64,000 nt of DNA, taken from Dehalococcoidia bacterium. GTDB taxonomy: Bacteria; Chloroflexota; Dehalococcoidia; DSTF01; JALHUB01. The stretch spans positions 16,241-80,240 of the forward strand of contig JBEKKV010000003.1 in assembly GCA_050010555.1 (NCBI GenBank), read 5' to 3'. The position numbers were made by a program, and so were the translations under genes. Position 1 is the stretch's first letter. The number at the start of each line of letters is the position of its first letter. Positions 1 to 64,000 of the stretch are shown piece after piece. The notes beneath the pieces are model-generated. The model made no database searches. It had not been told where the DNA came from and worked only from the letters and a program-made list of their open reading frames with translations.

Positions 1-1
1 G

Positions 2-379
2 AGCTACCGACGGCGACTCATGGCGGCGATGCGCGGCGTCGACTCGTCGGGCGGGCAGGCAGGTGCGGCGACCAGCATTTTGGTGCCGGCGGGCGCGCTG
101 GTTAGCGCCGCGAACCCGTACTGGATCATCTGGTGGGCGACGATCGGGATGGCCTACATCGACAAGGCGCTGGTGCACGGGGCCGCGGGCGTCGGGTCGT
201 TCTTCACGGCGCATATTCTGTCGGACTTCGCCTGGCTGTCGCTGGTGGCGTTCGCGATGGTGACGGGGCGTCGGCTGATGAGCACGCCGGTGTACCGGGG
301 CATCCTGATGGTCTGCGGTGCGTTCCTTGTTGGGCTGGGCGCCTGGTTCATCTACTCGGGCGTCAGCTTCCTCGCCTGA
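2..379 (+). CDS. LysE/RhtB-like amino-acid exporter family membrane protein, 5'-truncated at the window edge
   Basis: The ORF is open to the window start. It is hydrophobic with several predicted TM segments. It carries the motif 'SAANPYWIIWWATIG', which resembles the LysE-family C-terminal half. Family assignment is tentative. Confidence 0.4.
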   Translation, partial: SYRRRLMAAMRGVDSSGGQAGAATSILVPAGALVSAANPYWIIWWATIGMAYIDKALVHGAAGVGSFFTAHILSDFAWLSLVAFAMVTGRRLMSTPVYRGILMVCGAFLVGLGAWFIYSGVSFLA

Positions 380-494
380 GAGCCCTTCAAGCGCAGGCGC
401 GTGGGCCCGCTTCGGCTATTGACGATCTTCTTCGAATAGTCTACGCTGCTGCCATTCGTGAGGGGCGCTGGTGAGCGCCGAAAGGAGGTCGACG

Positions 495-737
495 ATGGCT
501 ATGGTAAAGGACCCCGTCTGCGGCATGGAGATCGACAGCGAGACAGCGGCGGGAAGCTCGGAGTACGAGGGGACGACGTACTATTTCTGCGCGGAAAGCT
601 GCAAGAACGATTTCGACGCAGCGCCCTGGAAGTTCATGGGCGTTGGCGCCGGCCTGGCCGAGGCGATGGCCAAGTCGCCGGAGATGCCGGAGCAAGCGGA
701 GCCGAAGGCGAAGAAGTGGTGGGAGTTCTGGAAATAG
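495..737 (+). CDS. YHS (TRASH-like) metal-binding domain protein
   Basis: The motif 'VCGMEID...YYFCAESCK' is a YHS-domain signature. GGAGG lies 7 nt upstream of the ATG at 495. The listed ORF begins earlier, at GTG 471. Confidence 0.6.
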
Positions 738-780
738 CGCCTTCTCTTTCGACAATTCTGGCCAGCGTGAGTGGCCGCCA

Positions 781-1770
781 GTGAGACCATCCGGGGTCTT
801 TGTGACGATGGAGCTGCCGGGCGACGCGACGTCGCGGCTGCGCGAGGTCGCCGACGTCGACGTGTGGCCGCAAGAGGAGCCGCCGCCGCACGAGGAGCTC
901 GTCCGGCGAGTCGCGGACGCGGACGCGATACTAACGATGCTCACCGACCCCATCGACGCGGCGGTGCTGGACGCGGGCCCGCGGCTGCGCATCGTCGCGC
1001 AGATGGCGGTGGGAATCGACAACATCGACGTGGCGGCGGCGACGGAGCGCGGCATCCTGGTGACGAACACGCCTGACGTCCTGACGGAGGCGACGGCGGA
1101 CCTGGCCTTTGCGCTGCTGCTCGCGGCGGCGCGTCGCGTCGTCGAAGGCGACCGGCTGACGCGCACGGGCGGCTGGAAGAGCTGGCACCCGTCGTTCTTG
1201 CTGGGGCAGGAGGTGCACGGCGCCACGCTCGGCATCGTCGGCTTCGGCGCGATCGGGCAGGCGATGGCGCGACGCGCCCGCGGCTTCGAGATGCGCATCC
1301 TCTACCACTCGCGGACGCGGCGACCGGAAGCGGAGGCGGCGCTCGGCGCGGAGTACGCGGAGCTGGAGCGACTGCTACGGGAGTCGGACTTCGTCAGCCT
1401 GCACGTGCCGCTGACGCCGGAGACGCGGCGGCTCATCGGCGAGCGGGAGCTGGCGCTGATGAAGCCGACGGCGGTACTGGTGAACGCGGCGCGCGGAGCC
1501 GTCGTCGACCAGCGGGCGCTGTACGTCGCGCTCAAGGAGCGTCGGATCACAGCGGCCGGGCTCGACGTGGCGGAGACGGAGCCGATCCCGCCGGACGAGC
1601 CGCTGCTCACGCTGGACAACGTCGTCATCACGCCGCACATCGGCAGCGCCGGCGTCGCGACGAGGCGCAAGATGGCGGAGATGGCGGTCGAGAGCATTTT
1701 GCAGGCCCTGCGAGGCGAGGCGCCGTCGCACTGCGTCAATCCGGAGGCGCTGGCACGCCGAAAACGCTGA
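781..1770 (+). CDS. D-isomer-specific 2-hydroxyacid dehydrogenase (glyoxylate/hydroxypyruvate reductase, GhrB-like)
   Basis: Conserved 'GIVGFGAIG' NAD-binding fingerprint, catalytic region and 'ITPHIGSA'. The N-terminus '[13 protein letters not shown]' aligns with GhrB 'MKPSVILYKALPDD' when started at GTG 781. An alternative ATG start lies at 808. Confidence 0.8.
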
Positions 1771-1803
1771 GGGGCTTCGAATCGCGCCCCATTTCTGGTA
1801 TTA
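1771..1803 (+). terminator. Candidate rho-independent terminator after the reductase gene
   Basis: GGGGC...GCCCC stem with an internal CG pair, directly after the TGA stop. It is followed by ATTTCTGGTATT. The loop is long and the T-tract weak. Confidence 0.35.
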
Positions 1804-1835
1804 TCTGACCAACATCCTCCAGACAGGGAAGCCTA

Positions 1836-2477
1836 TTGCGCCCGCTCCGTCAGACCGGAAACCTGTGGCTGGCCCAGACGCTGTGGAAGCTGGGGGCCAT
1901 TCAGTTCGGCGATTTCACGCTGGGCCGGACGGCCGTGCACTCGCCGGTCTACGTCAACCTGCGACTGCTCATCAGCAAGCCGGCGGCGCTGGCGCGGGCG
2001 GCGCGCGTCATTCGCGACGACGTGCGGACGCGGCAGGAGATGCTAAACCCACAAATCGCGCCTTTCCAGCTTGTCGCGGGGGTGCCGTTCGGCGGGCTGC
2101 AGTTGGCGACGGCCTACTCGCTGACGGCGAAGGTGCCGCTCATCTACATTCGCCCGAAGGAATCTGACGGCCCGGGCATCGAAGGGCTGTACGAGCCGGG
2201 GCAGACGGTGCTCATTGTCGACGACCTGGTGACGGGCGGGCACAGTATCGTCGAGACGGCGGAGCGGCTGCGTAGCGAAGGGCTGCAAGTCAAGGACGCG
2301 GTGGTGCTGGTGGACCGGCAGCAGGGCGGGCGACAGTACCTGCGGCGGCACGGCATCAGCTTGAAGACGCTGCTGACGCTGCAGGTGATGCTCAACTACC
2401 TCATGTCGAGCGGAAAGATATCGGAGGAGTGGTATCGGCGGTCGCTGGCGTACCTGGAGGCTAATCGCGGGCCGTAG
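1836..2477 (+). CDS. pyrE: Orotate phosphoribosyltransferase
   Basis: PRTase PRPP-binding motif 'LIVDDLVTGGHSIVETAE'. N-terminal 'FGDFTL..S.VYVNLR' is typical of OPRTase. Length 213 aa. Confidence 0.75.
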   Translation: MRPLRQTGNLWLAQTLWKLGAIQFGDFTLGRTAVHSPVYVNLRLLISKPAALARAARVIRDDVRTRQEMLNPQIAPFQLVAGVPFGGLQLATAYSLTAKVPLIYIRPKESDGPGIEGLYEPGQTVLIVDDLVTGGHSIVETAERLRSEGLQVKDAVVLVDRQQGGRQYLRRHGISLKTLLTLQVMLNYLMSSGKISEEWYRRSLAYLEANRGP

Positions 2478-2556
2478 GCGATCCTCTATCGAGTGCGTCG
2501 ATCTCTCTGATCGAACTCGAACCCCCTTGACAGCCACGACAGAGGAAGAGCGCGCC

Positions 2557-2772
2557 CTACAGCAGGCGCCGGATCGGCTTGCGGCCGGGACGCGGGTCGT
2601 AGTTGGTCTTGAACATCTCCAGCTTGTCCCGCTCGATGAGGTACTTGCCGGCGAAGATGAGCGCGGGGACCTTCTTCTGCTTGATGAGGCGTCGCAGGCT
2701 CTGAGGATGGATGTTGAGCTCTCGCGCGGCCTCCACAAGGTCGAGGAAGTTGTCGAAGGGCTGGCTGACCAT
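2557..2772 (-). CDS. Helix-turn-helix DNA-binding protein, excisionase/MerR-like family
   Basis: 71-aa protein. 'LDLVEAARELNIHPQSLRRLIKQKKVPALIFAGKYLIERDKLEMF' matches the excisionase-family HTH pattern. Confidence 0.6.
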   Translation of the reverse strand: MVSQPFDNFLDLVEAARELNIHPQSLRRLIKQKKVPALIFAGKYLIERDKLEMFKTNYDPRPGRKPIRRLL

Positions 2773-2809
2773 AGCTGCTCCGCTGGTAACTCGCTAAGAC
2801 GCATCAGTA

Positions 2810-2828
2810 ATTATACCAGCATTGTCAA
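2810..2828 (-). promoter_or_regulatory. Candidate extended -10 promoter (TGGTATAAT) for the HTH gene
   Basis: Read on the minus strand: TTGACA, then a 7-nt spacer, then TGG-TATAAT, about 40 nt upstream of the ATG. The -10 is perfect. The -35 spacing is non-canonical, so this would be TGn-extended -10 type. Confidence 0.35.
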
Positions 2829-2846
2829 CCAAAGGCCAGCGAATTG

Positions 2847-4196
2847 TCAGCGCGAAGCTCCCTTTCTTCGAGAGGCGGCGATCCCCGCAGCCAACAGCGC
2901 TGCGCCCGCGGCCAGCAGCGCGATGAGGTAGGGTTCGTCGCGGCCAGCGCTTGCCGCCGAGCCGCCGCCCGTATTCGGCGCGGCGACGAGGTTTGAGGAA
3001 GGCTGAGCGCTGGTGGTGGCCGACGGCCCTGGCGTCTCGACGATCGCGTCCGGCGGCATCGAGGGGCCAACGGCACACCCCGCGATATCGATGCCGTCAA
3101 TTCGTTGTCCGTCGGCGAGGGTTACTTGCCTGGAGGCCGGCTGGTAGGGAGGATTGCTGTTGGACGGATCCTGATAGCAGGCGACTTTGAAACGGAGGGT
3201 GTAGGTGCCGGCGGGTAGGTTGTCGAACCGATAGGTGCCGTCATCGCAAAGAGGGGATCCGGGGATGACGTACAACACGCCCACTTCTGGCACGTCTCGG
3301 TAGAGGTCTAGGTAGTCGCCCATGGGGTATTGAGCGCCGGGCGAGCACCAGAGACGTTCTCCGTCATTCCACACGCCATCGTGATTGTCGTCAGAGAAGA
3401 GTCTTCCGCTGATCGTCGATTCTCCACTCAAGAAGTGAAATCCCACCTCGACATTCAGAGTATCCGCTGTGCCCGTCAGGTCGACGGCGTTGGTCGTATC
3501 TTCGGGCGCACCCGGCGTGCCCGGCAGGTCAGGAGTCATGAACGTCTTCTCGTGGAACGTGGCTGCCAAAGAAGACGGCGGAGTCAGCTCAAGGAAGAAG
3601 TGCCCAGGCGGAAGGCCGACGAAATTGAAGCGGCCGGACTGATCGCTTGCCGATGTAATATCGCAGTAGGCCGCCCACAGCCTGTCTTCAGGTCCGCCCT
3701 GCCCATATATCCTTACTTTCCACCCATCAAACCTAGGTTCCCCGGCATCGTCTCGGCCATTCTCATTCTGATCGTTCACAAGGACGCCTGAGACGGTCTT
3801 GGTTCCGCCGTCGAACACGCCAAGGTCAATCCCAGTTGAATCTGTTCCCCTTGGCACGTCGCGGGCGAACGTGGTGGCAGTGGCACAGGGTATCGTACTG
3901 TCCAAGCTCATGCGGACCACGTAATCGACATTGGAAGACGATTGAACGCCCGTGAAGGAGTAGTGACCGTCAGAGTCGGTTCTTGCGTGTTGGACCGGGC
4001 CCCCAAGGAGCTCAACGGTGGCACCCGGAGCTGGCGGTTCACCCAGGTCCCGCTGGCCGTTCAGGTTGAGATCAAAGAACACAGTCCCAGATATGGTGTC
4101 GCCGCCGGCTCCGACCGCCGGACTGACGCCCTTCAGGGCGACAGCCGCGAGCGCGACGGCGACACAGATTCCCAGAAGCACGAGTCTCTTGTGCAT
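2847..4196 (-). CDS. Secreted cell-surface protein with three SdrD-B/Cna-B-like repeats and a C-terminal sortase-like sorting signal
   Basis: Signal peptide 'MHKRLVLLGICVAVALAAVA'. Repeats 'SGTVFFDLNLNGQRDLGEP', 'SGVLVNDQNENGRDDAGEP' and 'SGRLFSDDNHDGVWNDGE'. The C-terminus has 'APNTGGG', an 11-aa spacer, an 18-aa hydrophobic stretch and an 'SRRKGASR' tail. GGAGGT lies 4 nt before the ATG. Confidence 0.6.
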   Translation of the reverse strand: MHKRLVLLGICVAVALAAVALKGVSPAVGAGGDTISGTVFFDLNLNGQRDLGEPPAPGATVELLGGPVQHARTDSDGHYSFTGVQSSSNVDYVVRMSLDSTIPCATATTFARDVPRGTDSTGIDLGVFDGGTKTVSGVLVNDQNENGRDDAGEPRFDGWKVRIYGQGGPEDRLWAAYCDITSASDQSGRFNFVGLPPGHFFLELTPPSSLAATFHEKTFMTPDLPGTPGAPEDTTNAVDLTGTADTLNVEVGFHFLSGESTISGRLFSDDNHDGVWNDGERLWCSPGAQYPMGDYLDLYRDVPEVGVLYVIPGSPLCDDGTYRFDNLPAGTYTLRFKVACYQDPSNSNPPYQPASRQVTLADGQRIDGIDIAGCAVGPSMPPDAIVETPGPSATTSAQPSSNLVAAPNTGGGSAASAGRDEPYLIALLAAGAALLAAGIAASRRKGASR

Positions 4197-4287
4197 GATT
4201 ACCTCCATCGCGGGGAGCGGGCTCGCCACCTTGCCCTTGATATTTCGTATAACGCGCAGGACGGAAAGAAGTTAACGCCAGCTTCCG

Positions 4288-4317
4288 TTGACTGCTTCTC
4301 GGCCCGCGCCTTAAGAT
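4288..4317 (+). promoter_or_regulatory. Candidate sigma70 promoter for the acyl-CoA synthetase genes
   Basis: TTGACT, 17/18-nt spacer, TAAGAT, about 36 nt upstream of the ATG at 4353. Confidence 0.35.
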
Positions 4318-4352
4318 ACGGACGCGTCATTCTATCTGAAACGGAGCGCCCC

Positions 4353-5045
4353 ATGAGCATCGCCAGCATCATCGACAGGGCAAGGACGGACCAACGCAAG
4401 GTCCTGACCGAGGTGGAGTCGAAGGACATCCTGGAGGAGGCGGGCATTCCCACCGTGCACGCCCGTCTGGCGACAAACGCAGACGAGGCCGCCGCGGTCG
4501 CGCAAGAGATGGGCTTCCCGGTGGCGCTGAAGATCGTCTCGCCGGAGATCACGCACAAGAGCGACGTCGGCGGCGTGAAGCTGAACGTGGCCACGCCGGC
4601 CGAGGCGAAGGCGGCCTTCGACGAGATCGTTGCAGCGGCCAAGAAGGCGCAGCCGGACGCCCGAATCGACGGCGTTTCGGTGCAGAAGATGGCGCGCCCG
4701 GGCATCGAGGTGATCATGGGGATGAGCCAGGACGCGCAGTTCGGGCCGGTGCTCATGTTCGGTCTCGGCGGCATACTCGTCGAGGTGCTGAAGGACGTGT
4801 CTTTCCGCCTGGTGCCGATGACGCCGCGAGATGCCCGCCAGATGGTGCAGGAGATCAAGGGCCGGCCGCTGCTCGACGGCTACCGCGGGCAGGAGCCGGC
4901 GGACGTGGCGGCGCTGGAGAAGCTGCTGCTGCGCCTGTCGGAGTTCGTCGAGGCGCACCCGGAGATTGCTGAGTTGGACCTGAACCCCATCTTCGCCTAC
5001 AAGGACGGCGCCGTGGCCGTCGACGCGCGCATCATCCTTTCTTGA
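4353..5045 (+). CDS. ADP-forming acetyl/acyl-CoA synthetase, beta (ATP-grasp) subunit
   Basis: 230 aa. 'LTEVESKDILEEAGIPT...GFPVALKIVSPEITHKSDVGGVKLNV' matches the ATP-grasp domain of NDP-forming acyl-CoA synthetases. GGAG lies 6 nt upstream. Confidence 0.7.
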   Translation: MSIASIIDRARTDQRKVLTEVESKDILEEAGIPTVHARLATNADEAAAVAQEMGFPVALKIVSPEITHKSDVGGVKLNVATPAEAKAAFDEIVAAAKKAQPDARIDGVSVQKMARPGIEVIMGMSQDAQFGPVLMFGLGGILVEVLKDVSFRLVPMTPRDARQMVQEIKGRPLLDGYRGQEPADVAALEKLLLRLSEFVEAHPEIAELDLNPIFAYKDGAVAVDARIILS

Positions 5046-5079
5046 CGGCACGCACGATACCCGCACGGAGCCGGCCGTC

Positions 5080-6513
5080 TTGAACGACATAGTCCCCCGA
5101 CTAAAGAGAGTGCTGAATCCACGCAGCATCGCCGTCGTCGGCGACAAGCGGGCGATGGGCTACTTCTGGCTGCGCAACATGAGTCCCTTTAAGGGAAAGC
5201 TCTACTCCGTCCAGATCGACCCTAACGAGATGCCGGGCATCGCGGAGCTGGGCGTCTCGAACTACTCGAGCCTGCTCGACGTGCCGGACGAAATCGACTA
5301 CGTGGTCTGCGCCGTGCCGCGCCAGATCGCGCCCCGCGTCGTCGCCGACTGCGTCGCGAAGAAGGTGGGCGGCGTTTCGCTGTTCACGTCGGGCTTCGCG
5401 GAGACGGGCGAAGCGGAGGGCATTCGCTTGCAAGAGCAGATAGCGACCACGGCGCGCGAGGGCGGGATCGTCCTCGTCGGGCCGAACTGCATGGGCATCT
5501 ACAACCGACGGCTCGGCGTGCGGCAGTCGATCGAGCAGCCGGCCGGCGACGAGGGCGATGTCGGCTTCATCTCGCACAGCGGCACGCACGCAATTAACTT
5601 CAGCCTCATCGGCGCGGTGCACGGCGTGAAGATCAGCAAGTCGGTGAGCGCGGGAAACTCGGCGGTCGTTGGGCCGGCCGACTATCTGGAGTACCTAGCG
5701 CAGGACGCGGAAACGAAGGTCATCGCGATGTACCTGGAGGGCGTGCAGGACGGCCATCGCCTCTTCGACGTGTTGCGCCGCACGACGCCGCTGAAGCCGG
5801 TGGTAGTATGGAAAGGCGGCCTATCGGAGGGCGGCCGGCGGGCGATGTTCTCGCACACAGGCGGGCTGGCGACGTCGGAGGCGGGCTGGCAAGCGCTGGT
5901 GCGGCAGACCGGGGTCGTCGCGACGGACAGCCTCGACGAGACGCTGGACGCGGTGAAGGCGCTGCTCTTCACGAAGCCGGCGACGGGTCGTCGCATGGGG
6001 CTGGTGGCGCTCACCGGCGGGCAGTCGGTGGTGATTACTGACGCGTTCGAGCGCGAGGGGCTGGAGGTGCCGCTCCTCAGCGAGCGGTCGTACGCAGAGC
6101 TTGCGGGTTTCTTCAACATCGTCGGCGGGAGCTATCGCAACCCGCTGGACGCCGGCGGAACGCTGGGATTCGGCGCGTCGCCGGAGAACCTGCAGCGCCT
6201 GCTTCGCGTGCTGGAGAACGACGAGAATATCGACGCGGTGGCGGTCGAGGTGTCGAGGCGGATGATGGCGCGGCAGGCGCCGTCGGGAACGCCGTCGGCG
6301 GACTGGCTGCCGGAGATGCTGGGCCGGCATCGCGAAGAATCGGTCAAGCCGCTGATGGTGGTGCTGCACCCCGGGCACCTGGAGTCGACTGTGGCGCAGG
6401 AGCGCGAGAAGTACGTGGAGCGCGGCATCGCGACGTTCGCGGGCTTCGAGCAGGCGGCACGGGCGTTCGCGCGCGCGGTGCGGTATCGACGGTTTGTGGC
6501 GGGGATGGAATAG
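5080..6513 (+). CDS. ADP-forming acetyl/acyl-CoA synthetase, alpha subunit (CoA-binding plus succinyl-CoA-synthetase-like domains)
   Basis: 477 aa. N-terminal CoA-binding Rossmann ('SIAVVGDKR') and 'GPNCMGI', 'FISHSGT' ligase-CoA motifs. The start is TTG at 5080 or GTG at 5110, uncertain. Confidence 0.7.
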   Translation: MNDIVPRLKRVLNPRSIAVVGDKRAMGYFWLRNMSPFKGKLYSVQIDPNEMPGIAELGVSNYSSLLDVPDEIDYVVCAVPRQIAPRVVADCVAKKVGGVSLFTSGFAETGEAEGIRLQEQIATTAREGGIVLVGPNCMGIYNRRLGVRQSIEQPAGDEGDVGFISHSGTHAINFSLIGAVHGVKISKSVSAGNSAVVGPADYLEYLAQDAETKVIAMYLEGVQDGHRLFDVLRRTTPLKPVVVWKGGLSEGGRRAMFSHTGGLATSEAGWQALVRQTGVVATDSLDETLDAVKALLFTKPATGRRMGLVALTGGQSVVITDAFEREGLEVPLLSERSYAELAGFFNIVGGSYRNPLDAGGTLGFGASPENLQRLLRVLENDENIDAVAVEVSRRMMARQAPSGTPSADWLPEMLGRHREESVKPLMVVLHPGHLESTVAQEREKYVERGIATFAGFEQAARAFARAVRYRRFVAGME

Positions 6514-6526
6514 TGGTGTGGTGGCG

Positions 6527-6608
6527 TCGGCGCGACGAGCAAAGCGAGGCGCGCAACAAGAACGCGATCAGCGCACTCGTCGACAACCGATCGAACATGC
6601 CATGGAAG
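6527..6608 (+). repeat. Intergenic repeat element, copy A (TTCGGCGCGACGAG...GAGCGCAACAAGAACGCGATCAGCG...CATGGAAG)
   Basis: Shares a ~25-nt near-identical core and flanking modules with copies at 20694-20786 and 60245-60339. This copy lacks the short hairpin module. Confidence 0.55.
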
Positions 6609-6654
6609 CCGACGTCTCGGTCACGTCGTAGGTGTCGAATACGGGAGGGATTCC

Positions 6655-7743
6655 ATGAAGGCAGCCGTCTTCTACGGAGCGAACCAGCCGCTCGCCATCG
6701 AAGAGGTCGATATTGCGTCGCCGAAGAGGGGCGAAGTACTCGTCAAGATCGCCGCTTCCGGACTGTGCCACACGGACCTCCATTTCATGGAAGGCTTCTT
6801 CCCCTGGCCGGCGCCGGCCGTGCTCGGCCACGAAGCCGCCGGCGTCGTCGAACAGGTCGGCGAGGGCGTGAACAGCGTCCAGCCGGGCGACCACGTCGTC
6901 CTCTCGTCCGCGCCTTCGTGCGGCGTCTGCCGCTACTGCGTGGCCGGCAAGCCCTATCTCTGCACCGCCGCCGCCGGATCGCATCAGATGAGGGACGGCA
7001 CCAGCCGCCTGGCCCTCCACGACGACGGCAAGCCCCTATTCCACTTCCTCGGCGTCTCCTCTTTCGCCGAATACGCGGTCGTCTCGGAGCTGGCGATGGC
7101 GAAGGTGCGCGACGATGCTCCGCTGCAAAGCGTTAGCCTCGTCGGCTGCGCCGTCGCGACGGGCGTCGGCGCGGTCCTCTACACGGCGGGCGTCACAGCG
7201 GGCAAGAGCGTCGCTGTTTTCGGCTGCGGCGGCGTCGGGCTGAACGTGGTTCAGGGGGCGAACCTGGTCGGCGCCTGCCCGATCATTGCCATCGACACGA
7301 AAGACGAGAAGCTGGCGCTGGCGAAGCAGTTCGGCGCCACGCACGTCGTGAATCCGGCGAAGGAGCATCCCGTATTGAAGGTCCACGAGATCACCGGCGG
7401 CGGCGCGGACTTCGCCTTCGAAGCCATCGGCGACGTGGACGTGCTCGGCCAGGCGTTCGACTCGCTGGACCGCGGCGGCATGGCGGTCATGGCCGGCGTG
7501 CCGCCTTTCGGCTCGAAGTACGCCGTCGACACAATGAACCTCTTCAACGACAAGACCCTCCGCGGCTGCGTCCTCGGCTCCGTGAACATTCGCCGCGACT
7601 TCCCGATGCTGGTCGACCTGTATATGGCGAAGCGGCTAAAGCTGGACGAACTGATGACGCGGACGTTCCCGCTGGAAGCGATCAACGAGGCGTTCGAGCT
7701 GGTAAAACGGGGAGAGGTGGCGCGCGCCGTCGTGACGTTCTAG
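6655..7743 (+). CDS. Zinc-dependent alcohol dehydrogenase (class III/medium-chain family)
   Basis: 'GLCHTDLH', 'GHEAAGVVEQVGEGV', structural-zinc Cys cluster 'CGVCRYCVAGKPYLC' and a GxGxxG cofactor site. GGGAGGG lies upstream of the ATG. Confidence 0.8.
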   Translation: MKAAVFYGANQPLAIEEVDIASPKRGEVLVKIAASGLCHTDLHFMEGFFPWPAPAVLGHEAAGVVEQVGEGVNSVQPGDHVVLSSAPSCGVCRYCVAGKPYLCTAAAGSHQMRDGTSRLALHDDGKPLFHFLGVSSFAEYAVVSELAMAKVRDDAPLQSVSLVGCAVATGVGAVLYTAGVTAGKSVAVFGCGGVGLNVVQGANLVGACPIIAIDTKDEKLALAKQFGATHVVNPAKEHPVLKVHEITGGGADFAFEAIGDVDVLGQAFDSLDRGGMAVMAGVPPFGSKYAVDTMNLFNDKTLRGCVLGSVNIRRDFPMLVDLYMAKRLKLDELMTRTFPLEAINEAFELVKRGEVARAVVTF

Positions 7744-7766
7744 ACTGAGCGCCAGAGGTGGCGAAA

Positions 7767-8057
7767 ATGGAGGTCCGTCGCTTCATGCTCACCGTGCCCG
7801 ACGAGCGCAGCCGACCGCAGCCCGGCGAGGTGCTTCTTGCTGAACGCTGGCAGCCGAAGCTGGCGGAGAGCGGGCCTCAGCAGGGCAACCGCTTTCGGAT
7901 CGTCCTCCTGAGCCAGCCGGCGCCGGCCTCCGCGCACGTGTCGTCGCCGAACGTCGCCGTCCTTACGCCGTCACATCCAATCGAGACGCACACCCGGGTG
8001 AGCGAGCCGCCGCTGGTCGTTCTTGCCACCGGCGCGTCGTCGAAGGCGCGAAAGTAG
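7767..8057 (+). CDS. Hypothetical protein (96 aa)
   Basis: AGGTGG lies 6 nt upstream of the ATG. GC3 is strongly biased as in neighbouring genes. No recognisable domain. Confidence 0.35.
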   Translation: MEVRRFMLTVPDERSRPQPGEVLLAERWQPKLAESGPQQGNRFRIVLLSQPAPASAHVSSPNVAVLTPSHPIETHTRVSEPPLVVLATGASSKARK

Positions 8058-8062
8058 GTCAG

Positions 8063-8779
8063 ATGGCTCCCACTTCTCCCTTTCAATCGTTCCTCAAGGG
8101 AAGAAAGCGTTCCGCGGAAGTCCGAGGCAAACTCCGTCCTGTAAGCCCGGGCGAGTCGCCTTTGGCGCCGGGCAAGTGGCTGATCATCGGCCTCGGCAAC
8201 CCCGGCCGCGGCTACGCCCACAACCGCCACAATGCCGGCTTCTGGTGCGTCAACCGGCTGGCGCGCAGCTACGGCATCGAAATGGGCAGCCGGACGTCCG
8301 TTGCGACGCTGGGAGACGGCACGATTGAGGGGAGGGACGTTGTGCTGGCCAAGCCGCGAAAGTTTATGAACAATAGCGGCGACGCGGCGGCGGCCCTCGT
8401 CAAGCGCTTCCGCGTCCTGCCGGAGCGACTGCTCGTCATCTGCGACAGCATAGACCTGCCGGTCGGCGCCGTTCGCGTTCGCGCGCGAGGGGCGCACGGC
8501 GGCCACAACGGGCTCAGGTCGGTCGTGGAGCGCCTGGGCGTCGACGTCTTTCCGCGCATCCGCATCGGCGTCGGGCGGCCGGTGGTAAACGGGGAGCCGT
8601 CGTATGACCCGGACGTGATCGCGGACTACGTGCTCAACGATCCGCCGCCGTCGGAGCGAAAGGCGCTGGACGAGGCGGTGGAGACGGTGATTGCCGCCAC
8701 GGCCTGCACGCTGGAGCAGGGCGTCGAAGCGGCGATGAGCCGGTTCAACCACGACCGCGCGGCGGAGGAGCCCGGTTAG
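8063..8779 (+). CDS. pth: Peptidyl-tRNA hydrolase
   Basis: 'LIIGLGNPGRGYAHNRHNAGF' and 'GGHNGLRS' are Pth signatures. The true start may be the internal TTG at 8162, giving 'MAPGKWLIIGLGNPG'. Confidence 0.85.
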   Translation: MAPTSPFQSFLKGRKRSAEVRGKLRPVSPGESPLAPGKWLIIGLGNPGRGYAHNRHNAGFWCVNRLARSYGIEMGSRTSVATLGDGTIEGRDVVLAKPRKFMNNSGDAAAALVKRFRVLPERLLVICDSIDLPVGAVRVRARGAHGGHNGLRSVVERLGVDVFPRIRIGVGRPVVNGEPSYDPDVIADYVLNDPPPSERKALDEAVETVIAATACTLEQGVEAAMSRFNHDRAAEEPG

Positions 8780-9429
8780 AGCGCTGGCTTGAGGACGATT
8801 GTCTCCGTCTCGGCGGGCAGGGCGTCCTTTCCCATCTCCACTTCGCTGGCATTCAGAACGCGCACGCGCTGTCGCATCTTCTGGAAAGCCTCAGAGTTCG
8901 AGACGGGGAAATCGCTGGCGCGCTCTGTGCGGAAGTGCATGGGAATAGCTATCTTCGGCTGAATCTGGTCGACGACGCGATTGGCGGTGGCAGAGTCGAT
9001 GGTGAAGTTGCCGCCGATAGGCACGAACACGACATCGACGGGGCCGATCTCGGCGAGGGTCTTGTCCGATAGCTCGTGGCCGAGGTCACCGAGATGGCAG
9101 ACGCGCACGCCGTCAAGCGTAAAGCAGAAGACGGTGTTGGAGCCGCGCTCGGCGCCGGACGACTGGTCGTGACTGGTGGGCACGCCCTTGATCTCGATGC
9201 CCTTCACCTTGTGGACGCCCGGGCCGCGCACGATCTCCGGACTGCCCTTGACGGCCGCAACGTTGTTGTGGTCCGGGTGTTCGTGGCTGACGGTGACGAT
9301 GTCCGCTTCTTCAGCCGGAGGAGCATAGGCGAGACCGAAGGCGCCGGTCGCGTAGGGATCGGTCATGACGCGGGTGCCGGCGGCGTCGCTGAGGAGAAAG
9401 CAGGCGTGTCCTAGCCATCTGACTTTCAT
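8776..9429 (-). CDS. MBL-fold metallo-hydrolase (UPF0173-like)
   Basis: 'MKVRWLGHACFLL' and the 'HEHPDH' metal-binding motif. Started at the internal ATG (Met71 of the listed ORF) with a GAGAGG RBS. It converges on pth with a 4-nt overlap. Confidence 0.7.
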   Translation of the reverse strand: MKVRWLGHACFLLSDAAGTRVMTDPYATGAFGLAYAPPAEEADIVTVSHEHPDHNNVAAVKGSPEIVRGPGVHKVKGIEIKGVPTSHDQSSGAERGSNTVFCFTLDGVRVCHLGDLGHELSDKTLAEIGPVDVVFVPIGGNFTIDSATANRVVDQIQPKIAIPMHFRTERASDFPVSNSEAFQKMRQRVRVLNASEVEMGKDALPAETETIVLKPAL

Positions 9430-9567
9430 ATGAGGCCTCTCTTCCTGATATCGAGACAATGATAGCACAAGGCGGCAATTCGTCCGCTGGTTGCTTGCAC
9501 AACTACGGGTCGCAAAGATTAGAATGTAAGGAGTCTTTCGGTCGGGCCGGACATGAGGGGGATAGGG

Positions 9568-10911
9568 ATGACATTGGAGGGCGGGCCTGAGGGCACGAGC
9601 AGCAACGCGGATAGCGCCGCGAAGCTGTTCGACCTGCATTTCGATCGCGTATACGATTTCTGTCTGCGAACGCTGGGGATGCCGGAAGCGGCGCTGGAAT
9701 CGGCGGAGGAGGCGTTCCGAAAGGCGCTGACACCTTCAGCGCCGGCGCTGGCGACCGCCACGTTTGACGTACGACTATTCTCCGCCGCCCTGGATGCGAT
9801 GGAGCCGCGCCTGAGCCTGCGCCATCCGGGCTCGATTGGGAGCAACCCGCTGTTCCATCAGGTGGACGTCGACCGACTGGGCGACGCCACGCGGGCGTCC
9901 TCGGCGCAGGAGACGGCGGCAGTCATCTGGGAGACGGCGTCGCGGCTGGACCCAGCGGACAGCGTGCTGCTTGACCTGCGCTACCGGCAGAACTTCGCAG
10001 AAGCGGACCTGGCGACGATCTTGAGCACGACCGAGAGCGCGATCAGGTCCAGGCTGTCGAAGCTGGTAAAGAAGATCGAGCCGGAGCTGTCGGCGCTTAT
10101 CGTCGGCAGGCGCGGCAGTCGCAACTGCGACGGGATGCGGCGCGCGATGCTGGGGCTGCCGATTGCGGCGACGCGCGGCCAGGTGAAGAAGGTCGTTGAT
10201 AAGCACACGCGCTCCTGTCCGCTGTGCACGGCGACGCGGATGGGAATGGCATCGCCGCTGGCGGTGCTGGCCGCATTCTCCATCGTCGCGCCTTCGGCCG
10301 GTGAAAGCGACGCGGTGAAGGAACGGCTGATGGCGGCCGCGGCATCGCTGCCCGCGGTAGCGCTGCCGGTCGCGGCGCCGACGCCCAAGCAAACGCCTGT
10401 TGCGACGCCACCACCACCGTCGCCGGTCGCGATGGGCGGAGCGGTAGGAGGAGGCGGGCCGCCGGGGATATTGGTCGGCCTGGCGTCGCTGTGGCGTAAT
10501 CTCTTCGGCGGTTTGAACGTCTCCGGCAACAAAGCACTGCCGATCATGGGCGGGGTGTTCGTGATCCTGGTAGCAATCGGCATAGCGTTCGGCACGGGCG
10601 TGCTGGGCGGCGGAGGCGGCAGCGCAGCGCCGACTCGCACGCCAACGGCGACGAGGACGGTCACTTCGACGCCTTCCCCGAAAGTGACCTCGACGCCAAC
10701 GGAGGAGGCAACGGAAACGCCGGAAGAGGCTACGGCGACGGTCGCGCCGACCGTAACACCGCCCACGGCGACGCCGTCACACGCCGCAAGCGCGACACCG
10801 AGGCCGACACGCACACCGACTGCAACGGCGGAGGCGACGGAGACCCCGACAGAGGCTCCCACGCACACGCCGCTTCCAACGAAGACGCCCACCCCAAATT
10901 CGACGCCCTAG
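9568..10911 (+). CDS. ECF-type RNA polymerase sigma factor fused to a zinc-finger (ZAS-like) anti-sigma domain, TM helices and a Thr/Pro-rich tail
   Basis: Sigma region 2-like ('FDLHFDRVYDFCLRTLG') and region 4-like ('LDLRYRQNFAEADLATILSTTESAIRSRLSKL') segments. These are followed by 'HTRSCPLC', two hydrophobic helices and a low-complexity TPTATxT tail, all in one ORF. GAGGGGG precedes the second ATG at 9568. Confidence 0.6.
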   Translation: MTLEGGPEGTSSNADSAAKLFDLHFDRVYDFCLRTLGMPEAALESAEEAFRKALTPSAPALATATFDVRLFSAALDAMEPRLSLRHPGSIGSNPLFHQVDVDRLGDATRASSAQETAAVIWETASRLDPADSVLLDLRYRQNFAEADLATILSTTESAIRSRLSKLVKKIEPELSALIVGRRGSRNCDGMRRAMLGLPIAATRGQVKKVVDKHTRSCPLCTATRMGMASPLAVLAAFSIVAPSAGESDAVKERLMAAAASLPAVALPVAAPTPKQTPVATPPPPSPVAMGGAVGGGGPPGILVGLASLWRNLFGGLNVSGNKALPIMGGVFVILVAIGIAFGTGVLGGGGGSAAPTRTPTATRTVTSTPSPKVTSTPTEEATETPEEATATVAPTVTPPTATPSHAASATPRPTRTPTATAEATETPTEAPTHTPLPTKTPTPNSTP

Positions 10912-11037
10912 AGCCATCGCTGAGAGGTTTTCAGCTCTCCAGGTTGAACTGCACCCTCTGTTAATGCTGCGTTGACGAACCCCGGCGTGTGTCCCCCTCC
11001 TGACCCCCAAACCGTAGCGTGCTATACTCGTTTAGGC

Positions 11038-12909
11038 ATGTATGTAATTGGCACCGCCGGACACGTCGACCACGGCAAGTCGGTCCTCGTCAGAGCCCTC
11101 ACCGGCATCGACCCCGACCGCCTCCAGGAGGAGAAAGACCGAGGGATGACCATCGACCTCGGCTTCGCCTGGTTGACCCTGCCCAGCGGCCGCGACGTCA
11201 GCATCGTCGATGTGCCTGGGCATGAGCGCTTCATCAGGAACATGCTGGCCGGCGTCGGCGGAATCGACCTCGCCCTGCTGGTCATCGCCGCGGACGAAGG
11301 CGTCATGCCTCAGACGCGCGAGCACCTGGCGATTCTCGACCTCCTGCAACTGAAGAGCGGCATCATCGTCATGACCAAGAAGGACCTGGTTGACGGCGAT
11401 TGGCTCGAAATCGTAGCTGAAGACGTGCGGGAGGCGGTCAAAGGCAGCGTGCTCGAAGGGGCGCCGCTCGTCGCCTGCTCCGCCATCACGCGCGAGGGGC
11501 TCGACGATCTCGTCGCCGTCATCGATCAGAGGCTCGAGGAGACGCCGCCCAAGCGGGACATCGGCCGACCGCGCCTGCCTATCGACCGCGCCTTCACCAT
11601 TGCCGGCTTCGGCACGGTGGTGACAGGAACGCTGATCGACGGCAGCTTCAGCGTTGGGCAGGAAGTGACGGTCGTGCCGGGCGGGTTGCGCGCACGCATC
11701 CGCGGCCTGCAATCGCATCGGCAGAAAGTAGAGCGCGCGTCGCCGGGGACGCGGACGGCGATAAACCTGTCCGGCGTATCGGCGGACGAGCTGCGGCGCG
11801 GTCAGGTAATTGCGCCGCCCGACACTCTGCCGCCCACCACGGCCGTCGACGTGCGATTGCGCGCGATCCGGGCGCTGCGCCGCCCGCTGCGCCATAACGC
11901 CCGCCTTTCCTTTCACAGCGGCGCCAGCGAGGTCTGGGGCAAGCTGCGCCTGCTCGACGGGGATGAGCTGGGGCCCGGCGAAGAAGGCTGGGCGCAGATA
12001 CGTCTCGACGAGCCGGTGGCAGTACTGGCCGGCGATCTCTTCGTCGTGAGGGATGCTAACAACACCCTGGGCGGCGGCCAGGTGGTCGAGGCGCAGGGAC
12101 GGCGGCACCGTCGCCACGACGTCCGCACACTCGACGCGCTTTCGTCGCTCCAAGCGGGTTCGCCCAAGAAAAGGCTCGTCACAATCGTCGAACAGCGGCA
12201 GCCGCTTGAGCAGGAGGCGCTCCTCAAGCAACTCGGCCTGCCCGAGGAGGAAGCACTGAAGCTGCTGGCGCGGCTGGTCGAATCGGGGGAGGTAGTGGCG
12301 CTTGGAGGCGGGCCGGTGGGTGACGGCGCGGCGCTGCTCACCAGAGAAGCGTTCGCGACGCTCGCTACGAAGGCCGACCTATCGATATCACAGTATTACA
12401 AGGACCACCCGCTGCGTCTGACGATGCCGAAGGAAGAGCTGCGGAGTCGCCTCGGGCTGCAATCGCGGGTGTTCAACGCAGCGGTGAAGCGTTGGCAAGA
12501 GGCCGGTCGGCTGACGGAAGCAACGGCCGGCATGGGTCTGCCCGGTCACGAAGTTCAACTTTCGGCCGCGCAGCAGGCGAAGTCGGAGGCGTTCCTTCGC
12601 GACCTCCAGGCGAACCCCTTCGGACCGAAATCGGACGCCTGGCCAGATGAGGAGCTCCTGGCGTACCTGGTCGAAAAGCGGCAGGTTGTGGCGCTGGCGG
12701 AAGGCGTGGCCTTTTCGATGCCGGCTTACCGGGAGATGGTGGAGCGCGTCGTAACGCACCTGCGACAGCACGGCAAGCTGACGCTGGCGGAGGCGCGCGA
12801 CATGTTCGCAACGAGCCGCAAGTACGTGCAGGCGCTGCTCGAGCACCTCGACGCCGAGAAAGTGACGCAGCGCGTTGGCGAGGAGCGCGTGCTGCGACCG
12901 GGACGGTAA
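11038..12909 (+). CDS. selB: Selenocysteine-specific translation elongation factor SelB
   Basis: N-terminal GTPase ('[11 protein letters not shown]', 'DVPGHERF', 'TKKDL') followed by winged-helix C-terminal domains. 623 aa. The start is Met23 of the listed ORF. Confidence 0.8.
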
Positions 12910-12958
12910 CAGATGCGGGGATAGCGCGTTGCAAAGATTGGAGCGAAACTAGAATAGA

Positions 12959-13447
12959 ATGACTGAACTTAGAATCCCCACCAGCCCCGGCGAGGCCGTC
13001 CTTTTCGTGCGAACGCTGTACGGCAACCGGATCGTGCGCTTTGCGGCAGTAGGCGGCAGTTGCGGTGTGGTCCAGCTTTCCGTGCTGCACCTGCTTGCCG
13101 CCGGGATCGGCGTTCCCTGGCTCTTGGCCAACTTCATCGCCTTTATCATCTCGATGGAGCTCAACTTCAGTCTCAATCAGCTCTTCACCTGGCGTGACCG
13201 CTGGTCGAGCCAACTGACTCCGCAGCGGTTCATCGCGCGTCTGCTGATGTTCAACGCCGGAGCGTCGACCACCGGAATACCGCTCAATCAGGGCATCGCC
13301 GCGCTAATGGGTCTCTTCATGTGGTACCTGCCGGCGGCGGCCATCGGCATCTGCGTTGCGGCCAGCGCCAACTTCATCCTTAACGACCGGATTGTGTTCC
13401 GCCTCTGGAGTTCCGGCGGCGCATCCGCTACAATAAGCGAACCATAG
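12959..13447 (+). CDS. GtrA-family membrane protein (polysaccharide synthesis/flippase-associated)
   Basis: 162 aa with 4 TM segments. 'RFAAVGGSCGVVQLSVLHLL' and 'ANFIAFIISMELNFSLNQLFTWR' are typical of GtrA. Confidence 0.7.
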   Translation: MTELRIPTSPGEAVLFVRTLYGNRIVRFAAVGGSCGVVQLSVLHLLAAGIGVPWLLANFIAFIISMELNFSLNQLFTWRDRWSSQLTPQRFIARLLMFNAGASTTGIPLNQGIAALMGLFMWYLPAAAIGICVAASANFILNDRIVFRLWSSGGASATISEP

Positions 13448-13550
13448 GTTGCTCGCGTGGCAATGATGCGACCGCGAGTCTAGCGATTCGAACGTGGTAG
13501 GTAGGGCGGCGGGGGCTTCAGAGCTTGTCCTTCCTCCATAAAGATTTGCC

Positions 13551-15701
13551 ATGCCGATGACACACAAGGGGCAAATGGAGAGCGCCGACTCCGACGGGGT
13601 CGGCGCATCGCTCGCGGAAACGGAGCGACCGGCGCGCTGGAAGAAGGCCATCCTTCTCGCTGCTCTTACGGCGACCAACTTCGCGGCGCTCTGGTACGGG
13701 TTCAATCAAGGCATCGCCAGGACTCCCGCGCTGACTGCTCGCGACGGATTCCTTTGGGTCGTGCCGACCATCTTCGCAGTCTCCACCGTGTTCGCCCTGA
13801 CCGCGCCCTGGGCCGCCAAAAGAACAAGGCTTTGGGTCCGACCGATCCGCCTGATCGGCGAGATTCCCGTCATCTGGTATCCGTTGGCAAGCGCCTGCCT
13901 CACATCGTTCGTTGTCGGTCAGGTCGCCAACAGCAATCCCCCGCCTCACAACTTCTGGCCCCTTTTCGCCTTGTGGTTGATCGGTGTTGGGGCAGTCGTG
14001 GCTTGCGTGACTCCCGGGGTCAACCTGTCTGAGCTGCGGCCCGCCGCTTTGAAGGCACGCCTGTGGCCGTATCGATGGGAGATCGCAGGTGTCGGGGCTC
14101 TCACAGTCGCGGCGGCGACGATCCGGGTGGTCATTCTCACGCATTTGCCGCTGCCTTTCGAGCAGGACGAGGCGGCCATGGCCCACGAATCGCTCTACGT
14201 CATCCAGGGCGCCACGAAGAACATGTTTATGTCGGGGCTACAGGGCCACCCGACGATGCAGTTCTTTGCGGAATCGGTCTTCCTTAGAGTGTTCGGGGTA
14301 AACGTATTCGCCATCAGGCTGATCTCCGCAATGGGAGGAACCCTGGGCATACCGTTGTTCTACATCCTGCTGCGGCAGATGTTCGGTAAGCCTATTGCGA
14401 TCATTGGCGCAGTATACCTGATGGGATATCACGTCCATCTCGCCTACAGCCGGATCGGGATGGAGAACATCGGCGACCCGTTGCTCATGACGGTGACCTT
14501 CTATTTTGCCTGGCGAGCAGGCCGATTCGGCAAGAAGAGCGATTTCGTCCTCACCGGTCTGGTGTTGGGGCTCGGCCTGTACCTGTACCAGGGTTCGCGC
14601 GTTGTCCCCTTGATTGTCGCGGCCTTCTTCGGCTACTGCGTCCTCCGAAGGCCGTCATCTCTGCGTGTGATGGTGCCGGGTGCCGCAATGTTGGCGCTGG
14701 CCTACGGCGCAGCGGCCTTCCCCCTGGCGATCTTCTGGTACACACACCATGCGGAGTTCATGGATCGCATCAACACAGTCGGAATATTCCAGTCAGGCTG
14801 GGTGGACCAGCAGACAGCGGCCGGCCGCAGCTTGTTCTCCATATTGTGGCAGCAGACCTCCACCTCACTCAAAGGTTTCGTTCTCACCTCGGATAACGGT
14901 GTCTTCTACCGGGCGCCGATTCCTTACGTGGAACGCTTGAGCGTCGTTCCGTTCCTGTTAGGCCTAGCCTATGCCATCTTTCACCTGCTTGACGACCGCT
15001 TCTTCTTGCTGCTGACCGGCTTCTGCGCGGTCATATTGACGGGCGGTGTTCTGACCATGGACCCGCCGCAGGCGTCGAGGCTCATCGGTACCGCGCCGAT
15101 CGTCGTAGCATTTACGGCCATTGGCATCAAGCTGATAGCGGACTACGCCTCTCGGTGGAAACCCAGTGCCAGCTCCCTCGTCGCAGGTGTCGCCGTCGCG
15201 GCACTTGTGACCACGAACATCCATTTCTACTTCTTCCAGTACAAAGACGGCGGTTATTCTAGCGACATGCACAATCGTATCGCCGCTCAGGTCGTTAGCT
15301 ACGTACGAACGCTTCCTGAAGATACGCGGCTCTTCTGGTACGGCGATCCTCAGATGTATCTCAGCGGCAACGGTCACCCGGCGATGACGTTTCTCCTGCG
15401 AGACCGGCCACGGTTGGATGTTCTTCTGGACGGCACGGTGAAATCTGACCCGCCAGTGGACCTCACGGGCGACGCCCCAGCGGCCTTCATGTTCATGTCG
15501 CAGCGCCTCGCAGAGATGCAGCCGCTAATCGACTCCTGCCCGGGCGGAGACCTTGTGACTTACACTCTGCCCGCAGGAAGATATGGGCTTAGCGGCATTC
15601 AGACGACAGCTCAGATCAGCTTCATCGCCTATGAGGTTCTTTCCCCGAACATCTGCCTGCCGCTGACCGTTCACACCCGCTTCCCTATCCCTGTTCGATG
15701 A
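13551..15701 (+). CDS. Glycosyltransferase family 39/83 membrane protein (ArnT / dolichyl-phosphate-mannose protein mannosyltransferase-like)
   Basis: 716 aa polytopic membrane protein. The N-terminal region resembles the GT-C ArnT/PMT fold ('YVIQGATKNMFMSGLQGHPTMQFF...RLISAMGGTLGIPLFYILLRQMFG'). It is paired with the upstream GtrA gene. Confidence 0.6.
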   Translation: MPMTHKGQMESADSDGVGASLAETERPARWKKAILLAALTATNFAALWYGFNQGIARTPALTARDGFLWVVPTIFAVSTVFALTAPWAAKRTRLWVRPIRLIGEIPVIWYPLASACLTSFVVGQVANSNPPPHNFWPLFALWLIGVGAVVACVTPGVNLSELRPAALKARLWPYRWEIAGVGALTVAAATIRVVILTHLPLPFEQDEAAMAHESLYVIQGATKNMFMSGLQGHPTMQFFAESVFLRVFGVNVFAIRLISAMGGTLGIPLFYILLRQMFGKPIAIIGAVYLMGYHVHLAYSRIGMENIGDPLLMTVTFYFAWRAGRFGKKSDFVLTGLVLGLGLYLYQGSRVVPLIVAAFFGYCVLRRPSSLRVMVPGAAMLALAYGAAAFPLAIFWYTHHAEFMDRINTVGIFQSGWVDQQTAAGRSLFSILWQQTSTSLKGFVLTSDNGVFYRAPIPYVERLSVVPFLLGLAYAIFHLLDDRFFLLLTGFCAVILTGGVLTMDPPQASRLIGTAPIVVAFTAIGIKLIADYASRWKPSASSLVAGVAVAALVTTNIHFYFFQYKDGGYSSDMHNRIAAQVVSYVRTLPEDTRLFWYGDPQMYLSGNGHPAMTFLLRDRPRLDVLLDGTVKSDPPVDLTGDAPAAFMFMSQRLAEMQPLIDSCPGGDLVTYTLPAGRYGLSGIQTTAQISFIAYEVLSPNICLPLTVHTRFPIPVR

Positions 15702-15854
15702 TAGGACGCGTGCGCTTTGGGAAAGCGCGGCCACCAAACCAGCGAATAGCTGGCCGGGGCGTAATACCTCCGCTGTCTCTCCCGGCGGTAGGGGACGGAG
15801 TCTTATCCCTGTTCGATGACAGGCCGCCGCGTGCGCTTGGGGAAGACGCGGCGG
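15686..15854. repeat. Imperfect ~48-bp direct repeat (15687-15732 and 15805-15854) separated by a ~70-bp spacer
   Basis: Both copies begin with the identical 16-mer TATCCCTGTTCGATGA, then diverge to ~85% identity with a 2-3 nt indel. Copy 1 holds the GT39 stop and a GCGCTTT-ggg-AAAGCGC hairpin. Copy 2 lies inside the secF 3' coding end on the opposite strand. Confidence 0.55.
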
Positions 15855-16831
15855 AAGAGGCGCGGGATGTCGCCTTCCTCCCACGTTACCAGAATCTGGC
15901 TGGCAACGAAGATCGAGCTGTACGTTCCGGTTATCGTGCCGATGAGCATCACCACGAGGAACGGCCGGATCGTCACACCACCGATGAGGAGAAGCGCCAC
16001 AACGGCCATGATGACGGTGAAGGACGTATTCAGAGAGCGTCCGATAGTCTGAAGAATGCTGTTGTTCACGCACTCGTGAAGCGGCAAGTCGGGGTAGCGC
16101 TGGCGGTTCTCGCGGATCCGGTCGAGCACAACGATAGTGTCGTGGACGCTGAATCCAATTACGGTGAGAAGGCCGGTAATAAACATGGTGTTCACTTCCA
16201 TGTTGAAGACCTTCCCGAAGATGGAGTAGGCGCCCATCACGAGAATGACGTCGTGGCCGGTGGCGACTGTGGCAGCGATGCCGCAGCGGAACGGGTTGGG
16301 AATGGAGCGGAACGCGAAGCTTATATAGAGAAGTATGGCGACGGAAGCCGCAACGACGGCAATGGCCGCGTTCCTGCCGATCTCACGCGAAACGGTGCCC
16401 GAGACGGCGGACGACTGCACGGTCCAGGGAATCGGGTTGCCCTGGCTGTCGGTGGCCAGGCTGCCGTCGTCCTTGAGCATCGGTCCGAACTTGTTGAAGA
16501 GCGCCTGCGTTATCGATTGCTGCTCGCCGATGGGCTGCGGCGCGCCTTCGGGGGCCTGCGTTGCTGAGCCCTGAAGCTCCGACGTTCTCACCAGATAGCG
16601 GTTGACCCCTGTCGACTGCACCTTTGCCTCGGGATGGCCAAGGGTGGCCATCTCGGCCCGCATTTCCGATTCTTGGACGGTCTTCTGGAAGCTAACTTCG
16701 AACATGCTGCCGCTCGTGAACTCGATGCCCGGCTTCAGCCCCGGCGGGATGATAAGAGAGATGATGCCCGGCAAGAGCACCAGAGCCGACAGCAGATAGT
16801 ACCAGTTGCGCCGGCGAACGAAGTCGAACAT
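15803..16831 (-). CDS. secF: Protein translocase subunit SecF
   Basis: Six-TM SecF architecture. 'MFDFVRRRNWYYLLSALVLLPGIISLI'. It overlaps the secD stop by 1 nt. Confidence 0.85.
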   Translation of the reverse strand: MFDFVRRRNWYYLLSALVLLPGIISLIIPPGLKPGIEFTSGSMFEVSFQKTVQESEMRAEMATLGHPEAKVQSTGVNRYLVRTSELQGSATQAPEGAPQPIGEQQSITQALFNKFGPMLKDDGSLATDSQGNPIPWTVQSSAVSGTVSREIGRNAAIAVVAASVAILLYISFAFRSIPNPFRCGIAATVATGHDVILVMGAYSIFGKVFNMEVNTMFITGLLTVIGFSVHDTIVVLDRIRENRQRYPDLPLHECVNNSILQTIGRSLNTSFTVIMAVVALLLIGGVTIRPFLVVMLIGTITGTYSSIFVASQILVTWEEGDIPRLFRRVFPKRTRRPVIEQG

Positions 16832-18363
16832 CAGGAGCCGCCTCCCGCGGTGGGAACGCCGGCAGTCTCGCGCGGGCCGCTGTCCTTCTTTCCCGTCTGC
16901 ACGACCCAGAGGGCAGCTTTGCGCGATGCGGGTATGCTGATAACGATCCGCAGGAAGGTCCGCGTGACCAGGATCGCTGAGAACATGCTTATAAGAACAC
17001 CTATCGCGAGAGTCAGCGCGAAGCCCTTGACCAGGCTGGCGCCGAACTGATCGCCGAACCAGAAGAGGATAGCGCAGGTGATGAGCGTCGAGATGTTACT
17101 GTCGCGAATGGACGACCAGGCGCGGTTGAAACCTTCCTCCAGGGCGACGACAAGACTACGTCCTATACGAACCTCTTCTTTCATGCGCTCGAATATCAGG
17201 ATATTGGCGTCCACGGCCATACCGATCGAAAGGACGAAGGCGGCGATGCCGGAAAGCGTTAGAGTGACGGGCCAGAGCTTAAAGACGGCAAGCAGGACTG
17301 TCGCGTAGACCGACAGGGCGACCGCCGCCACGAAGCCCGGCAGGCGGTAGTACAGGATCATGAAGAGCATGATGACGAGCATGGCGATCTCGCCGGCGAT
17401 GACGCTCTTCTGGACGGAGTCATGGCCGAGCGTGGCGTCGACGTTCTCGCTCTGGACGACCTTCAGCGGGACGGGGAAGGCGCCGGCCTTGAGCAGCTTG
17501 GCAAGGGTCTGCGCGTCGGTCAGCCTCATGCCGGTGATCTGGCCGTTGCCCTTGATCACGGACTGAATCGTCGGCGCGTCAACGTGCCCGCTAGCGTCTT
17601 GGATCGGCTTGCCATCGAGGAAGATGCCCATGGGCTCGTGGAGGAGACGGGTGGTGATCTGCTCAAAGAGGTGGGCGCCCTCGCTGTTGAACGTGAAGTC
17701 GATGACAGGTTGGTTTGCCTGATCGGCGCTGAGGTAGGCGTTCGTAAGGTACTGACCCGTGAGCGGGACGACCTGGCCGTCTTCGGTGGTCGCTGTCGCG
17801 GTCACCCAATCGACACTATCGAGGCTGGGGATCTGGCTTTCCGGAACGTACGTATCAGTGCCATCGGCCTGCAAGATGGCGACGTTGCCGTTGGCGTCTC
17901 GCTTCATCTCGCGGAATTCCAGGAGGGCGGTCTTGCCAATCTCCGCCATGGCCTGTTCAGCCGTTAGACCCGGGATCTGGACTGCGATCCTGTTGCCCTG
18001 CCGCTGTATCTCGGACTCGGCGACACCGAACGTGTTGATGCGGCGTTCGATGATGTTCATGGCGCTGCTGAGCGCGTCGTCGAGGCTAGTGCCAGCCGGC
18101 GCATTCGACAGGTCAGGTTCGAGCACAAGGCGCGTGCCGCCCTTGAGGTCGAGGCCGAGGGTCATGGCGCGACGCTTCAGGTCGACCTTCTGAATCGAGT
18201 CGCCGCTGAGCTTGACGAAGGGCATGTCTATCCCCTTGCCTTCAGGCCAGGGGATAGCGCCGGGCAGGTAGTGCCACGGCTCTGAGGGCCACATGACGAT
18301 GAGTGAGAAGGCCGCGAGCAGGACGATGAATGCTAGCAGTATTCTATCGGTCGTGCGATGCAA
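16831..18363 (-). CDS. secD: Protein translocase subunit SecD
   Basis: SecD periplasmic domain plus C-terminal TM bundle. The first codon is TTG. GGGAG lies upstream. Confidence 0.85.
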   Translation of the reverse strand: MHRTTDRILLAFIVLLAAFSLIVMWPSEPWHYLPGAIPWPEGKGIDMPFVKLSGDSIQKVDLKRRAMTLGLDLKGGTRLVLEPDLSNAPAGTSLDDALSSAMNIIERRINTFGVAESEIQRQGNRIAVQIPGLTAEQAMAEIGKTALLEFREMKRDANGNVAILQADGTDTYVPESQIPSLDSVDWVTATATTEDGQVVPLTGQYLTNAYLSADQANQPVIDFTFNSEGAHLFEQITTRLLHEPMGIFLDGKPIQDASGHVDAPTIQSVIKGNGQITGMRLTDAQTLAKLLKAGAFPVPLKVVQSENVDATLGHDSVQKSVIAGEIAMLVIMLFMILYYRLPGFVAAVALSVYATVLLAVFKLWPVTLTLSGIAAFVLSIGMAVDANILIFERMKEEVRIGRSLVVALEEGFNRAWSSIRDSNISTLITCAILFWFGDQFGASLVKGFALTLAIGVLISMFSAILVTRTFLRIVISIPASRKAALWVVQTGKKDSGPRETAGVPTAGGGS

Positions 18364-18557
18364 TGCTGTTAGCCGGCTCCCATCTGATTATAAGCGGTTG
18401 TCGCGCTCCGATTCGCCCCGTCCGTGGGCCCGCTCGATGCCGTCCCTCTCGCACCGTTTGCAGAACTACGATTACTACTATAGCGTCGCAAAGGCTTACG
18501 CGCCAGCCAACTTCCGGCTTTCTTTTGTTTCTAAAACGCATCGGAGGGCGATTGGTT

Positions 18558-20075
18558 TCAGCGAGAGGCCGCTTTCGGGGAAGAGGCTTTGGCGAGGAAG
18601 ACACGGCGAGCGAGATCGAGCGCCTCTTCGCGCGTGGAGATTTCGCCCAGGGCGCGCGCTTCTTCGATGGCGGCGAGCAGGCGGCCGACGAGCGGGCCGG
18701 GAGCGATGTCGAGCTCGTTCATTACGTCTTCACCGGTGACGAGGCGCGCCGGCAGCGCAGGCGGTAGCTCCAGGTAGTAGCGCCCGAGAACGTAGCTCAC
18801 GAAGGCGACGTGCTTTCTCCAGGCCTGGAGGTGCAGGCGCGGGCCGCGTGCAGCCAGGTGGTCGGCGAGCGTGAGGAAGAGGACGTCGAGCGCGGCGTCG
18901 GCGGTGTCGCGGAAGAAGCGGTAGACGGCGCGCTGGGTGGGCGGGCCTTCGTTGCTCATCTGGCCGGGTCGCAGGTGGCTTTCAACGATTGTGGCGACGA
19001 GGCGCGTCTCGACATTGCTGAAGCGGAGGCGCTGTATCATCAACGCGGACTTCTCGGCGCCGAGGTCGACGTGGCCGAGGAAGCGGATGCGGCCGGTGCG
19101 GTCGGGCGCCTTCGTCTCCGGCTTGGCGATATCGTGGAGGAGGCCGGCCAGCTTGAGCAGCGTGGCCCGCGATCTTCCTTCGACAAGCTCTTCGCGAAAG
19201 TGCTCGCGAACGCCGGGCAGCCAGGCCAGTTGCTCCCAAAGCTCGCGCCAGAATGCGCTCTCGCGGCCGCCGGCGGGCTCCTTTTCGGCGAGCATGAAAT
19301 CGAGCGCGACGACCGTCTCGATAAGGTGGTCGAAGACGTCCCAGTGGTGCTCCTTCGGCTGGGTGACGCCGCGACAGGCCGTTACCTCGGGCAGCACTCG
19401 CTCCAGCAGGCCAAGGGCGTCGAGCAGACGGAGGGACGCGCCGGACTCGCGCGTGGCCATGATGCGGGCGATCTCGTCACGCTTGCGCTCCGGCGCGACG
19501 TGATCGAGGCACGCGGCGTCGCGACGGACGAGCGCCGCGGTGGTGTCGTCGAGAAAGAAGCCGATCTCGGCGCATAGCCGCACGGCACGCAGGAGGCGCA
19601 GGCCGTCGGCGCGGAAGACCCCGTCTCCCAGAACGCGGACGAGCCCCCGGTCGAGGTCATCGACGCCGCCGAAGGGGTCGATCAGCGGTTGCGGCGCGCG
19701 ACGGGACGCGGCAGCCAGCGGCAGGGCCAGGGCGTCGATGGTGAAGTCGCGGGTGGCCAGGTCGGATTCGATATCGCCGCGAAGTCGTGTTATGTCGAGG
19801 TAGCTGACGGCGGCGCCTTCGGGCAGGACCACGCGCATGATGCCACGCTCCTCGTCGAGGGGGAAGGCGCGGCCCCCGGTGGCTTCGGCTGAAAGCTGCG
19901 CCAGCAGGGCCGGCTCGCCGGCGAGGGCGATGTCGATGTCGCGGGCGGGGCGGTCGAGCAGGAGATCGCGGAGGTAGCCGCCGGCGACATAGCCGTCGGC
20001 ATCGTGGCGGAGCCAGACGCGTCGCAAATCGGCGAGGAGACGGCGAACGGGCGCGGGAAGTGATACGCGCGTCAT
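18558..20075 (-). CDS. cca: CCA-adding tRNA nucleotidyltransferase (polyA-polymerase head domain plus HD domain)
   Basis: 'GGYLRDLLLDRPARDIDIAL' nucleotidyltransferase motif and a C-terminal HD-domain region ('LLHDIAK'). Confidence 0.75.
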   Translation of the reverse strand: MTRVSLPAPVRRLLADLRRVWLRHDADGYVAGGYLRDLLLDRPARDIDIALAGEPALLAQLSAEATGGRAFPLDEERGIMRVVLPEGAAVSYLDITRLRGDIESDLATRDFTIDALALPLAAASRRAPQPLIDPFGGVDDLDRGLVRVLGDGVFRADGLRLLRAVRLCAEIGFFLDDTTAALVRRDAACLDHVAPERKRDEIARIMATRESGASLRLLDALGLLERVLPEVTACRGVTQPKEHHWDVFDHLIETVVALDFMLAEKEPAGGRESAFWRELWEQLAWLPGVREHFREELVEGRSRATLLKLAGLLHDIAKPETKAPDRTGRIRFLGHVDLGAEKSALMIQRLRFSNVETRLVATIVESHLRPGQMSNEGPPTQRAVYRFFRDTADAALDVLFLTLADHLAARGPRLHLQAWRKHVAFVSYVLGRYYLELPPALPARLVTGEDVMNELDIAPGPLVGRLLAAIEEARALGEISTREEALDLARRVFLAKASSPKAASR

Positions 20076-20096
20076 GATGCTTCCTGGGGGCCGGCG

Positions 20097-20597
20097 CTAC
20101 TCCTCGGCGACGGCGGCCTCTTCGCGGACTTCGATGCGCTTTAGCTGGTCGGGGCTGTCCAGGTAGTCGATGTAAAGGACGCCCTCCAGGTGGTCCATTT
20201 CATGCTCGAGGGCCTGGGCGAGAAGGTCGTCGCGGGCCTTGACTCGGAAAGGGCGGCCTTCGCGGTTGAGCGCCTTGACGGTGACGGCCTCGGAGCGCGT
20301 TATCTCGGCGGCGTAACCCGGCACGGAGAGACAGGCTTCTTCGAGGCGTCGCTCGCCGGAGCGCTTGACGAACTGGGGGTTGATGAGGACGATGACCTCT
20401 TCCTCCGGTATGCCGATTACGGCGATGCGCTCGGACCGGCCTACCTGGGGCGCTGCCAGGCCGACGCCGTGAGCGTCATGCATCGTCTCGACCATGTCGT
20501 CGATGAGGCGTTGGACGGAGGCGTCGATCTTGCGAACGGCGTGGGTCTTGTGCCGCAGGGCGGGGTCGCCGACGAGTCGGAGTGGCAGGACAGCCAA
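20097..20597 (-). CDS. def: Peptide deformylase
   Basis: 'GVGLAAPQVG', 'EACLSVPG' and 'HEMDHLEG' motifs. Started at the internal TTG (Leu55 of the listed ORF) preceded by AAGGAG, which gives a typical 166-aa Def. Confidence 0.8.
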   Translation of the reverse strand: MAVLPLRLVGDPALRHKTHAVRKIDASVQRLIDDMVETMHDAHGVGLAAPQVGRSERIAVIGIPEEEVIVLINPQFVKRSGERRLEEACLSVPGYAAEITRSEAVTVKALNREGRPFRVKARDDLLAQALEHEMDHLEGVLYIDYLDSPDQLKRIEVREEAAVAEE

Positions 20598-20693
20598 GGT
20601 TCGGAGCGCTCCTTGTTGATCTATACATCTATTGTAGCGGACTGTCGGAAGGACGAAAAGGAGCCGGAGCGTGAACCAGCAGCGGAGGAGGAT

Positions 20694-20786
20694 TTCGGCG
20701 CGACGAGTCCGCCAAAGGCGGAGAAGGAGCGCAACGAGAACGCGATCAGCGTACGACACAACGTCGCCACGAGCGATTCATGGAAG
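20694..20786 (+). repeat. Intergenic repeat element, copy B
   Basis: TTCGGCGCGACGAG + CCGCCaaaGGCGG hairpin + GAGCGCAACGAGAACGCGATCAGCG ... CATGGAAG. It lies between the rplS stop and the def start, on the strand opposite to both genes. Confidence 0.55.
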
Positions 20787-20811
20787 GGAACTAGTCGCGA
20801 GAAAGGGGAGA

Positions 20812-21165
20812 CTACTCGGGGCGGGCCGTCGTCTTCTCCTTGATGCGGGCGGCTTTTCCGGCCAGGCCGCGAAGATAGTACAGCCGGGCCCGTCGCACCT
20901 TGCCTCGCCGCGTGATCTCGATCTTCTCCAGGCGCGGCGAGTAGAGCATGAACGTGCGCTCGATGCCGACGCCGTGCGAGAGGCGGCGAACCGTGACGTT
21001 GGCGCTGGGTCCGCCACGTCGCGATCGGATCACGACGCCCTGGAAGACCTGCGTGCGTTCACGGTCCCCCTCGACGACTTTGGCGCTCACCCTCACGGTA
21101 TCGCCGATGCCGTAGGCGGCGATTTCCGGGTTCGTTTTCAGTTCGACTAGCGAGTTTGCATCCAA
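20812..21165 (-). CDS. rplS: 50S ribosomal protein L19
   Basis: '[15 protein letters not shown]...[12 protein letters not shown]...[15 protein letters not shown]...[14 protein letters not shown]' matches bL19. Start is TTG (Leu154 of the listed ORF) with GGAG 8 nt upstream. Confidence 0.85.
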
Positions 21166-21197
21166 GGCTTTGCTCCGTAGCCCATAGAGTAGCAGAA

Positions 21198-21935
21198 TCA
21201 GTCCTTTTCCGCCAGTGCTTCCGCTGCGAGGCGTTGCTCGGCTTGCGACAGGGCGACGCGCTCCAGCAGGTCGGGGCGGCGACGGCACGTGCGCAGGAGG
21301 CTCTGTTCGCGTCGCCACGCGGCGATCTGAGCGTGGTTGCCGGAGAGCAGCGGCTCCGGCACCGACCAGCCGCGAAACTCGGCGGGGCGCGTGTACTGCG
21401 GGTACTCCAGCAACCCCTGCGCGTGCGACTCCTCGGCCAGCGAGTCCTCCGAGCCGAGAACGCCTGGTAGGCGGCGCACCACGACGTCGATGAGCACCAT
21501 CGCCGGCAGCTCGCCGCCGGAGAGCACGTAGTCGCCGATGCTGATCTCGTCGTCGACCAGGTACTCGCGCACGCGCTCGTCCACTCCCTCGTAGTGACCA
21601 CAGACGAGGATGAGGCGCTCGCACGCCGACAACTCATCGCCGACCGCCTGCGTGAGGAGGCGGCCCTGTGGCGTCAGCAAGACGACCCGCGCCTTCCTTT
21701 CGTCCATGGCGGCCACGGCTTCGACGGCGTCAAACAGCGGCTCCGGCTTCATGACCATGCCAGGCCCGCCGCCGTACGGATAATCGTCTACGATATGATG
21801 CTTGTCTTTGCTGTAGTCGCGGATGTTGTGCAGGACGATTTCCACCCGGCCGCTTTCGACTGCCCGGCCGAGGATGCTGGCCTGCAGCGGGCCGCTGAAC
21901 ATTTCCGGAAAGAGGGTGAGGACGTCGATGCGCAT
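21198..21935 (-). CDS. trmD: tRNA (guanine37-N1)-methyltransferase
   Basis: SPOUT-fold motifs '[14 protein letters not shown]', 'LTPQG' and '[11 protein letters not shown]'. 245 aa. Confidence 0.9.
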
Positions 21936-22086
21936 TGCTACTCCGGGTGGTCCTCGCTACGGCCGCGGGCGGTGCGCACGGCGCGCTCCAGGATGGCCGT
22001 CATAATTCGAATCCGGCTCATGATAGCACAGGCTCCGAGAATCTGAAAGCTACGTTACTTCCTCAAAAACAGGGGGAAATGCCCCC

Positions 22087-22114
22087 TTGACATGAAAAGG
22101 GTTTGTGGTAGCAT
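22087..22114 (+). promoter_or_regulatory. Candidate sigma70 promoter of the dcw operon (TTGACA, 16-nt spacer, TAGCAT)
   Basis: Perfect -35 hexamer. The -10 overlaps the first MraZ repeat. Confidence 0.45.
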
Positions 22115-22149
22115 GTGGGGAAGTGTGGGAAGAAGTGGCAGGGAATGGC
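22104..22149 (+). promoter_or_regulatory. MraZ operator: five direct (T/A)(G/A)TGG(N) repeats at exact 10-bp phasing
   Basis: TGTGG, TGTGGG, TGTGGG, AGTGGC and AATGGC start at 22104, 22114, 22124, 22134 and 22144. This matches the known MraZ binding-site architecture of GTGGG-type direct repeats at 10-bp periodicity over the promoter. Confidence 0.6.
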
Positions 22150-22186
22150 ACGCTTGCCTCGCTGGCCCACCAGTCTGGGCGGGAAA

Positions 22187-22618
22187 ATGGTATTTCGCGG
22201 GACTTTCAAGTACAGCTTGGACAATCGGGGAAGGATCCCCCTTCCCGCCCGCTTCCGCGCGTCCTTCGGCAACGGCGTCGTGCTCGTAGAGAACCGGGAG
22301 GGATGCGTCCAGGTCTACAGCGCCGATGCCTACGAGAAGGAGGCGGAATTCCTCCTGAACCAGCCGCCGAACCGCCGGAAAGTGCGTCTGCTGCGGCGGG
22401 GGTTCTTCGCCAACTCCTTCGATGCGGACATAGACGGACAGGGCCGCATCCTGTTGCCACCACACCTGCGTCAGCATGGCGACCTCAACGGACAGGTGGT
22501 GGTCGTGGGCTGCGGCGGATACCTGGAGATCTGGAGTCCGCAGCGCTGGGCCGCCCAGCAACAGGAGATAGACGCCCGGTACGACGCTGACCTGGAGTCG
22601 ATGGAAGAGCGGCCATGA
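22187..22618 (+). CDS. mraZ: Transcriptional regulator MraZ
   Basis: 'MVFRGTFKYSLDNRGRIPLPARFR' and a second SpoVT/AbrB-like half ('GQGRILLPPHLR'). Start is Met25 of the listed ORF. Confidence 0.85.
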   Translation: MVFRGTFKYSLDNRGRIPLPARFRASFGNGVVLVENREGCVQVYSADAYEKEAEFLLNQPPNRRKVRLLRRGFFANSFDADIDGQGRILLPPHLRQHGDLNGQVVVVGCGGYLEIWSPQRWAAQQQEIDARYDADLESMEERP

Positions 22619-23547
22619 CGGTAGTGATGATGACAGCAATCCATATTCCGGTAATGGTGCGAGAGGTCCTCGACGGACTGGCAGTGCGGCCCGGCGCCAA
22701 CTACGTCGACGGGACGGTAAGTGAGGGCGGCCACGCCGAGGCCATCCTGGAAGCGGGCGGCCGGCTTCTCGGCATCGACCGCGATCCGGGTGCGTTGGCA
22801 GTCGCGTCGGAGCGATTGAGCCCTTACGGCGACCGCGTGGCGCTGGTTGAAGGGAACTACGTGGAGATGGCGGCCATATGCCGTCGCCACGGATTCGCAC
22901 CCGTCGATGGGATTCTGCTGGACCTCGGCGTCTCGTCCTTCCAACTGGAACACGGACGGCGCGGCTTCAGTTTCAATCGCGAGGGGCCGCTGGACATGCG
23001 TTTCAGCCCCACACACACGCTCACCGCGGACGACATCGTCAACGGGTACCGGGAGGAAGACCTGGCGGACCTGATCTGGCGTTTCGGAGAGGAACGCCGC
23101 AGCCGCCGCATCGCCCGCTGCATCGTTCAGCAGCGACCGATCCTCACCACGACTCAGTTGGCCCGAGCCGTCGAGCAGGCCGTGGGCAAGAGGGGTCAAA
23201 GCGTTACCCACCCCGCCACCAGAACGTTCTTAGCCCTTCGTATTGCGGTAAACCAAGAGCTAGCCCACCTAGCTGCCGCGCTTGAAGAAGCCCACGGTCT
23301 GCTCGACGGCTCCGGCTCCCGGCTCGCGGTCATCTCCTACCATTCGTTGGAGGACCGCATTGTCAAGGAGTTCATGCGGAGAGAGGCAAGCGATTGCATC
23401 TGTCCGCCGGAAACTCCCACCTGCACCTGCGATCATCGGGCGACAATTCGCCTCGTGACCCGAAAGCCGCTTCGGCCTTCGGACCTGGAGGTGCTGATTA
23501 ACCCGCGCTCTCGCAGCGCCCGATTGCGAGTCGCGGAAAAGCTGTAG
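22615..23547 (+). CDS. rsmH: 16S rRNA (cytosine1402-N4)-methyltransferase
   Basis: 'HIPVMVREVLDGL', 'GGHAEAIL' and 'DLGVSSFQL'. ATGA overlap with mraZ. Confidence 0.9.
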   Translation: MTVVMMTAIHIPVMVREVLDGLAVRPGANYVDGTVSEGGHAEAILEAGGRLLGIDRDPGALAVASERLSPYGDRVALVEGNYVEMAAICRRHGFAPVDGILLDLGVSSFQLEHGRRGFSFNREGPLDMRFSPTHTLTADDIVNGYREEDLADLIWRFGEERRSRRIARCIVQQRPILTTTQLARAVEQAVGKRGQSVTHPATRTFLALRIAVNQELAHLAAALEEAHGLLDGSGSRLAVISYHSLEDRIVKEFMRREASDCICPPETPTCTCDHRATIRLVTRKPLRPSDLEVLINPRSRSARLRVAEKL

Positions 23548-23581
23548 CCAAGGATACTCCGCATAGACAGGTCTGGCAAGC

Positions 23582-24019
23582 ATGTCCGCACTCGACCGGC
23601 TTATAGCGCGACCACTGCCAAGGCCGCTTCCCCGGATAACGGGCGTTCGGCCGGCGCTGCTCATCGCTTTCCTGGTCGTTGCTTCCGTGGGACTCCTGCA
23701 GGTCTTCCAGATAAGCAACGCGACGACCAACGATTATACCCTGCAGCAACTGGAGCAGGAGCAATTCGATAAGCAGGCGGAGGTGCACCAGTTGGAGGCG
23801 GAAGTGTCGCTGCTGACGTCGATCGATCGAATCGATCAGGAGGCGCGCGGACGGCTGGGCATGGTGCCGGCGACATCAACAATGACACTTGAGGTGCACA
23901 AGCAGCCGCCGGCGGAGCAACTGGTGCCGCTGCGGTTCATCACAACGAGCAGTACGGCGAAAGTCGAGTCGCGTTCCTGGTGGCAGAAGCTTCTCGGAAT
24001 GGTGCCCCTCGCGGGTTAG
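23582..24019 (+). CDS. ftsL: Cell division protein FtsL/DivIC-like
   Basis: Small bitopic protein with a TM helix and a coiled-coil region. It occupies the ftsL position between rsmH and ftsI. Confidence 0.6.
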   Translation: MSALDRLIARPLPRPLPRITGVRPALLIAFLVVASVGLLQVFQISNATTNDYTLQQLEQEQFDKQAEVHQLEAEVSLLTSIDRIDQEARGRLGMVPATSTMTLEVHKQPPAEQLVPLRFITTSSTAKVESRSWWQKLLGMVPLAG

Positions 24020-24081
24020 ACGGAACGGCCTCTGCCTCGGCTCGGTGGGTCAGAGGACGAAATCGATAGCTGGAGCCTGAC

Positions 24082-25812
24082 ATGCCAGAACGAATGGCGC
24101 GGGTCTCCTGGCGACTCCTCCTGTTGGGGGCGATTTTCTGCGCCCTCAGCGTTTTCGTCGTCGGCCGCCTCGCGCAGCTTCAGATACTCAGCCACGGCCA
24201 TTACGCGGCGGAGGCGGAAAACGAGCACCAGGGCACCGACACGGTGCTTCCTCCTCGCGGCGCCATCCTGGACAGGGACGGCTATCCTCTTGCGCTCACC
24301 CTGGACACATATGACATCTACATAAGTCGTCAAGTATGGCAAGATAAGCAGGTGGCGGCGAACGGCACGCAGGCGCTGGCTTCCGTGCTGGGCAAGACGC
24401 CGGAGGACATACAGTCGGCGTTGGGGTCGGACACTGAGGGCGACGCGCTCATCGCCGCCGGCGTCAGCTACGACGTGGGAAAGAAGATCATCGATATGGG
24501 CCTGCCCGGCGTTAAGGCAACGGCGGGGATCCAGCGCTTCCATCCGGAAGGCGACCTGGCATCTGCCTTGCTCGGCTTCGTCGGAAAGGACGAGACGGGG
24601 CTTAGCGGCCTGGAGGCTGACCTTCAGGACGAGCTTGGCGGGCAGCCCGGCACGGTCTACTACGAACGCGACAGCATGGGCAATCCGATCCCGTTTGGCT
24701 ACACCCAGATTACGAAGTCGGAGCCGGCGTCGGACGTACGGCTGACTATCGACCGCTTCATCCAGCAGGCGGCGGAGCAATCGCTGGATGAGGCGATCCA
24801 GACGAACGACGCGTCGGGCGGGACGATTATCGTCATGGACCCGAAGACGGGCGCGATCATGGCTATGGCAAGCCGCCCCAGCTTCAAGCTGAGCCAGCTC
24901 GACCTGTCGAATGATAGCCAGGAGGACCTGTACCGCGACCGCGCCGTCACGGACCTCTACGAGCCGGGCTCCGTCATGAAGCTTGTAACAATGTCGGCGG
25001 CGGTCGACCTGGGGCTGGTCACGCCAGACACGACCTACGACGACACCGGCACGGCTTACGTCGGCGGCTACGCCATCCAGAACTGGGACTTCTCGGTCAA
25101 CGGCACGACGACGATGACGCAGGTGCTACAGAAAAGCCTCAACACCGGCGCCGTCTGGGTCAGCCAGCTCCTTGGGCCGGACAATTTCTACCAATACATC
25201 AAGCGGTTCGGCTTCGGCGAGCCAACGGGCGTCGGCCTGAGCGGCGAAGCGGCGGGCCAGGTGCGCGACAGCGAGTCGCCGGACTGGACCCCTTCTGACC
25301 TGGCGACGAACTCTTTCGGCCAGGGCATAAACGTCACACCGCTGCAGATGATAACGGCGGTCGCGGCGATCGCCAACGGCGGCATGCTCATGAAGCCGTA
25401 CATCGTCCAGCAAGTCGTCGGGCCGAATGGCACCAAGACGACACAGCCACAGCCGGTGCGGCAGGCTATCTCCGAGCAGACGGCCAGCACGCTGACGACG
25501 ATGATGAACGCCGTGGTGGAGGGCGTGCCCGGGAACCTGGCGAGGATTCAGGGTTATCACGTAGCGGGGAAGACCGGAACCGCTTATATTTCGGTGCCCG
25601 GCGGGTACGCGCCCGACAGGGTTATCACCTCCTTCATCGGCTTCGCCCCGGTGAGCGATCCACGGATGATCGTTCTGGTGAAGATCGATGAGCCGCAGGA
25701 AGCGCAACTTGGGGGCACTGTGGCAGCCCCGGTCTTCGCTGAACTGGCCCCGAAAATCCTCAGCTATCTCGGCGTTCCGCCCGATGCAGACGCGTCGGTG
25801 CAGGGCCAGTAG
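24082..25812 (+). CDS. ftsI: Peptidoglycan D,D-transpeptidase FtsI (class B PBP)
   Basis: PBP dimerisation domain plus transpeptidase motifs 'SVMK' (SxxK), 'SFN' region and 'KTGT'. Confidence 0.85.
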   Translation: MPERMARVSWRLLLLGAIFCALSVFVVGRLAQLQILSHGHYAAEAENEHQGTDTVLPPRGAILDRDGYPLALTLDTYDIYISRQVWQDKQVAANGTQALASVLGKTPEDIQSALGSDTEGDALIAAGVSYDVGKKIIDMGLPGVKATAGIQRFHPEGDLASALLGFVGKDETGLSGLEADLQDELGGQPGTVYYERDSMGNPIPFGYTQITKSEPASDVRLTIDRFIQQAAEQSLDEAIQTNDASGGTIIVMDPKTGAIMAMASRPSFKLSQLDLSNDSQEDLYRDRAVTDLYEPGSVMKLVTMSAAVDLGLVTPDTTYDDTGTAYVGGYAIQNWDFSVNGTTTMTQVLQKSLNTGAVWVSQLLGPDNFYQYIKRFGFGEPTGVGLSGEAAGQVRDSESPDWTPSDLATNSFGQGINVTPLQMITAVAAIANGGMLMKPYIVQQVVGPNGTKTTQPQPVRQAISEQTASTLTTMMNAVVEGVPGNLARIQGYHVAGKTGTAYISVPGGYAPDRVITSFIGFAPVSDPRMIVLVKIDEPQEAQLGGTVAAPVFAELAPKILSYLGVPPDADASVQGQ

Positions 25813-25826
25813 CCGTTGCATTTGCC

Positions 25827-27188
25827 ATGATCCGAGCAAGCGAGATTCGCAGCAGTCTTGGCTCCCTTCTACTGGACACAGTAGGAGCGCCGCCGCCTGC
25901 CTTGCGACACGCCGTTGTCGACTCGCGTGAGGTGAGGCGTGGCGACCTGTTCGTCGCGCTGCCGGGCGAGCATCGGGACGGGCATGACTTCGTCGCCGAC
26001 GCGCTCGACCGCGGCGCGGCGGGCGTTCTGGTGCGGCGGGCGCCCCAGGCTCTCCCCGAGGATGCCGTCGCCTACGTGGTCGAGGACTGCCTGAGGGCGC
26101 TGCAATTGATAGCTGCGGGACATCGGGCAGCGCAGCCGGCCAAGGTGATAGCTGTCACGGGAAGCGTCGGAAAGACGACCACGAAAGAGATCGCGGCGTT
26201 CGTCTTGGGCCGGCGATACCGGCTGCTCAAGAATGAGGCGAACTATAACAACGAGATCGGCCTGCCGCTTACGTTGCTGAGGCTGACCCCTCGGCACGAC
26301 CGGGCGGTGCTGGAGATGGGGATGTACGCGCCCGGGGAGATCCGCCTCCTCTGCGAGCTGGCACGGCCGGAGATCGGCGTGGTCACAAACGTCGGGCCGG
26401 TGCACCTGGAGCGGCTGGGCAACATAGAAGCGATAGCAGCGGCGAAGGCAGAGCTTGTGGAAGCGCTGCCGTCGAACGGCTTCGCGGTGCTGAACGGCGA
26501 CGACCGACGCGTGCGGGCGATGGCCAAGAAGACGAAGGCGCGGGCCGTCCATTTCGGCACTTCGGACGGCTGCGAGGTGCGAGGAAGCGATCTGGAGAGC
26601 AAAGGGCTGGAGGGAATTTCCTTCACGCTTGAGTTTGGCGGCGAGCGTCTGCGCGTGCGGACGAGGCTTCCCGGCCGGCATCTGCTGTCGAATGCGCTGG
26701 GCGCTGCGGCAGTGGCGCTGGTGGACGGGATGAGTTTGGGCGAGGTGGCACAGGCGCTCGCCGCCGCTCGCGTGCCACTGCGACTGCACGTTTACCGCGG
26801 CCGTAACGACTCGACGATCCTCGACGACACGTACAACGCCAGCCCGGCCTCAATGATGGCGGCGCTGGAGCTGCTGGCGGACCTTCCGGGACGGCGGATA
26901 GCGGTCCTGGGGGACATGCGGGAGCTGGGCACGGAGGAGCAGGAAGGACACCGGCTCGTCGGGCGCGAGGCGGCTCGCGTGGCGCAAGTCATCTATGCCG
27001 TCGGCGATCTGGGACATCTCATCGGCGAGGAGGCGAAGCGGGCGGGACATCCGGCGGTGAGCCTGTGGCCGTCGAAGGAGGAGGCGGCCCGGCGGCTGGC
27101 GTCAGAATTGCGCGTCGGCGACGTCGTGCTGCTGAAAGCGTCGCGGGCGATGGCACTGGAGACGATCCTGCCGGAGTTGAAGGACTGA
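25827..27188 (+). CDS. murF: UDP-N-acetylmuramoyl-tripeptide--D-alanyl-D-alanine ligase
   Basis: 'AVVDSREVRRGDLFVALPGE', P-loop 'VTGSVGKTTTKE' and C-terminal 'DDTYNASPASMMAAL...VLGDMRELG'. There is no DNPR motif, so this is MurF and not MurE. Confidence 0.85.
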   Translation: MIRASEIRSSLGSLLLDTVGAPPPALRHAVVDSREVRRGDLFVALPGEHRDGHDFVADALDRGAAGVLVRRAPQALPEDAVAYVVEDCLRALQLIAAGHRAAQPAKVIAVTGSVGKTTTKEIAAFVLGRRYRLLKNEANYNNEIGLPLTLLRLTPRHDRAVLEMGMYAPGEIRLLCELARPEIGVVTNVGPVHLERLGNIEAIAAAKAELVEALPSNGFAVLNGDDRRVRAMAKKTKARAVHFGTSDGCEVRGSDLESKGLEGISFTLEFGGERLRVRTRLPGRHLLSNALGAAAVALVDGMSLGEVAQALAAARVPLRLHVYRGRNDSTILDDTYNASPASMMAALELLADLPGRRIAVLGDMRELGTEEQEGHRLVGREAARVAQVIYAVGDLGHLIGEEAKRAGHPAVSLWPSKEEAARRLASELRVGDVVLLKASRAMALETILPELKD

Positions 27189-27189
27189 C

Positions 27190-28155
27190 ATGGTCTACGC
27201 ACTGTTCGTCGGGACGGCCGCCTTCCTGGTGTCGATCATCTCCGGGCACTGGGTTGTCAACTTTCTGCGGGCGCGCGGGCTGGGCAAGCAGATATCGCCG
27301 GACGCGCCGGCGTCGCACGCGGTCAAGGCCGGCACGCCGACGATGGGGGGCGTCCTCATCTTCGGCACGGTCTTCCTGGTCACGGCGCCGACGAACCTGT
27401 TCGACAAGCGTTCGATCTTCCTGCCCCTGGGCATCATCGTCGCTACGGGCAGCCTGGGACTGATCGACGACTTCTTGACGATTGAAGGCCGGGCGATGGG
27501 ACGGAGCGGGCTGAACAAGCGTCTGAAATCGGGGCTGCTGCTCGGACTTGGCCTTGCGGCGGCGCTGATCCTCTACTTCGGCCTGGAGGCGCGGAGCATC
27601 AACGTGCCCTGGGCCGGCAAGCACGAAATCGGGTTGCTGTACATCCCGGTCGCGATGGCAGTCTTCATAGGAACGACGAGCGCTGTCGCCGTGACGGACG
27701 GGCTGGACGCGCTGGCCGGCGGCACCACGGCCGTCGCATTCACGGTCTTCGGGGTGATCGCCTTCCTCCAGGGGCAGACGTTCCTGGCGACGTTCTGCTT
27801 GACCGTCGTCGGCGCGACGCTGGGCTTCGTCTGGTACAACGCGCATCCAGCGCGCGTCTTCATGGGTGACACCGGCGCGCTGGCGCTGGGGTCGACGCTG
27901 GCGGTGGTGGCGCTGATGACCGGCTGGTGGCTGGTGCTGCCGGTTGTCGGGATCGTCTTCGTCATGGAAGGCCTGTCGACCGTCATCCAGATCGTCTACT
28001 TCAAGCTCAGCGGCGGCCGGCGGATCTTCAAAATGACGCCGCTGCACCATCATTTCGAGCTGATGGGGTGGTCGGAGCCACAAATTGTCACAAGATTCTG
28101 GTTAATTGGCATGGCCGGAGGCCTTTTGGGTATAGCGCTAGCCTTGACGGATTAG
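27190..28155 (+). CDS. mraY: Phospho-N-acetylmuramoyl-pentapeptide transferase
   Basis: 10-TM protein. 'KAGTPTMGG', 'DDFL' and 'NAHPARVFMGDTGALALG' motifs. Confidence 0.9.
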   Translation: MVYALFVGTAAFLVSIISGHWVVNFLRARGLGKQISPDAPASHAVKAGTPTMGGVLIFGTVFLVTAPTNLFDKRSIFLPLGIIVATGSLGLIDDFLTIEGRAMGRSGLNKRLKSGLLLGLGLAAALILYFGLEARSINVPWAGKHEIGLLYIPVAMAVFIGTTSAVAVTDGLDALAGGTTAVAFTVFGVIAFLQGQTFLATFCLTVVGATLGFVWYNAHPARVFMGDTGALALGSTLAVVALMTGWWLVLPVVGIVFVMEGLSTVIQIVYFKLSGGRRIFKMTPLHHHFELMGWSEPQIVTRFWLIGMAGGLLGIALALTD

Positions 28156-28165
28156 CTAAAATGCT

Positions 28166-29584
28166 ATGACGCATAAACAAGACTTCAGGGGCAAGCGGGT
28201 GACGGTGGTGGGGCTAGGCATCGAGGGCGTTGACTTGGCGCGCTACTTGGTGGGCAAGGGTGCGACCGTCACGATCAGCGACGCCCGTCCAGCGGAGCGG
28301 CTGTCGCAGCGTCTGCGAGAGCTGGACGGGCTGCCGGTGCACCTCTCCCTCGGAAAGAACGACCCGGCGGACACGATCGCGGCCGATCACGTCTTCGTCT
28401 CGCAAGGGGTGCCCATGGACATTCCGGCTGTGTCGACGGCACGGGCGCGAGGCATACCGCTGGACTCGATGATGCGGCTGTTCCTGGAGCTTTGTCCGGG
28501 GCCGGTCGTCGGCATCACGGGGAGCAGCGGCAAGAGCACCACGACGAGTCTGGTCGGCGCGATGTTCGCGGCGGCGGGCAAACAACACGTGGTAGGCGGG
28601 AACATCGGCGTCGGCCTGCTGGCGCTTCTCGACGAGCTTACGCCGGAGACGTGGGTGCTGCTGGAGATAAGCCACACGCAACTCGAGCTGACGACGAAGA
28701 GCCCGCACGTGGCCTGCGTGCTGAATATCACGCCGAACCATCTCGACCGCTACTCCTGGGAGAGCTACGTGGACCTCAAGCGCAACATCTTGCGCTATCA
28801 GTCCGCGGACGATATCGCGGTGCTCGGCTATGACAACGCGGTGTCGCGGGCGCTGGCGTCGGAGACGCGCGGGAAGGTGGTCTTCTTCAGCGACGGCGCG
28901 GACCTGCCCGGCCCGGCAGCGCTGGTCATCGACGAGGCGGTGGTGTGGCGAGACGGCGAGTCGGAAAAGCAGGTCATGCCCGTGGCGGAGATTCCACTGC
29001 GCGGGCGTCACAACGTGGCGAACGTCCTCGCCGCGACGGCGATGGCCTCGGCCTGCGGAATCGGCGTCGAAGCGATAGCTGCGGCGGTGCGCGAGTTCAA
29101 GGCTGTGCCTCATCGCCTCGAGTACGTCGCCACCATCGACGGCGTCGCCTATTACAACGACAGCATCGCGACGACGCCGGAACGGACGCTGGCCGGGATG
29201 CGGTCATTCTCGGAGCCGCTGGTGCTGCTGCTGGGAGGTCGCGAGAAGAAGCTCCCGCTCCATGAGATGGCGTCGGAGGCGTGCGAGCGCTGTCGGGCGA
29301 TTGTGGTGTTCGGCGAGGCGAGAGAGACGCTTGTCGCGGCCGCCCTGGCGGCAAACGACGCCGTTGGGTCGAAGAAGCGACCTGCCATCATGGATGTCGA
29401 ATCGCTTGCCGACGCCGTGTTGGCCGCCAGGGCGGCCGCGCGACCCGGCGACGTTGTGCTGCTTTCGCCGGCCTGCACCAGCTTCGATGCTTATGACAAC
29501 TTCGAGGAGCGCGGAGAGCATTTCCGTCGCCTCGTCCTGGAGATGGCGAATCGAGAAGGAGGGACCCACCATAGCGACATCTGA
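28166..29584 (+). CDS. murD: UDP-N-acetylmuramoylalanine--D-glutamate ligase
   Basis: 'VVGLGIEGV' Rossmann start and 'ITGSSGKSTTTSLV' P-loop. Confidence 0.9.
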   Translation: MTHKQDFRGKRVTVVGLGIEGVDLARYLVGKGATVTISDARPAERLSQRLRELDGLPVHLSLGKNDPADTIAADHVFVSQGVPMDIPAVSTARARGIPLDSMMRLFLELCPGPVVGITGSSGKSTTTSLVGAMFAAAGKQHVVGGNIGVGLLALLDELTPETWVLLEISHTQLELTTKSPHVACVLNITPNHLDRYSWESYVDLKRNILRYQSADDIAVLGYDNAVSRALASETRGKVVFFSDGADLPGPAALVIDEAVVWRDGESEKQVMPVAEIPLRGRHNVANVLAATAMASACGIGVEAIAAAVREFKAVPHRLEYVATIDGVAYYNDSIATTPERTLAGMRSFSEPLVLLLGGREKKLPLHEMASEACERCRAIVVFGEARETLVAAALAANDAVGSKKRPAIMDVESLADAVLAARAAARPGDVVLLSPACTSFDAYDNFEERGEHFRRLVLEMANREGGTHHSDI

Positions 29585-29624
29585 GACGACCCGCGTCCGG
29601 CCGGGACCGCCCGATGCCGTCATC

Positions 29625-30761
29625 GTGACGCTTGTAGTCATGCTCGTCACCGTCGGGCTGCTTGCCGTCTACAGCGCCAGCTTCGCGCTCGGCAGCCTGC
29701 AGTACGGCAGCCCGTATTACTTCGTGGCGCGGCAGGCTATGTGGGCCGTCGTCGGCTCGGGCCTGCTCGTCTTCATGATGCGCTTCGACTACCACCGTCT
29801 GCGCGCGATGAGCCCGCTGCTCATGTTTGGCGCGCTCGTCGGGCTGACGGCCGTGCTGGCGCCGGGCATCGGCGTGAACCACAACGGCGCCAGCCGCTGG
29901 ATCGCGATGGGGCCGCTTCCGCCCGTCCAGCCCAGCGAGTTCGCTAAGCTGGCGCTGATCATCTACGTCTCGGCGTGGCTTTCGGGGAAGAGTCGCAACC
30001 TGCGCAGCTTTGCCGCGGGCCTGGTGCCGTTCGTCGTGATGGTCGGGCTCGTGGCCGGCCTCGTCATGCTGGAGCCTGACATGGGCACGACGATAATCAT
30101 CGTGCTCACCACCATCACGCTCTTCTTCGTCGCCGGCGGCGCGTTGAGCCACCTGTTCGCGCTGACGTCGATCGGCGGCGTGACAGCCGGCTTCCTCGTC
30201 CTGACGGGCGGCTATCGGATGGACCGCATCTTCGCCTTCGTCTCGCCGGAAGCCGACCCCGCGGGCAAGGGGTTCCACATCCTGCAACTGCTCATCGCCC
30301 TGGGCAGCGGCGGCGTGACCGGGCTGGGCATCGGGGCCAGCCGTCAGAAGTTCTTCTACGTCCCCGGCGCGCACACCGACGGCATCTTCGCCATCATCGG
30401 CGAGGAGATGGGGTTCATCGGCGCCATGGCCGTCATCCTTCTCTTCGCGCTGCTGATATACCGCGGGATTCGCATAATGCTCAACGCCCAGGACAACTTC
30501 GGCTCGCTGCTGGCGCTCGGCATAACGAGCTGGATTGCCTACCAGGCCGTCATCAACATCGGCGGCATCACGCGGACCATGCCGCTTACCGGCATCCCGC
30601 TGCCGTTCCTGAGCTACGGCGGCTCCGCGCTGGCGGCGACGCTGGCGGCGGTAGGCATATTGCTCAACATTTCCCGCTATTCGAAAGCACGCGCTCCGGT
30701 CAAAGAACGCCGGCCCGTCGCGAAAGCGGCGAGACGCCGGGTTCGAGAGGAAGGAACTTGA
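29625..30761 (+). CDS. ftsW: Cell division protein FtsW (SEDS peptidoglycan polymerase)
   Basis: SEDS 10-TM family. 'VYSASFAL..YYFVARQAMWA'. The start is uncertain: GTG at 29625 gives a short N-terminus, and the listed ORF extends upstream into murD. Confidence 0.8.
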   Translation: MTLVVMLVTVGLLAVYSASFALGSLQYGSPYYFVARQAMWAVVGSGLLVFMMRFDYHRLRAMSPLLMFGALVGLTAVLAPGIGVNHNGASRWIAMGPLPPVQPSEFAKLALIIYVSAWLSGKSRNLRSFAAGLVPFVVMVGLVAGLVMLEPDMGTTIIIVLTTITLFFVAGGALSHLFALTSIGGVTAGFLVLTGGYRMDRIFAFVSPEADPAGKGFHILQLLIALGSGGVTGLGIGASRQKFFYVPGAHTDGIFAIIGEEMGFIGAMAVILLFALLIYRGIRIMLNAQDNFGSLLALGITSWIAYQAVINIGGITRTMPLTGIPLPFLSYGGSALAATLAAVGILLNISRYSKARAPVKERRPVAKAARRRVREEGT

Positions 30762-31849
30762 GAGTGGCTCTCTCCGGCGGCGGCACAGCAGGCCACGTTT
30801 ACCCCTGTCTGGCGGTGGCGTCCGCCCTGCGAGATCGACTCTCCTCGCGCGGGGAGGAGCTTGCGCTGCTTTACCTGGGCATTCGCGGCCGCGTCGATGA
30901 GCAGTTGCTGGCGGGAGAAGGCATCGAGTTCGCACCGGTGCGGGCGAGCGCCTTGCGGGTGCGCTCGCCGCTGCGCTTTGCCGGCGGGCTTGTCGACCTG
31001 GCGCTCGGTGCCTGGCAGGCGCGACGCCTGTTACATCGCTTCCAGCCGCAGGCCGTCTTCGCGACCGGCGGCTACGCCAGCGCTCCCGTCGCGCTCGCCG
31101 CGCGCAGCCTGGGACGGCCGCTGCTCGTCTATCTGCCAGACGTCCGACCCGGCTGGGCAGTGCGCATGATGGCGCGCCTGGCGACCCGCGTGGCGGTGAC
31201 GGTGGAGGGCTCGCTGCCCTACTTCCCGCTGCGAAAGGCGCTCGTGACCGGCTATCCGGCCCGGCCGGACTTCTCGACGGCGACGCGCGAAGAGGGGCTT
31301 CGTCGCCTGGGCCTCGAGCCGGCGACGAGGACGCTGCTGGTAAGCGGCGGTAGCCTGGGCGCGCGCTCGATCAACAAGGCGGTCGCCGATAACCTGCCGT
31401 CTTTGCTGGAATTATGTCAAATCATTCATCTCTCGGGCGCCGCTGACTTCGACTGGCTGAAGCAGCGTCGCGACGCCCTGCCGGACGAGCTGCGGAGCCG
31501 GCATCACCTGCACGCTTACCTGCCGGAGATGCCGCTAGCGATGGCCGCGGCGGACCTCGCGCTCATGCGCGCCGGCGCCAGCACCCTCGGCGAGTTGCCG
31601 CTGGCCGGCCTTCCTGCCGTGCTCGTCCCGGGCGTCTTTTCGGACCAGGCAGAAAATGCTCGCTTTCTGGCCGAACGCGGCGCGGCCCTGGCCTTTGCCG
31701 ACGAGCGGGTTGGCGAGGCCGTCGAAGCGGCGAAGACGTTGCTCCAGGATGACGAGCGGCTGAAAGCGATGTCTGAAGCAATGCGGGCGCTGGCCCGGCC
31801 GGACGCGGCGGACCGGATCGCCGGCATGCTAATGGAAATAGCGGCGTAA
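30758..31849 (+). CDS. murG: Undecaprenyldiphospho-muramoylpentapeptide beta-N-acetylglucosaminyltransferase
   Basis: 'LSGGGTAGHVYPCLAVA' GT28 N-terminal motif. TTG start overlaps the ftsW stop. GAGAGGAAGG RBS. Confidence 0.9.
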   Translation: MRVALSGGGTAGHVYPCLAVASALRDRLSSRGEELALLYLGIRGRVDEQLLAGEGIEFAPVRASALRVRSPLRFAGGLVDLALGAWQARRLLHRFQPQAVFATGGYASAPVALAARSLGRPLLVYLPDVRPGWAVRMMARLATRVAVTVEGSLPYFPLRKALVTGYPARPDFSTATREEGLRRLGLEPATRTLLVSGGSLGARSINKAVADNLPSLLELCQIIHLSGAADFDWLKQRRDALPDELRSRHHLHAYLPEMPLAMAAADLALMRAGASTLGELPLAGLPAVLVPGVFSDQAENARFLAERGAALAFADERVGEAVEAAKTLLQDDERLKAMSEAMRALARPDAADRIAGMLMEIAA

Positions 31850-31851
31850 GA

Positions 31852-33285
31852 ATGACGACGATGACGCAGAAAGAGAAGAGCGCAAAGACGATACCGCAGC
31901 GGGTGCACCTCGTCGGCATCGGCGGCGTGCACATGTCCGCGATTGCGCACATCCTGATGGTCTGGGGCCACGACGTCAGCGGCTCCGACCAGCGCCTGTC
32001 GTCGTTCACCGAGCGCCTCGTCAAGCAGGGCGCGACGGTATCTCAAGGCCACGACGCGTCGAACGTCGACGACGCGGGGCTGGTCGTCATCACCTCTGCG
32101 GCAACGAAAGACAACCCGGAGATCGTCGAGGCGCGGCGTCGCGGCATCCCGGTCATCAAGCGCGCGGAAATGGTCGCGCGGCTGATGGAAGGGCACCGTT
32201 CGATAGCGGTGGCGGGAACGCACGGCAAGACGACCACCTCCGCGCTGATCGCTTTCATGCTCGTGGAAGCGGGCCTTTCGCCGACGTTCCTAGTCGGCGG
32301 CGACATCGTCAACCTGGGCACGAACGCGGCCGCCGGAGGGGGCGAGCACGTCGTCGTCGAGGCGGACGAGTTCGACGCCGCCTTCCTTAGCTATGAGCCG
32401 GACATCGCCGTCGTCACGAACGTCGAGGCCGACCATCTGGATATTTACGGCTCATTCGACAACCTGGTCGGCGCCTTCGCTCAATTCCTCAAGCAAGTGC
32501 CGCCGGATGGCCTGATCATCGCCTGCGCCGACGACGAGGTCGTTGCCGAGCTGCTGGGACGCGGCAAGGGTCCCGCGATCCCCCTTCAGACGCAGCGCGT
32601 GGAACTTTACGGGCTGGATACGCCCGTCGACTGGGTGGTGAGCCATCGCGGGACGCTGGAAGACAGCGGCCAGGAGTTCTATGTGGGGCTGAACGGCCGG
32701 CCGTACGGCGAGTTCCGCATCGGGCTGCCGGGGCGACACAACGTGAGCAACGCTCTGGCGGCGATAGCCGTCGGGCACAACGTCGGCGTGCCGCTAGAGG
32801 CGATGAAGAAGGCGCTGGCGGAGTTCCGCGGCGCCGGCCGTCGCTTCGAGTTCGTCGGCGAGGCCGGCGGCGTAACGGTGATGGACGACTACGCGCACCA
32901 CCCGACGGAGCTATGCGCAACCATCGCGGCCGCGAGGGAGCGCTTCGCCGGGCGACGGCTGGTCGCGGTGTTCCAGCCGCACACCTACAGTCGCACGCTC
33001 TATCTGCTCGAAGGCTTTCGCACTTGCTTCGAGGGGCTCGATGATCTCCTGGTGCTCGAAACGTACGCGGCGCGCGAGCCGGTGGCCGCCGGCATGAACG
33101 CCGAAGAGCTAGCGCGGCAGATCGCCCGTCCCACGACGCGCTTCGTCGCGACGTTCGAGGACGCGGCGGCGGCGGCGCTTGCGATGCTGCGGCCCGGCGA
33201 CGTGTTCTTCACGCTGGGCGCAGGCGACGTGAACGAGGTTGGACCGCTGGTCCTGAAGGGACTACGCAAATGGAAGGCGTCATGA
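31852..33285 (+). CDS. murC: UDP-N-acetylmuramate--L-alanine ligase
   Basis: 'VHLVGIGGVHMSAIA' and 'VAGTHGKTTTSALIA'. Confidence 0.9.
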   Translation: MTTMTQKEKSAKTIPQRVHLVGIGGVHMSAIAHILMVWGHDVSGSDQRLSSFTERLVKQGATVSQGHDASNVDDAGLVVITSAATKDNPEIVEARRRGIPVIKRAEMVARLMEGHRSIAVAGTHGKTTTSALIAFMLVEAGLSPTFLVGGDIVNLGTNAAAGGGEHVVVEADEFDAAFLSYEPDIAVVTNVEADHLDIYGSFDNLVGAFAQFLKQVPPDGLIIACADDEVVAELLGRGKGPAIPLQTQRVELYGLDTPVDWVVSHRGTLEDSGQEFYVGLNGRPYGEFRIGLPGRHNVSNALAAIAVGHNVGVPLEAMKKALAEFRGAGRRFEFVGEAGGVTVMDDYAHHPTELCATIAAARERFAGRRLVAVFQPHTYSRTLYLLEGFRTCFEGLDDLLVLETYAAREPVAAGMNAEELARQIARPTTRFVATFEDAAAAALAMLRPGDVFFTLGAGDVNEVGPLVLKGLRKWKAS

Positions 33286-34217
33286 CAGGCGTGAACGAGA
33301 GTCTGATCGAAGAGCTGCGAAAGGCCGGCGGCGTGCGACTGAACGAGCCGATCTCGCGCCACACGACGTTCGGGATCGGCGGTCCGGCGGACATCTACAC
33401 CATCGCCGATGATGCGATGCAGCTAAAGACGATGGTCACCCTTTGCGGCCGCCACGACGAGGCGTTCTTCATCCTCGGAGCGGGCAGCAACATCCTCGTC
33501 AGCGACAAGGGTATCCGTGGCGTAACCATCGAGAACCGGGCGCGGGCGCTAGAAGGCCCGCTGGCGGAGGAGGACGGTCATGCCATCTTCCGCGTAGAAT
33601 CCGGTGCCAGCTTGGCGGCGACGGCGCGGGAGCTTTCCCATCGAGGTTTCGCCGGGCTGGAGTGGGCCGGCGGCATCCCCGGCACGATCGGCGGCGCGGT
33701 AGTCTACAACGCCAGCGCCTACGACGGCAGCGTAGCGGGGATCCTGCAGGGCGTCGGGATGCTCAGCGGCGACGGTCTGGAGTACGAGTTGGCCGTTGGT
33801 GAGTTGGGTCTGGGCTATCGGGAGAGCGCTTTCACCCGCAAGCTGTTCACCGGCCACGTGATCCTCCGCGCCAGCCTGTTGCTCCACCACGCGGACGCCG
33901 GCGAGCTTTCGGAGCGGATGGAGGAGCTGGACAGAAACCGGCAGGCGGCGCAGCCGCGCGGGCGAAGCGCCGGCTCCATCTTCAAGAACACACGCGAGTA
34001 CCCGGCCTGGTGGCTCATCGACCAGGTCGGGCTCCGAGGCTATCGCCTCGGCGACGCGGAGTTTTCGACCAAGCACCCGAACTTCATCGTCAACATCGGC
34101 CGGGCGACGGCCATGGATGTCCGGCGGCTCATGGAGCTGGCGGAGCAGCGGGTAGCGGACGAGTTCTCGATCAAGCTGCTGCCGGAGGTGGCGCTGCTGG
34201 GAGAAGACCTGACGTGA
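33282..34217 (+). CDS. murB: UDP-N-acetylenolpyruvoylglucosamine reductase
   Basis: FAD-binding PCMH domain ('TTFGIGGPAD') and C-terminal MurB domain. ATGA overlap with murC. Confidence 0.85.
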   Translation: MTGVNESLIEELRKAGGVRLNEPISRHTTFGIGGPADIYTIADDAMQLKTMVTLCGRHDEAFFILGAGSNILVSDKGIRGVTIENRARALEGPLAEEDGHAIFRVESGASLAATARELSHRGFAGLEWAGGIPGTIGGAVVYNASAYDGSVAGILQGVGMLSGDGLEYELAVGELGLGYRESAFTRKLFTGHVILRASLLLHHADAGELSERMEELDRNRQAAQPRGRSAGSIFKNTREYPAWWLIDQVGLRGYRLGDAEFSTKHPNFIVNIGRATAMDVRRLMELAEQRVADEFSIKLLPEVALLGEDLT

Positions 34218-35299
34218 GCGGAGCAGGCGCTCGGAAGCTCAGACTGGGCGTCATATTCGGAGGGCGCAGCGGAGAGCATGAGGTGTCAGTGGTGTCGGCG
34301 CAGTACGTGATGGCGGCGATAGACCGCAGCCGCTTCGAGGTCGTGCCCATCGGCGTGACCAAGAACGGCGCCTGGCTGACGCCGGAAGAGACGCAGTCTC
34401 AGATGGACGCGCCGGCGGCCCCGTTCAAGAAGACGCTCGTCGGCGAGGCCGAAGGACTCCTGGGACGGCCGCAGGCGCTGTCGGTGCTGACGGACATAGA
34501 CGTGGCGTTTCCGCTGATCCACGGGCCCAGCGGCGAGGACGGCACGCTGCAAGGGCTGCTGGAGCTAGCGCGCGTGCCCTATGCCGGCGCCGGAGTGGCG
34601 GCCAGCGCGGCGGGGCTGGACAAGGCGCTGATGAAGGCGCTCCTTCGCGACGCCGGGCTGCCGGTCATCGACTGGTTGGTGATGACGCGCCCGCAGTGGG
34701 CAAAGGACGCGGCAGACCTGACGCAGAGAGTCGAGGCGGAGGTCGGCTATCCCTGTTTCGTGAAGCCGGCGAACGGCGGCAGCAGCGTCGGCATAACGAA
34801 GGCCCACTCGCGCGAGGAGTTGACGAGCGGCATCGCTTGGGCATTCCGCTTCGACCGCAAGCTCATCGTCGAAAAGGGCGTGGAGCCGCGGGAAATAGAG
34901 TGCGCGGTGCTTGGCAACGACGAGCCGGAGGCGTCGCCGCTTGGCGAGATCATCTGCGGCCGCGAGTTCTATGACTACGAGGCGAAGTACCTCGATTCGT
35001 CGACGACACTGTCGATACCGGCGAAGTTGGCGCGCGACAGGTCGTCGCGAATTCGGGCGCTGGCCCTCGACGCCTACCGCGCCATCGACTGCTGCGGCAT
35101 GGCGCGCATCGACTTCTTCCTCACGCCGCAGGACGCGGTCTTCGTTGATGAGTTGAACACCATACCAGGCTTCACGCCGGGCAGCATGTACCCGCGGCTC
35201 TGGCAGGTTGCCGGACTCTCGTACTCCGAGCTGATAAGCCGCCTCGTCGATCTGGGACTGGAGCGATTCGAGGAGAGGGAACGCCTTGCGCAAGGATAG
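34214..35299 (+). CDS. ddl: D-alanine--D-alanine ligase
   Basis: 'KLRLGVIFGGRSGEHEVSVVSA' and an ATP-grasp C-terminal half. GTG start overlaps the murB stop (GTGA). GGGAGAAG RBS. Confidence 0.85.
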   Translation: MSGAGARKLRLGVIFGGRSGEHEVSVVSAQYVMAAIDRSRFEVVPIGVTKNGAWLTPEETQSQMDAPAAPFKKTLVGEAEGLLGRPQALSVLTDIDVAFPLIHGPSGEDGTLQGLLELARVPYAGAGVAASAAGLDKALMKALLRDAGLPVIDWLVMTRPQWAKDAADLTQRVEAEVGYPCFVKPANGGSSVGITKAHSREELTSGIAWAFRFDRKLIVEKGVEPREIECAVLGNDEPEASPLGEIICGREFYDYEAKYLDSSTTLSIPAKLARDRSSRIRALALDAYRAIDCCGMARIDFFLTPQDAVFVDELNTIPGFTPGSMYPRLWQVAGLSYSELISRLVDLGLERFEERERLAQG

Positions 35300-36047
35300 T
35301 CGCAGGCAGATACAGCGCCGGGATGCGCCGCGGCTCCGAGAGAGAATAAAGCGCGGTTTGAAGCGCCTGGCGCTGCTGGGCGTGCTCGTCGGGATTTTGG
35401 GCGCCGGCTGGCTGGTCTACCAATCGCCTTTGTTCCAGATCAGGACCGTATCCGTAAGCGGCGCGGAGACGCTGGACCCGGCGATGCTGGCGAGCGTCTC
35501 CGGCCTCAAGGGCCAGAACATCCTCCAGGTGAACACGGAAGCGGCGAAGCAGCGCCTGCTGGCCCTGCCCATGGTGGCGGACGTGTCGGTGCAGAAGAAG
35601 TGGCCGGGCAAGATTGTAGTGAATGTAACGGAGCGGCACGCCTGGGGCTACTGGCAGATCAAGGACCAGACGTACGTCATCGACGACCAGGGCGTGGTCC
35701 TCGATGACGTACGCCCGGACGACGGCGCGCCGACGATCGTCGAGATAGACAGCGAGCGACGGTTGGCCCCCGGCGACCAGGTGGATGCCGACGCGGTCGC
35801 GCTCTCGAAGCAGCTTATCGATGAGGCGCCGAGCGCGTTGCAGCGAAACGTGGTCGGCCTGGAGTATAGCGATCACAGCGGCCTCACGGTCTCATTCGAC
35901 GGCGGCCTGCGGGCGACTTTCGGAGACAGCCGTGATCTCGATTACAAGCTGAGCGTCCTTTACGTGCTGCTGGACAAGGCGCAAACGCAGGGACTGGCCG
36001 TCAACAGCGTCGACCTGCGTTTCGGCGAGACGGTTTCGTTCCAGTAG
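35286..36047 (+). CDS. ftsQ: Cell division protein FtsQ/DivIB (POTRA domain)
   Basis: N-terminal TM anchor, POTRA-like region and a beta domain. Lies in the ftsQ position. TTG start. Confidence 0.75.
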   Translation: MRKDSRRQIQRRDAPRLRERIKRGLKRLALLGVLVGILGAGWLVYQSPLFQIRTVSVSGAETLDPAMLASVSGLKGQNILQVNTEAAKQRLLALPMVADVSVQKKWPGKIVVNVTERHAWGYWQIKDQTYVIDDQGVVLDDVRPDDGAPTIVEIDSERRLAPGDQVDADAVALSKQLIDEAPSALQRNVVGLEYSDHSGLTVSFDGGLRATFGDSRDLDYKLSVLYVLLDKAQTQGLAVNSVDLRFGETVSFQ

Positions 36048-36104
36048 CGGGACCCAAGAGGGGGCGATATCGCGAGAGGCGCGCCCAGGGAAGGAGGAAC
36101 CAGG

Positions 36105-37346
36105 ATGAGAGCGGACACCTTCGCCTCAGTTGACGTTGGCACTACGAAGGTCTGCACCGCCGTCGCAGAAGTCGGTGACGAAGGGGCGATTCGCATTCTC
36201 GGCGTCGGCGTTGCGCTGGCCGGGGGCTTCAGTCGGGGCATGGTGGACAACATCGCCGAGGCCACGCAGTCCATCCGCGACTCCGTCGACAAGGCGGAGC
36301 GCTCCAGCGGCACGCGCATCCTTTCCGCGCACGTCGGCATCACCGGCTCGCACATCCAATCGTTGAACAACCGCGGCATCGCCGCCATCGCCGACCGCAA
36401 CCATCCCATCGGCAGCGAAGACGTGGAGCGCGTGCTGGAAGGGGCGCGCGTCATCAACATCCCGTCGAACCGCGAGGTGCTGCACGCCGTGCCGCGCTAC
36501 TACGTCGTCGACGGGCAGGACAGCGTGAGCGACCCGCTGGGAATGCACGGCCAGCGCCTGGACGTCGAGACGCACATCGTCACCGCCTCGACGAGCGCGA
36601 TGCAAAACCTGACGAAATGCGTCGAGGGCGCCGGCGTCGAGGTGGAAAGCCTGATCCTCGAGCCGCTCGCCAGCGGTGAGGCGGTGCTGGAGGAGGAGGA
36701 GCGGAAGCAGGGCGTCATCGTCGTAGACATCGGCGGCGGAACGACGGGGATAGCCGTCTACCTGGACGGGAGCGTCTTTCACACGTCGGTGCTGCCGGTC
36801 GGCGGGAACCACATAACGCGCGACCTGGTCGCCGGGCTGCGCTGCCCCTACGCCGTGGCGGAGGAGGCGAAGGCGAAGTTCGGGCACGCCATCCCGAGCA
36901 TGGTGGACGCCAGCGAAAGCGTCGACCTGGACTGCTTCGGCTCCGAGCGCCAGAAGAGCGTCCCGCGGCGCCGGCTGTGCGAGATCATCCAGGCCCGCTG
37001 CGAGGAGATCCTGGAGATGGTGATGAGCGAGGTGAAGCGTACCGTGCACGACGACATCCTGTCGGCGGGCGTGGTGCTGGCCGGCGGCACGGCAAAGCTG
37101 CGCGGCCTCGATGTCCTCGCCGAGCAGGTAACGGGCCTGCCGGCGCGGATCGGCGTTCCCCGCCATCTGCAGGGACTTTCGGAGACGCTTGCCGACCCCG
37201 CCTACGCAACCAGCGTCGGGCTGCTGCAGTGGGCGCTGAAGGAGAACGGCACGCTCTACGGGAGCCAGCGCCCCGGGCCAAGTCTGGCCTTGAACGGGCT
37301 GTGGCGTCGGGTGAGCCAGTGGATGCGGGTGCTCATGCCTGAGTAA
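36105..37346 (+). CDS. ftsA: Cell division protein FtsA
   Basis: Actin-like ATPase. 'SVDVGTTKVCTAV' and 'VVDIGGGTT'. Confidence 0.9.
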   Translation: MRADTFASVDVGTTKVCTAVAEVGDEGAIRILGVGVALAGGFSRGMVDNIAEATQSIRDSVDKAERSSGTRILSAHVGITGSHIQSLNNRGIAAIADRNHPIGSEDVERVLEGARVINIPSNREVLHAVPRYYVVDGQDSVSDPLGMHGQRLDVETHIVTASTSAMQNLTKCVEGAGVEVESLILEPLASGEAVLEEEERKQGVIVVDIGGGTTGIAVYLDGSVFHTSVLPVGGNHITRDLVAGLRCPYAVAEEAKAKFGHAIPSMVDASESVDLDCFGSERQKSVPRRRLCEIIQARCEEILEMVMSEVKRTVHDDILSAGVVLAGGTAKLRGLDVLAEQVTGLPARIGVPRHLQGLSETLADPAYATSVGLLQWALKENGTLYGSQRPGPSLALNGLWRRVSQWMRVLMPE

Positions 37347-37385
37347 GGCATTCGATTCGATAGGAACGAGCGAAAGGAGGCGACG

Positions 37386-38471
37386 GTGACAGCAAGAGAG
37401 GATCTGGACAAGCTTCCCCCGATCAAGGTTATGGGTGTCGGCGGCGGCGGCGGCAACGCGCTGAGCCGGATGATGGCGGAGAACATCCCCGGCGTGCAGT
37501 TGGTGGCCGTGAACACGGACTCGCAGGCGCTCGCGCATACGGACGCGCACGTCAAGATCCGCATCGGCGACCGGCTGACGAAAGGGCTGGGCGTCGGCGG
37601 CGATCCCAACAAGGGCCTGCGCGCCGCCGAGGAAAGCCGTGAGGAGCTCTTCGACGCCGTGAAGGGCGCGGAGATGATCTTCATCACCGCCGGCATGGGC
37701 GGCGGCACGGGCACGGGCGCATCGGCCATCGTCGGCGAAGTGGCGCGCGAGGCCGGGGCGCTGACCATTGGCGTCGTTACCAAGCCGTTCTCCTTCGAAG
37801 GCGCAAAGCGTCGAATGCAGGCGGAGGACGGCATCGAGCACCTGCGGGACAAAGTGGACACGCTAATCGTCATACCAAACGACCGCCTCCTTGCCGTTTG
37901 CACTCCCGACGTGTCCGTTCCCGAGGCCTTCCGCGTTGGCGACGAGGTGCTCAGGCAATCGATTCAGGGTATCTCGGAGATCATCACCGTGCCCGGCGAC
38001 ATCAACCTCGACTTCGCCGACGTGCGCAAGATCATGGGCGAGGCCGGGCAGGCGCTGCTCGCTATCGGGCGGGCCAGCGGCGAGAATCGCGCCATTGAGG
38101 CCGCGCGGGCGGCGATCACGAGTCCCCTGCTCGACACGAGCATCGCGGGCGCGAAGGGCGTGCTGTTCAACATCACCGGCTCGCGCAGCATCGGGCTGCA
38201 CGAGATGAACGCCGCCGCACAGGTAATCGCGGAGGTAGTGGACCCGGACGCGGAGATAATCTTCGGCACGGCCACCGATCCGGACCTGGGCGACGAGATA
38301 AAAGTGACCGTCATCGCCACGGGGTTCCAGCCGGCGCGGATGCTGGAGCAGGGTTTGGAGGAGGCGTTGGGTCGCGAGCACAGGCTGCGGCCGCTGCGGG
38401 TAGAGAACCTGAAGAACGTGGGCGATACGGACCTGCCGACCTTCCTGCGTCGCACCGTCTCGTTGCGGTGA
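37386..38471 (+). CDS. ftsZ: Cell division protein FtsZ
   Basis: Tubulin signature 'GGGTGTGA' and 'IKVMGVGGGGGNA'. GTG start with AAAGGAGG RBS. Confidence 0.95.
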   Translation: MTAREDLDKLPPIKVMGVGGGGGNALSRMMAENIPGVQLVAVNTDSQALAHTDAHVKIRIGDRLTKGLGVGGDPNKGLRAAEESREELFDAVKGAEMIFITAGMGGGTGTGASAIVGEVAREAGALTIGVVTKPFSFEGAKRRMQAEDGIEHLRDKVDTLIVIPNDRLLAVCTPDVSVPEAFRVGDEVLRQSIQGISEIITVPGDINLDFADVRKIMGEAGQALLAIGRASGENRAIEAARAAITSPLLDTSIAGAKGVLFNITGSRSIGLHEMNAAAQVIAEVVDPDAEIIFGTATDPDLGDEIKVTVIATGFQPARMLEQGLEEALGREHRLRPLRVENLKNVGDTDLPTFLRRTVSLR

Positions 38472-38577
38472 GGCGCTAGAGGGAAATACCAAATGAAAGG
38501 AGGGTTCTGTCTAGCCGAGCAACCACGAGCCCCGGCTGATCCGGGATTTTGAAGGTTGCCTCTCGGATGAGGCAATC

Positions 38578-38623
38578 GGTCGCGGTCGGTGATAGGGAGA
38601 TGCGCCGACCGCGACCACTTTTT
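38578..38623 (+). terminator. Rho-independent terminator downstream of ftsZ
   Basis: Perfect 12-bp inverted repeat GGTCGCGGTCGG / CCGACCGCGACC with a 15-nt loop, followed by ACTTTTT. Two smaller hairpins precede it, at about 38531-38550 and 38556-38575. Confidence 0.55.
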
Positions 38624-38715
38624 CGGAGGCAAATGCTTATGTTGAGGCCCCGGCGAATCGGCGTCTTGGGGCGGCGGATTCGGCCCTTCTTGACAGAACA
38701 CGCCACGCAACTTGA

Positions 38716-38761
38716 CCACAATATGTTGGGTTTTGCCCCTTGACAACCTCTATATGTTGTG
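38716..38761 (+). promoter_or_regulatory. Two candidate NrdR boxes (CCACAATATGTTGGG at 38716-38730; ACCTCTATATGTTGTG at 38746-38761) overlapping promoter elements
   Basis: AT-rich partial palindromes in an otherwise GC-rich region. They resemble the NrdR-box consensus acaCwAtATaTwGtgt and are spaced ~30 bp apart. Box 2 sits in the spacer of a TTGACA(38740)-17nt-CAGAAT(38763) promoter. Confidence 0.5.
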
Positions 38762-38774
38762 CCAGAATCCCCCC

Positions 38775-39422
38775 ATGCGATGCCCCTACTGTACTTCTCA
38801 GGACACAAGGGTGATCGACTCGCGGGAGGCCGAAGACGGCATCCGGCGGCGGCGGGAGTGCGCGGCCTGCGGCGAACGCTTCACGACGTACGAGCGTCCG
38901 CTGGCCACCGGCCTGCTCGTCGTCAAGAAGGACGGCCGTCGCGAGGAGTACACGCGCGAGAAGGTGCTGCTGGGCATCCGCAAGGCTTGCGAGAAGCGAC
39001 CGCTGGCAGTGGGGACGCTGGAGGCGGTCGTCGATGAGATAGAGGCGGTGCTCAACGAGCAGGGGCTCGCCGAGGTGTCGAGCCGCGACATCGGCGAGAT
39101 GGTGATGGGGCACCTGCGGCAGTTGGACCAGATAGCCTACATCCGTTTCGCCAGCGTCTACCACGAGTTCGCCGATCTCGACGACCTGCGGGACGAGGTC
39201 GACGCGCTGGAGGCGACGCTGGGGACTGCGGAGGGCACAAGCCAGCCGCCGCTCATCCCGGAAGAGGAGTTGCAAGGCCTGGCCAGGTCACCGGCGTGGC
39301 GGGCCTTTCAGTACGGCAAGGGGGCAAAGACTCGTTATCGGCAGAGGCGGGCCGTCTCGGCGGCCGCCGGCGAGGCGAAAGGAAGCGCCTCGTCGTCCGC
39401 TCGACGGGGCGGCCCAGGTTAA
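38775..39422 (+). CDS. nrdR: Transcriptional repressor NrdR (zinc ribbon plus ATP-cone), with a ~60-aa C-terminal extension
   Basis: 'MRCPYCTSQDTRVIDSRE...RRRECAACGERFTTYER' zinc ribbon and ATP-cone ('VVKKDGRREEYTREKV'). Start is Met22 of the listed ORF. Confidence 0.85.
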   Translation: MRCPYCTSQDTRVIDSREAEDGIRRRRECAACGERFTTYERPLATGLLVVKKDGRREEYTREKVLLGIRKACEKRPLAVGTLEAVVDEIEAVLNEQGLAEVSSRDIGEMVMGHLRQLDQIAYIRFASVYHEFADLDDLRDEVDALEATLGTAEGTSQPPLIPEEELQGLARSPAWRAFQYGKGAKTRYRQRRAVSAAAGEAKGSASSSARRGGPG

Positions 39423-39449
39423 TCAGGCAAAGGAACGCATCTCACGAAG

Positions 39450-39755
39450 ATGGAGTCGGAATACGGTCGTGACTACGGTCGGGTGCTGAACGGCGGCGGC
39501 GAAGTGCTGGCGACGGGCGCGTTCGAGATCAACAAGGAGCGCTGCGAAATCGTCTTCCGGCCCGTCGTCGATAGCAGCCTGCTGGACAGGGAGACCGGCC
39601 CGCTGATCATGGAGTTGGACGACGGCCGCATGCTGGACATCGCCGGCAAGTACCTTCGCTTCCGCCTCCTCGGGCCCGACGGGGACCGCCAGTCAATCTA
39701 CCGCCTCCGTTACGCTGCGGGGCAGGAGGCCCGCGGCACCCCCGTCTCTCACTAG
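39450..39755 (+). CDS. Hypothetical protein (101 aa) between nrdR and nrdJ
   Basis: Strong GC3 bias consistent with real coding. No recognisable domain. Same strand as nrdR and nrdJ, and tightly spaced. Confidence 0.4.
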   Translation: MESEYGRDYGRVLNGGGEVLATGAFEINKERCEIVFRPVVDSSLLDRETGPLIMELDDGRMLDIAGKYLRFRLLGPDGDRQSIYRLRYAAGQEARGTPVSH

Positions 39756-39850
39756 AACACCGGCCAAACAACGCCGACCCGGCCAGAACGGGACGGCGCG
39801 CACGCGCTTTAGACCATTTCGGTCGGATTCCCGGGAAAGGATAAGGGGCC

Positions 39851-42565
<2,715 letters not shown>

Positions 42566-42746
42566 CGTGTTTGGAAGCTGTCGGCGGACTCCCCCGCCAC
42601 CAGCCGCCCGACAGCGATCTAGAAGTGGCGTCCCTGATTCGTCAGGGGCGCCACTCATTATTGGCGCGCGACGGAAATGATAAACTGGATTCGGCAAGAA
42701 TCCGGCATAAAGGACCCTGGGTAGAGGACGACCCGGAGGTGCACCT

Positions 42747-45098
42747 ATGGCGACCAAAGCTCACCCCAACTCCATTGCTCTCTCCGATAACGCCCGCGTG
42801 GTGCTCGAGCGGCGCTACCTGGCGAAAGACGAGCGCGGCCGCACCGTCGAGACGCCGGAGCAGCTATTCCGACGCGTCGCGCACAACATCGCCGGCGCCG
42901 AACAAGCGTACGGCGGCGCGCAACAGGTGGACTTCTGGGAGCAGCGCTTCCTCGACGTGATGACGAGCCTGCGCTTCCTCCCCAACTCGCCGACGCTAGG
43001 CAACGCCGGTCAGCCGCTGCAGCAGCTCGCTGCCTGCTTCGTCCTGCCGGTCGAGGACTCGATGGAAGGCATCTTCGGCGCCATCTGCAACATGGCGGTG
43101 ATCCACAAGAGCGGCGGCGGCACCGGCTTCTCGTTCAGCAGGCTGCGACCGGCTGGCGACATGGTCCGGAGCACGGCGGGCCTCGCGAGCGGTCCGGTGT
43201 CGTTCATGAAGGTCTTCGACGCGGCAACAGAGGCGATCAAGCAGGGCGGCACGCGGCGCGGCGCCAACATGGCGATCCTCAACGTCGAGCACCCGGACGT
43301 CGAAGAGTTCATCCGCGTCAAGTCGGACATGGTGACGCTGACGAACTTCAACATCTCGGTGGGCGTGAACGAGCGGTTCATGGAGGCGGTGGAGCGCGAC
43401 GAAGAGTTCTTGCTCGTCAGCCCGCGCACGCGGAAGCCGGTCGGCAAGCGACGGGCGCGGGCGGTCTTCCGCCTCATGGTGGAGAACGCCTGGCAGAACG
43501 GCGACCCCGGCCTCGTGTTCATCGACCGCGTGAACCGCGACAACCCGACGCCGCGGCTCGGACCCATCGAGGCGACGAACCCGTGCGGCGAGCAGCCGCT
43601 GCTGCCGTACGAGTCGTGCACGCTCGGCTCGATCAACCTCTCGCGATTCGTCAAAGAAGGCGAGCGCGAGGTCGACTGGGAGGCGCTGGCGGCGACGGTG
43701 CCGGTCTGCGTGCGCTTCCTCGACGACGTCATCGACGTGAACCACTACCCGATGCCGGAGATCGCGGCGATGACGCTGAAGACGCGGAAGATCGGCCTCG
43801 GCGTAATGGGCTGGGCCGACCTCCTCTTCCGGCTTCGCACTCCCTACGACTCCGACGAGGCGCTGAAGCTCGGCGAGCAGATGATGGCGTTCATCCAGGA
43901 GAAGGCGGACGCGGCTTCGGCGGAGCTGGCGCAGGCGCGCGGGACGTTCCCGGCGTGGGAGGACAGCGTCTACGCGGCGGGGCGGGAGCGACAGCCGCTG
44001 CGCAACTCGACTCGTACGACGGTGGCGCCGACCGGCACGCTGTCGATAATCGCGGACTGCTCGGGCGGCATCGAGCCGGTGTTTTCGCTGGCGTTCACGC
44101 GTCAGCACTTCCTCGACCCGCACAATCCCAGGACGGCGACGAAGCTGACAGAGGTGAACAAGCACTTCGAGCGCGTCGCCAAAGAGGAAGGCTTCTATTC
44201 GAAAAGGCTGATCGATGCGCTCGCGGCAGGCGCCAGCCTCCGCGACCAGCCGAAGGCGCCGGAATGGGCAAAAGGCGTCTTCGTGTCGGCGCACGACGTC
44301 GCGCCGGAGTGGCACGTGCGGATGCAGGCGGCGTTCCAGCGCCACACGGACAACGCCGTGAGCAAGACGATCAACTTCCGTCAGGAGGCGACGCCGGACG
44401 ACGTGGAGCGCGCATACCTGCTGGCTTACCACGAGGGCTGCAAGGGGGTCACGATCTATCGCGACGGGTCGCGGGAAATGCAGGTGCTGTCCCACACGAC
44501 GGCGAGGGGCCCCGAGCAGCAGGAGGCGATAGCCGCGGAGCGGTCGCTCGGAGCGGGCCCGCCGTCGCTGCGTCCGGGCGAGCCGTACCGACGCCGCCTG
44601 CCGGACCAGAGGGCGTCGCTGACGCACAAGTTCCAGGTCGGCGACCAGGAGGGATACCTCACAGTCGGCCTGTACGACGACGGCAACCCGGGCGAGGTGT
44701 TCGTCACCATCTCGAAAGAGGGGTCGACGATCCGCGGGCTGATGGACTCGGTAGCGGTGCTGACGTCGCTGGCGCTGCAGTACGGCGTGCCGCTGGAGGA
44801 CCTGGCGCGCAAGTTCGAAGGGACGCGCTTTGAGCCGTACGGGTTCACGAACAACCCGGAACTGCGTCAGGCCACGTCGCTGGTCGACTACATCTTTCGC
44901 TGGCTGGAGGTGCGCTTCGGCGAGGGGAAGAAGGAGCCGCCCGCAACCGGGCCGTCGCGCGGCCGCAAGAAGGGGGAGCCTCTGCCGGCGAGCGGGGACA
45001 TCAGCACGGGGGTGGCGTGTCCGGACTGCGGGTCGCTACTCGTATTCGCCGAGGGCTGCCTGGCGTGCCGCTCCTGCGGCTACGAGCGCTGCGCGTAA
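42747..45098 (+). CDS. nrdJ: Adenosylcobalamin-dependent ribonucleotide reductase (class II, NrdJ), paralog 2
   Basis: 783 aa. 'NSPTLGNAGQP', 'ACFVLPVEDSMEGIF', 'GGGTGFSFSRLRP' and 'NPCGEQ' resemble Thermotoga-type NrdJ. C-terminal 'CPDCGS...CLACRSCG' zinc ribbon. Confidence 0.85.
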   Translation: MATKAHPNSIALSDNARVVLERRYLAKDERGRTVETPEQLFRRVAHNIAGAEQAYGGAQQVDFWEQRFLDVMTSLRFLPNSPTLGNAGQPLQQLAACFVLPVEDSMEGIFGAICNMAVIHKSGGGTGFSFSRLRPAGDMVRSTAGLASGPVSFMKVFDAATEAIKQGGTRRGANMAILNVEHPDVEEFIRVKSDMVTLTNFNISVGVNERFMEAVERDEEFLLVSPRTRKPVGKRRARAVFRLMVENAWQNGDPGLVFIDRVNRDNPTPRLGPIEATNPCGEQPLLPYESCTLGSINLSRFVKEGEREVDWEALAATVPVCVRFLDDVIDVNHYPMPEIAAMTLKTRKIGLGVMGWADLLFRLRTPYDSDEALKLGEQMMAFIQEKADAASAELAQARGTFPAWEDSVYAAGRERQPLRNSTRTTVAPTGTLSIIADCSGGIEPVFSLAFTRQHFLDPHNPRTATKLTEVNKHFERVAKEEGFYSKRLIDALAAGASLRDQPKAPEWAKGVFVSAHDVAPEWHVRMQAAFQRHTDNAVSKTINFRQEATPDDVERAYLLAYHEGCKGVTIYRDGSREMQVLSHTTARGPEQQEAIAAERSLGAGPPSLRPGEPYRRRLPDQRASLTHKFQVGDQEGYLTVGLYDDGNPGEVFVTISKEGSTIRGLMDSVAVLTSLALQYGVPLEDLARKFEGTRFEPYGFTNNPELRQATSLVDYIFRWLEVRFGEGKKEPPATGPSRGRKKGEPLPASGDISTGVACPDCGSLLVFAEGCLACRSCGYERCA

Positions 45099-45106
45099 CG
45101 AATAGC

Positions 45107-45808
45107 ATGCCAACATCGAACGCAGGGACCAGCGCCATCGCCGCGAATCTGCGATGGGTTCGCGACCGCGTAGACGCCGCCTGCCGGCGCGCCGGACGCT
45201 CGCCCGCAGACGTCACTATCGTCGGCGTCAGCAAGGGCTTCCCCGTCGAGGCCGTCGTCGCAGCGTGGCAGGCCGGGCTGCGCGATGTCGGCGAGAACCG
45301 CGTCCAGGAAGCCGCCGCGAAGCTCCCTGCGGCGATGGCACAAGGAGCCGCGTTCCGTCGCCACCTCGTCGGCCACCTTCAGACCAACAAGGTAAAGACC
45401 GCAATCGACCTGTTTGATATAATCCAGTCAGTGGATTCGCTCCGCCTGGCGGAGGCCATCAGCAGCACAGCCGGCAAGTCAATAAGCGTCCTGCTGGAGG
45501 TGAACGTCGCGGCTGAAGAGTCGAAGTACGGCCTGAAGCCGGACGAAGTGCCGCAGGCACTGGAGCGCATTCGCTCTCTGCCGAACATCGACGTAGTAGG
45601 GCTGATGACGGTCGCGCCGGCGGCGTCCGATGCAGAGCAGGTGCGACCGGTCTTCCGGCGGCTGCGGGAGATGGCGGAGTCGCTTGGCGTGCCGGAGCTA
45701 TCGATGGGCATGAGCGACGACTTCGAGGTCGCGGTGGAAGAGGGCGCGACGATGATAAGGATCGGACGCGCTATCTTTGGGCCACGGCCCGAGCGGAGTG
45801 AAGAATGA
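45107..45808 (+). CDS. yggS: YggS-family pyridoxal-phosphate homeostasis protein
   Basis: 'VTIVGVSKGFPVEAV', 'GENRVQE' and 'HLVGHLQTNKVK'. This is the alanine-racemase-fold single-domain PLP protein. Confidence 0.8.
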   Translation: MPTSNAGTSAIAANLRWVRDRVDAACRRAGRSPADVTIVGVSKGFPVEAVVAAWQAGLRDVGENRVQEAAAKLPAAMAQGAAFRRHLVGHLQTNKVKTAIDLFDIIQSVDSLRLAEAISSTAGKSISVLLEVNVAAEESKYGLKPDEVPQALERIRSLPNIDVVGLMTVAPAASDAEQVRPVFRRLREMAESLGVPELSMGMSDDFEVAVEEGATMIRIGRAIFGPRPERSEE

Positions 45809-46605
45809 AGGTCGGATTCATAGGCGGCGGCAAGATGGCAGAGGCGCTCATCGGCGCCCTGCTCGTCAACGGCGTCTCCTCGCCGGAGGAGCTGGCCGTC
45901 GGCGAGCCGCTGCCCGCCCGCCGCCAGACGCTGGCCGAGCAGTACCACGTCCAGGTCTCCGCCGACAACCGCAAGGCGCTGGCGGGCGCGGAGCTCGTCG
46001 TCGCCGCCGTCAAGCCGAACCAGTTCAGCGCCGTCGCCGCGAATCTGCAGGGACAGCTTCAGGCGGACCAGACGGCCGTCTCCATCATGGCCGGAATCAC
46101 TCTGAAGAGCCTGCGCGAAAGCCTTCGCCACGAGCGAGTCGTGCGGGTGATGCCGAACCCGCCGGCGCAGATCGGCGAAGGGATGAGCGTCTGGACGGCG
46201 ACACGTGAGGTCGACGAGGAGGCACGGCAGAAGGTGCGGCGGCTTCTCCAGGCGGCGGGCAAGGAGCTCTACGTCGAAGAGGAGCGCTTCATCGACATGG
46301 CGACGGCCGTGTCGGGCAGCGGCGCCGGCTTCGTCTTCCTGTTCATCGAAGCGTTCATCGACGGCGCCGTGCACATCGGCGTCCCGCGCGACATGGCGCG
46401 CGAGCTGGTGGTCCAGACGTTCGCGGGCTCAGCGGCGCTGGTGGACCGCTCCGGCAAGACGCCCGGCGACCTGCGGGCAATGACGACGACGCCCGGCGGC
46501 ACCACTGCCGAGGGGCTGCTAGTACTGGAAGAGGCGGGAATCCGCGCCGCCGTAACGGAAGCACTTATTGCGGCCTTCGAGAAGTCGAAGGCCCTGGGAG
46601 GTTGA
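45805..46605 (+). CDS. proC: Pyrroline-5-carboxylate reductase
   Basis: 'MKVGFIGGGKMAEALIGALL' NAD(P)-binding start and a P5CR C-terminal dimerisation domain ('TTPGGTTAEGL'). Confidence 0.85.
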   Translation: MKVGFIGGGKMAEALIGALLVNGVSSPEELAVGEPLPARRQTLAEQYHVQVSADNRKALAGAELVVAAVKPNQFSAVAANLQGQLQADQTAVSIMAGITLKSLRESLRHERVVRVMPNPPAQIGEGMSVWTATREVDEEARQKVRRLLQAAGKELYVEEERFIDMATAVSGSGAGFVFLFIEAFIDGAVHIGVPRDMARELVVQTFAGSAALVDRSGKTPGDLRAMTTTPGGTTAEGLLVLEEAGIRAAVTEALIAAFEKSKALGG

Positions 46606-46612
46606 GCAATCC

Positions 46613-46867
46613 ATGCTCTTTGTCAAGTTCGTCCAGGTATTCACGGACATCATGATCGCGGCGATATTCATCCGCGCCATCATGTCATGGGTGACCAACG
46701 ATCCGCGCAACCCGCTGATCTCGGCACTCGATCAGATAACGGAACCGATCCTGGGGCCGTTGCGTCGCATAATGCCGAGAATGGGCATGTTCGACTTCAC
46801 GCCGATGGTCGCCATCTTCATCCTCTTCGCCATCCAGACCATCGTCACGAACGCTTATTCGGGATAG
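46613..46867 (+). CDS. yggT: YggT-family membrane protein
   Basis: 84-aa two-TM protein. 'IFIRAIMSWV' and 'LDQITEPILGPLRRI'. GGGAGG lies upstream of the ATG (Met16 of the listed ORF). Confidence 0.7.
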   Translation: MLFVKFVQVFTDIMIAAIFIRAIMSWVTNDPRNPLISALDQITEPILGPLRRIMPRMGMFDFTPMVAIFILFAIQTIVTNAYSG

Positions 46868-47132
46868 CGGCCGAAAGGCGGGCTCGCGCCTCCTCCTCCG
46901 TCAGTCCCTCGACAGCGACGACCTTGTTGCGCTGCGTCTGCCCGACGACGAGCGTGAGGCGGCTTTGCGGTACGTCGAGGGCCCGCGCCAGGAGGCGGAG
47001 CAGCGCCTGATTGGCGCGACCTTCCACCGGCGGCGCAGCGACGCGGACGCGCAGGACGCCATCCTCCCAACCCACCACCTGGTCGCGCGAAGCCTTCGGC
47101 GTCAGCCTTACGGACAGCCGGTATTCCGCCAT
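46845..47132 (-). CDS. DUF167 (YggU/UPF0235) family protein
   Basis: 'RLSVRLTPKASRDQV...GRANQALLRLLARAL.V..SRLTLVVGQTQRNKVVAVEGL' matches DUF167. The short start at Met37 is chosen so that the recA promoter is not overlapped. Confidence 0.6.
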   Translation of the reverse strand: MAEYRLSVRLTPKASRDQVVGWEDGVLRVRVAAPPVEGRANQALLRLLARALDVPQSRLTLVVGQTQRNKVVAVEGLTEEEARARLSAAIPNKRS

Positions 47133-47178
47133 GCGGCCATGATAGCAGAACGGGGCCGCATCGCTGGCCAAAGAAAGT

Positions 47179-47241
47179 CGAACATTTTTTCTTTTTTCCC
47201 GCCATTTTGTCTTGCGGAGGCCCCGATCAGGTGCTATCATT
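47179..47241 (+). promoter_or_regulatory. recA upstream region: candidate promoter TTGCGG-17-TATCAT (47212-47240) and a degenerate Cheo-type LexA box CGAACATTTTTTC (47179-47191)
   Basis: -35/-10 hexamers at canonical spacing ~60 nt upstream of the recA ATG. The GAAC-N4-TTTC element is one mismatch from GAAC-N4-GTTC. Confidence 0.35.
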
Positions 47242-47300
47242 CCGGAGAATGATTGATTTGAGAAGTTTCCTTAGCTATTTCAGATGCAGGAGGTTGGCGC

Positions 47301-48356
47301 ATGGCTGACAACGGAGACAAGAGTCAGGCGCTGGACTTGGCTATCGGCCACATCGAGAAGCAGTTCGGCAAGGGCGCCATCATGCGCCTGGGCGAGGCGT
47401 CGGCGCACCTGCAGATAGAAGCCATTCCCACCGGATCGATTTCGCTGGATATGGCGCTCGGCATCGGCGGCATACCGCGCGGGCGGGTGACGGAGATATT
47501 CGGGCCGGAGTCGGCGGGCAAGTCGACGCTGGCGCAGCACATCATCGCCGAAGCGCAGAAGATGGGCGGCACGGCGGCCTACATCGACGTCGAGCATGCC
47601 CTCGACCCGACCTACGCCGGGGCCTGCGGCATCAAGATCGACGACCTGCTCGTGTCGCAGCCGGACACCGGCGAGCAGGCGCTGGAGATCACCGAGGCGC
47701 TGGTGCGCAGCAACGCCGTCGACGTCATCGTCATCGACAGCGTGGCCGCGCTGGTGCCACGGGCGGAGATCGAAGGCGACATGGGCGATTCGCTTCCCGG
47801 CCTCCAGGCGCGGCTCATGTCGCAGGCGATGCGCAAGCTGTCGGCGGCGATCGCCCGCTCGCGCACGGCGGTCATATTCATCAACCAGCTTCGCGAGAAG
47901 GTGGGCATCGTCTTCGGCAACCCGGAGGTTACGCCGGGCGGCCGGGCGCTCAAGTTCTACAGCTCCGTCCGCATCGACCTGCGGCGCATCGAGAGCCTGA
48001 AGTCGGGGCAGCAGTTCATCGGCAGCCGCGTGCGGGCGAAGGTCGTCAAGAACAAGGTCGCGCCGCCCTTCCGCCTGGCGGAGTTCGACATCATGTTCGT
48101 CGGCAAGGACCTGGGCATCAGCCGTCAGGGCGACATCCTGGACCTGGCGGTGGACATGGGCATCGTGAAGAAGCTGGGCGCCTTCTTCAGCTACGGCGAG
48201 CAGCGCCTGGGGCAGGGGCGGGAGAACGCGAAGGACTTCCTGCGCGACAACCCGGAGTTGACGGCGGAGATCGAGTCGAAGATCAGGAGCGGCGGCGGGA
48301 ACGGTGTCGCGGCGCCGGAGCCGGAGCTAGAAGAAGCGACAGAGCCGTCGCTGTAA
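47301..48356 (+). CDS. recA: Recombinase RecA
   Basis: Walker A '[11 protein letters not shown]', '[10 protein letters not shown]' and L1/L2 loop regions. GCAGGAGG RBS. Confidence 0.95.
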
Positions 48357-48377
48357 CGAATCGCGACCTCAGACGAG

Positions 48378-48406
48378 GGGCCGGGCCATCGGGGCGCGGC
48401 CCTTTT
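48378..48406 (+). terminator. Rho-independent terminator/attenuator between recA and recX
   Basis: GGGCCGGGCC / GGCGCGGCCC stem (9 of 10 bp) with a 5-nt loop, followed by TTTT. It lies 20 nt before the recX GTG. Confidence 0.5.
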
Positions 48407-48426
48407 CACTTCAGGGGAGTCAAACC

Positions 48427-49059
48427 GTGATCATCACCGGCGTCGAACGGCAGCGAGGGCGGCGGCGCGTCAACGTGTTCGTCGACGGGCGGTTCGCGCT
48501 GTCGCTTGGGCGCAGCTTCGCGCAAGAGAAGGAACTGCACGCCGATATGGCCATCGACGAGGCGGGGCTGCAGGAGCTGCGCGCCGAGGACGAGCGTCGC
48601 ACGGCCTATGACGCCGCCATTCACCTCCTCTCCTACCGGCCGCGCAGCGAGAGGGAGATGCGGCAGCGCCTTCGTCGCCTCAACGTCTCGCCTGAAGCGA
48701 TCGATGAGACGGTGGCGAGGCTGCTGGCGTCGCACTACCTAGACGACGCCGCCTTCGCCGAGTTCTGGCGCGAGAGCCGCGCTAACCTCAGCCCCCGCAG
48801 CCAACGTCTCGTCCGCAGCGAGCTCCTCTACAAGGGCGTAGACGCGGACACGGCGACGACGGCGGTGGACGTTCTCGACGACGACGAGTCGGCGTACCGG
48901 GCGGCGTCCAAGCGGCTGAAGGCGCTCGCGGGCGCGGACTACGACGACTTCCGCCGGCGACTGGGCGGCTTCCTGATGCGTCGCGGTTTCGGCTACGAGA
49001 CGGTGCGCCGGGCGCTGGAGCGTTGCTGGCGAGAAACGGGCCACGACGCACGCTCGTAA
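48427..49059 (+). CDS. recX: Regulatory protein RecX
   Basis: Three-helix-repeat RecX pattern ('YDAAIHLLSYRPRSEREMRQRLRRL'). GTG start with GGGGAG RBS. Confidence 0.8.
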   Translation: MIITGVERQRGRRRVNVFVDGRFALSLGRSFAQEKELHADMAIDEAGLQELRAEDERRTAYDAAIHLLSYRPRSEREMRQRLRRLNVSPEAIDETVARLLASHYLDDAAFAEFWRESRANLSPRSQRLVRSELLYKGVDADTATTAVDVLDDDESAYRAASKRLKALAGADYDDFRRRLGGFLMRRGFGYETVRRALERCWRETGHDARS

Positions 49060-49096
49060 CCGACTTTTCTGCCGCCTCCAGCAAGCCCCGCTTTTC

Positions 49097-49125
49097 TTGA
49101 CAGAGCCATCGGCGAGACCTATCAT
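49097..49125 (+). promoter_or_regulatory. Candidate sigma70 promoter for rny (TTGACA, 17-nt spacer, TATCAT)
   Basis: Perfect -35 hexamer and near-consensus -10 hexamer at ideal spacing ~70 nt upstream of the start. Confidence 0.45.
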
Positions 49126-49194
49126 GAGGGGCAGAAGTTTACGTTCTGAACCTTCACAATTTACCGGTTTTAGCTACAGGAAAGCGAGGTGACA

Positions 49195-50727
49195 ATGCCC
49201 GTAGCCATCGCGATTATCCTCATTGGGATTCTAGCGCTGGCGGTCGGGGCTCTCGTTGGATACAACATACGGCTCAGGATCAATCAGACGCAGATCGCCG
49301 CGGCGGAGCGGAACGCTGCCAAGATCCTTTCGGAGGCACAGACAAGACAAAAGGAGATCCTACTAGAAGCCAAAGAGGAGGCTATTCGTGCCCGAGCTCA
49401 GGGCGAAGGGGAGATAAGAGAACGACGCGCTGAGCTGCAGAAATCGGAACAACGCCTCACTCAAAAAGAAGAGAGCCTGGATCGTAAGATTGAGGCCCTG
49501 GAGCGTCGCACCAATGCCCTGTCCGACCAGGAGAAGGCGCTGGACGAAACGCGGCAGGAGCTCCAGGGGCTTCACCAGAAGCAGTTAGCAGAAATAGAGA
49601 GAATATCCGGCCTTACCAGCCAGGAGGCCCGCGAGATCCTCCTCTCGGAAGTCGAGAACGAGGTCCGCGCCGAGGCCAACCGAAGGGTGAAACTGGTAGA
49701 GGCGGAGGTCAAGGAAGAGGGCGCCGAACGCGCCCGCAAGCTCCTCGTTGCCGTCATGCAACGGCTCAGCACTGACGTGACTTCGGAGTCCACCGTCAGC
49801 GTCGTCCCCATACCTAGCGACGACATGAAGGGCCGCATCATCGGTCGCGAGGGGCGCAACATACGCGCCCTGGAGGCGGCCACCGGCGTCGACCTCATCA
49901 TCGACGATACGCCGGACGCCGTCACGCTCTCCGCCTTCGACCCGGTGCGCCGTGAGATCGCGCGCGTCGCCCTTACGCGCCTGGTGACCGACGGCCGCAT
50001 CCACCCCACTCGCATAGAGGAGGTGGTGGAGAAGGCACGCCAGGAGGTGGATGCCGACATCAAGCTTGCCGGCGAACAGGCGGCGGTAGACGCCGGCTGT
50101 CCCGGCCTGCACCCGGAGCTATTGAAAACGCTCGGTCGACTGCGCTACCGGACTAGCTACGGCCAGAACCAACTGAAGCACGCTGTCGAGTGCGCCCACG
50201 TCTGCGGCATGATCGCGGACGAGATCGGCGCCGACGTGCGCGTGGCGCGACGCGCCGGCCTCCTACACGACATCGGCAAGGCGCTGGACCACGACATCGA
50301 GGGCACACACGCCCTCCTGGGCGCGGACCTGCTGCGTCGATTCGGCATGAGCCCTGCCGTCGTGCATGCCGTGGCTGCGCACCACGAAGAAGAGGAGCCG
50401 CAGTCGGTGGAAGCGGTCATCGTCCAGGTGTCAGACTCCGTCAGCGGCGGACGTCCCGGCGCACGGCGCGAGACGCTGGAGCACTACATCAAGCGAATGC
50501 AGTCGCTGGAGGCGGTCGCGCACGAGTTCAAGGGCGTCGAGAAGGCGTTCGCCATCCAGGCCGGTCGCGAGATCCGGATTATCGTCAAGCCGGAGGAGAT
50601 CGACGACCTGGAATCGATGCGTTTGGCGCGCGACATCAGTCGTAAGATTGAAGAAACGCTGGAATACCCCGGACAGGTGAAAGTCACAGTCGTCAGGGAA
50701 ACACGAGCTGTGGAGTATGCCCGCTAG
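49195..50727 (+). CDS. rny: Ribonuclease Y
   Basis: N-terminal TM helix, coiled-coil, KH domain ('GRIIGREGRNIRALEAATGVDLIIDD') and HD domain ('LLHDIGKA'). Confidence 0.9.
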   Translation: MPVAIAIILIGILALAVGALVGYNIRLRINQTQIAAAERNAAKILSEAQTRQKEILLEAKEEAIRARAQGEGEIRERRAELQKSEQRLTQKEESLDRKIEALERRTNALSDQEKALDETRQELQGLHQKQLAEIERISGLTSQEAREILLSEVENEVRAEANRRVKLVEAEVKEEGAERARKLLVAVMQRLSTDVTSESTVSVVPIPSDDMKGRIIGREGRNIRALEAATGVDLIIDDTPDAVTLSAFDPVRREIARVALTRLVTDGRIHPTRIEEVVEKARQEVDADIKLAGEQAAVDAGCPGLHPELLKTLGRLRYRTSYGQNQLKHAVECAHVCGMIADEIGADVRVARRAGLLHDIGKALDHDIEGTHALLGADLLRRFGMSPAVVHAVAAHHEEEEPQSVEAVIVQVSDSVSGGRPGARRETLEHYIKRMQSLEAVAHEFKGVEKAFAIQAGREIRIIVKPEEIDDLESMRLARDISRKIEETLEYPGQVKVTVVRETRAVEYAR

Positions 50728-50807
50728 CAGGAGAGGGAGCGGAGTCGGTCGCTAAAGGCGGCGGCTAACCGAGGGATAGACCCGCTCCCTATCTCTGTGT
50801 CCGCGAG

Positions 50808-51593
50808 GTGCGCTTGAAGGTCTTAATGGTAGGGGATGCTGTGGGCCGGACCGGCCGCGAGGCGCTGGCAACGCTGTTGCCGGCGCTTCGCCGCGAGCTG
50901 GCGGTGAACGTCGTCATCGCCAACGGCGAGAACGCGGCTGCCGGACGCGGCCTGACACCGAACGTCGCGGAAGAGATGCTCCGCTCGGGCGTTGACGTCA
51001 TCACGACCGGCAATCACGTCTGGGACCAGAAGGAGATCATCCCTTATCTGGACTCGGGCGCGCCGATCCTGCGCCCGCTGAACTACCCTCCCGGCGCTCC
51101 CGGACGCGGCGTTTTGCAACAGGATGGTTTAACGGTCATCAATCTGCAGGGACGCGTGTTCATGGTGGATATCGACGACCCGTTTCGGATCGTCGACCGG
51201 GCGTTGGCAGAGTTGCGCGACGGCGCGGTCGTCATCGTCGACATGCACGCGGAGGCGACGAGCGAGAAGATGGCGATGGGCTGGTACCTGGATGGACGGG
51301 TGAGCGCGGTGCTGGGGACACACACTCACGTGCCGACGGCGGATGCGCGCGTCCTGCCGCGAGGCACCGCCTTCGTTTGCGACGTCGGCATGACGGGCGC
51401 GCGCGACTCTGTGATCGGCGACACCGTCGAAGGCGTGCTACAGCGCTTCCTGACGGCGATGCCGGTGCGGCTGCAGCCGGCCAGCGGGCCGGCCGTCCTC
51501 AACGCCGTCCTCCTGGACATCGATGAGCAAACCGGGCGGGCGCGTAGCATCGTCCGCGTGGACAGGGAAACCGGCGATGACCAGCAAGGCTGA
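50808..51593 (+). CDS. ymdB: YmdB-family metallophosphoesterase (TIGR00282; 2',3'-cNMP phosphodiesterase)
   Basis: 'MRLKVLMVGDAVG', 'ANGENAAAGRGLT' and 'GNHVWD'. Located directly downstream of rny, as in Firmicutes. GTG start. Confidence 0.8.
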   Translation: MRLKVLMVGDAVGRTGREALATLLPALRRELAVNVVIANGENAAAGRGLTPNVAEEMLRSGVDVITTGNHVWDQKEIIPYLDSGAPILRPLNYPPGAPGRGVLQQDGLTVINLQGRVFMVDIDDPFRIVDRALAELRDGAVVIVDMHAEATSEKMAMGWYLDGRVSAVLGTHTHVPTADARVLPRGTAFVCDVGMTGARDSVIGDTVEGVLQRFLTAMPVRLQPASGPAVLNAVLLDIDEQTGRARSIVRVDRETGDDQQG

Positions 51594-52425
51594 CTTCCAC
51601 ACCCACACGAATGCCTCGGACGGCAGACTGACGCCGACGGAGCTGGTGCGCCTGGCCGTGTCGCGCGGGCTGAGCATCCTGGGAGTGACGGACCACGATT
51701 CGACAGAAGGCATTCCGGAGGCGCTGGCGGCCGCATCGCAGCACCCGGGATTCACGCTGGTGCCGGGCGTCGAGATGAGCACGGACATCCCGGGCGACGA
51801 AGTGCACGTCCTCGGCTTCTTCATCGACCCCGAGGACGCCGCGTTTCAGAAGGCGCTGTGTGATCTGCGGATGGCGCGTCGGGACCGCGGGCGAATGATG
51901 GTGGAGAAGCTTCACGCCCTGGGTATCGACATTCCCTGGGAGCGGGTAGAGGCGGCGGCGGGCGGCGGCTCGGTGGGACGGCCGCACGTGGCAGTGGTAC
52001 TGCAGGAGATGGGATACGTGTCGTCGTTCCAAGAGGCCTTCGACCGTTATATCGGCCGAAACGGCCCGGCGTACGCGGAGCGCGTCAAGCTGACGCCGGC
52101 GGAGGCGATCGCGATGCTGGCGAAGGCGGGCACACTGCCGGTGCTGGCTCATCCCGCTAGCCTGTCGAATCTCGACGACCTTCTCGAGGAGCTGAAGGCG
52201 GTGGGCATGGTTGGGATGGAAGTCTATTACCAGGACTACGACCGGAGTACTCTGGCCCGCCTGGCTGCAGCAGCCGAGCGACACGATCTACTGAAGCTGG
52301 GCGGCAGCGACTTCCACGGCATCGGCGGCCCGCGGGAGCGCCTCCCCGGCGACATCCCCCTTCCCGACGAAGCCATCGAAGCTTTCATTTCCGCGGCGCG
52401 CCAGATGACGTCCGGACGAAAGTAG
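51577..52425 (+). CDS. PHP-domain phosphoesterase (TrpH/YciV-like)
   Basis: 'ADFHTHTNASDGRL' and 'GVTDHDS' PHP motifs. Start is Met19 of the listed ORF and overlaps the ymdB 3' end. Confidence 0.7.
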   Translation: MTSKADFHTHTNASDGRLTPTELVRLAVSRGLSILGVTDHDSTEGIPEALAAASQHPGFTLVPGVEMSTDIPGDEVHVLGFFIDPEDAAFQKALCDLRMARRDRGRMMVEKLHALGIDIPWERVEAAAGGGSVGRPHVAVVLQEMGYVSSFQEAFDRYIGRNGPAYAERVKLTPAEAIAMLAKAGTLPVLAHPASLSNLDDLLEELKAVGMVGMEVYYQDYDRSTLARLAAAAERHDLLKLGGSDFHGIGGPRERLPGDIPLPDEAIEAFISAARQMTSGRK

Positions 52426-52428
52426 CCT

Positions 52429-53085
52429 TCAAGGCGCGTAATAGACGTCCACGGGTACCCAATCGAGGTAGTAGCTGCGGCTGCTGCAGCCGCCGCCAGA
52501 GCAGTTACAAGTGAGCCGGACGCGGAAGTTGGCGCTGCTCAGTTCGTCGATGGTCCAGCTATGACCCCACGTATCGGCGGAACCGCCGAGAAGCGCCGTA
52601 TGCTCCGTCGTGCTTTTGACGGAGTCAGAGTAGGGCGCGGTCCACGTGCTGCCGCCGTCCCACGATAGCTCAACGGACATGCTGGTGGCGTCGCTCATCG
52701 AGTCCAGCCACCAGTCCAGGCGCACTTCGATCCCATTTACCGTGCAGCCACCGGGAACACCGACGTTGTAGTCGTAGAAGCGGTGGCGGTCGCCCGGGCC
52801 GTTGACGTTGCTGGCGTAGCCGCCGCCATCCGCATAGGCGTTGGTCGGATTCAGCTCGAAGCCGTCGCCGTTGCCGCCGGTGTCCGCCGCGTTGGCCGAC
52901 GGATCAAGCAAGCCGGTGCTGCTAGACCGGCAGAAGGACGCGGCGCTGGTGAAGGTGTTGCCGGAGTTGTCGGCCTGGTCGGAAGACAAGCCGAGGCCCT
53001 TCCCCGGGGCACCAGCCGTCAGACCGGTGCCCGCAAGGGCGAGCGCCAGAGCGATGAGCATTCCGGGACGGACGAGCATAGGCAT
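52429..53085 (-). CDS. Secreted protein with a SipW-cognate-type signal peptide (TasA/camelysin-like N-terminal region) and a Cys-rich C-terminus
   Basis: Signal peptide 'MLIALALALAGTGLTAGA' followed by 'DNSGNTFTSAASF', which is the NTF[TA][SA] motif conserved after SipW cleavage sites. GAAGGGAAGG RBS. Confidence 0.5.
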   Translation of the reverse strand: MPMLVRPGMLIALALALAGTGLTAGAPGKGLGLSSDQADNSGNTFTSAASFCRSSSTGLLDPSANAADTGGNGDGFELNPTNAYADGGGYASNVNGPGDRHRFYDYNVGVPGGCTVNGIEVRLDWWLDSMSDATSMSVELSWDGGSTWTAPYSDSVKSTTEHTALLGGSADTWGHSWTIDELSSANFRVRLTCNCSGGGCSSRSYYLDWVPVDVYYAP

Positions 53086-53168
53086 CGCCTTCCCTTCACG
53101 CTACGACCCACAGCTCCAGGCAACCGCCCCGGCCATCAGCGTGGAGGCGAACAGGAGCTTCGCCCGGT

Positions 53169-53741
53169 CTAGCATTGAGGCTCCTCGCTGAAGTATGGAC
53201 GCGGCGCGCCCTCCTTCCACGTTTGCCACAGGACGATTCCGGCTAGCAGCACCGCTGGGATGAAGAGGAGGAAGGTACGGCCGACGGGTCCGCGGGCGAA
53301 ATGCACAAGGTAGCCTGCCCAGGGGATGCTGAAGACGATCCGATCGCCGGGGCCATAGAGGGCCACCGGCGGCGAGTCTGGCTCCTTATTGGCGTCGCCG
53401 CGAGTGATGAACTTGCGCGTGCCGTCGCTGGTATCGATTCCAATGACGCGGTGCAGAATTGGGCTGGCGTTGGCGGACCTCTTAATGGCGACGATGTCGC
53501 CAACCTTGATCGCGTCGGGCTGGATCTTTCTGGTGATGCCGATGCTGCCGGTGCGCAAAGCCGAGCCCATGCTGCCGCCGTAGATGACGTAAGCGCGGTA
53601 GCCAAAGAGGGCGAGAATCGAGGGGACGACAAGCAGGACGATGATGGCCAGCGCCGCGACCAGGTACGCCCAGCCGGCAAGGGCGAGGCCCTTGCTCAGC
53701 GGGACAAGTCGTCGGTGCAGGTCAGGGAACCAGCGTGGCAT
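53169..53741 (-). CDS. sipW: Signal peptidase I, SipW/archaeal-eukaryotic (S26B) type
   Basis: N-terminal TM helix. 'VIYGGSMGSAL' box with the catalytic Ser. 'DIVAIKR', 'ILHRVIGI' (catalytic His) and a C-terminal TM. 190 aa. Confidence 0.75.
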   Translation of the reverse strand: MPRWFPDLHRRLVPLSKGLALAGWAYLVAALAIIVLLVVPSILALFGYRAYVIYGGSMGSALRTGSIGITRKIQPDAIKVGDIVAIKRSANASPILHRVIGIDTSDGTRKFITRGDANKEPDSPPVALYGPGDRIVFSIPWAGYLVHFARGPVGRTFLLFIPAVLLAGIVLWQTWKEGAPRPYFSEEPQC

Positions 53742-53772
53742 CCTTACCTCCAGCCCCTTGCCCAGGCCTCTC

Positions 53773-54327
53773 CTACGGGTTGTTCGTCGTCTGCTCCGCT
53801 GCGAACGTGAACGTCGCGGTCGTGGAAGCGCTTTCCGGTCCTACGGCGTTCGACGGGAGCGTCACCTTGAAGCACAGGTCCTCGCTGCTGCTCGCATCCA
53901 GCACTCGGTCGCCGGCGTCGCCGCCTGTCTGCGGGTCGCCGATGGCGCCATCCGCGAGCGATCCGCTGTAGAGTGTTGTGCCGTCGAACGTTGCGCAGTC
54001 GGTGCCCTTCTCCTTGATGACCAGCGTCAGAGCATCGCGAAGGTTCTTGGTGTCGACGTTCGTAGCGACGGTCGTCATCGCATAGCGAAGCTGGAGCGAG
54101 CCGTCGTTAGAGATGGTCAGTTGGTCAGTCACGGTATCGCCGGGCGCCATGTTGCTCATCGTGATGAACGTATCGGCCGGGTTCGTGCTGATCTCTACGC
54201 TGCCGCTGGTGAACGTGTTGCTGCCGTTGTCGACGCTCTGAGTGAAGAGCGAAAGTCCTCCTCCGAGGCTTACGCAGGCGGCGAGCGTGCTGATGACTAT
54301 CATGCTGATGAGAATTCGCTTAATCAT
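53773..54327 (-). CDS. TasA/camelysin (peptidase M73)-family secreted protein with a SipW-cognate signal peptide
   Basis: 'MIKRILISMIVISTLAACVSLGGG' then 'VDNGSNTFTSGSVEI', comparable to TasA 'ATFASGTLDL' and CalY 'NNTFAAGTLDL'. GGAGAGGGGG RBS. First gene of the minus-strand operon. Confidence 0.6.
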   Translation of the reverse strand: MIKRILISMIVISTLAACVSLGGGLSLFTQSVDNGSNTFTSGSVEISTNPADTFITMSNMAPGDTVTDQLTISNDGSLQLRYAMTTVATNVDTKNLRDALTLVIKEKGTDCATFDGTTLYSGSLADGAIGDPQTGGDAGDRVLDASSSEDLCFKVTLPSNAVGPESASTTATFTFAAEQTTNNP

Positions 54328-54645
54328 TGTCGTACGCCCCCTCTCCGGAGGGCTTGGCGGCTTTAGCCTCCCCTACGCCCGAGCCGGAAGCCTTATGTCC
54401 CATCTGCGGCCCCTCCCGGGGCGCCACGTCCGGGCTCACGACCTCCCTGTCGCAAAAGCCGCTCCCTCTCTCGTTTCTTGTCGAATCCTACGTTCTTTCC
54501 GGACTCGACCGATGAGCGTATGCCAATGGACATACGTCTTTCTGTTGGAGTATCGGCTGGGGATAGAGAATGTTAAGGGTGATGTTACTCAATTGTAGTG
54601 CGATAATAGCTAGTGAATCTGGCGACAGAATGGAGGAGGTTGAAC

Positions 54646-55134
54646 GTGCAGTGCGCGACGCATCCGGGCGTAGAGACGGAGCTGGCTTGCAGCCGCTGCG
54701 GCAAGCCGATCTGCCCGCGCTGCCTGGTGCACACAGACGTCGGGGCGCGCTGCCGCGAGTGCGCCCATCTGCGTCGCATCCCAACCTACGACGTGGCACT
54801 GCCCTATCTCTTGCGGGCGATTGGAACGGCAGTGGTCGGCGGCGTTCTCGGCGGAATTCTGTGGTGGCTCCTGCTGCCGCGGCGGGGATCAATCATCTCC
54901 TATTTCGCGCTGTTCTTCGCAATCGGATTAGGGTATGGGATCGGCGAGGGAGTAAGCTGGGCGTCGAACCGGAAGCGGGGCGCCGTGCTGCAGGGGACGG
55001 CGGCGTGCGGCGTCGTCATAGCCTATCTGCTTCGGAACGTACTTCAGGGCTCCGGGCTGCTGGCGGCGAGCGACCTCTTCGGCTACGTCACGGTAGGGCT
55101 GGCGATCGTGGTGGCCATTGGGCGACTTCGCTAG
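54646..55134 (+). CDS. Membrane protein with an N-terminal B-box-like double CxxC zinc finger
   Basis: 'CATHPGVETELACSRCGKPICPRCLVHTDVGARCRECAH' followed by four predicted TM helices. GTG start 7 nt after GGAGG. Confidence 0.45.
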   Translation: MQCATHPGVETELACSRCGKPICPRCLVHTDVGARCRECAHLRRIPTYDVALPYLLRAIGTAVVGGVLGGILWWLLLPRRGSIISYFALFFAIGLGYGIGEGVSWASNRKRGAVLQGTAACGVVIAYLLRNVLQGSGLLAASDLFGYVTVGLAIVVAIGRLR

Positions 55135-55158
55135 GCTTCTGGTCGCCAGAAATGAAAA

Positions 55159-55192
55159 GCCGAGGCTTTCCAGCCTCGGCTGCTTTCTCTTT
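55159..55192. terminator. Bidirectional rho-independent terminator between convergent genes
   Basis: Perfect 9-bp stem GCCGAGGCT-ttcc-AGCCTCGGC, flanked by an A-run upstream and TGCTTTCTCTTT downstream. Confidence 0.55.
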
Positions 55193-55201
55193 CCCAGGGT
55201 T

Positions 55202-55474
55202 CTAGCGGAACACGAGGGAGAGCACGATTATCAGCGTCAGCATGCAGACCATGAAGACAAAGATACGCCGGACTTCGGATCCGACGTAGCTGAAGTCCAT
55301 CATGCCGGGCACGCGACGCGCTGGCGCCGCCAACGTCGTCGTCGACGTCGACTCAGCAACTTTCGTTGCGCTGGAGATAGGGGCGACCCGCGCGCGGGCT
55401 GCCGCAGGCGGCGGAACGATACGCCTTCGTCCTTTTCGTTTGTCTCGAGGCTTGCCGGCGGGCTGTCTGCTCAT
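55202..55474 (-). CDS. Small C-terminally membrane-anchored basic protein (90 aa), hypothetical
   Basis: GGTGGAG RBS before the ATG (Met21 of the listed ORF). Arg/Lys-rich N-terminus and a single C-terminal TM. No homology recognised. Confidence 0.3.
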   Translation of the reverse strand: MSRQPAGKPRDKRKGRRRIVPPPAAARARVAPISSATKVAESTSTTTLAAPARRVPGMMDFSYVGSEVRRIFVFMVCMLTLIIVLSLVFR

Positions 55475-55574
55475 CGTTTCTCCACCTTGATCAACTTCTG
55501 TTGGGATTATACATCGGGGGGAAGCGAGGTTCAATGAAGGCAGCGATTGCGGCCGACGGAATGGACGGATCGAG

Positions 55575-55650
55575 GGTGCGCCCGGCGGGATTCGAACCCA
55601 CGGCCTGTCGCCCGAGGCGACCGCTCTATCCGACCGGAGGGGACCCAGCC
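55575..55650 (-). pseudogene. Degenerate tRNA-like remnant sharing an exact 32-nt 3' end with the adjacent Arg-like tRNA
   Basis: 55575-55606 is identical to 55692-55723, covering the CC discriminator, acceptor 3' strand, T-arm and start of the variable loop. The upstream part keeps a D-loop-like GGATAGAGC, but the anticodon loop is only 5 nt and there is no matching 5' acceptor strand. Confidence 0.4.
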
Positions 55651-55690
55651 GCGCCGGGGCACGGGTCTCTGTCGCTAAGCTATCGGTCGA

Positions 55691-55767
55691 TGGTGCGCCC
55701 GGCGGGATTCGAACCCACGGCCTCAGCCTCCGCAGGGCTGCGCTCTATCCAGCTGAGCTACGAGCGC
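55691..55767 (-). tRNA. tRNA-Arg-like; the anticodon reads GCG, which is atypical
   Basis: Complete cloverleaf with 7-bp acceptor, D-arm GCTC/GAGC, anticodon stem CAGCC/GGCTG with loop CUGCGGA, T-arm GTGGG-TTCGAAT-CCCGC and encoded CCA. The body closely resembles bacterial tRNA-Arg. Confidence 0.7.
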
Positions 55768-55821
55768 CCCAATCAACTTTCGGGCTACGGACGGTCCGGC
55801 CCGGCTAGATTCGCTCTTCAA

Positions 55822-55907
55822 TGGTGCCGAAGGTGGGATTTGAACCCACACGCCCTTACGGACACTACGCCCTGAACGTAGCGCGTCTGCCATTCCGCCA
55901 CTTCGGC
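55822..55907 (-). tRNA. tRNA-Leu (anticodon CAG)
   Basis: 86 nt with a long variable arm. Anticodon stem CTACG/CGTAG with loop UUCAGGG. T-loop TTCAAAT. CCA encoded. Confidence 0.9.
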
Positions 55908-55917
55908 AAGGCCTGCA

Positions 55918-55994
55918 TGGTGGGCGGTACAGGGCTCGAACCTGTGACCTCTTCCGTGTGAAGGAAGCGCTCGTACCAACTGAGCTAACCGCCC
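55918..55994 (-). tRNA. tRNA-Val (anticodon CAC)
   Basis: 77 nt. Acceptor GGGCGGT/ACCGCCC. Anticodon stem CTTCC/GGAAG with loop UUCACAC. T-loop TTCGAGC. CCA encoded. Confidence 0.9.
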
Positions 55995-56095
55995 GCTCCC
56001 GTTCACGATTCTATCCAACGAGGAGAGGGCCTGTCAACCGAAAAACCTCGATGACGAGGTTTGGCCGACGAAGGATCCGATTTGGCCTGCGTCGC

Positions 56096-57310
56096 CTAAG
56101 ACGGGGCCGGCTGCGTCGCCTGGTAGTCGCGCCAGCGCTCCTCCAGGCGCGGGTCCTTCAGCGTCGCGAGAAGGTAATCTGTAAACTCAGAGCCCTTGAC
56201 GCCGGTCGGGCGGCCGGTGACGACCATCTTCTTCTCGAACGTATCGCAGATTTCGAGGGCCATCTCCAGACGGCGGCCGCGGTCGGCGTAACCGATGTGA
56301 TTGAGGAGCATAGCGCCGGCGCGGATGAGCCCGCTGGGGTCGGCGTATTCCACACGCCCCTCTTCGACCATGCGGGGCGCGCTGCCATGAATCGCCTCGA
56401 ACATCGCGTAGTGGCGGCCGATGTTGGCGCTGCCGGCCGTGCCGACGCCACCCTGGAGCTCGGCGGCCTCGTCCGTCAGAATGTCGCCGTAGAGATTGGG
56501 CAGGACGACGACGCGGAAGTGGGAGCGACGCTTGGGGTCGACGAGCTTGGCCGGGATTATGTCAATATACCAGTCGTCCCACTCGATTTCGGGATAATTG
56601 GCGGCGATGCTCCTGGCCGTCTCCAGGAACTTGCCGTCGGTGGTCTTGATGACGTTGGCCTTGGTGACGACGGTGACCCGCTTCTTGTCATGCTTCCGGG
56701 CGTAGTCGAAGGCCATCTCGATGATGCGCTCACTGCCCTGGCTGGTGACCGCCGTGAAGTCGAACGCGAGGTCTTCGGTGACGTGGATGCCGCGGCTACC
56801 CATGACGTACGCGCCTTCGGTGTTCTCGCGGAAGAACGTCCAGTCGATTCCTTGCGCCGGAATCTTGACCGGGCGGACGTTAGCGAAGAGGTCGAGGGCG
56901 CGGCGCATGGCGACGTTGGCGCTCTCGATGTTGGGCCAGGGATCGCCGGCGCGAGGGGTCGTCGTCGGCGCCTTGAGGATGACGTGGCACTGCTTGAGCT
57001 CGTCGAGCACGTCGTCAGGGATGGCCTTGAGCTGGGCCGCGCGGTTCTCGATGGTGAGGCCGTCGATTGTCTTGAAGACGATGTCGCCGCGCTCCACCTC
57101 GGGCGCAAGGATGTACTCGAGGACGCGCTGCGATTCGCGTGAGATGTAGGGTCCAATGCCGTCGCCACCGCAGACGCCGATGACGAGCGGTCGGAGCGAG
57201 GAGTAGTCGGCCCAGCCGTTGTCGGCCTTCATGCGGTCGACGCGCGTCAGTTGCTCTTCGACAAGGGCTCCGAAGTGCTGTTTTGCTCGTTCGACGGCTT
57301 CTCTATCCAT
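56096..57310 (-). CDS. Isocitrate dehydrogenase-family enzyme (IDH/IMDH superfamily; prokaryotic NADP-IDH-like)
   Basis: 'NLYGDILTDEAAELQGGVGTAGSANIG' substrate/metal-binding signature and 'KAPTTTP...ANVAMRRALDLFANVRPV', similar to E. coli-type Icd. 404 aa. Exact specificity not resolved. Confidence 0.65.
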   Translation of the reverse strand: MDREAVERAKQHFGALVEEQLTRVDRMKADNGWADYSSLRPLVIGVCGGDGIGPYISRESQRVLEYILAPEVERGDIVFKTIDGLTIENRAAQLKAIPDDVLDELKQCHVILKAPTTTPRAGDPWPNIESANVAMRRALDLFANVRPVKIPAQGIDWTFFRENTEGAYVMGSRGIHVTEDLAFDFTAVTSQGSERIIEMAFDYARKHDKKRVTVVTKANVIKTTDGKFLETARSIAANYPEIEWDDWYIDIIPAKLVDPKRRSHFRVVVLPNLYGDILTDEAAELQGGVGTAGSANIGRHYAMFEAIHGSAPRMVEEGRVEYADPSGLIRAGAMLLNHIGYADRGRRLEMALEICDTFEKKMVVTGRPTGVKGSEFTDYLLATLKDPRLEERWRDYQATQPAPS

Positions 57311-57317
57311 ATGTCCC

Positions 57318-57572
57318 CTATGCCTGATCCAGCCTAGATTTCAACCACTCCCGGCCTTTGCCGGTCTTGAGAAAGCGCTCCCTAGCGTGCGCTTCGGACT
57401 CGGAGTCGTACGACTCCTGATAGATTACTTCGAAAGGCCTATTGCCGGAAGACCAGGCCCCTCTGTGCCCTCGATTGTGCTCCGCAAGGCGTTCACTTAC
57501 TGATCTAGAAGTAAATCCGACGTAGTGTTTCTCGTTGCGGAGACTTCGCAAGATATAGACAGCAAAAGGCAT
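57318..57572 (-). CDS. GIY-YIG nuclease-superfamily protein (UPF0213/YhbQ-like)
   Basis: 'VYILRSLRNEKHYVGFTSRSVSERLAEHN' GIY-YIG core. 84 aa. GGGAAGG RBS. Confidence 0.8.
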   Translation of the reverse strand: MPFAVYILRSLRNEKHYVGFTSRSVSERLAEHNRGHRGAWSSGNRPFEVIYQESYDSESEAHARERFLKTGKGREWLKSRLDQA

Positions 57573-57684
57573 CGGCCTTCCCGCGGGATTTGAATCCGCC
57601 AGAGGCTGACAGGCTCCCCGACCAAAGGCTGGCGCCAGGTCGCCTTTGGCGACAGGCCCCTGCCCGCCACCGCATCGATACCAC
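57573..57684 (-). other. Structured, inverted-repeat-rich intergenic segment between tRNA-Met and the GIY-YIG gene (tRNA-like fragment or 5'-leader)
   Basis: Contains GTCGCC-nnn-GGCGAC and GCCAG...CTGGC inverted repeats. It also has a T-arm-like GGCGGATTCAAATCCCGC with a UUCAAAU loop, but no complete cloverleaf can be drawn. Confidence 0.25.
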
Positions 57685-57760
57685 TGGTGGCAGCGGAGGG
57701 ATTTGAACCCCCGACCAAGGGCTTATGAGTCCCCTGCTCTACCGACTGAGCTACGCTGCC
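57685..57760 (-). tRNA. tRNA-Met (anticodon CAT); elongator-type G1-C72, could alternatively be tRNA-Ile2 (lysidine)
   Basis: 76 nt. Anticodon loop CUCAUAA. T-arm GGGGG-TTCAAAT-CCCTC. CCA encoded. Confidence 0.85.
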
Positions 57761-57829
57761 AACAAATGTGCTATCGGCGAGTCGATGATAGCAAAGGCCT
57801 TCTGAGGGTGTCAAACCTGGTGGGTCGCG

Positions 57830-58246
57830 TTACGCTGCCGGCGTCACCTCCGAAGTGCAGTATGCGCACCGGCGCGCTTCGGCTGGTATGTCGCTCAGAC
57901 ACTCGGGGCACTTGCGGACGGTCGGGTCCGGCGGCGGCTCTTTTCGCGAGCGCGCCAGATAAGCGTTCAGCGGCACGACGATCAGGAAGAAGACCACCGC
58001 GCCTATCATCACGAAGGTGATCGTTTTGTTGATGAAGTCGCCGTAGCGGAAGGTGCTGTTGTGGACCGTGAAGGCCAGGACGGAGAAGTCCTGCTGGCCA
58101 CCGATGGCCGCGATCAGCGGCGTCACGAAGTCCTGGACCAACGCCGTGACCACCGCGCCGAACGCTGCGCCGACCACAACCGCTATGGCAAGATCGACTA
58201 CGTTGCCCCTGAGCAAGAACGCCTTGAAGTCGTTGATGAGTTTCAT
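57830..58246 (-). CDS. mscL: Large-conductance mechanosensitive channel MscL with a C-terminal CxxC...CxxC tail
   Basis: 'MKLINDFKAFLLRGNVVDLAIAVVVGAAFGAVV' TM1 signature. Start is Met52 of the listed ORF with AAGGAGGG RBS. The C-terminus is 'CPECLSDIPAEARRCAYC'. Confidence 0.85.
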   Translation of the reverse strand: MKLINDFKAFLLRGNVVDLAIAVVVGAAFGAVVTALVQDFVTPLIAAIGGQQDFSVLAFTVHNSTFRYGDFINKTITFVMIGAVVFFLIVVPLNAYLARSRKEPPPDPTVRKCPECLSDIPAEARRCAYCTSEVTPAA

Positions 58247-58369
58247 GTTCTCCCTCCTTGGAGAATGTGCCGGCCAGCGCCGGCAGCGCCTTAACGACTG
58301 GATCCGCTGGCCGGGCTCGGCGGCAGGCGCAGCAGCGTCACTTGAGACGGCATTGAGGCCCGGCCTACA

Positions 58370-60229
58370 ATGAGTATACCAATGATCGCGAACAAGCAAC
58401 CCTTAATCGAGCGCGTAGGCGCGCTGCCGAACAAGCCCGGCGTCTACATCTTCCGTAGCGAAGATGGGCGCGTCATATACGTCGGGAAGGCGGCGTCGCT
58501 GCGCAGTCGCGTGCGCTCGTACTTCGGCTCGCCGCGGAGCATGGAGCCGAAGGTGCGGGCGCTCGCGTCGAGCATTGCCGAGTTCGACTACATCGTCACG
58601 AATACGGCGCAGGAGGCGCTGCACCTGGAGGCGACGCTGGTCAAACGCCATCAGCCCGTCTTCAACGTGCGCCTGAAGGACGACAAGCACTACCCGTACC
58701 TGAAGATCGACGTGCAGAACAAGTGGCCGCGGGTCGAAATTACGCGGCGGATCGAAAACGACGGCGGACGCTACTTCGGGCCATATGCCAGCGCCAGCTC
58801 CGTGCGCCGGACGCTCGACGTGGTGAAGCGGCTCTTCCCCTGGCGACCCTGCACCGAGGAGGTGACCGGAGGCCGGCCCCGGCCCTGCCTGGACTTCTTC
58901 ATCGGCCGCTGCATCGCGCCCTGCTCCGGCGCCTGCTCGGAGGCCGAGTACGACGAGGTGATCCGGCAGGTCATCCTCTTCCTCGAAGGGCGCACGGAGA
59001 ACGTGCTGCGGGCGCTGCGGGCGCAGATGGACGAGGCGTCGCGGAACATGCAGTACGAGCGCGCGGCGATCCTGCGAGACCAGATTCGGGCTATCGAGAA
59101 CGTGTCGGAGGCGCAGGTGACAGCGTACGCGCGGCCGACGGACGAAGACGTCTTCGGGATGGCGCGGTCGGACGGCGAAGCGGTGGCGCAGGTGCTGTTC
59201 GTCCGCGGCACGAAGATGATCGGCGGCGATCACTTCCCGCTCGACGGCGCGAAGGGCGAGCCCGACGCGGAGGTGATGAACGGCTTCCTCAAACAGTTCT
59301 ACGAGTCGTCGACATACGTCCCGCGCACGGTCCTGCTGCCGCTGGAGATACCGGAGACGGCGGAGATCGAGGAGTGGCTTTCGGAGCGACGCGGTGGCCG
59401 GGTCAAGCTGGTGACGCCGAGGCGCGGCAACAAGCGCCGTCTGATTGCGATGGCGACGGAGAACGCCCGCGAGGCGCTGGAGGTAGCACGGCTGCGCTGG
59501 CTGACGGACACGGGCAAGACGCGCCAGGCGCTGGAGGAGCTCCAGGAGGAGCTAAACCTGCCCGCCCTGCCGAATCGCATCGAGTGCTACGACATCTCCG
59601 ACATCATGGGCGCGCATCCGGTTGGCAGCATGGTCGTTTTCATCGGCGGCCGGCCGCGGCGCGCGGAGTACCGTCGCTTTCGGATCAAGAGCGTCGAAGG
59701 CGCGAACGACGTGGCGATGATGGCGGAAGTGCTGCGGCGACGCTTCAAGCGCGCGGCGCAGGCGGTAGAGGCGCAGGAGTCGGCGCAGGCCGAAGGCTGG
59801 GGCGCCCTGCCGGACCTGCTAATCGTCGACGGCGGCAAGGCGCAGCTCAACGCGGCGCTCGACGTACTTCGGGAGACGGGCGCGCCGTTCATCCCGGCCG
59901 CGGGGCTGGCGAAACAGCAGGAGGAGCTTTATGTAAAGGACGTGTCGGAGCCGATTGTGCTGTCGCGCACGTCGCAGGCGCTCTACCTGCTGCAACGCGT
60001 CCGAGACGAGGCGCATCGGTTTGCAATCACGTACCATCGCAGCGTGCGGCAGAAGGCCGGGACGCGCTCGGCGCTCGACGCGATACCCGGCGTGGGGCCG
60101 AAGCGGAAGCAGGCGCTGCTGCGGAAGTTCGGCTCGGTGCGGGAGATACGGGAGGCGAGCGTCGACGAGATTGCGTCGACGGTGGGGTTCACGCGATCGC
60201 TGGCGGAGCGGGTGAAGGAATACCTCTAG
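58370..60229 (+). CDS. uvrC: Excinuclease ABC subunit C
   Basis: N-terminal GIY-YIG ('GVYIFRSEDGRVIYVGKA'), UvrBC-interaction region, RNase H-like endonuclease domain and C-terminal (HhH)2. 619 aa. Confidence 0.9.
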   Translation: MSIPMIANKQPLIERVGALPNKPGVYIFRSEDGRVIYVGKAASLRSRVRSYFGSPRSMEPKVRALASSIAEFDYIVTNTAQEALHLEATLVKRHQPVFNVRLKDDKHYPYLKIDVQNKWPRVEITRRIENDGGRYFGPYASASSVRRTLDVVKRLFPWRPCTEEVTGGRPRPCLDFFIGRCIAPCSGACSEAEYDEVIRQVILFLEGRTENVLRALRAQMDEASRNMQYERAAILRDQIRAIENVSEAQVTAYARPTDEDVFGMARSDGEAVAQVLFVRGTKMIGGDHFPLDGAKGEPDAEVMNGFLKQFYESSTYVPRTVLLPLEIPETAEIEEWLSERRGGRVKLVTPRRGNKRRLIAMATENAREALEVARLRWLTDTGKTRQALEELQEELNLPALPNRIECYDISDIMGAHPVGSMVVFIGGRPRRAEYRRFRIKSVEGANDVAMMAEVLRRRFKRAAQAVEAQESAQAEGWGALPDLLIVDGGKAQLNAALDVLRETGAPFIPAAGLAKQQEELYVKDVSEPIVLSRTSQALYLLQRVRDEAHRFAITYHRSVRQKAGTRSALDAIPGVGPKRKQALLRKFGSVREIREASVDEIASTVGFTRSLAERVKEYL

Positions 60230-60244
60230 CTACGGGGCTCTCAG

Positions 60245-60339
60245 TTCGGCGCGACGAGCCCGCCTCGGGCGGACGAGGAGCGCAACAAGAACGCGACCAT
60301 CGCACACCCCACTGCCGTTGCGAAGGCGACATGAAAAGT
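60245..60339 (+). repeat. Intergenic repeat element, copy C, with a further partial 5' module at 60372-60398
   Basis: TTCGGCGCGACGAG + CCGCCtcgGGCGG hairpin + GAGCGCAACAAGAACGCGACCATCGCAC ... CATGAAAAG. Downstream, TCGGCGCGAGGCttcGCCTCGCGC repeats the 5' module as a perfect 9-bp hairpin. Confidence 0.55.
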
Positions 60340-60452
60340 CGACGCAACATGAGGGTCGGCTGCTTGCAGTAGCGTGGTGTCGGCGCGAGGCTTCGCCTCG
60401 CGCATCAATGATCCCGAATTCCTAAATGATTTCGACGGCGCGACAGCTTCAC

Positions 60453-61250
60453 CTAGCTGTTGATCGCTTCCTCCTCGTCGTCCTCCTCGTCGTCGAAGTC
60501 CTCCCTGATCGCGAACGGCGTCACGTACTCGCTCAGCGTCTTCGCGTTCTGGACGGCATAAGCGTTCGCATCATTGTTGAAATATACGAATACCTGGCGG
60601 ACGTCCTCCGGAAGATCGCGCAGGCGACCGGCCCAGATCGCCAGATCGCCGTCCGGGTACGAGCCCCCGTAGATGCTGTCGGCGCCGTGAAAGCGGAGAT
60701 ACGCGAAGTCGGTCGTCGCTTCCAGGGGCGTCTCCCAGCCTGCCATATGGAAGGCGCAGAAGCCGGCGTTGTGCACTCGCAGCAGCGAGAAGACTTCGGC
60801 GTTGAACCAGGAGTCGTGGCGGAACTCGAAAACGTGGCGCATATCGGTCGGCAACAGCGAAAGGAACGCAGCGAGACGCTCAACGTTTTCCGTCTTGTAA
60901 TGGAAGTTGGGCGGCAGCTGGTAAAGCACGGGACCCAGCGTGTGGCCGAGCAGTCGAGCGCGGGCGAGGAAGTTCTGCAGCGGCTCCTCGCAGTCCTTCA
61001 ATCGCTTCACGTGAGTCATGTAGCGACTGGCCTTCACGGCGAACTGGAAGCCGCGTGGCGCCGACTTTCCCCACTTTCGCCAGGTGTCTTCTGAGGACAG
61101 ACGGTAGAAGCTGTTGTTCACCTCGACAGTGCAGAAGTGCTTGCTGTAGAACTCAAACCAGTAGCGCGCGGGCAAGTCCGGCGGGTAGAAAGAGCCGCGC
61201 CAGTGCTTGTATACCCAGCCGGAAGTCCCAATATCATAGTGTGAAGGCAT
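60453..61250 (-). CDS. DUF72 (UPF0759/YecE-like) family protein
   Basis: 'YDIGTSGWVYKHWRGSFYP', 'FCTVEVNNSFYR' and 'FAVKASRYMTH' match DUF72. Acidic C-terminal tail. Start is Met11 of the listed ORF. Confidence 0.75.
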   Translation of the reverse strand: MPSHYDIGTSGWVYKHWRGSFYPPDLPARYWFEFYSKHFCTVEVNNSFYRLSSEDTWRKWGKSAPRGFQFAVKASRYMTHVKRLKDCEEPLQNFLARARLLGHTLGPVLYQLPPNFHYKTENVERLAAFLSLLPTDMRHVFEFRHDSWFNAEVFSLLRVHNAGFCAFHMAGWETPLEATTDFAYLRFHGADSIYGGSYPDGDLAIWAGRLRDLPEDVRQVFVYFNNDANAYAVQNAKTLSEYVTPFAIREDFDDEEDDEEEAINS

Positions 61251-61379
61251 CGTCGTCCACTCGCTCGAAGTATTCCCCACGATGGCGGAGGTCGCATTAT
61301 ATCATCGGTCGCGATTGGGGACCGCTTGAGCTTGTGCTATCGTAAGGGAAGAGTGGGAATAGAGTCGATGGAGTCTGAG

Positions 61380-62039
61380 ATGGCGATCGATTTCGCCGGC
61401 GCTCGACTGGCCATGGTCGAGGGCCTGCGGTCGGAGGTCAGCGATGAACACGTCTTACGGGCGATAGCCCGCGTCCCCCGCGAGGAGTTCGTTCCACCTG
61501 AGTTTCGTCATCTGGCCTACGAAGACCGTCCGATTCCTATCGGCCTCGGGCAGACGATATCGCAGCCGCTGATGGTAGCGACGATGACGGAGCTGCTTCG
61601 TCTTCAGGGCATCGAGAAGGTGCTGGAGGTCGGGACGGGCTCCGGCTACCAGGCGGCTATCCTCGCCGAGCTGGCGTCGTGGGTGGTGACCGTGGAGCGG
61701 CTGCCGGACCTGGCGGAGCTCGCCGCCGAGCGATTGCGCCGGCTCGGGTACACGAACGTCACCGTGCACGTGGCGAGCGGAGCGCTGGGCTGGCCGGAGG
61801 AGGCGCCCTACCACGGCATCCTGGTAACGGCCGGCGCGCCGCGCATTCCGCGTCCGCTCGTCGAGCAGCTTGCGGTAGGCGGCCGGCTGGTCATCCCCGT
61901 CGGGCGGCGGCAGATCCAACAGCTTCTGTCGGTGACGCGCGAGCCGGAGACCGTCAGGGTGCGCCGCCACGGGCCATGTCGATTCGTGCCGCTCATCGGC
62001 GAGGAGGCTTGGCCGGAAGAGGAGTCGGTTTCGGGTTGA
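61380..62039 (+). CDS. pcm: Protein-L-isoaspartate O-methyltransferase
   Basis: 'VPREEFVP', 'GQTISQPLMVATM' and the SAM motif 'VLEVGTGSGYQAAILA'. The start is the ATG at 61380 or at 61368. Confidence 0.8.
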   Translation: MAIDFAGARLAMVEGLRSEVSDEHVLRAIARVPREEFVPPEFRHLAYEDRPIPIGLGQTISQPLMVATMTELLRLQGIEKVLEVGTGSGYQAAILAELASWVVTVERLPDLAELAAERLRRLGYTNVTVHVASGALGWPEEAPYHGILVTAGAPRIPRPLVEQLAVGGRLVIPVGRRQIQQLLSVTREPETVRVRRHGPCRFVPLIGEEAWPEEESVSG

Positions 62040-62258
62040 GTCCGTCCACCGCCTGCGCGGACTGGACTCGACATCGCTTATCCTCGTTTATCGCCGCCTT
62101 CCTGAGCCCACGGTCACCCGCCGAGCCGCAACCGCGCCGTCGTCGCGAAAAATTACCATAATTTTCTGGCGCTCCATCATGGACAATGGTTAACGCTGTG
62201 GTAAAATGGGCTCGCTCTTCCCCACCATTTCGAAGCAAGGTAAAGGCGAGGTGAGGTC

Positions 62259-63170
62259 ATGGACGACCAAGTTGGTCAGTTCCTTCACTATCTATCGGTC
62301 GAAAAGGGTTCTTCCGCCAACACAATCGCCGCTTACAGTATCGATCTGACACAGTTTCACGGCTACCTCTTTGCCTCGCGCAACGGCAACGGCGATCCAC
62401 TGTGGAGCGGCGTTAACCGCGCCGCCGTCGTCGATTACATCTCCGACCTCAAGCGCCGCCAGTACGCCGAGGCTACAGTCGCCCGCAAGATCGCGGCGAT
62501 AAAGGCCTTCTTCGCCTTCCTCCACCAGGTCGAGGGCGTCGTCAAGCAGAACCCGACCGAGAACGTCGGCTTCCGCGTCCCCAAGTCGCTGCCGAAGCCG
62601 CTCTCGATCAAAGAGGTCGACGAGTTGCTGGAGCAGCCGGCCCGCTCATCTACCCCGGAGGCCAAGCGCGACAAGGCGATGCTCGAGCTTCTGTACGCGA
62701 CGGGCATGCGCGTCACTGAACTCGTAACGTTGGACATGAGCAGCGTTCATACGAACGCCGACGCGCCGCACGTCCGCTGCATGGGTAAAGGGTCGAAGGA
62801 GCGCACGATACCCATCCACAAGGACGCGCTCGAGGCCATCGAGGAGTACCTGGACGATTCGCGTCCGCGGCTGGTACATGATGCGCATGAGCCGGCGCTC
62901 TTCGTTAACCGGCGTGGCGATCGCCTCACGCGGCAGGGCTTCTGGCTGATACTGAAGGGCTACGCGAAGAAAGCCGCGATCAACAAGTCGGTAACGCCGC
63001 ACACCTTGCGCCACAGCTTCGCCACCCATATGCTGAGGGGCGGTGCGCCTTTACGTAACGTCCAGGAGCTTCTGGGGCATGCAAACATGTCGACGACGCA
63101 AGTCTACACGAAGCTCACGGACGACATGGTGCGCCAGGTTTACGAGAAAGCACACCCTCGAGCGAAGTGA
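62259..63170 (+). CDS. Tyrosine site-specific recombinase XerC/XerD
   Basis: N-terminal core-binding domain and a catalytic domain with 'HTLRHSFATHMLRGGAPLRNVQELLGHANMSTTQVYTKL' (R..H..R..H..Y pentad). Confidence 0.8.
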   Translation: MDDQVGQFLHYLSVEKGSSANTIAAYSIDLTQFHGYLFASRNGNGDPLWSGVNRAAVVDYISDLKRRQYAEATVARKIAAIKAFFAFLHQVEGVVKQNPTENVGFRVPKSLPKPLSIKEVDELLEQPARSSTPEAKRDKAMLELLYATGMRVTELVTLDMSSVHTNADAPHVRCMGKGSKERTIPIHKDALEAIEEYLDDSRPRLVHDAHEPALFVNRRGDRLTRQGFWLILKGYAKKAAINKSVTPHTLRHSFATHMLRGGAPLRNVQELLGHANMSTTQVYTKLTDDMVRQVYEKAHPRAK

Positions 63171-63210
63171 CAATGCCGGCGACAAGCCGGTCCTGAGCAG
63201 CCGTAACGTA

Positions 63211-64000
63211 ATGCGTTCGGCTGCTTTGCTGTTCCTCGGCCTGATCCTTGCCATTGGCGCGGTCGCCTGCGGCGGCAGCGGAAACAGCGCTTCGACACCC
63301 ACTCCAGCCACCGCCACGGCCGTCGCGACGCCGGCGTCCGCCCTCGGGCCCACGCCCGAAACGGACACCCTGCCCTCCCGCGACATGCTCGACCTGGCGG
63401 TCCGGCTCAAAGGAGTGCAAACGCCGCCCGCCGATCCGGTCAGCCCGCTGCCGCAGAGCCTGAGCGTCGGCGACAAACACACCTTCAACCTTGTCTTGAT
63501 GCCACAGCCGGGAGCCGCCGGCGACCAGCCGCCGGTTGTGCAACTGGTCTCGGCCACGCTGCAACTGGTGACGCCACACGCCTATTTCTACGTCCAGGAC
63601 GGGCAGTCGGTCTCCTCCGATGACATCAACACGGCCGGGGAGCGGTTTGAGAACGAAGTCTATCCGGTCGTGACGAGCACCTTTGGCACCGAGCGCAGCC
63701 CGGGCATCGACAACGACACGCACATCACCGTCTTCAACGGCCAGCTCGAAGGCGCGGCCGGCTACTTCTCGGACATAGATGAGTACCCGAAAGCGCTGGC
63801 CCCAATCAGCAACGAACGGGAGATGCTTTACCTGGACCTGTCGCTGGGAATGGGCAGCGACGCCTACACCTCCGTCATCGCCCACGAGCTCCAGCATCTC
63901 ATCCACTTCAACGGCAATCCGCGCGAGGACGTCTGGATCAACGAAGGCAATTCCGTGGTCTCGGGGGACCTCGCCGGCCAAAGCGACGACTTCCGCGGTT
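63211..64000 (+). CDS. Putative lipoprotein zinc metallopeptidase (HExxH), 3'-truncated at the window end
   Basis: Signal peptide 'MRSAALLFLGLILAIGAVAC' with a lipobox-like VAC, a Thr/Pro/Ala-rich linker, then 'VIAHELQHLIHF'. The ORF is open to the window end and is not in the supplied ORF list for that reason. Confidence 0.5.
   Translation, partial: MRSAALLFLGLILAIGAVACGGSGNSASTPTPATATAVATPASALGPTPETDTLPSRDMLDLAVRLKGVQTPPADPVSPLPQSLSVGDKHTFNLVLMPQPGAAGDQPPVVQLVSATLQLVTPHAYFYVQDGQSVSSDDINTAGERFENEVYPVVTSTFGTERSPGIDNDTHITVFNGQLEGAAGYFSDIDEYPKALAPISNEREMLYLDLSLGMGSDAYTSVIAHELQHLIHFNGNPREDVWINEGNSVVSGDLAGQSDDFRG

Follow-up and report, generated by a model that had tools for sequence, protein, structure and literature searches.

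A hairpin downstream of uvrC as the candidate 3' end of a modular, REP/PATE-like intergenic repeat in a soil and peat Chloroflexota clade

BOX elements of pneumococci consist of modules in variable number with predicted stable structures; they are intergenic and have no known mobilising enzyme. The ends of IS608/ISDra2-type insertion sequences (IS200/IS605) and of PATEs carry a pair of subterminal hairpins that point the same way, with a similar short sequence in front of each. Neither terminal inverted repeats nor a target-site duplication belong to these elements, which insert beside a short, fixed target sequence, and their function is strand-specific. The IS200/IS605 family is summarised in PMC6006769. 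Repetitive extragenic palindromes (REPs) are defined as GTAG- or CGTC-tagged imperfect palindromes of 20-40 bp, and their clusters are mostly inverted dimers, head-to-tail dimers being rare (PMC3733652).

The DNA analysed here is a stretch of 64,000 nucleotides from a Dehalococcoidia bacterium (contig JBEKKV010000003.1), referred to as the window, in which uvrC and a DUF72 gene converge. The intergenic region between them measures 223 bp (60230-60452). A first-pass annotation had given it as 224 bp, wholly filled by repeat modules; the element in fact occupies about 60230-60408, and the last 44 nt lie outside it. The features of this region, whose repeat is called copy C, are as follows.

58370-60229, + strand: uvrC, the upstream flanking gene (ORF; stop codon TAG at 60227-60229; Pfam UvrC_RNaseH_dom, UVR, HHH_5 and GIY-YIG)
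60230-60245, + strand: presumed 5' leader of copy C, CTACGGGGCTCTCAGT, 16 nt; left boundary placed from the 16 nt before TCGG in the cleanly inserted copy L039b
60249-60283, + strand: H1, the conserved basal helix of the family, opening with a GCGC clamp, followed by two tandem G·A steps on either side of a C-G pair, a G-C pair and an apical stem (fold and pair counts)
60260-60272, + strand: optional apical mini-hairpin CCGCC-tcg-GGCGG inside H1, seen in the sequence; missing or replaced in many copies
60278-60305, + strand: conserved core GAGCGCAACAAGAACGCGACCATCGCAC; its opening 6 nt double as the 3' arm of H1
60306-60337, + strand: 24 nt of variable sequence and constant length, followed by the CATGGAAG box, which in copy C reads CATGAAAA (60330-60337; alignments)
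60338-60369, + strand: long-form extension GTCGACGCAACATGAGGGTCGGCTGCTTGCAG, conserved in L018, L019a, L027, L050a, L052a and L069b
60370-60382, + strand: second leader TAGCGTGGTGTCG, homologous to the pre-H1 leader of other copies
60383-60403, + strand: H2, GCGCGAGGC-ttc-GCCTCGCGC, a next unit's 5' module cut short, and the hairpin that closes the long form at its 3' end
60404-60408, + strand: presumed 3' tail ATCAA; right boundary placed from the L039b insertion, which ends 5 nt past the H2 foot
60431-60447, + strand: TTCGACGGCGCGACAGC, a partial 5'-module look-alike, left out of the element count; not conserved in the orthologous locus L018/L054
60453-61280, - strand: DUF72 gene, the convergent neighbour, starting at 61280 (GTG) or 61250 (ATG); Pfam DUF72, E = 4.5e-72

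The look-alike at 60431-60447 is probably a chance match or a decayed remnant. In other copies the position of the 5' leader is held by AGCGGCGTGGKKTC, as seen in the alignment, and in copy C the string TCGGCGCGACGAG (60246-60258) precedes CCGCC-tcg-GGCGG.

The observation from which this work started, that copy C carries a tandem second 5' module with a perfect 9-bp hairpin, holds in the sequence. The arms of H2 lie at 60383-60391 and 60395-60403 and enclose a loop of 3 nt (60392-60394); the earlier placement at about 60372-60398 was some 8 nt too far to the left. The longer string TCGGCGCGAGGC-TTC-GCCTCGCGC occupies 60380-60403, approximately 134 nt past the first TCGG. Because G60382 and A60404, which flank the stem, are unpaired, H2 has nine perfect pairs and not the ten that had been implied. 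Its fold energy is -17.4 kcal/mol as RNA and -12.0 as DNA, with z of about -4 on either strand. H2 repeats the start of the 5' module (TCGGCGCGA), and both H2 and the basal helix of the first module begin with GCGCGA and end with CGCGC/GCGC. It had also been proposed that CCGCC-tcg-GGCGG is the equivalent of H2 in the first module. This mini-hairpin is present as described, but it is the whole basal helix of H1 that H2 matches.

Two further copies were found in the window, and all three are on the + strand (A at about 6518-6608, B at about 20686-20786, C at about 60230-60408). With at most two mismatches allowed, the 28-nt core has three matches in the window against none expected.

6518-6608, + strand: copy A, short form; H1 at 6530-6554 with a CAAAG apex, core at 6549-6576, CATGGAAG at 6601-6608
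20686-20786, + strand: copy B, short form with apical stem; H1 at 20698-20732, core at 20727-20754, CATGGAAG at 20779-20786

Copy A has a CoA-ligase-like gene and a Zn-ADH gene as neighbours, both co-directional with it, and copy B sits between rplS and def, antisense to both. The AAA loop in copy B and the deletion of the apical stem in copy A, both pointed out earlier, can be seen in the sequence. Outside the window, pattern scans and nhmmer yielded about 40 further copies in related Chloroflexota MAGs and in peat and soil metagenomes, often in head-to-tail arrays. When one genome per species was scanned with a 20-nt core, and a match was counted as a true copy only if it also carried the 5' module and the flanks, true copies were obtained in only three Chloroflexota MAGs: OY969814.1 (a complete 2.28-Mb chromosome; 4 exact-core copies), a 'Dehalococcoidia' MAG from SPRUCE peat (6 copies) and CAWJHZ01 (2 copies). 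The other 27 matches of that scan were the bare core in unrelated taxa. Four exact-core copies in a complete 2.28-Mb chromosome seems a low number for a REP-like family, and this counts against the explanation preferred below. The metagenome scan and an nhmmer profile added about 25 copies, mostly on peat and soil contigs, while viral contigs gave chance matches to the 20-mer core only and plasmids gave none. One contig of CAWJHZ01 (contig_35550) shares synteny with the window, at about 96% identity. The repeat appears to be specific to one lineage, a clade of soil and peat Chloroflexota. Several copies share loci across genomes that differ by 10-30% in protein sequence, and most copies are therefore old rather than recently mobile, which tells against the preferred explanation as well. 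All three window copies lie on the G-rich strand, and L039b and the OY969814.1 copies are in mixed orientation; since L039b (minus) is oriented opposite to its neighbours, no clean replication-strand bias is apparent.

Alignment of the copies shows that one unit measures about 95 nt and consists of a leader of about 15 nt (often AGCGGCGTGGKKTC), H1, a core of 26 nt after H1 (GCGCAACAAGAACGCGATCAGCGCAC), 24 variable nt and CATGGAAG. H1 itself ranges from 25 to 53 nt, and it is always followed by the conserved, non-palindromic 26-nt core and, 50 nt downstream, by the CATGGAAG box; the 24-nt segment is nearly all different between paralogues, its length being kept. The long form appends about 32 nt (NTCGACGCAACATGAGG...TTG), the second leader and H2. 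Long forms comprise copy C of the window, its orthologue downstream of uvrC (L018/L054), L019a, L027/L051, L031, L013, L041, L050a, L052a, L069b and L039b. The second module is therefore not the peculiarity of copy C that it had been taken for, since H2 is found at the same place, behind the leader AGCGGCGTGGKKTC, in at least 12 other long-form copies. The same leader precedes H1; in L013 a core remnant, AACCAGGAACGC, comes after H2; and in L025, L067 and L059 the slot of H2 holds the H1 of a complete second unit. Taken together, these three observations show that H2 is the start of a next unit. H2 is the standard 3' end of the long form, which, H2 being a truncated next-unit start, thus has a hairpin of like orientation at either end. 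Arrays in which two or three units follow one another head-to-tail are common (L050, L051, L052, L055, L059, L064, L066, L067, L069). The number of units also varies at a given locus. Upstream of ADH, copy A stands alone in the window and in L039, and L050 and L052 have a long form plus A. Between rplS and def, copy B stands alone in the window and in L070-L074, OY969814.1 has a long form plus B, and L051 has two long forms.

Whether the stems are kept by compensatory changes was the point on which the claim of a conserved structure depended. The basal helix of H1 can be written 5'-GCGC GA C GA G...C GA G GA GCGC-3'. Read from its foot, it has four G-C/C-G pairs, then a tandem G·A/A·G, a single Watson-Crick pair, another tandem G·A/A·G and finally a G-C pair. 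Pairs were counted over 24 distinct variants, and also in alignment A2. The central Watson-Crick pair (pair 7) is CG in 17, GC in 5 and UA in 2, and is thus unbroken in 24 of 24; pair 10 is GC in 20 variants and AU in 2. Where the four G·A positions are not G·A, they are almost only Watson-Crick (G-C, A-U, G-C, C-G), in several copies, and H1 of the L025/L031 type is a perfect 11-bp stem (GCGCGATGCGC/GCGCATCGCGC). For H2, 91.5% of cells pair and double changes occur in five of the nine pairs (alignment A3). The pairing values of H2 were reached by none of 500 shuffles, and slid controls pair in 20-57% of cells. L013 has GCGTCCGCC/GGCGGACGC as its H2 stem, and the H2 slot of L039b holds an unrelated 13-bp stem. 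Across the aligned copies, then, both stems are kept by compensatory changes, as had been expected, through the CG/GC/UA exchanges at pair 7 of H1 and the double changes in H2. The apical CCGCC/GGCGG, on the other hand, cannot be retained as a conserved part: it is absent from the commonest form of H1, and other mini-hairpins take its place elsewhere. The apex of H1 is CGAAG (the commonest), TCCGCC-NNN-GGCGGA, GTCC-GNA-GGAC, or one or two inserted GCCCAGACGGGC mini-hairpins; of the nested mini-hairpins of relatives (GCCCAGACGGGC, CCTGCCTGCCGGCAGGCAGG), none was found in the window.

RNA folding somewhat favours the + strand over the - strand (-19.6 versus -15.2, -9.8 versus -7.7 and -18.1 versus -17.7 kcal/mol). 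Because an isolated covarying pair amid purine-purine mismatches fits the G/A-rich + strand only, we infer that this is the structured strand, as RNA or as single-stranded DNA. Template-switch repair in DNA quasi-palindromes could turn G·A into Watson-Crick pairs with no selection involved, yet flips of C-G to G-C cannot arise in this way. The interchange of tandem G·A and Watson-Crick pairs illustrates, in a natural setting, how a helix can be maintained via non-canonical pairs. Support was found for no additional helix. A second helix between the core segment ACGCGAUC and the semi-conserved GAUCGNNC before CATGG, tried in two registers, pairs in about 60% of cells, no better than slid controls, and no covariation is possible for it because its 5' side is invariant. 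RNAalifold contributed nothing beyond a 3-bp GCG/CGC stem within the core that shows no covariation, and the whole region 60230-60452 is no more stable than shuffles on either strand (z = -1.28 and +0.11).

The element is gained and lost as a block of DNA. Between the window and L039 identity is about 96% over 2.5 kb, yet a 222-bp copy (L039b) is present in L039 only.

10971-10972, no strand assigned: empty site in the window; in the ~96%-identical L039 a 222-bp long-form copy sits here, minus strand (about 4745-4966)

In the orientation of the element, the empty site reads GGGGTTCGTCAA^CGCAGCATTAAC and the filled site GGGTTCGTCGA[GGTGAGTCGCCCGAAC-TCGGCGCG...H2...CCCCA-ACCAG]CGCAGCATTAAC. In this single clean filled/empty pair, the insertion is accompanied neither by a target-site duplication nor by terminal inverted repeats or microhomology. 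The left junction lies 19 nt before the H1 foot and the right junction 5 nt after the H2 foot; the ends of the element are thereby defined from n=1 clean pair, with GTTCGTC(A/G)A as the left flank. A classical MITE was rejected as a candidate, there being no terminal inverted repeats and no target-site duplication at the L039b insertion. The uvrC-DUF72 junction also exists without the element. The order Xer-like recombinase, PCMT, DUF72, uvrC is preserved in L076 and L077, whose DUF72 proteins are 75% or 69% identical to that of the window; the two genes overlap by 4 nt in L076 and are 34 nt apart in L077, and L075 (81% identity) has a different small gene between them. Since the junction is empty in the syntenic relatives L076 and L077 and differently occupied in L075, copy C is an insertion in the window/SPRUCE lineage.

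The core is near-perfect in most copies, which is partly a matter of ascertainment, the scans having required an exact core; in copies reached via the profile or via flanking proteins, cores are mutated or interrupted (L025a, L039b, L051b, L059a, L066, L069a/c, L070). The mosaic conservation among paralogues (the base of H1, the core, CATGG) could reflect a host function, and is likewise partly ascertainment. Copy B of the window and L070 provide the sole ascertainment-free comparison. Here 5 changes fall within some 60 nt of H1 plus core, compared with about 8 over roughly 150 nt of flank; the core being no slower than the flanks, there is no evidence for host-level purifying selection on individual copies. 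The earlier suggestion of selection on structure, 'as in REP or RNA elements', stands in part: the stems are kept and REP is the right general neighbourhood, but the apical CCGCC/GGCGG stem is not what is conserved.

The genes beside the copies are unrelated (uvrC, DUF72, rplS/def, CoA ligase/ADH, leuS, thiolase, ribonucleotide reductase), and the 11 locus groups comprise seven tandem contexts (2 sense, 5 antisense), three convergent and one divergent. A cis-regulator of one pathway is ruled out by these unrelated neighbours and the mixed orientation. An intrinsic terminator scan reported neither H1 nor H2 on either strand, and no T-run follows either of them; within the element it picked up a single weak stem of 6 pairs, located in the core and on the minus strand. 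Intrinsic (Rho-independent) termination was rejected, no U-run being found directly 3' of H1 or H2. Scans for sigma-70 promoter and terminator consensus sequences around all three window copies gave nothing at the hairpins. With Rfam 15, only tRNAs reached threshold in the window, and the best E-values within 60200-60480 were 0.42 and 0.55, far below gathering scores. Two further candidates were set aside. GCGCAAC/GTTGCG resemble the R''/R' boxes of an integron attC site, but the GTT...AAC order around the hairpin is the reverse of that in attC and the 5' GTT is not conserved. A small ORF or leader peptide at the CATGGAAG box would be an 11-codon ORF in A and B; in C this ORF has no stop, and in L019a and L027 it is cut short.

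Several readings of these data compete. A perfect 9-bp hairpin alone is within chance for a window of 65% GC, where distinct perfect hairpins of at least 9 bp number 3 against 4.5 +/- 2.9 expected under a first-order Markov model, and the shared 9-mer TCGGCGCGA occurs nine times against 4.5 expected. From such counts one might hold that a GC-rich genome simply yields hairpins of this kind and that the likeness to the 5' module is a coincidental 9-mer. An equal hairpin, leader and core distance in at least 12 other copies elsewhere, together with the compensatory variants, refutes a chance origin of H2, and we give that reading next to no credence; it is for its recurrence at the same position in other copies, and not for its perfection alone, that H2 is significant. 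Only slightly better placed, and still highly improbable, is a small protein gene on the minus strand, for example the 55-aa ORF at 60241-60408. This ORF is present, and the core read in its frame gives a hydrophobic, LIAFLLR-like stretch in all three window copies. However, in the orthologue L018 a stop falls in frame and the frame itself breaks, the length differences among H1 variants (4, 10, 14 and 25 nt) are not divisible by 3, and other copies have stops in every candidate frame with neither start nor stop codons conserved. By these stops, frame breaks and length differences, coding on either strand is refuted for practical purposes.

Two functional readings deserve more attention. The + strand might encode a paralogous family of small RNAs, with H1 serving at the 5' end as a hairpin that gives structure or binds a protein, the A-rich, unpaired core AACAAGAACGCGAUCAGCGC as a seed or protein-binding site and H2 as a U-less terminator in the long form. 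Such a family would agree with intergenic positions that are independent of orientation and conserved across genomes, with the covariation of the isolated Watson-Crick pair amid tandem G·A, with the better folding of the G/A-rich strand relative to its complement, with the core being the best conserved block and with an H1 apex that varies like an expansion segment. We nevertheless consider it unlikely, for copies A and C start 14-16 nt past the upstream stop codon with no promoter-like site, the 3' hairpin is missing in short forms, and the blocks come and go between near-identical genomes and vary in unit number in arrays; nor is there a supported second helix, an Rfam match or a core that evolves more slowly in the unbiased comparison. 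The hairpins might instead have been exapted by the host at gene 3' ends, as U-less terminators or as stabilisers of mRNA against exonucleases, as proposed for some REPs. The placement of the copies lends itself to this, in that at least one gene ends upstream of the element in 10 of the 11 locus groups, copies A, C and the leuS copies begin, in sense, 14-40 nt from a stop codon, and H1 and H2 are both stable GC-rich stems. Yet five of the seven tandem-context groups are antisense to both neighbours, so that the mRNA would carry the weaker complement; the lack of a T-run after H1 and H2 on either strand and the working of the uvrC-DUF72 junction without the element in relatives point the same way, and the conserved core and CATGGAAG box are left unexplained. 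We regard exaptation at 3' ends, conceivable for copies in sense orientation, as quite improbable.

The explanation that we favour, and hold to be on balance probable, is that of a non-coding, modular, hairpin-bounded, lineage-specific intergenic repeat of REP/PATE-like type, with copy C as its long form. The element would be a selfish or near-neutral DNA segment. New copies might arise by single-strand, hairpin-guided cut-and-paste carried out by a trans-acting HUH/Y1 transposase of the IS200/IS605 TnpA or RAYT type, the top strand being the one mobilised; arrays would grow and shrink through recombination between units, and effects on neighbouring mRNAs would be a by-product. Mobilisation by an HUH/Y1 enzyme is suggested by the IS200/IS605-like geometry, namely two like-oriented hairpins with similar leaders, no terminal inverted repeats, no target-site duplication and junctions at a fixed short distance. 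Taken by itself, this step seems to us less likely than not. H1 and core may further form a functional strand-specific motif, modelled as a helix clamped by GCGC in which two steps of tandem sheared G·A precede a single-stranded tail of 22 nt, that a dedicated protein recognises; although we think this rather unlikely, it would imply, if true, either an undescribed Chloroflexota mobilisation system of HUH type that follows a hairpin grammar of its own, or a new family of multi-copy sRNAs with mobile copies.

As it stands, the element is an ordinary kind of genomic feature and a new family. What it adds, in an uncultured clade of Chloroflexota that is abundant in soil, is a family of small structured repeats not described before, for which an anatomy can now be supplied: the unit, the long form, the arrays, the nested mini-hairpins and one clean empty/filled site. 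For annotators it gives a reason against calling the 50-150-aa ORFs that run across element regions. If a partner enzyme were found, the element would offer a simple model for hairpin-guided single-strand transposition outside Proteobacteria.

It remains to place the element among the described families. With REPs and BIMEs it has in common that it is short, non-coding, intergenic and GC-rich, that its hairpins are imperfect and conserved in structure, and that it forms clusters and differs in copy content between relatives; REP/BIME sequences probably act in single-stranded form, as hairpins that HUH/Y1 (RAYT) enzymes recognise, and the element may be likened to them in this respect. We know of no RAYT association of the element. 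Its unit, however, spans about 95-160 nt and contains a long conserved core that is not palindromic, where REPs have a 20-40-bp palindrome. No GTAG or CGTC tag abuts its stems, whose 5' neighbour is KTCG or TCCC (a GTAG lies about 14 nt upstream of H2 in some copies only). All arrays found are head-to-tail and not inverted dimers, and copies apparently number tens rather than hundreds. The element thus departs from the REP definition in unit size, tag and dimer orientation, and probably in copy number.

The likeness to IS200/IS605 ends and PATEs is closer in geometry. Long forms have H1 and H2 as direct homologous hairpins and no terminal inverted repeats, short forms being without H2. The one clean insertion shows no target-site duplication, its junctions lying 19 nt 5' of H1 and a few nt 3' of H2. 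Head-to-tail arrays with a hairpin in common are untypical of PATEs, and within roughly 300 kb of the loci no insertion sequence with matching ends and tnpA/tnpB was found beside any copy. Like BOX, the element is intergenic and built from variable-number modules with predicted stable structures; the two have no sequence relationship, and the ends of BOX are complementary (A and C boxes), whereas the end hairpins of the element are direct repeats. On its anatomy, the long form has the structure that characterises PATEs, and the element would work like a REP or a PATE while being filed under neither.

A long-form copy of the repeat (a unit with an extension, a second leader and a second hairpin), 222 bp in length, is present at 4745-4966 of L039, a locus from a related Chloroflexota genome, and absent from the window at 10971-10972. 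The two sequences are about 96% identical, and the copy is a clean block. The site is intergenic, upstream of a selB-like GTPase gene, and it is the only one that gives the exact ends of the element. Direct repeats (GGAGGCRACGGARAC...) spaced 126 nt, at window 10704-10858, fall within a Pro/Thr/Ala-rich coding region that has a 9-nt indel relative to L039 as well.

In the relatives, several copies of the repeat hold a 12-nt mini-hairpin, GCCCAGACGGGC (GCCC-AGAC-GGGC), inserted once or twice in the right arm or apex of the first hairpin (H1). The sites noted for the mini-hairpin are:

L039 468-576, mini-hairpin
L069 548-941, mini-hairpin
L050 3935-4058, mini-hairpin
L024 about 5850-5900, mini-hairpin

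It also occurs outside the repeat element, and a search of the window returned 0 matches; it appears to be a micro-repeat in its own right that is nested in these copies. A perfect palindrome of 20 nt, CCTGCCTGCCGGCAGGCAGG, was observed in the core or variable region of three copies, with different insertion points, and none was found when the window was searched:

L039 about 4860-4890, palindrome
L041 3800-3894, palindrome
L046 2097-2191, palindrome

Individual copies of the repeat are decaying. In copy B, an adjacent double substitution (CG to GA, window 20718-20719) relative to the close relative L070 breaks pairs 9 and 10 of H1, and pair 11 of H1 in copy C is a C·A mismatch.

The uvrC-DUF72 junction, which holds copy C in the window, is filled in the relative L075 (DUF72 protein 81% identical), at 3305-3769, by a 154-aa gene with a weak NlpE match and an 8-bp hairpin, CCCCAGGC-ttca-GCCTGGGG, directly past the uvrC stop. 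A third likeness to the 5' module, TTCGACGGCGCGACAGC at window 60431-60447, overlaps no conserved sequence in the orthologous locus L018, and is therefore probably due to chance or a decayed remnant.

Elsewhere in the window, two perfect 9-10-bp hairpins, one at 46572-46593 (GGCCTTCGA-gaag-TCGAAGGCC) and one at 55158-55181 (AGCCGAGGC(T)-ttcc-(A)GCCTCGGCT), show no sequence kinship to the repeat. There is also a 27-nt inverted repeat, I8, whose arms (23161-23187 and 23290-23316) are 93% complementary and separated by 102 nt.

Four tRNA genes of the window reached the Rfam gathering score:

55694-55767, - strand, tRNA gene
55825-55907, - strand, tRNA gene
55921-55994, - strand, tRNA gene
57688-57760, - strand, tRNA gene

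The tRNA-like direct repeat families D5/D7 also take in 55570-55606. This points to an additional tRNA gene at that site, one that scored below the Rfam gathering threshold.

On the - strand, the start codon of DUF72 is preceded by a TATAAT hexamer (61292-61297) and that of def by a TACAAT hexamer (20640-20645), each at a distance of only about 10-35 nt, and in L065 TACAAT stands 9 nt ahead of an ATG. These distances suggest that mRNAs in the window's lineage have very short leaders or are leaderless.
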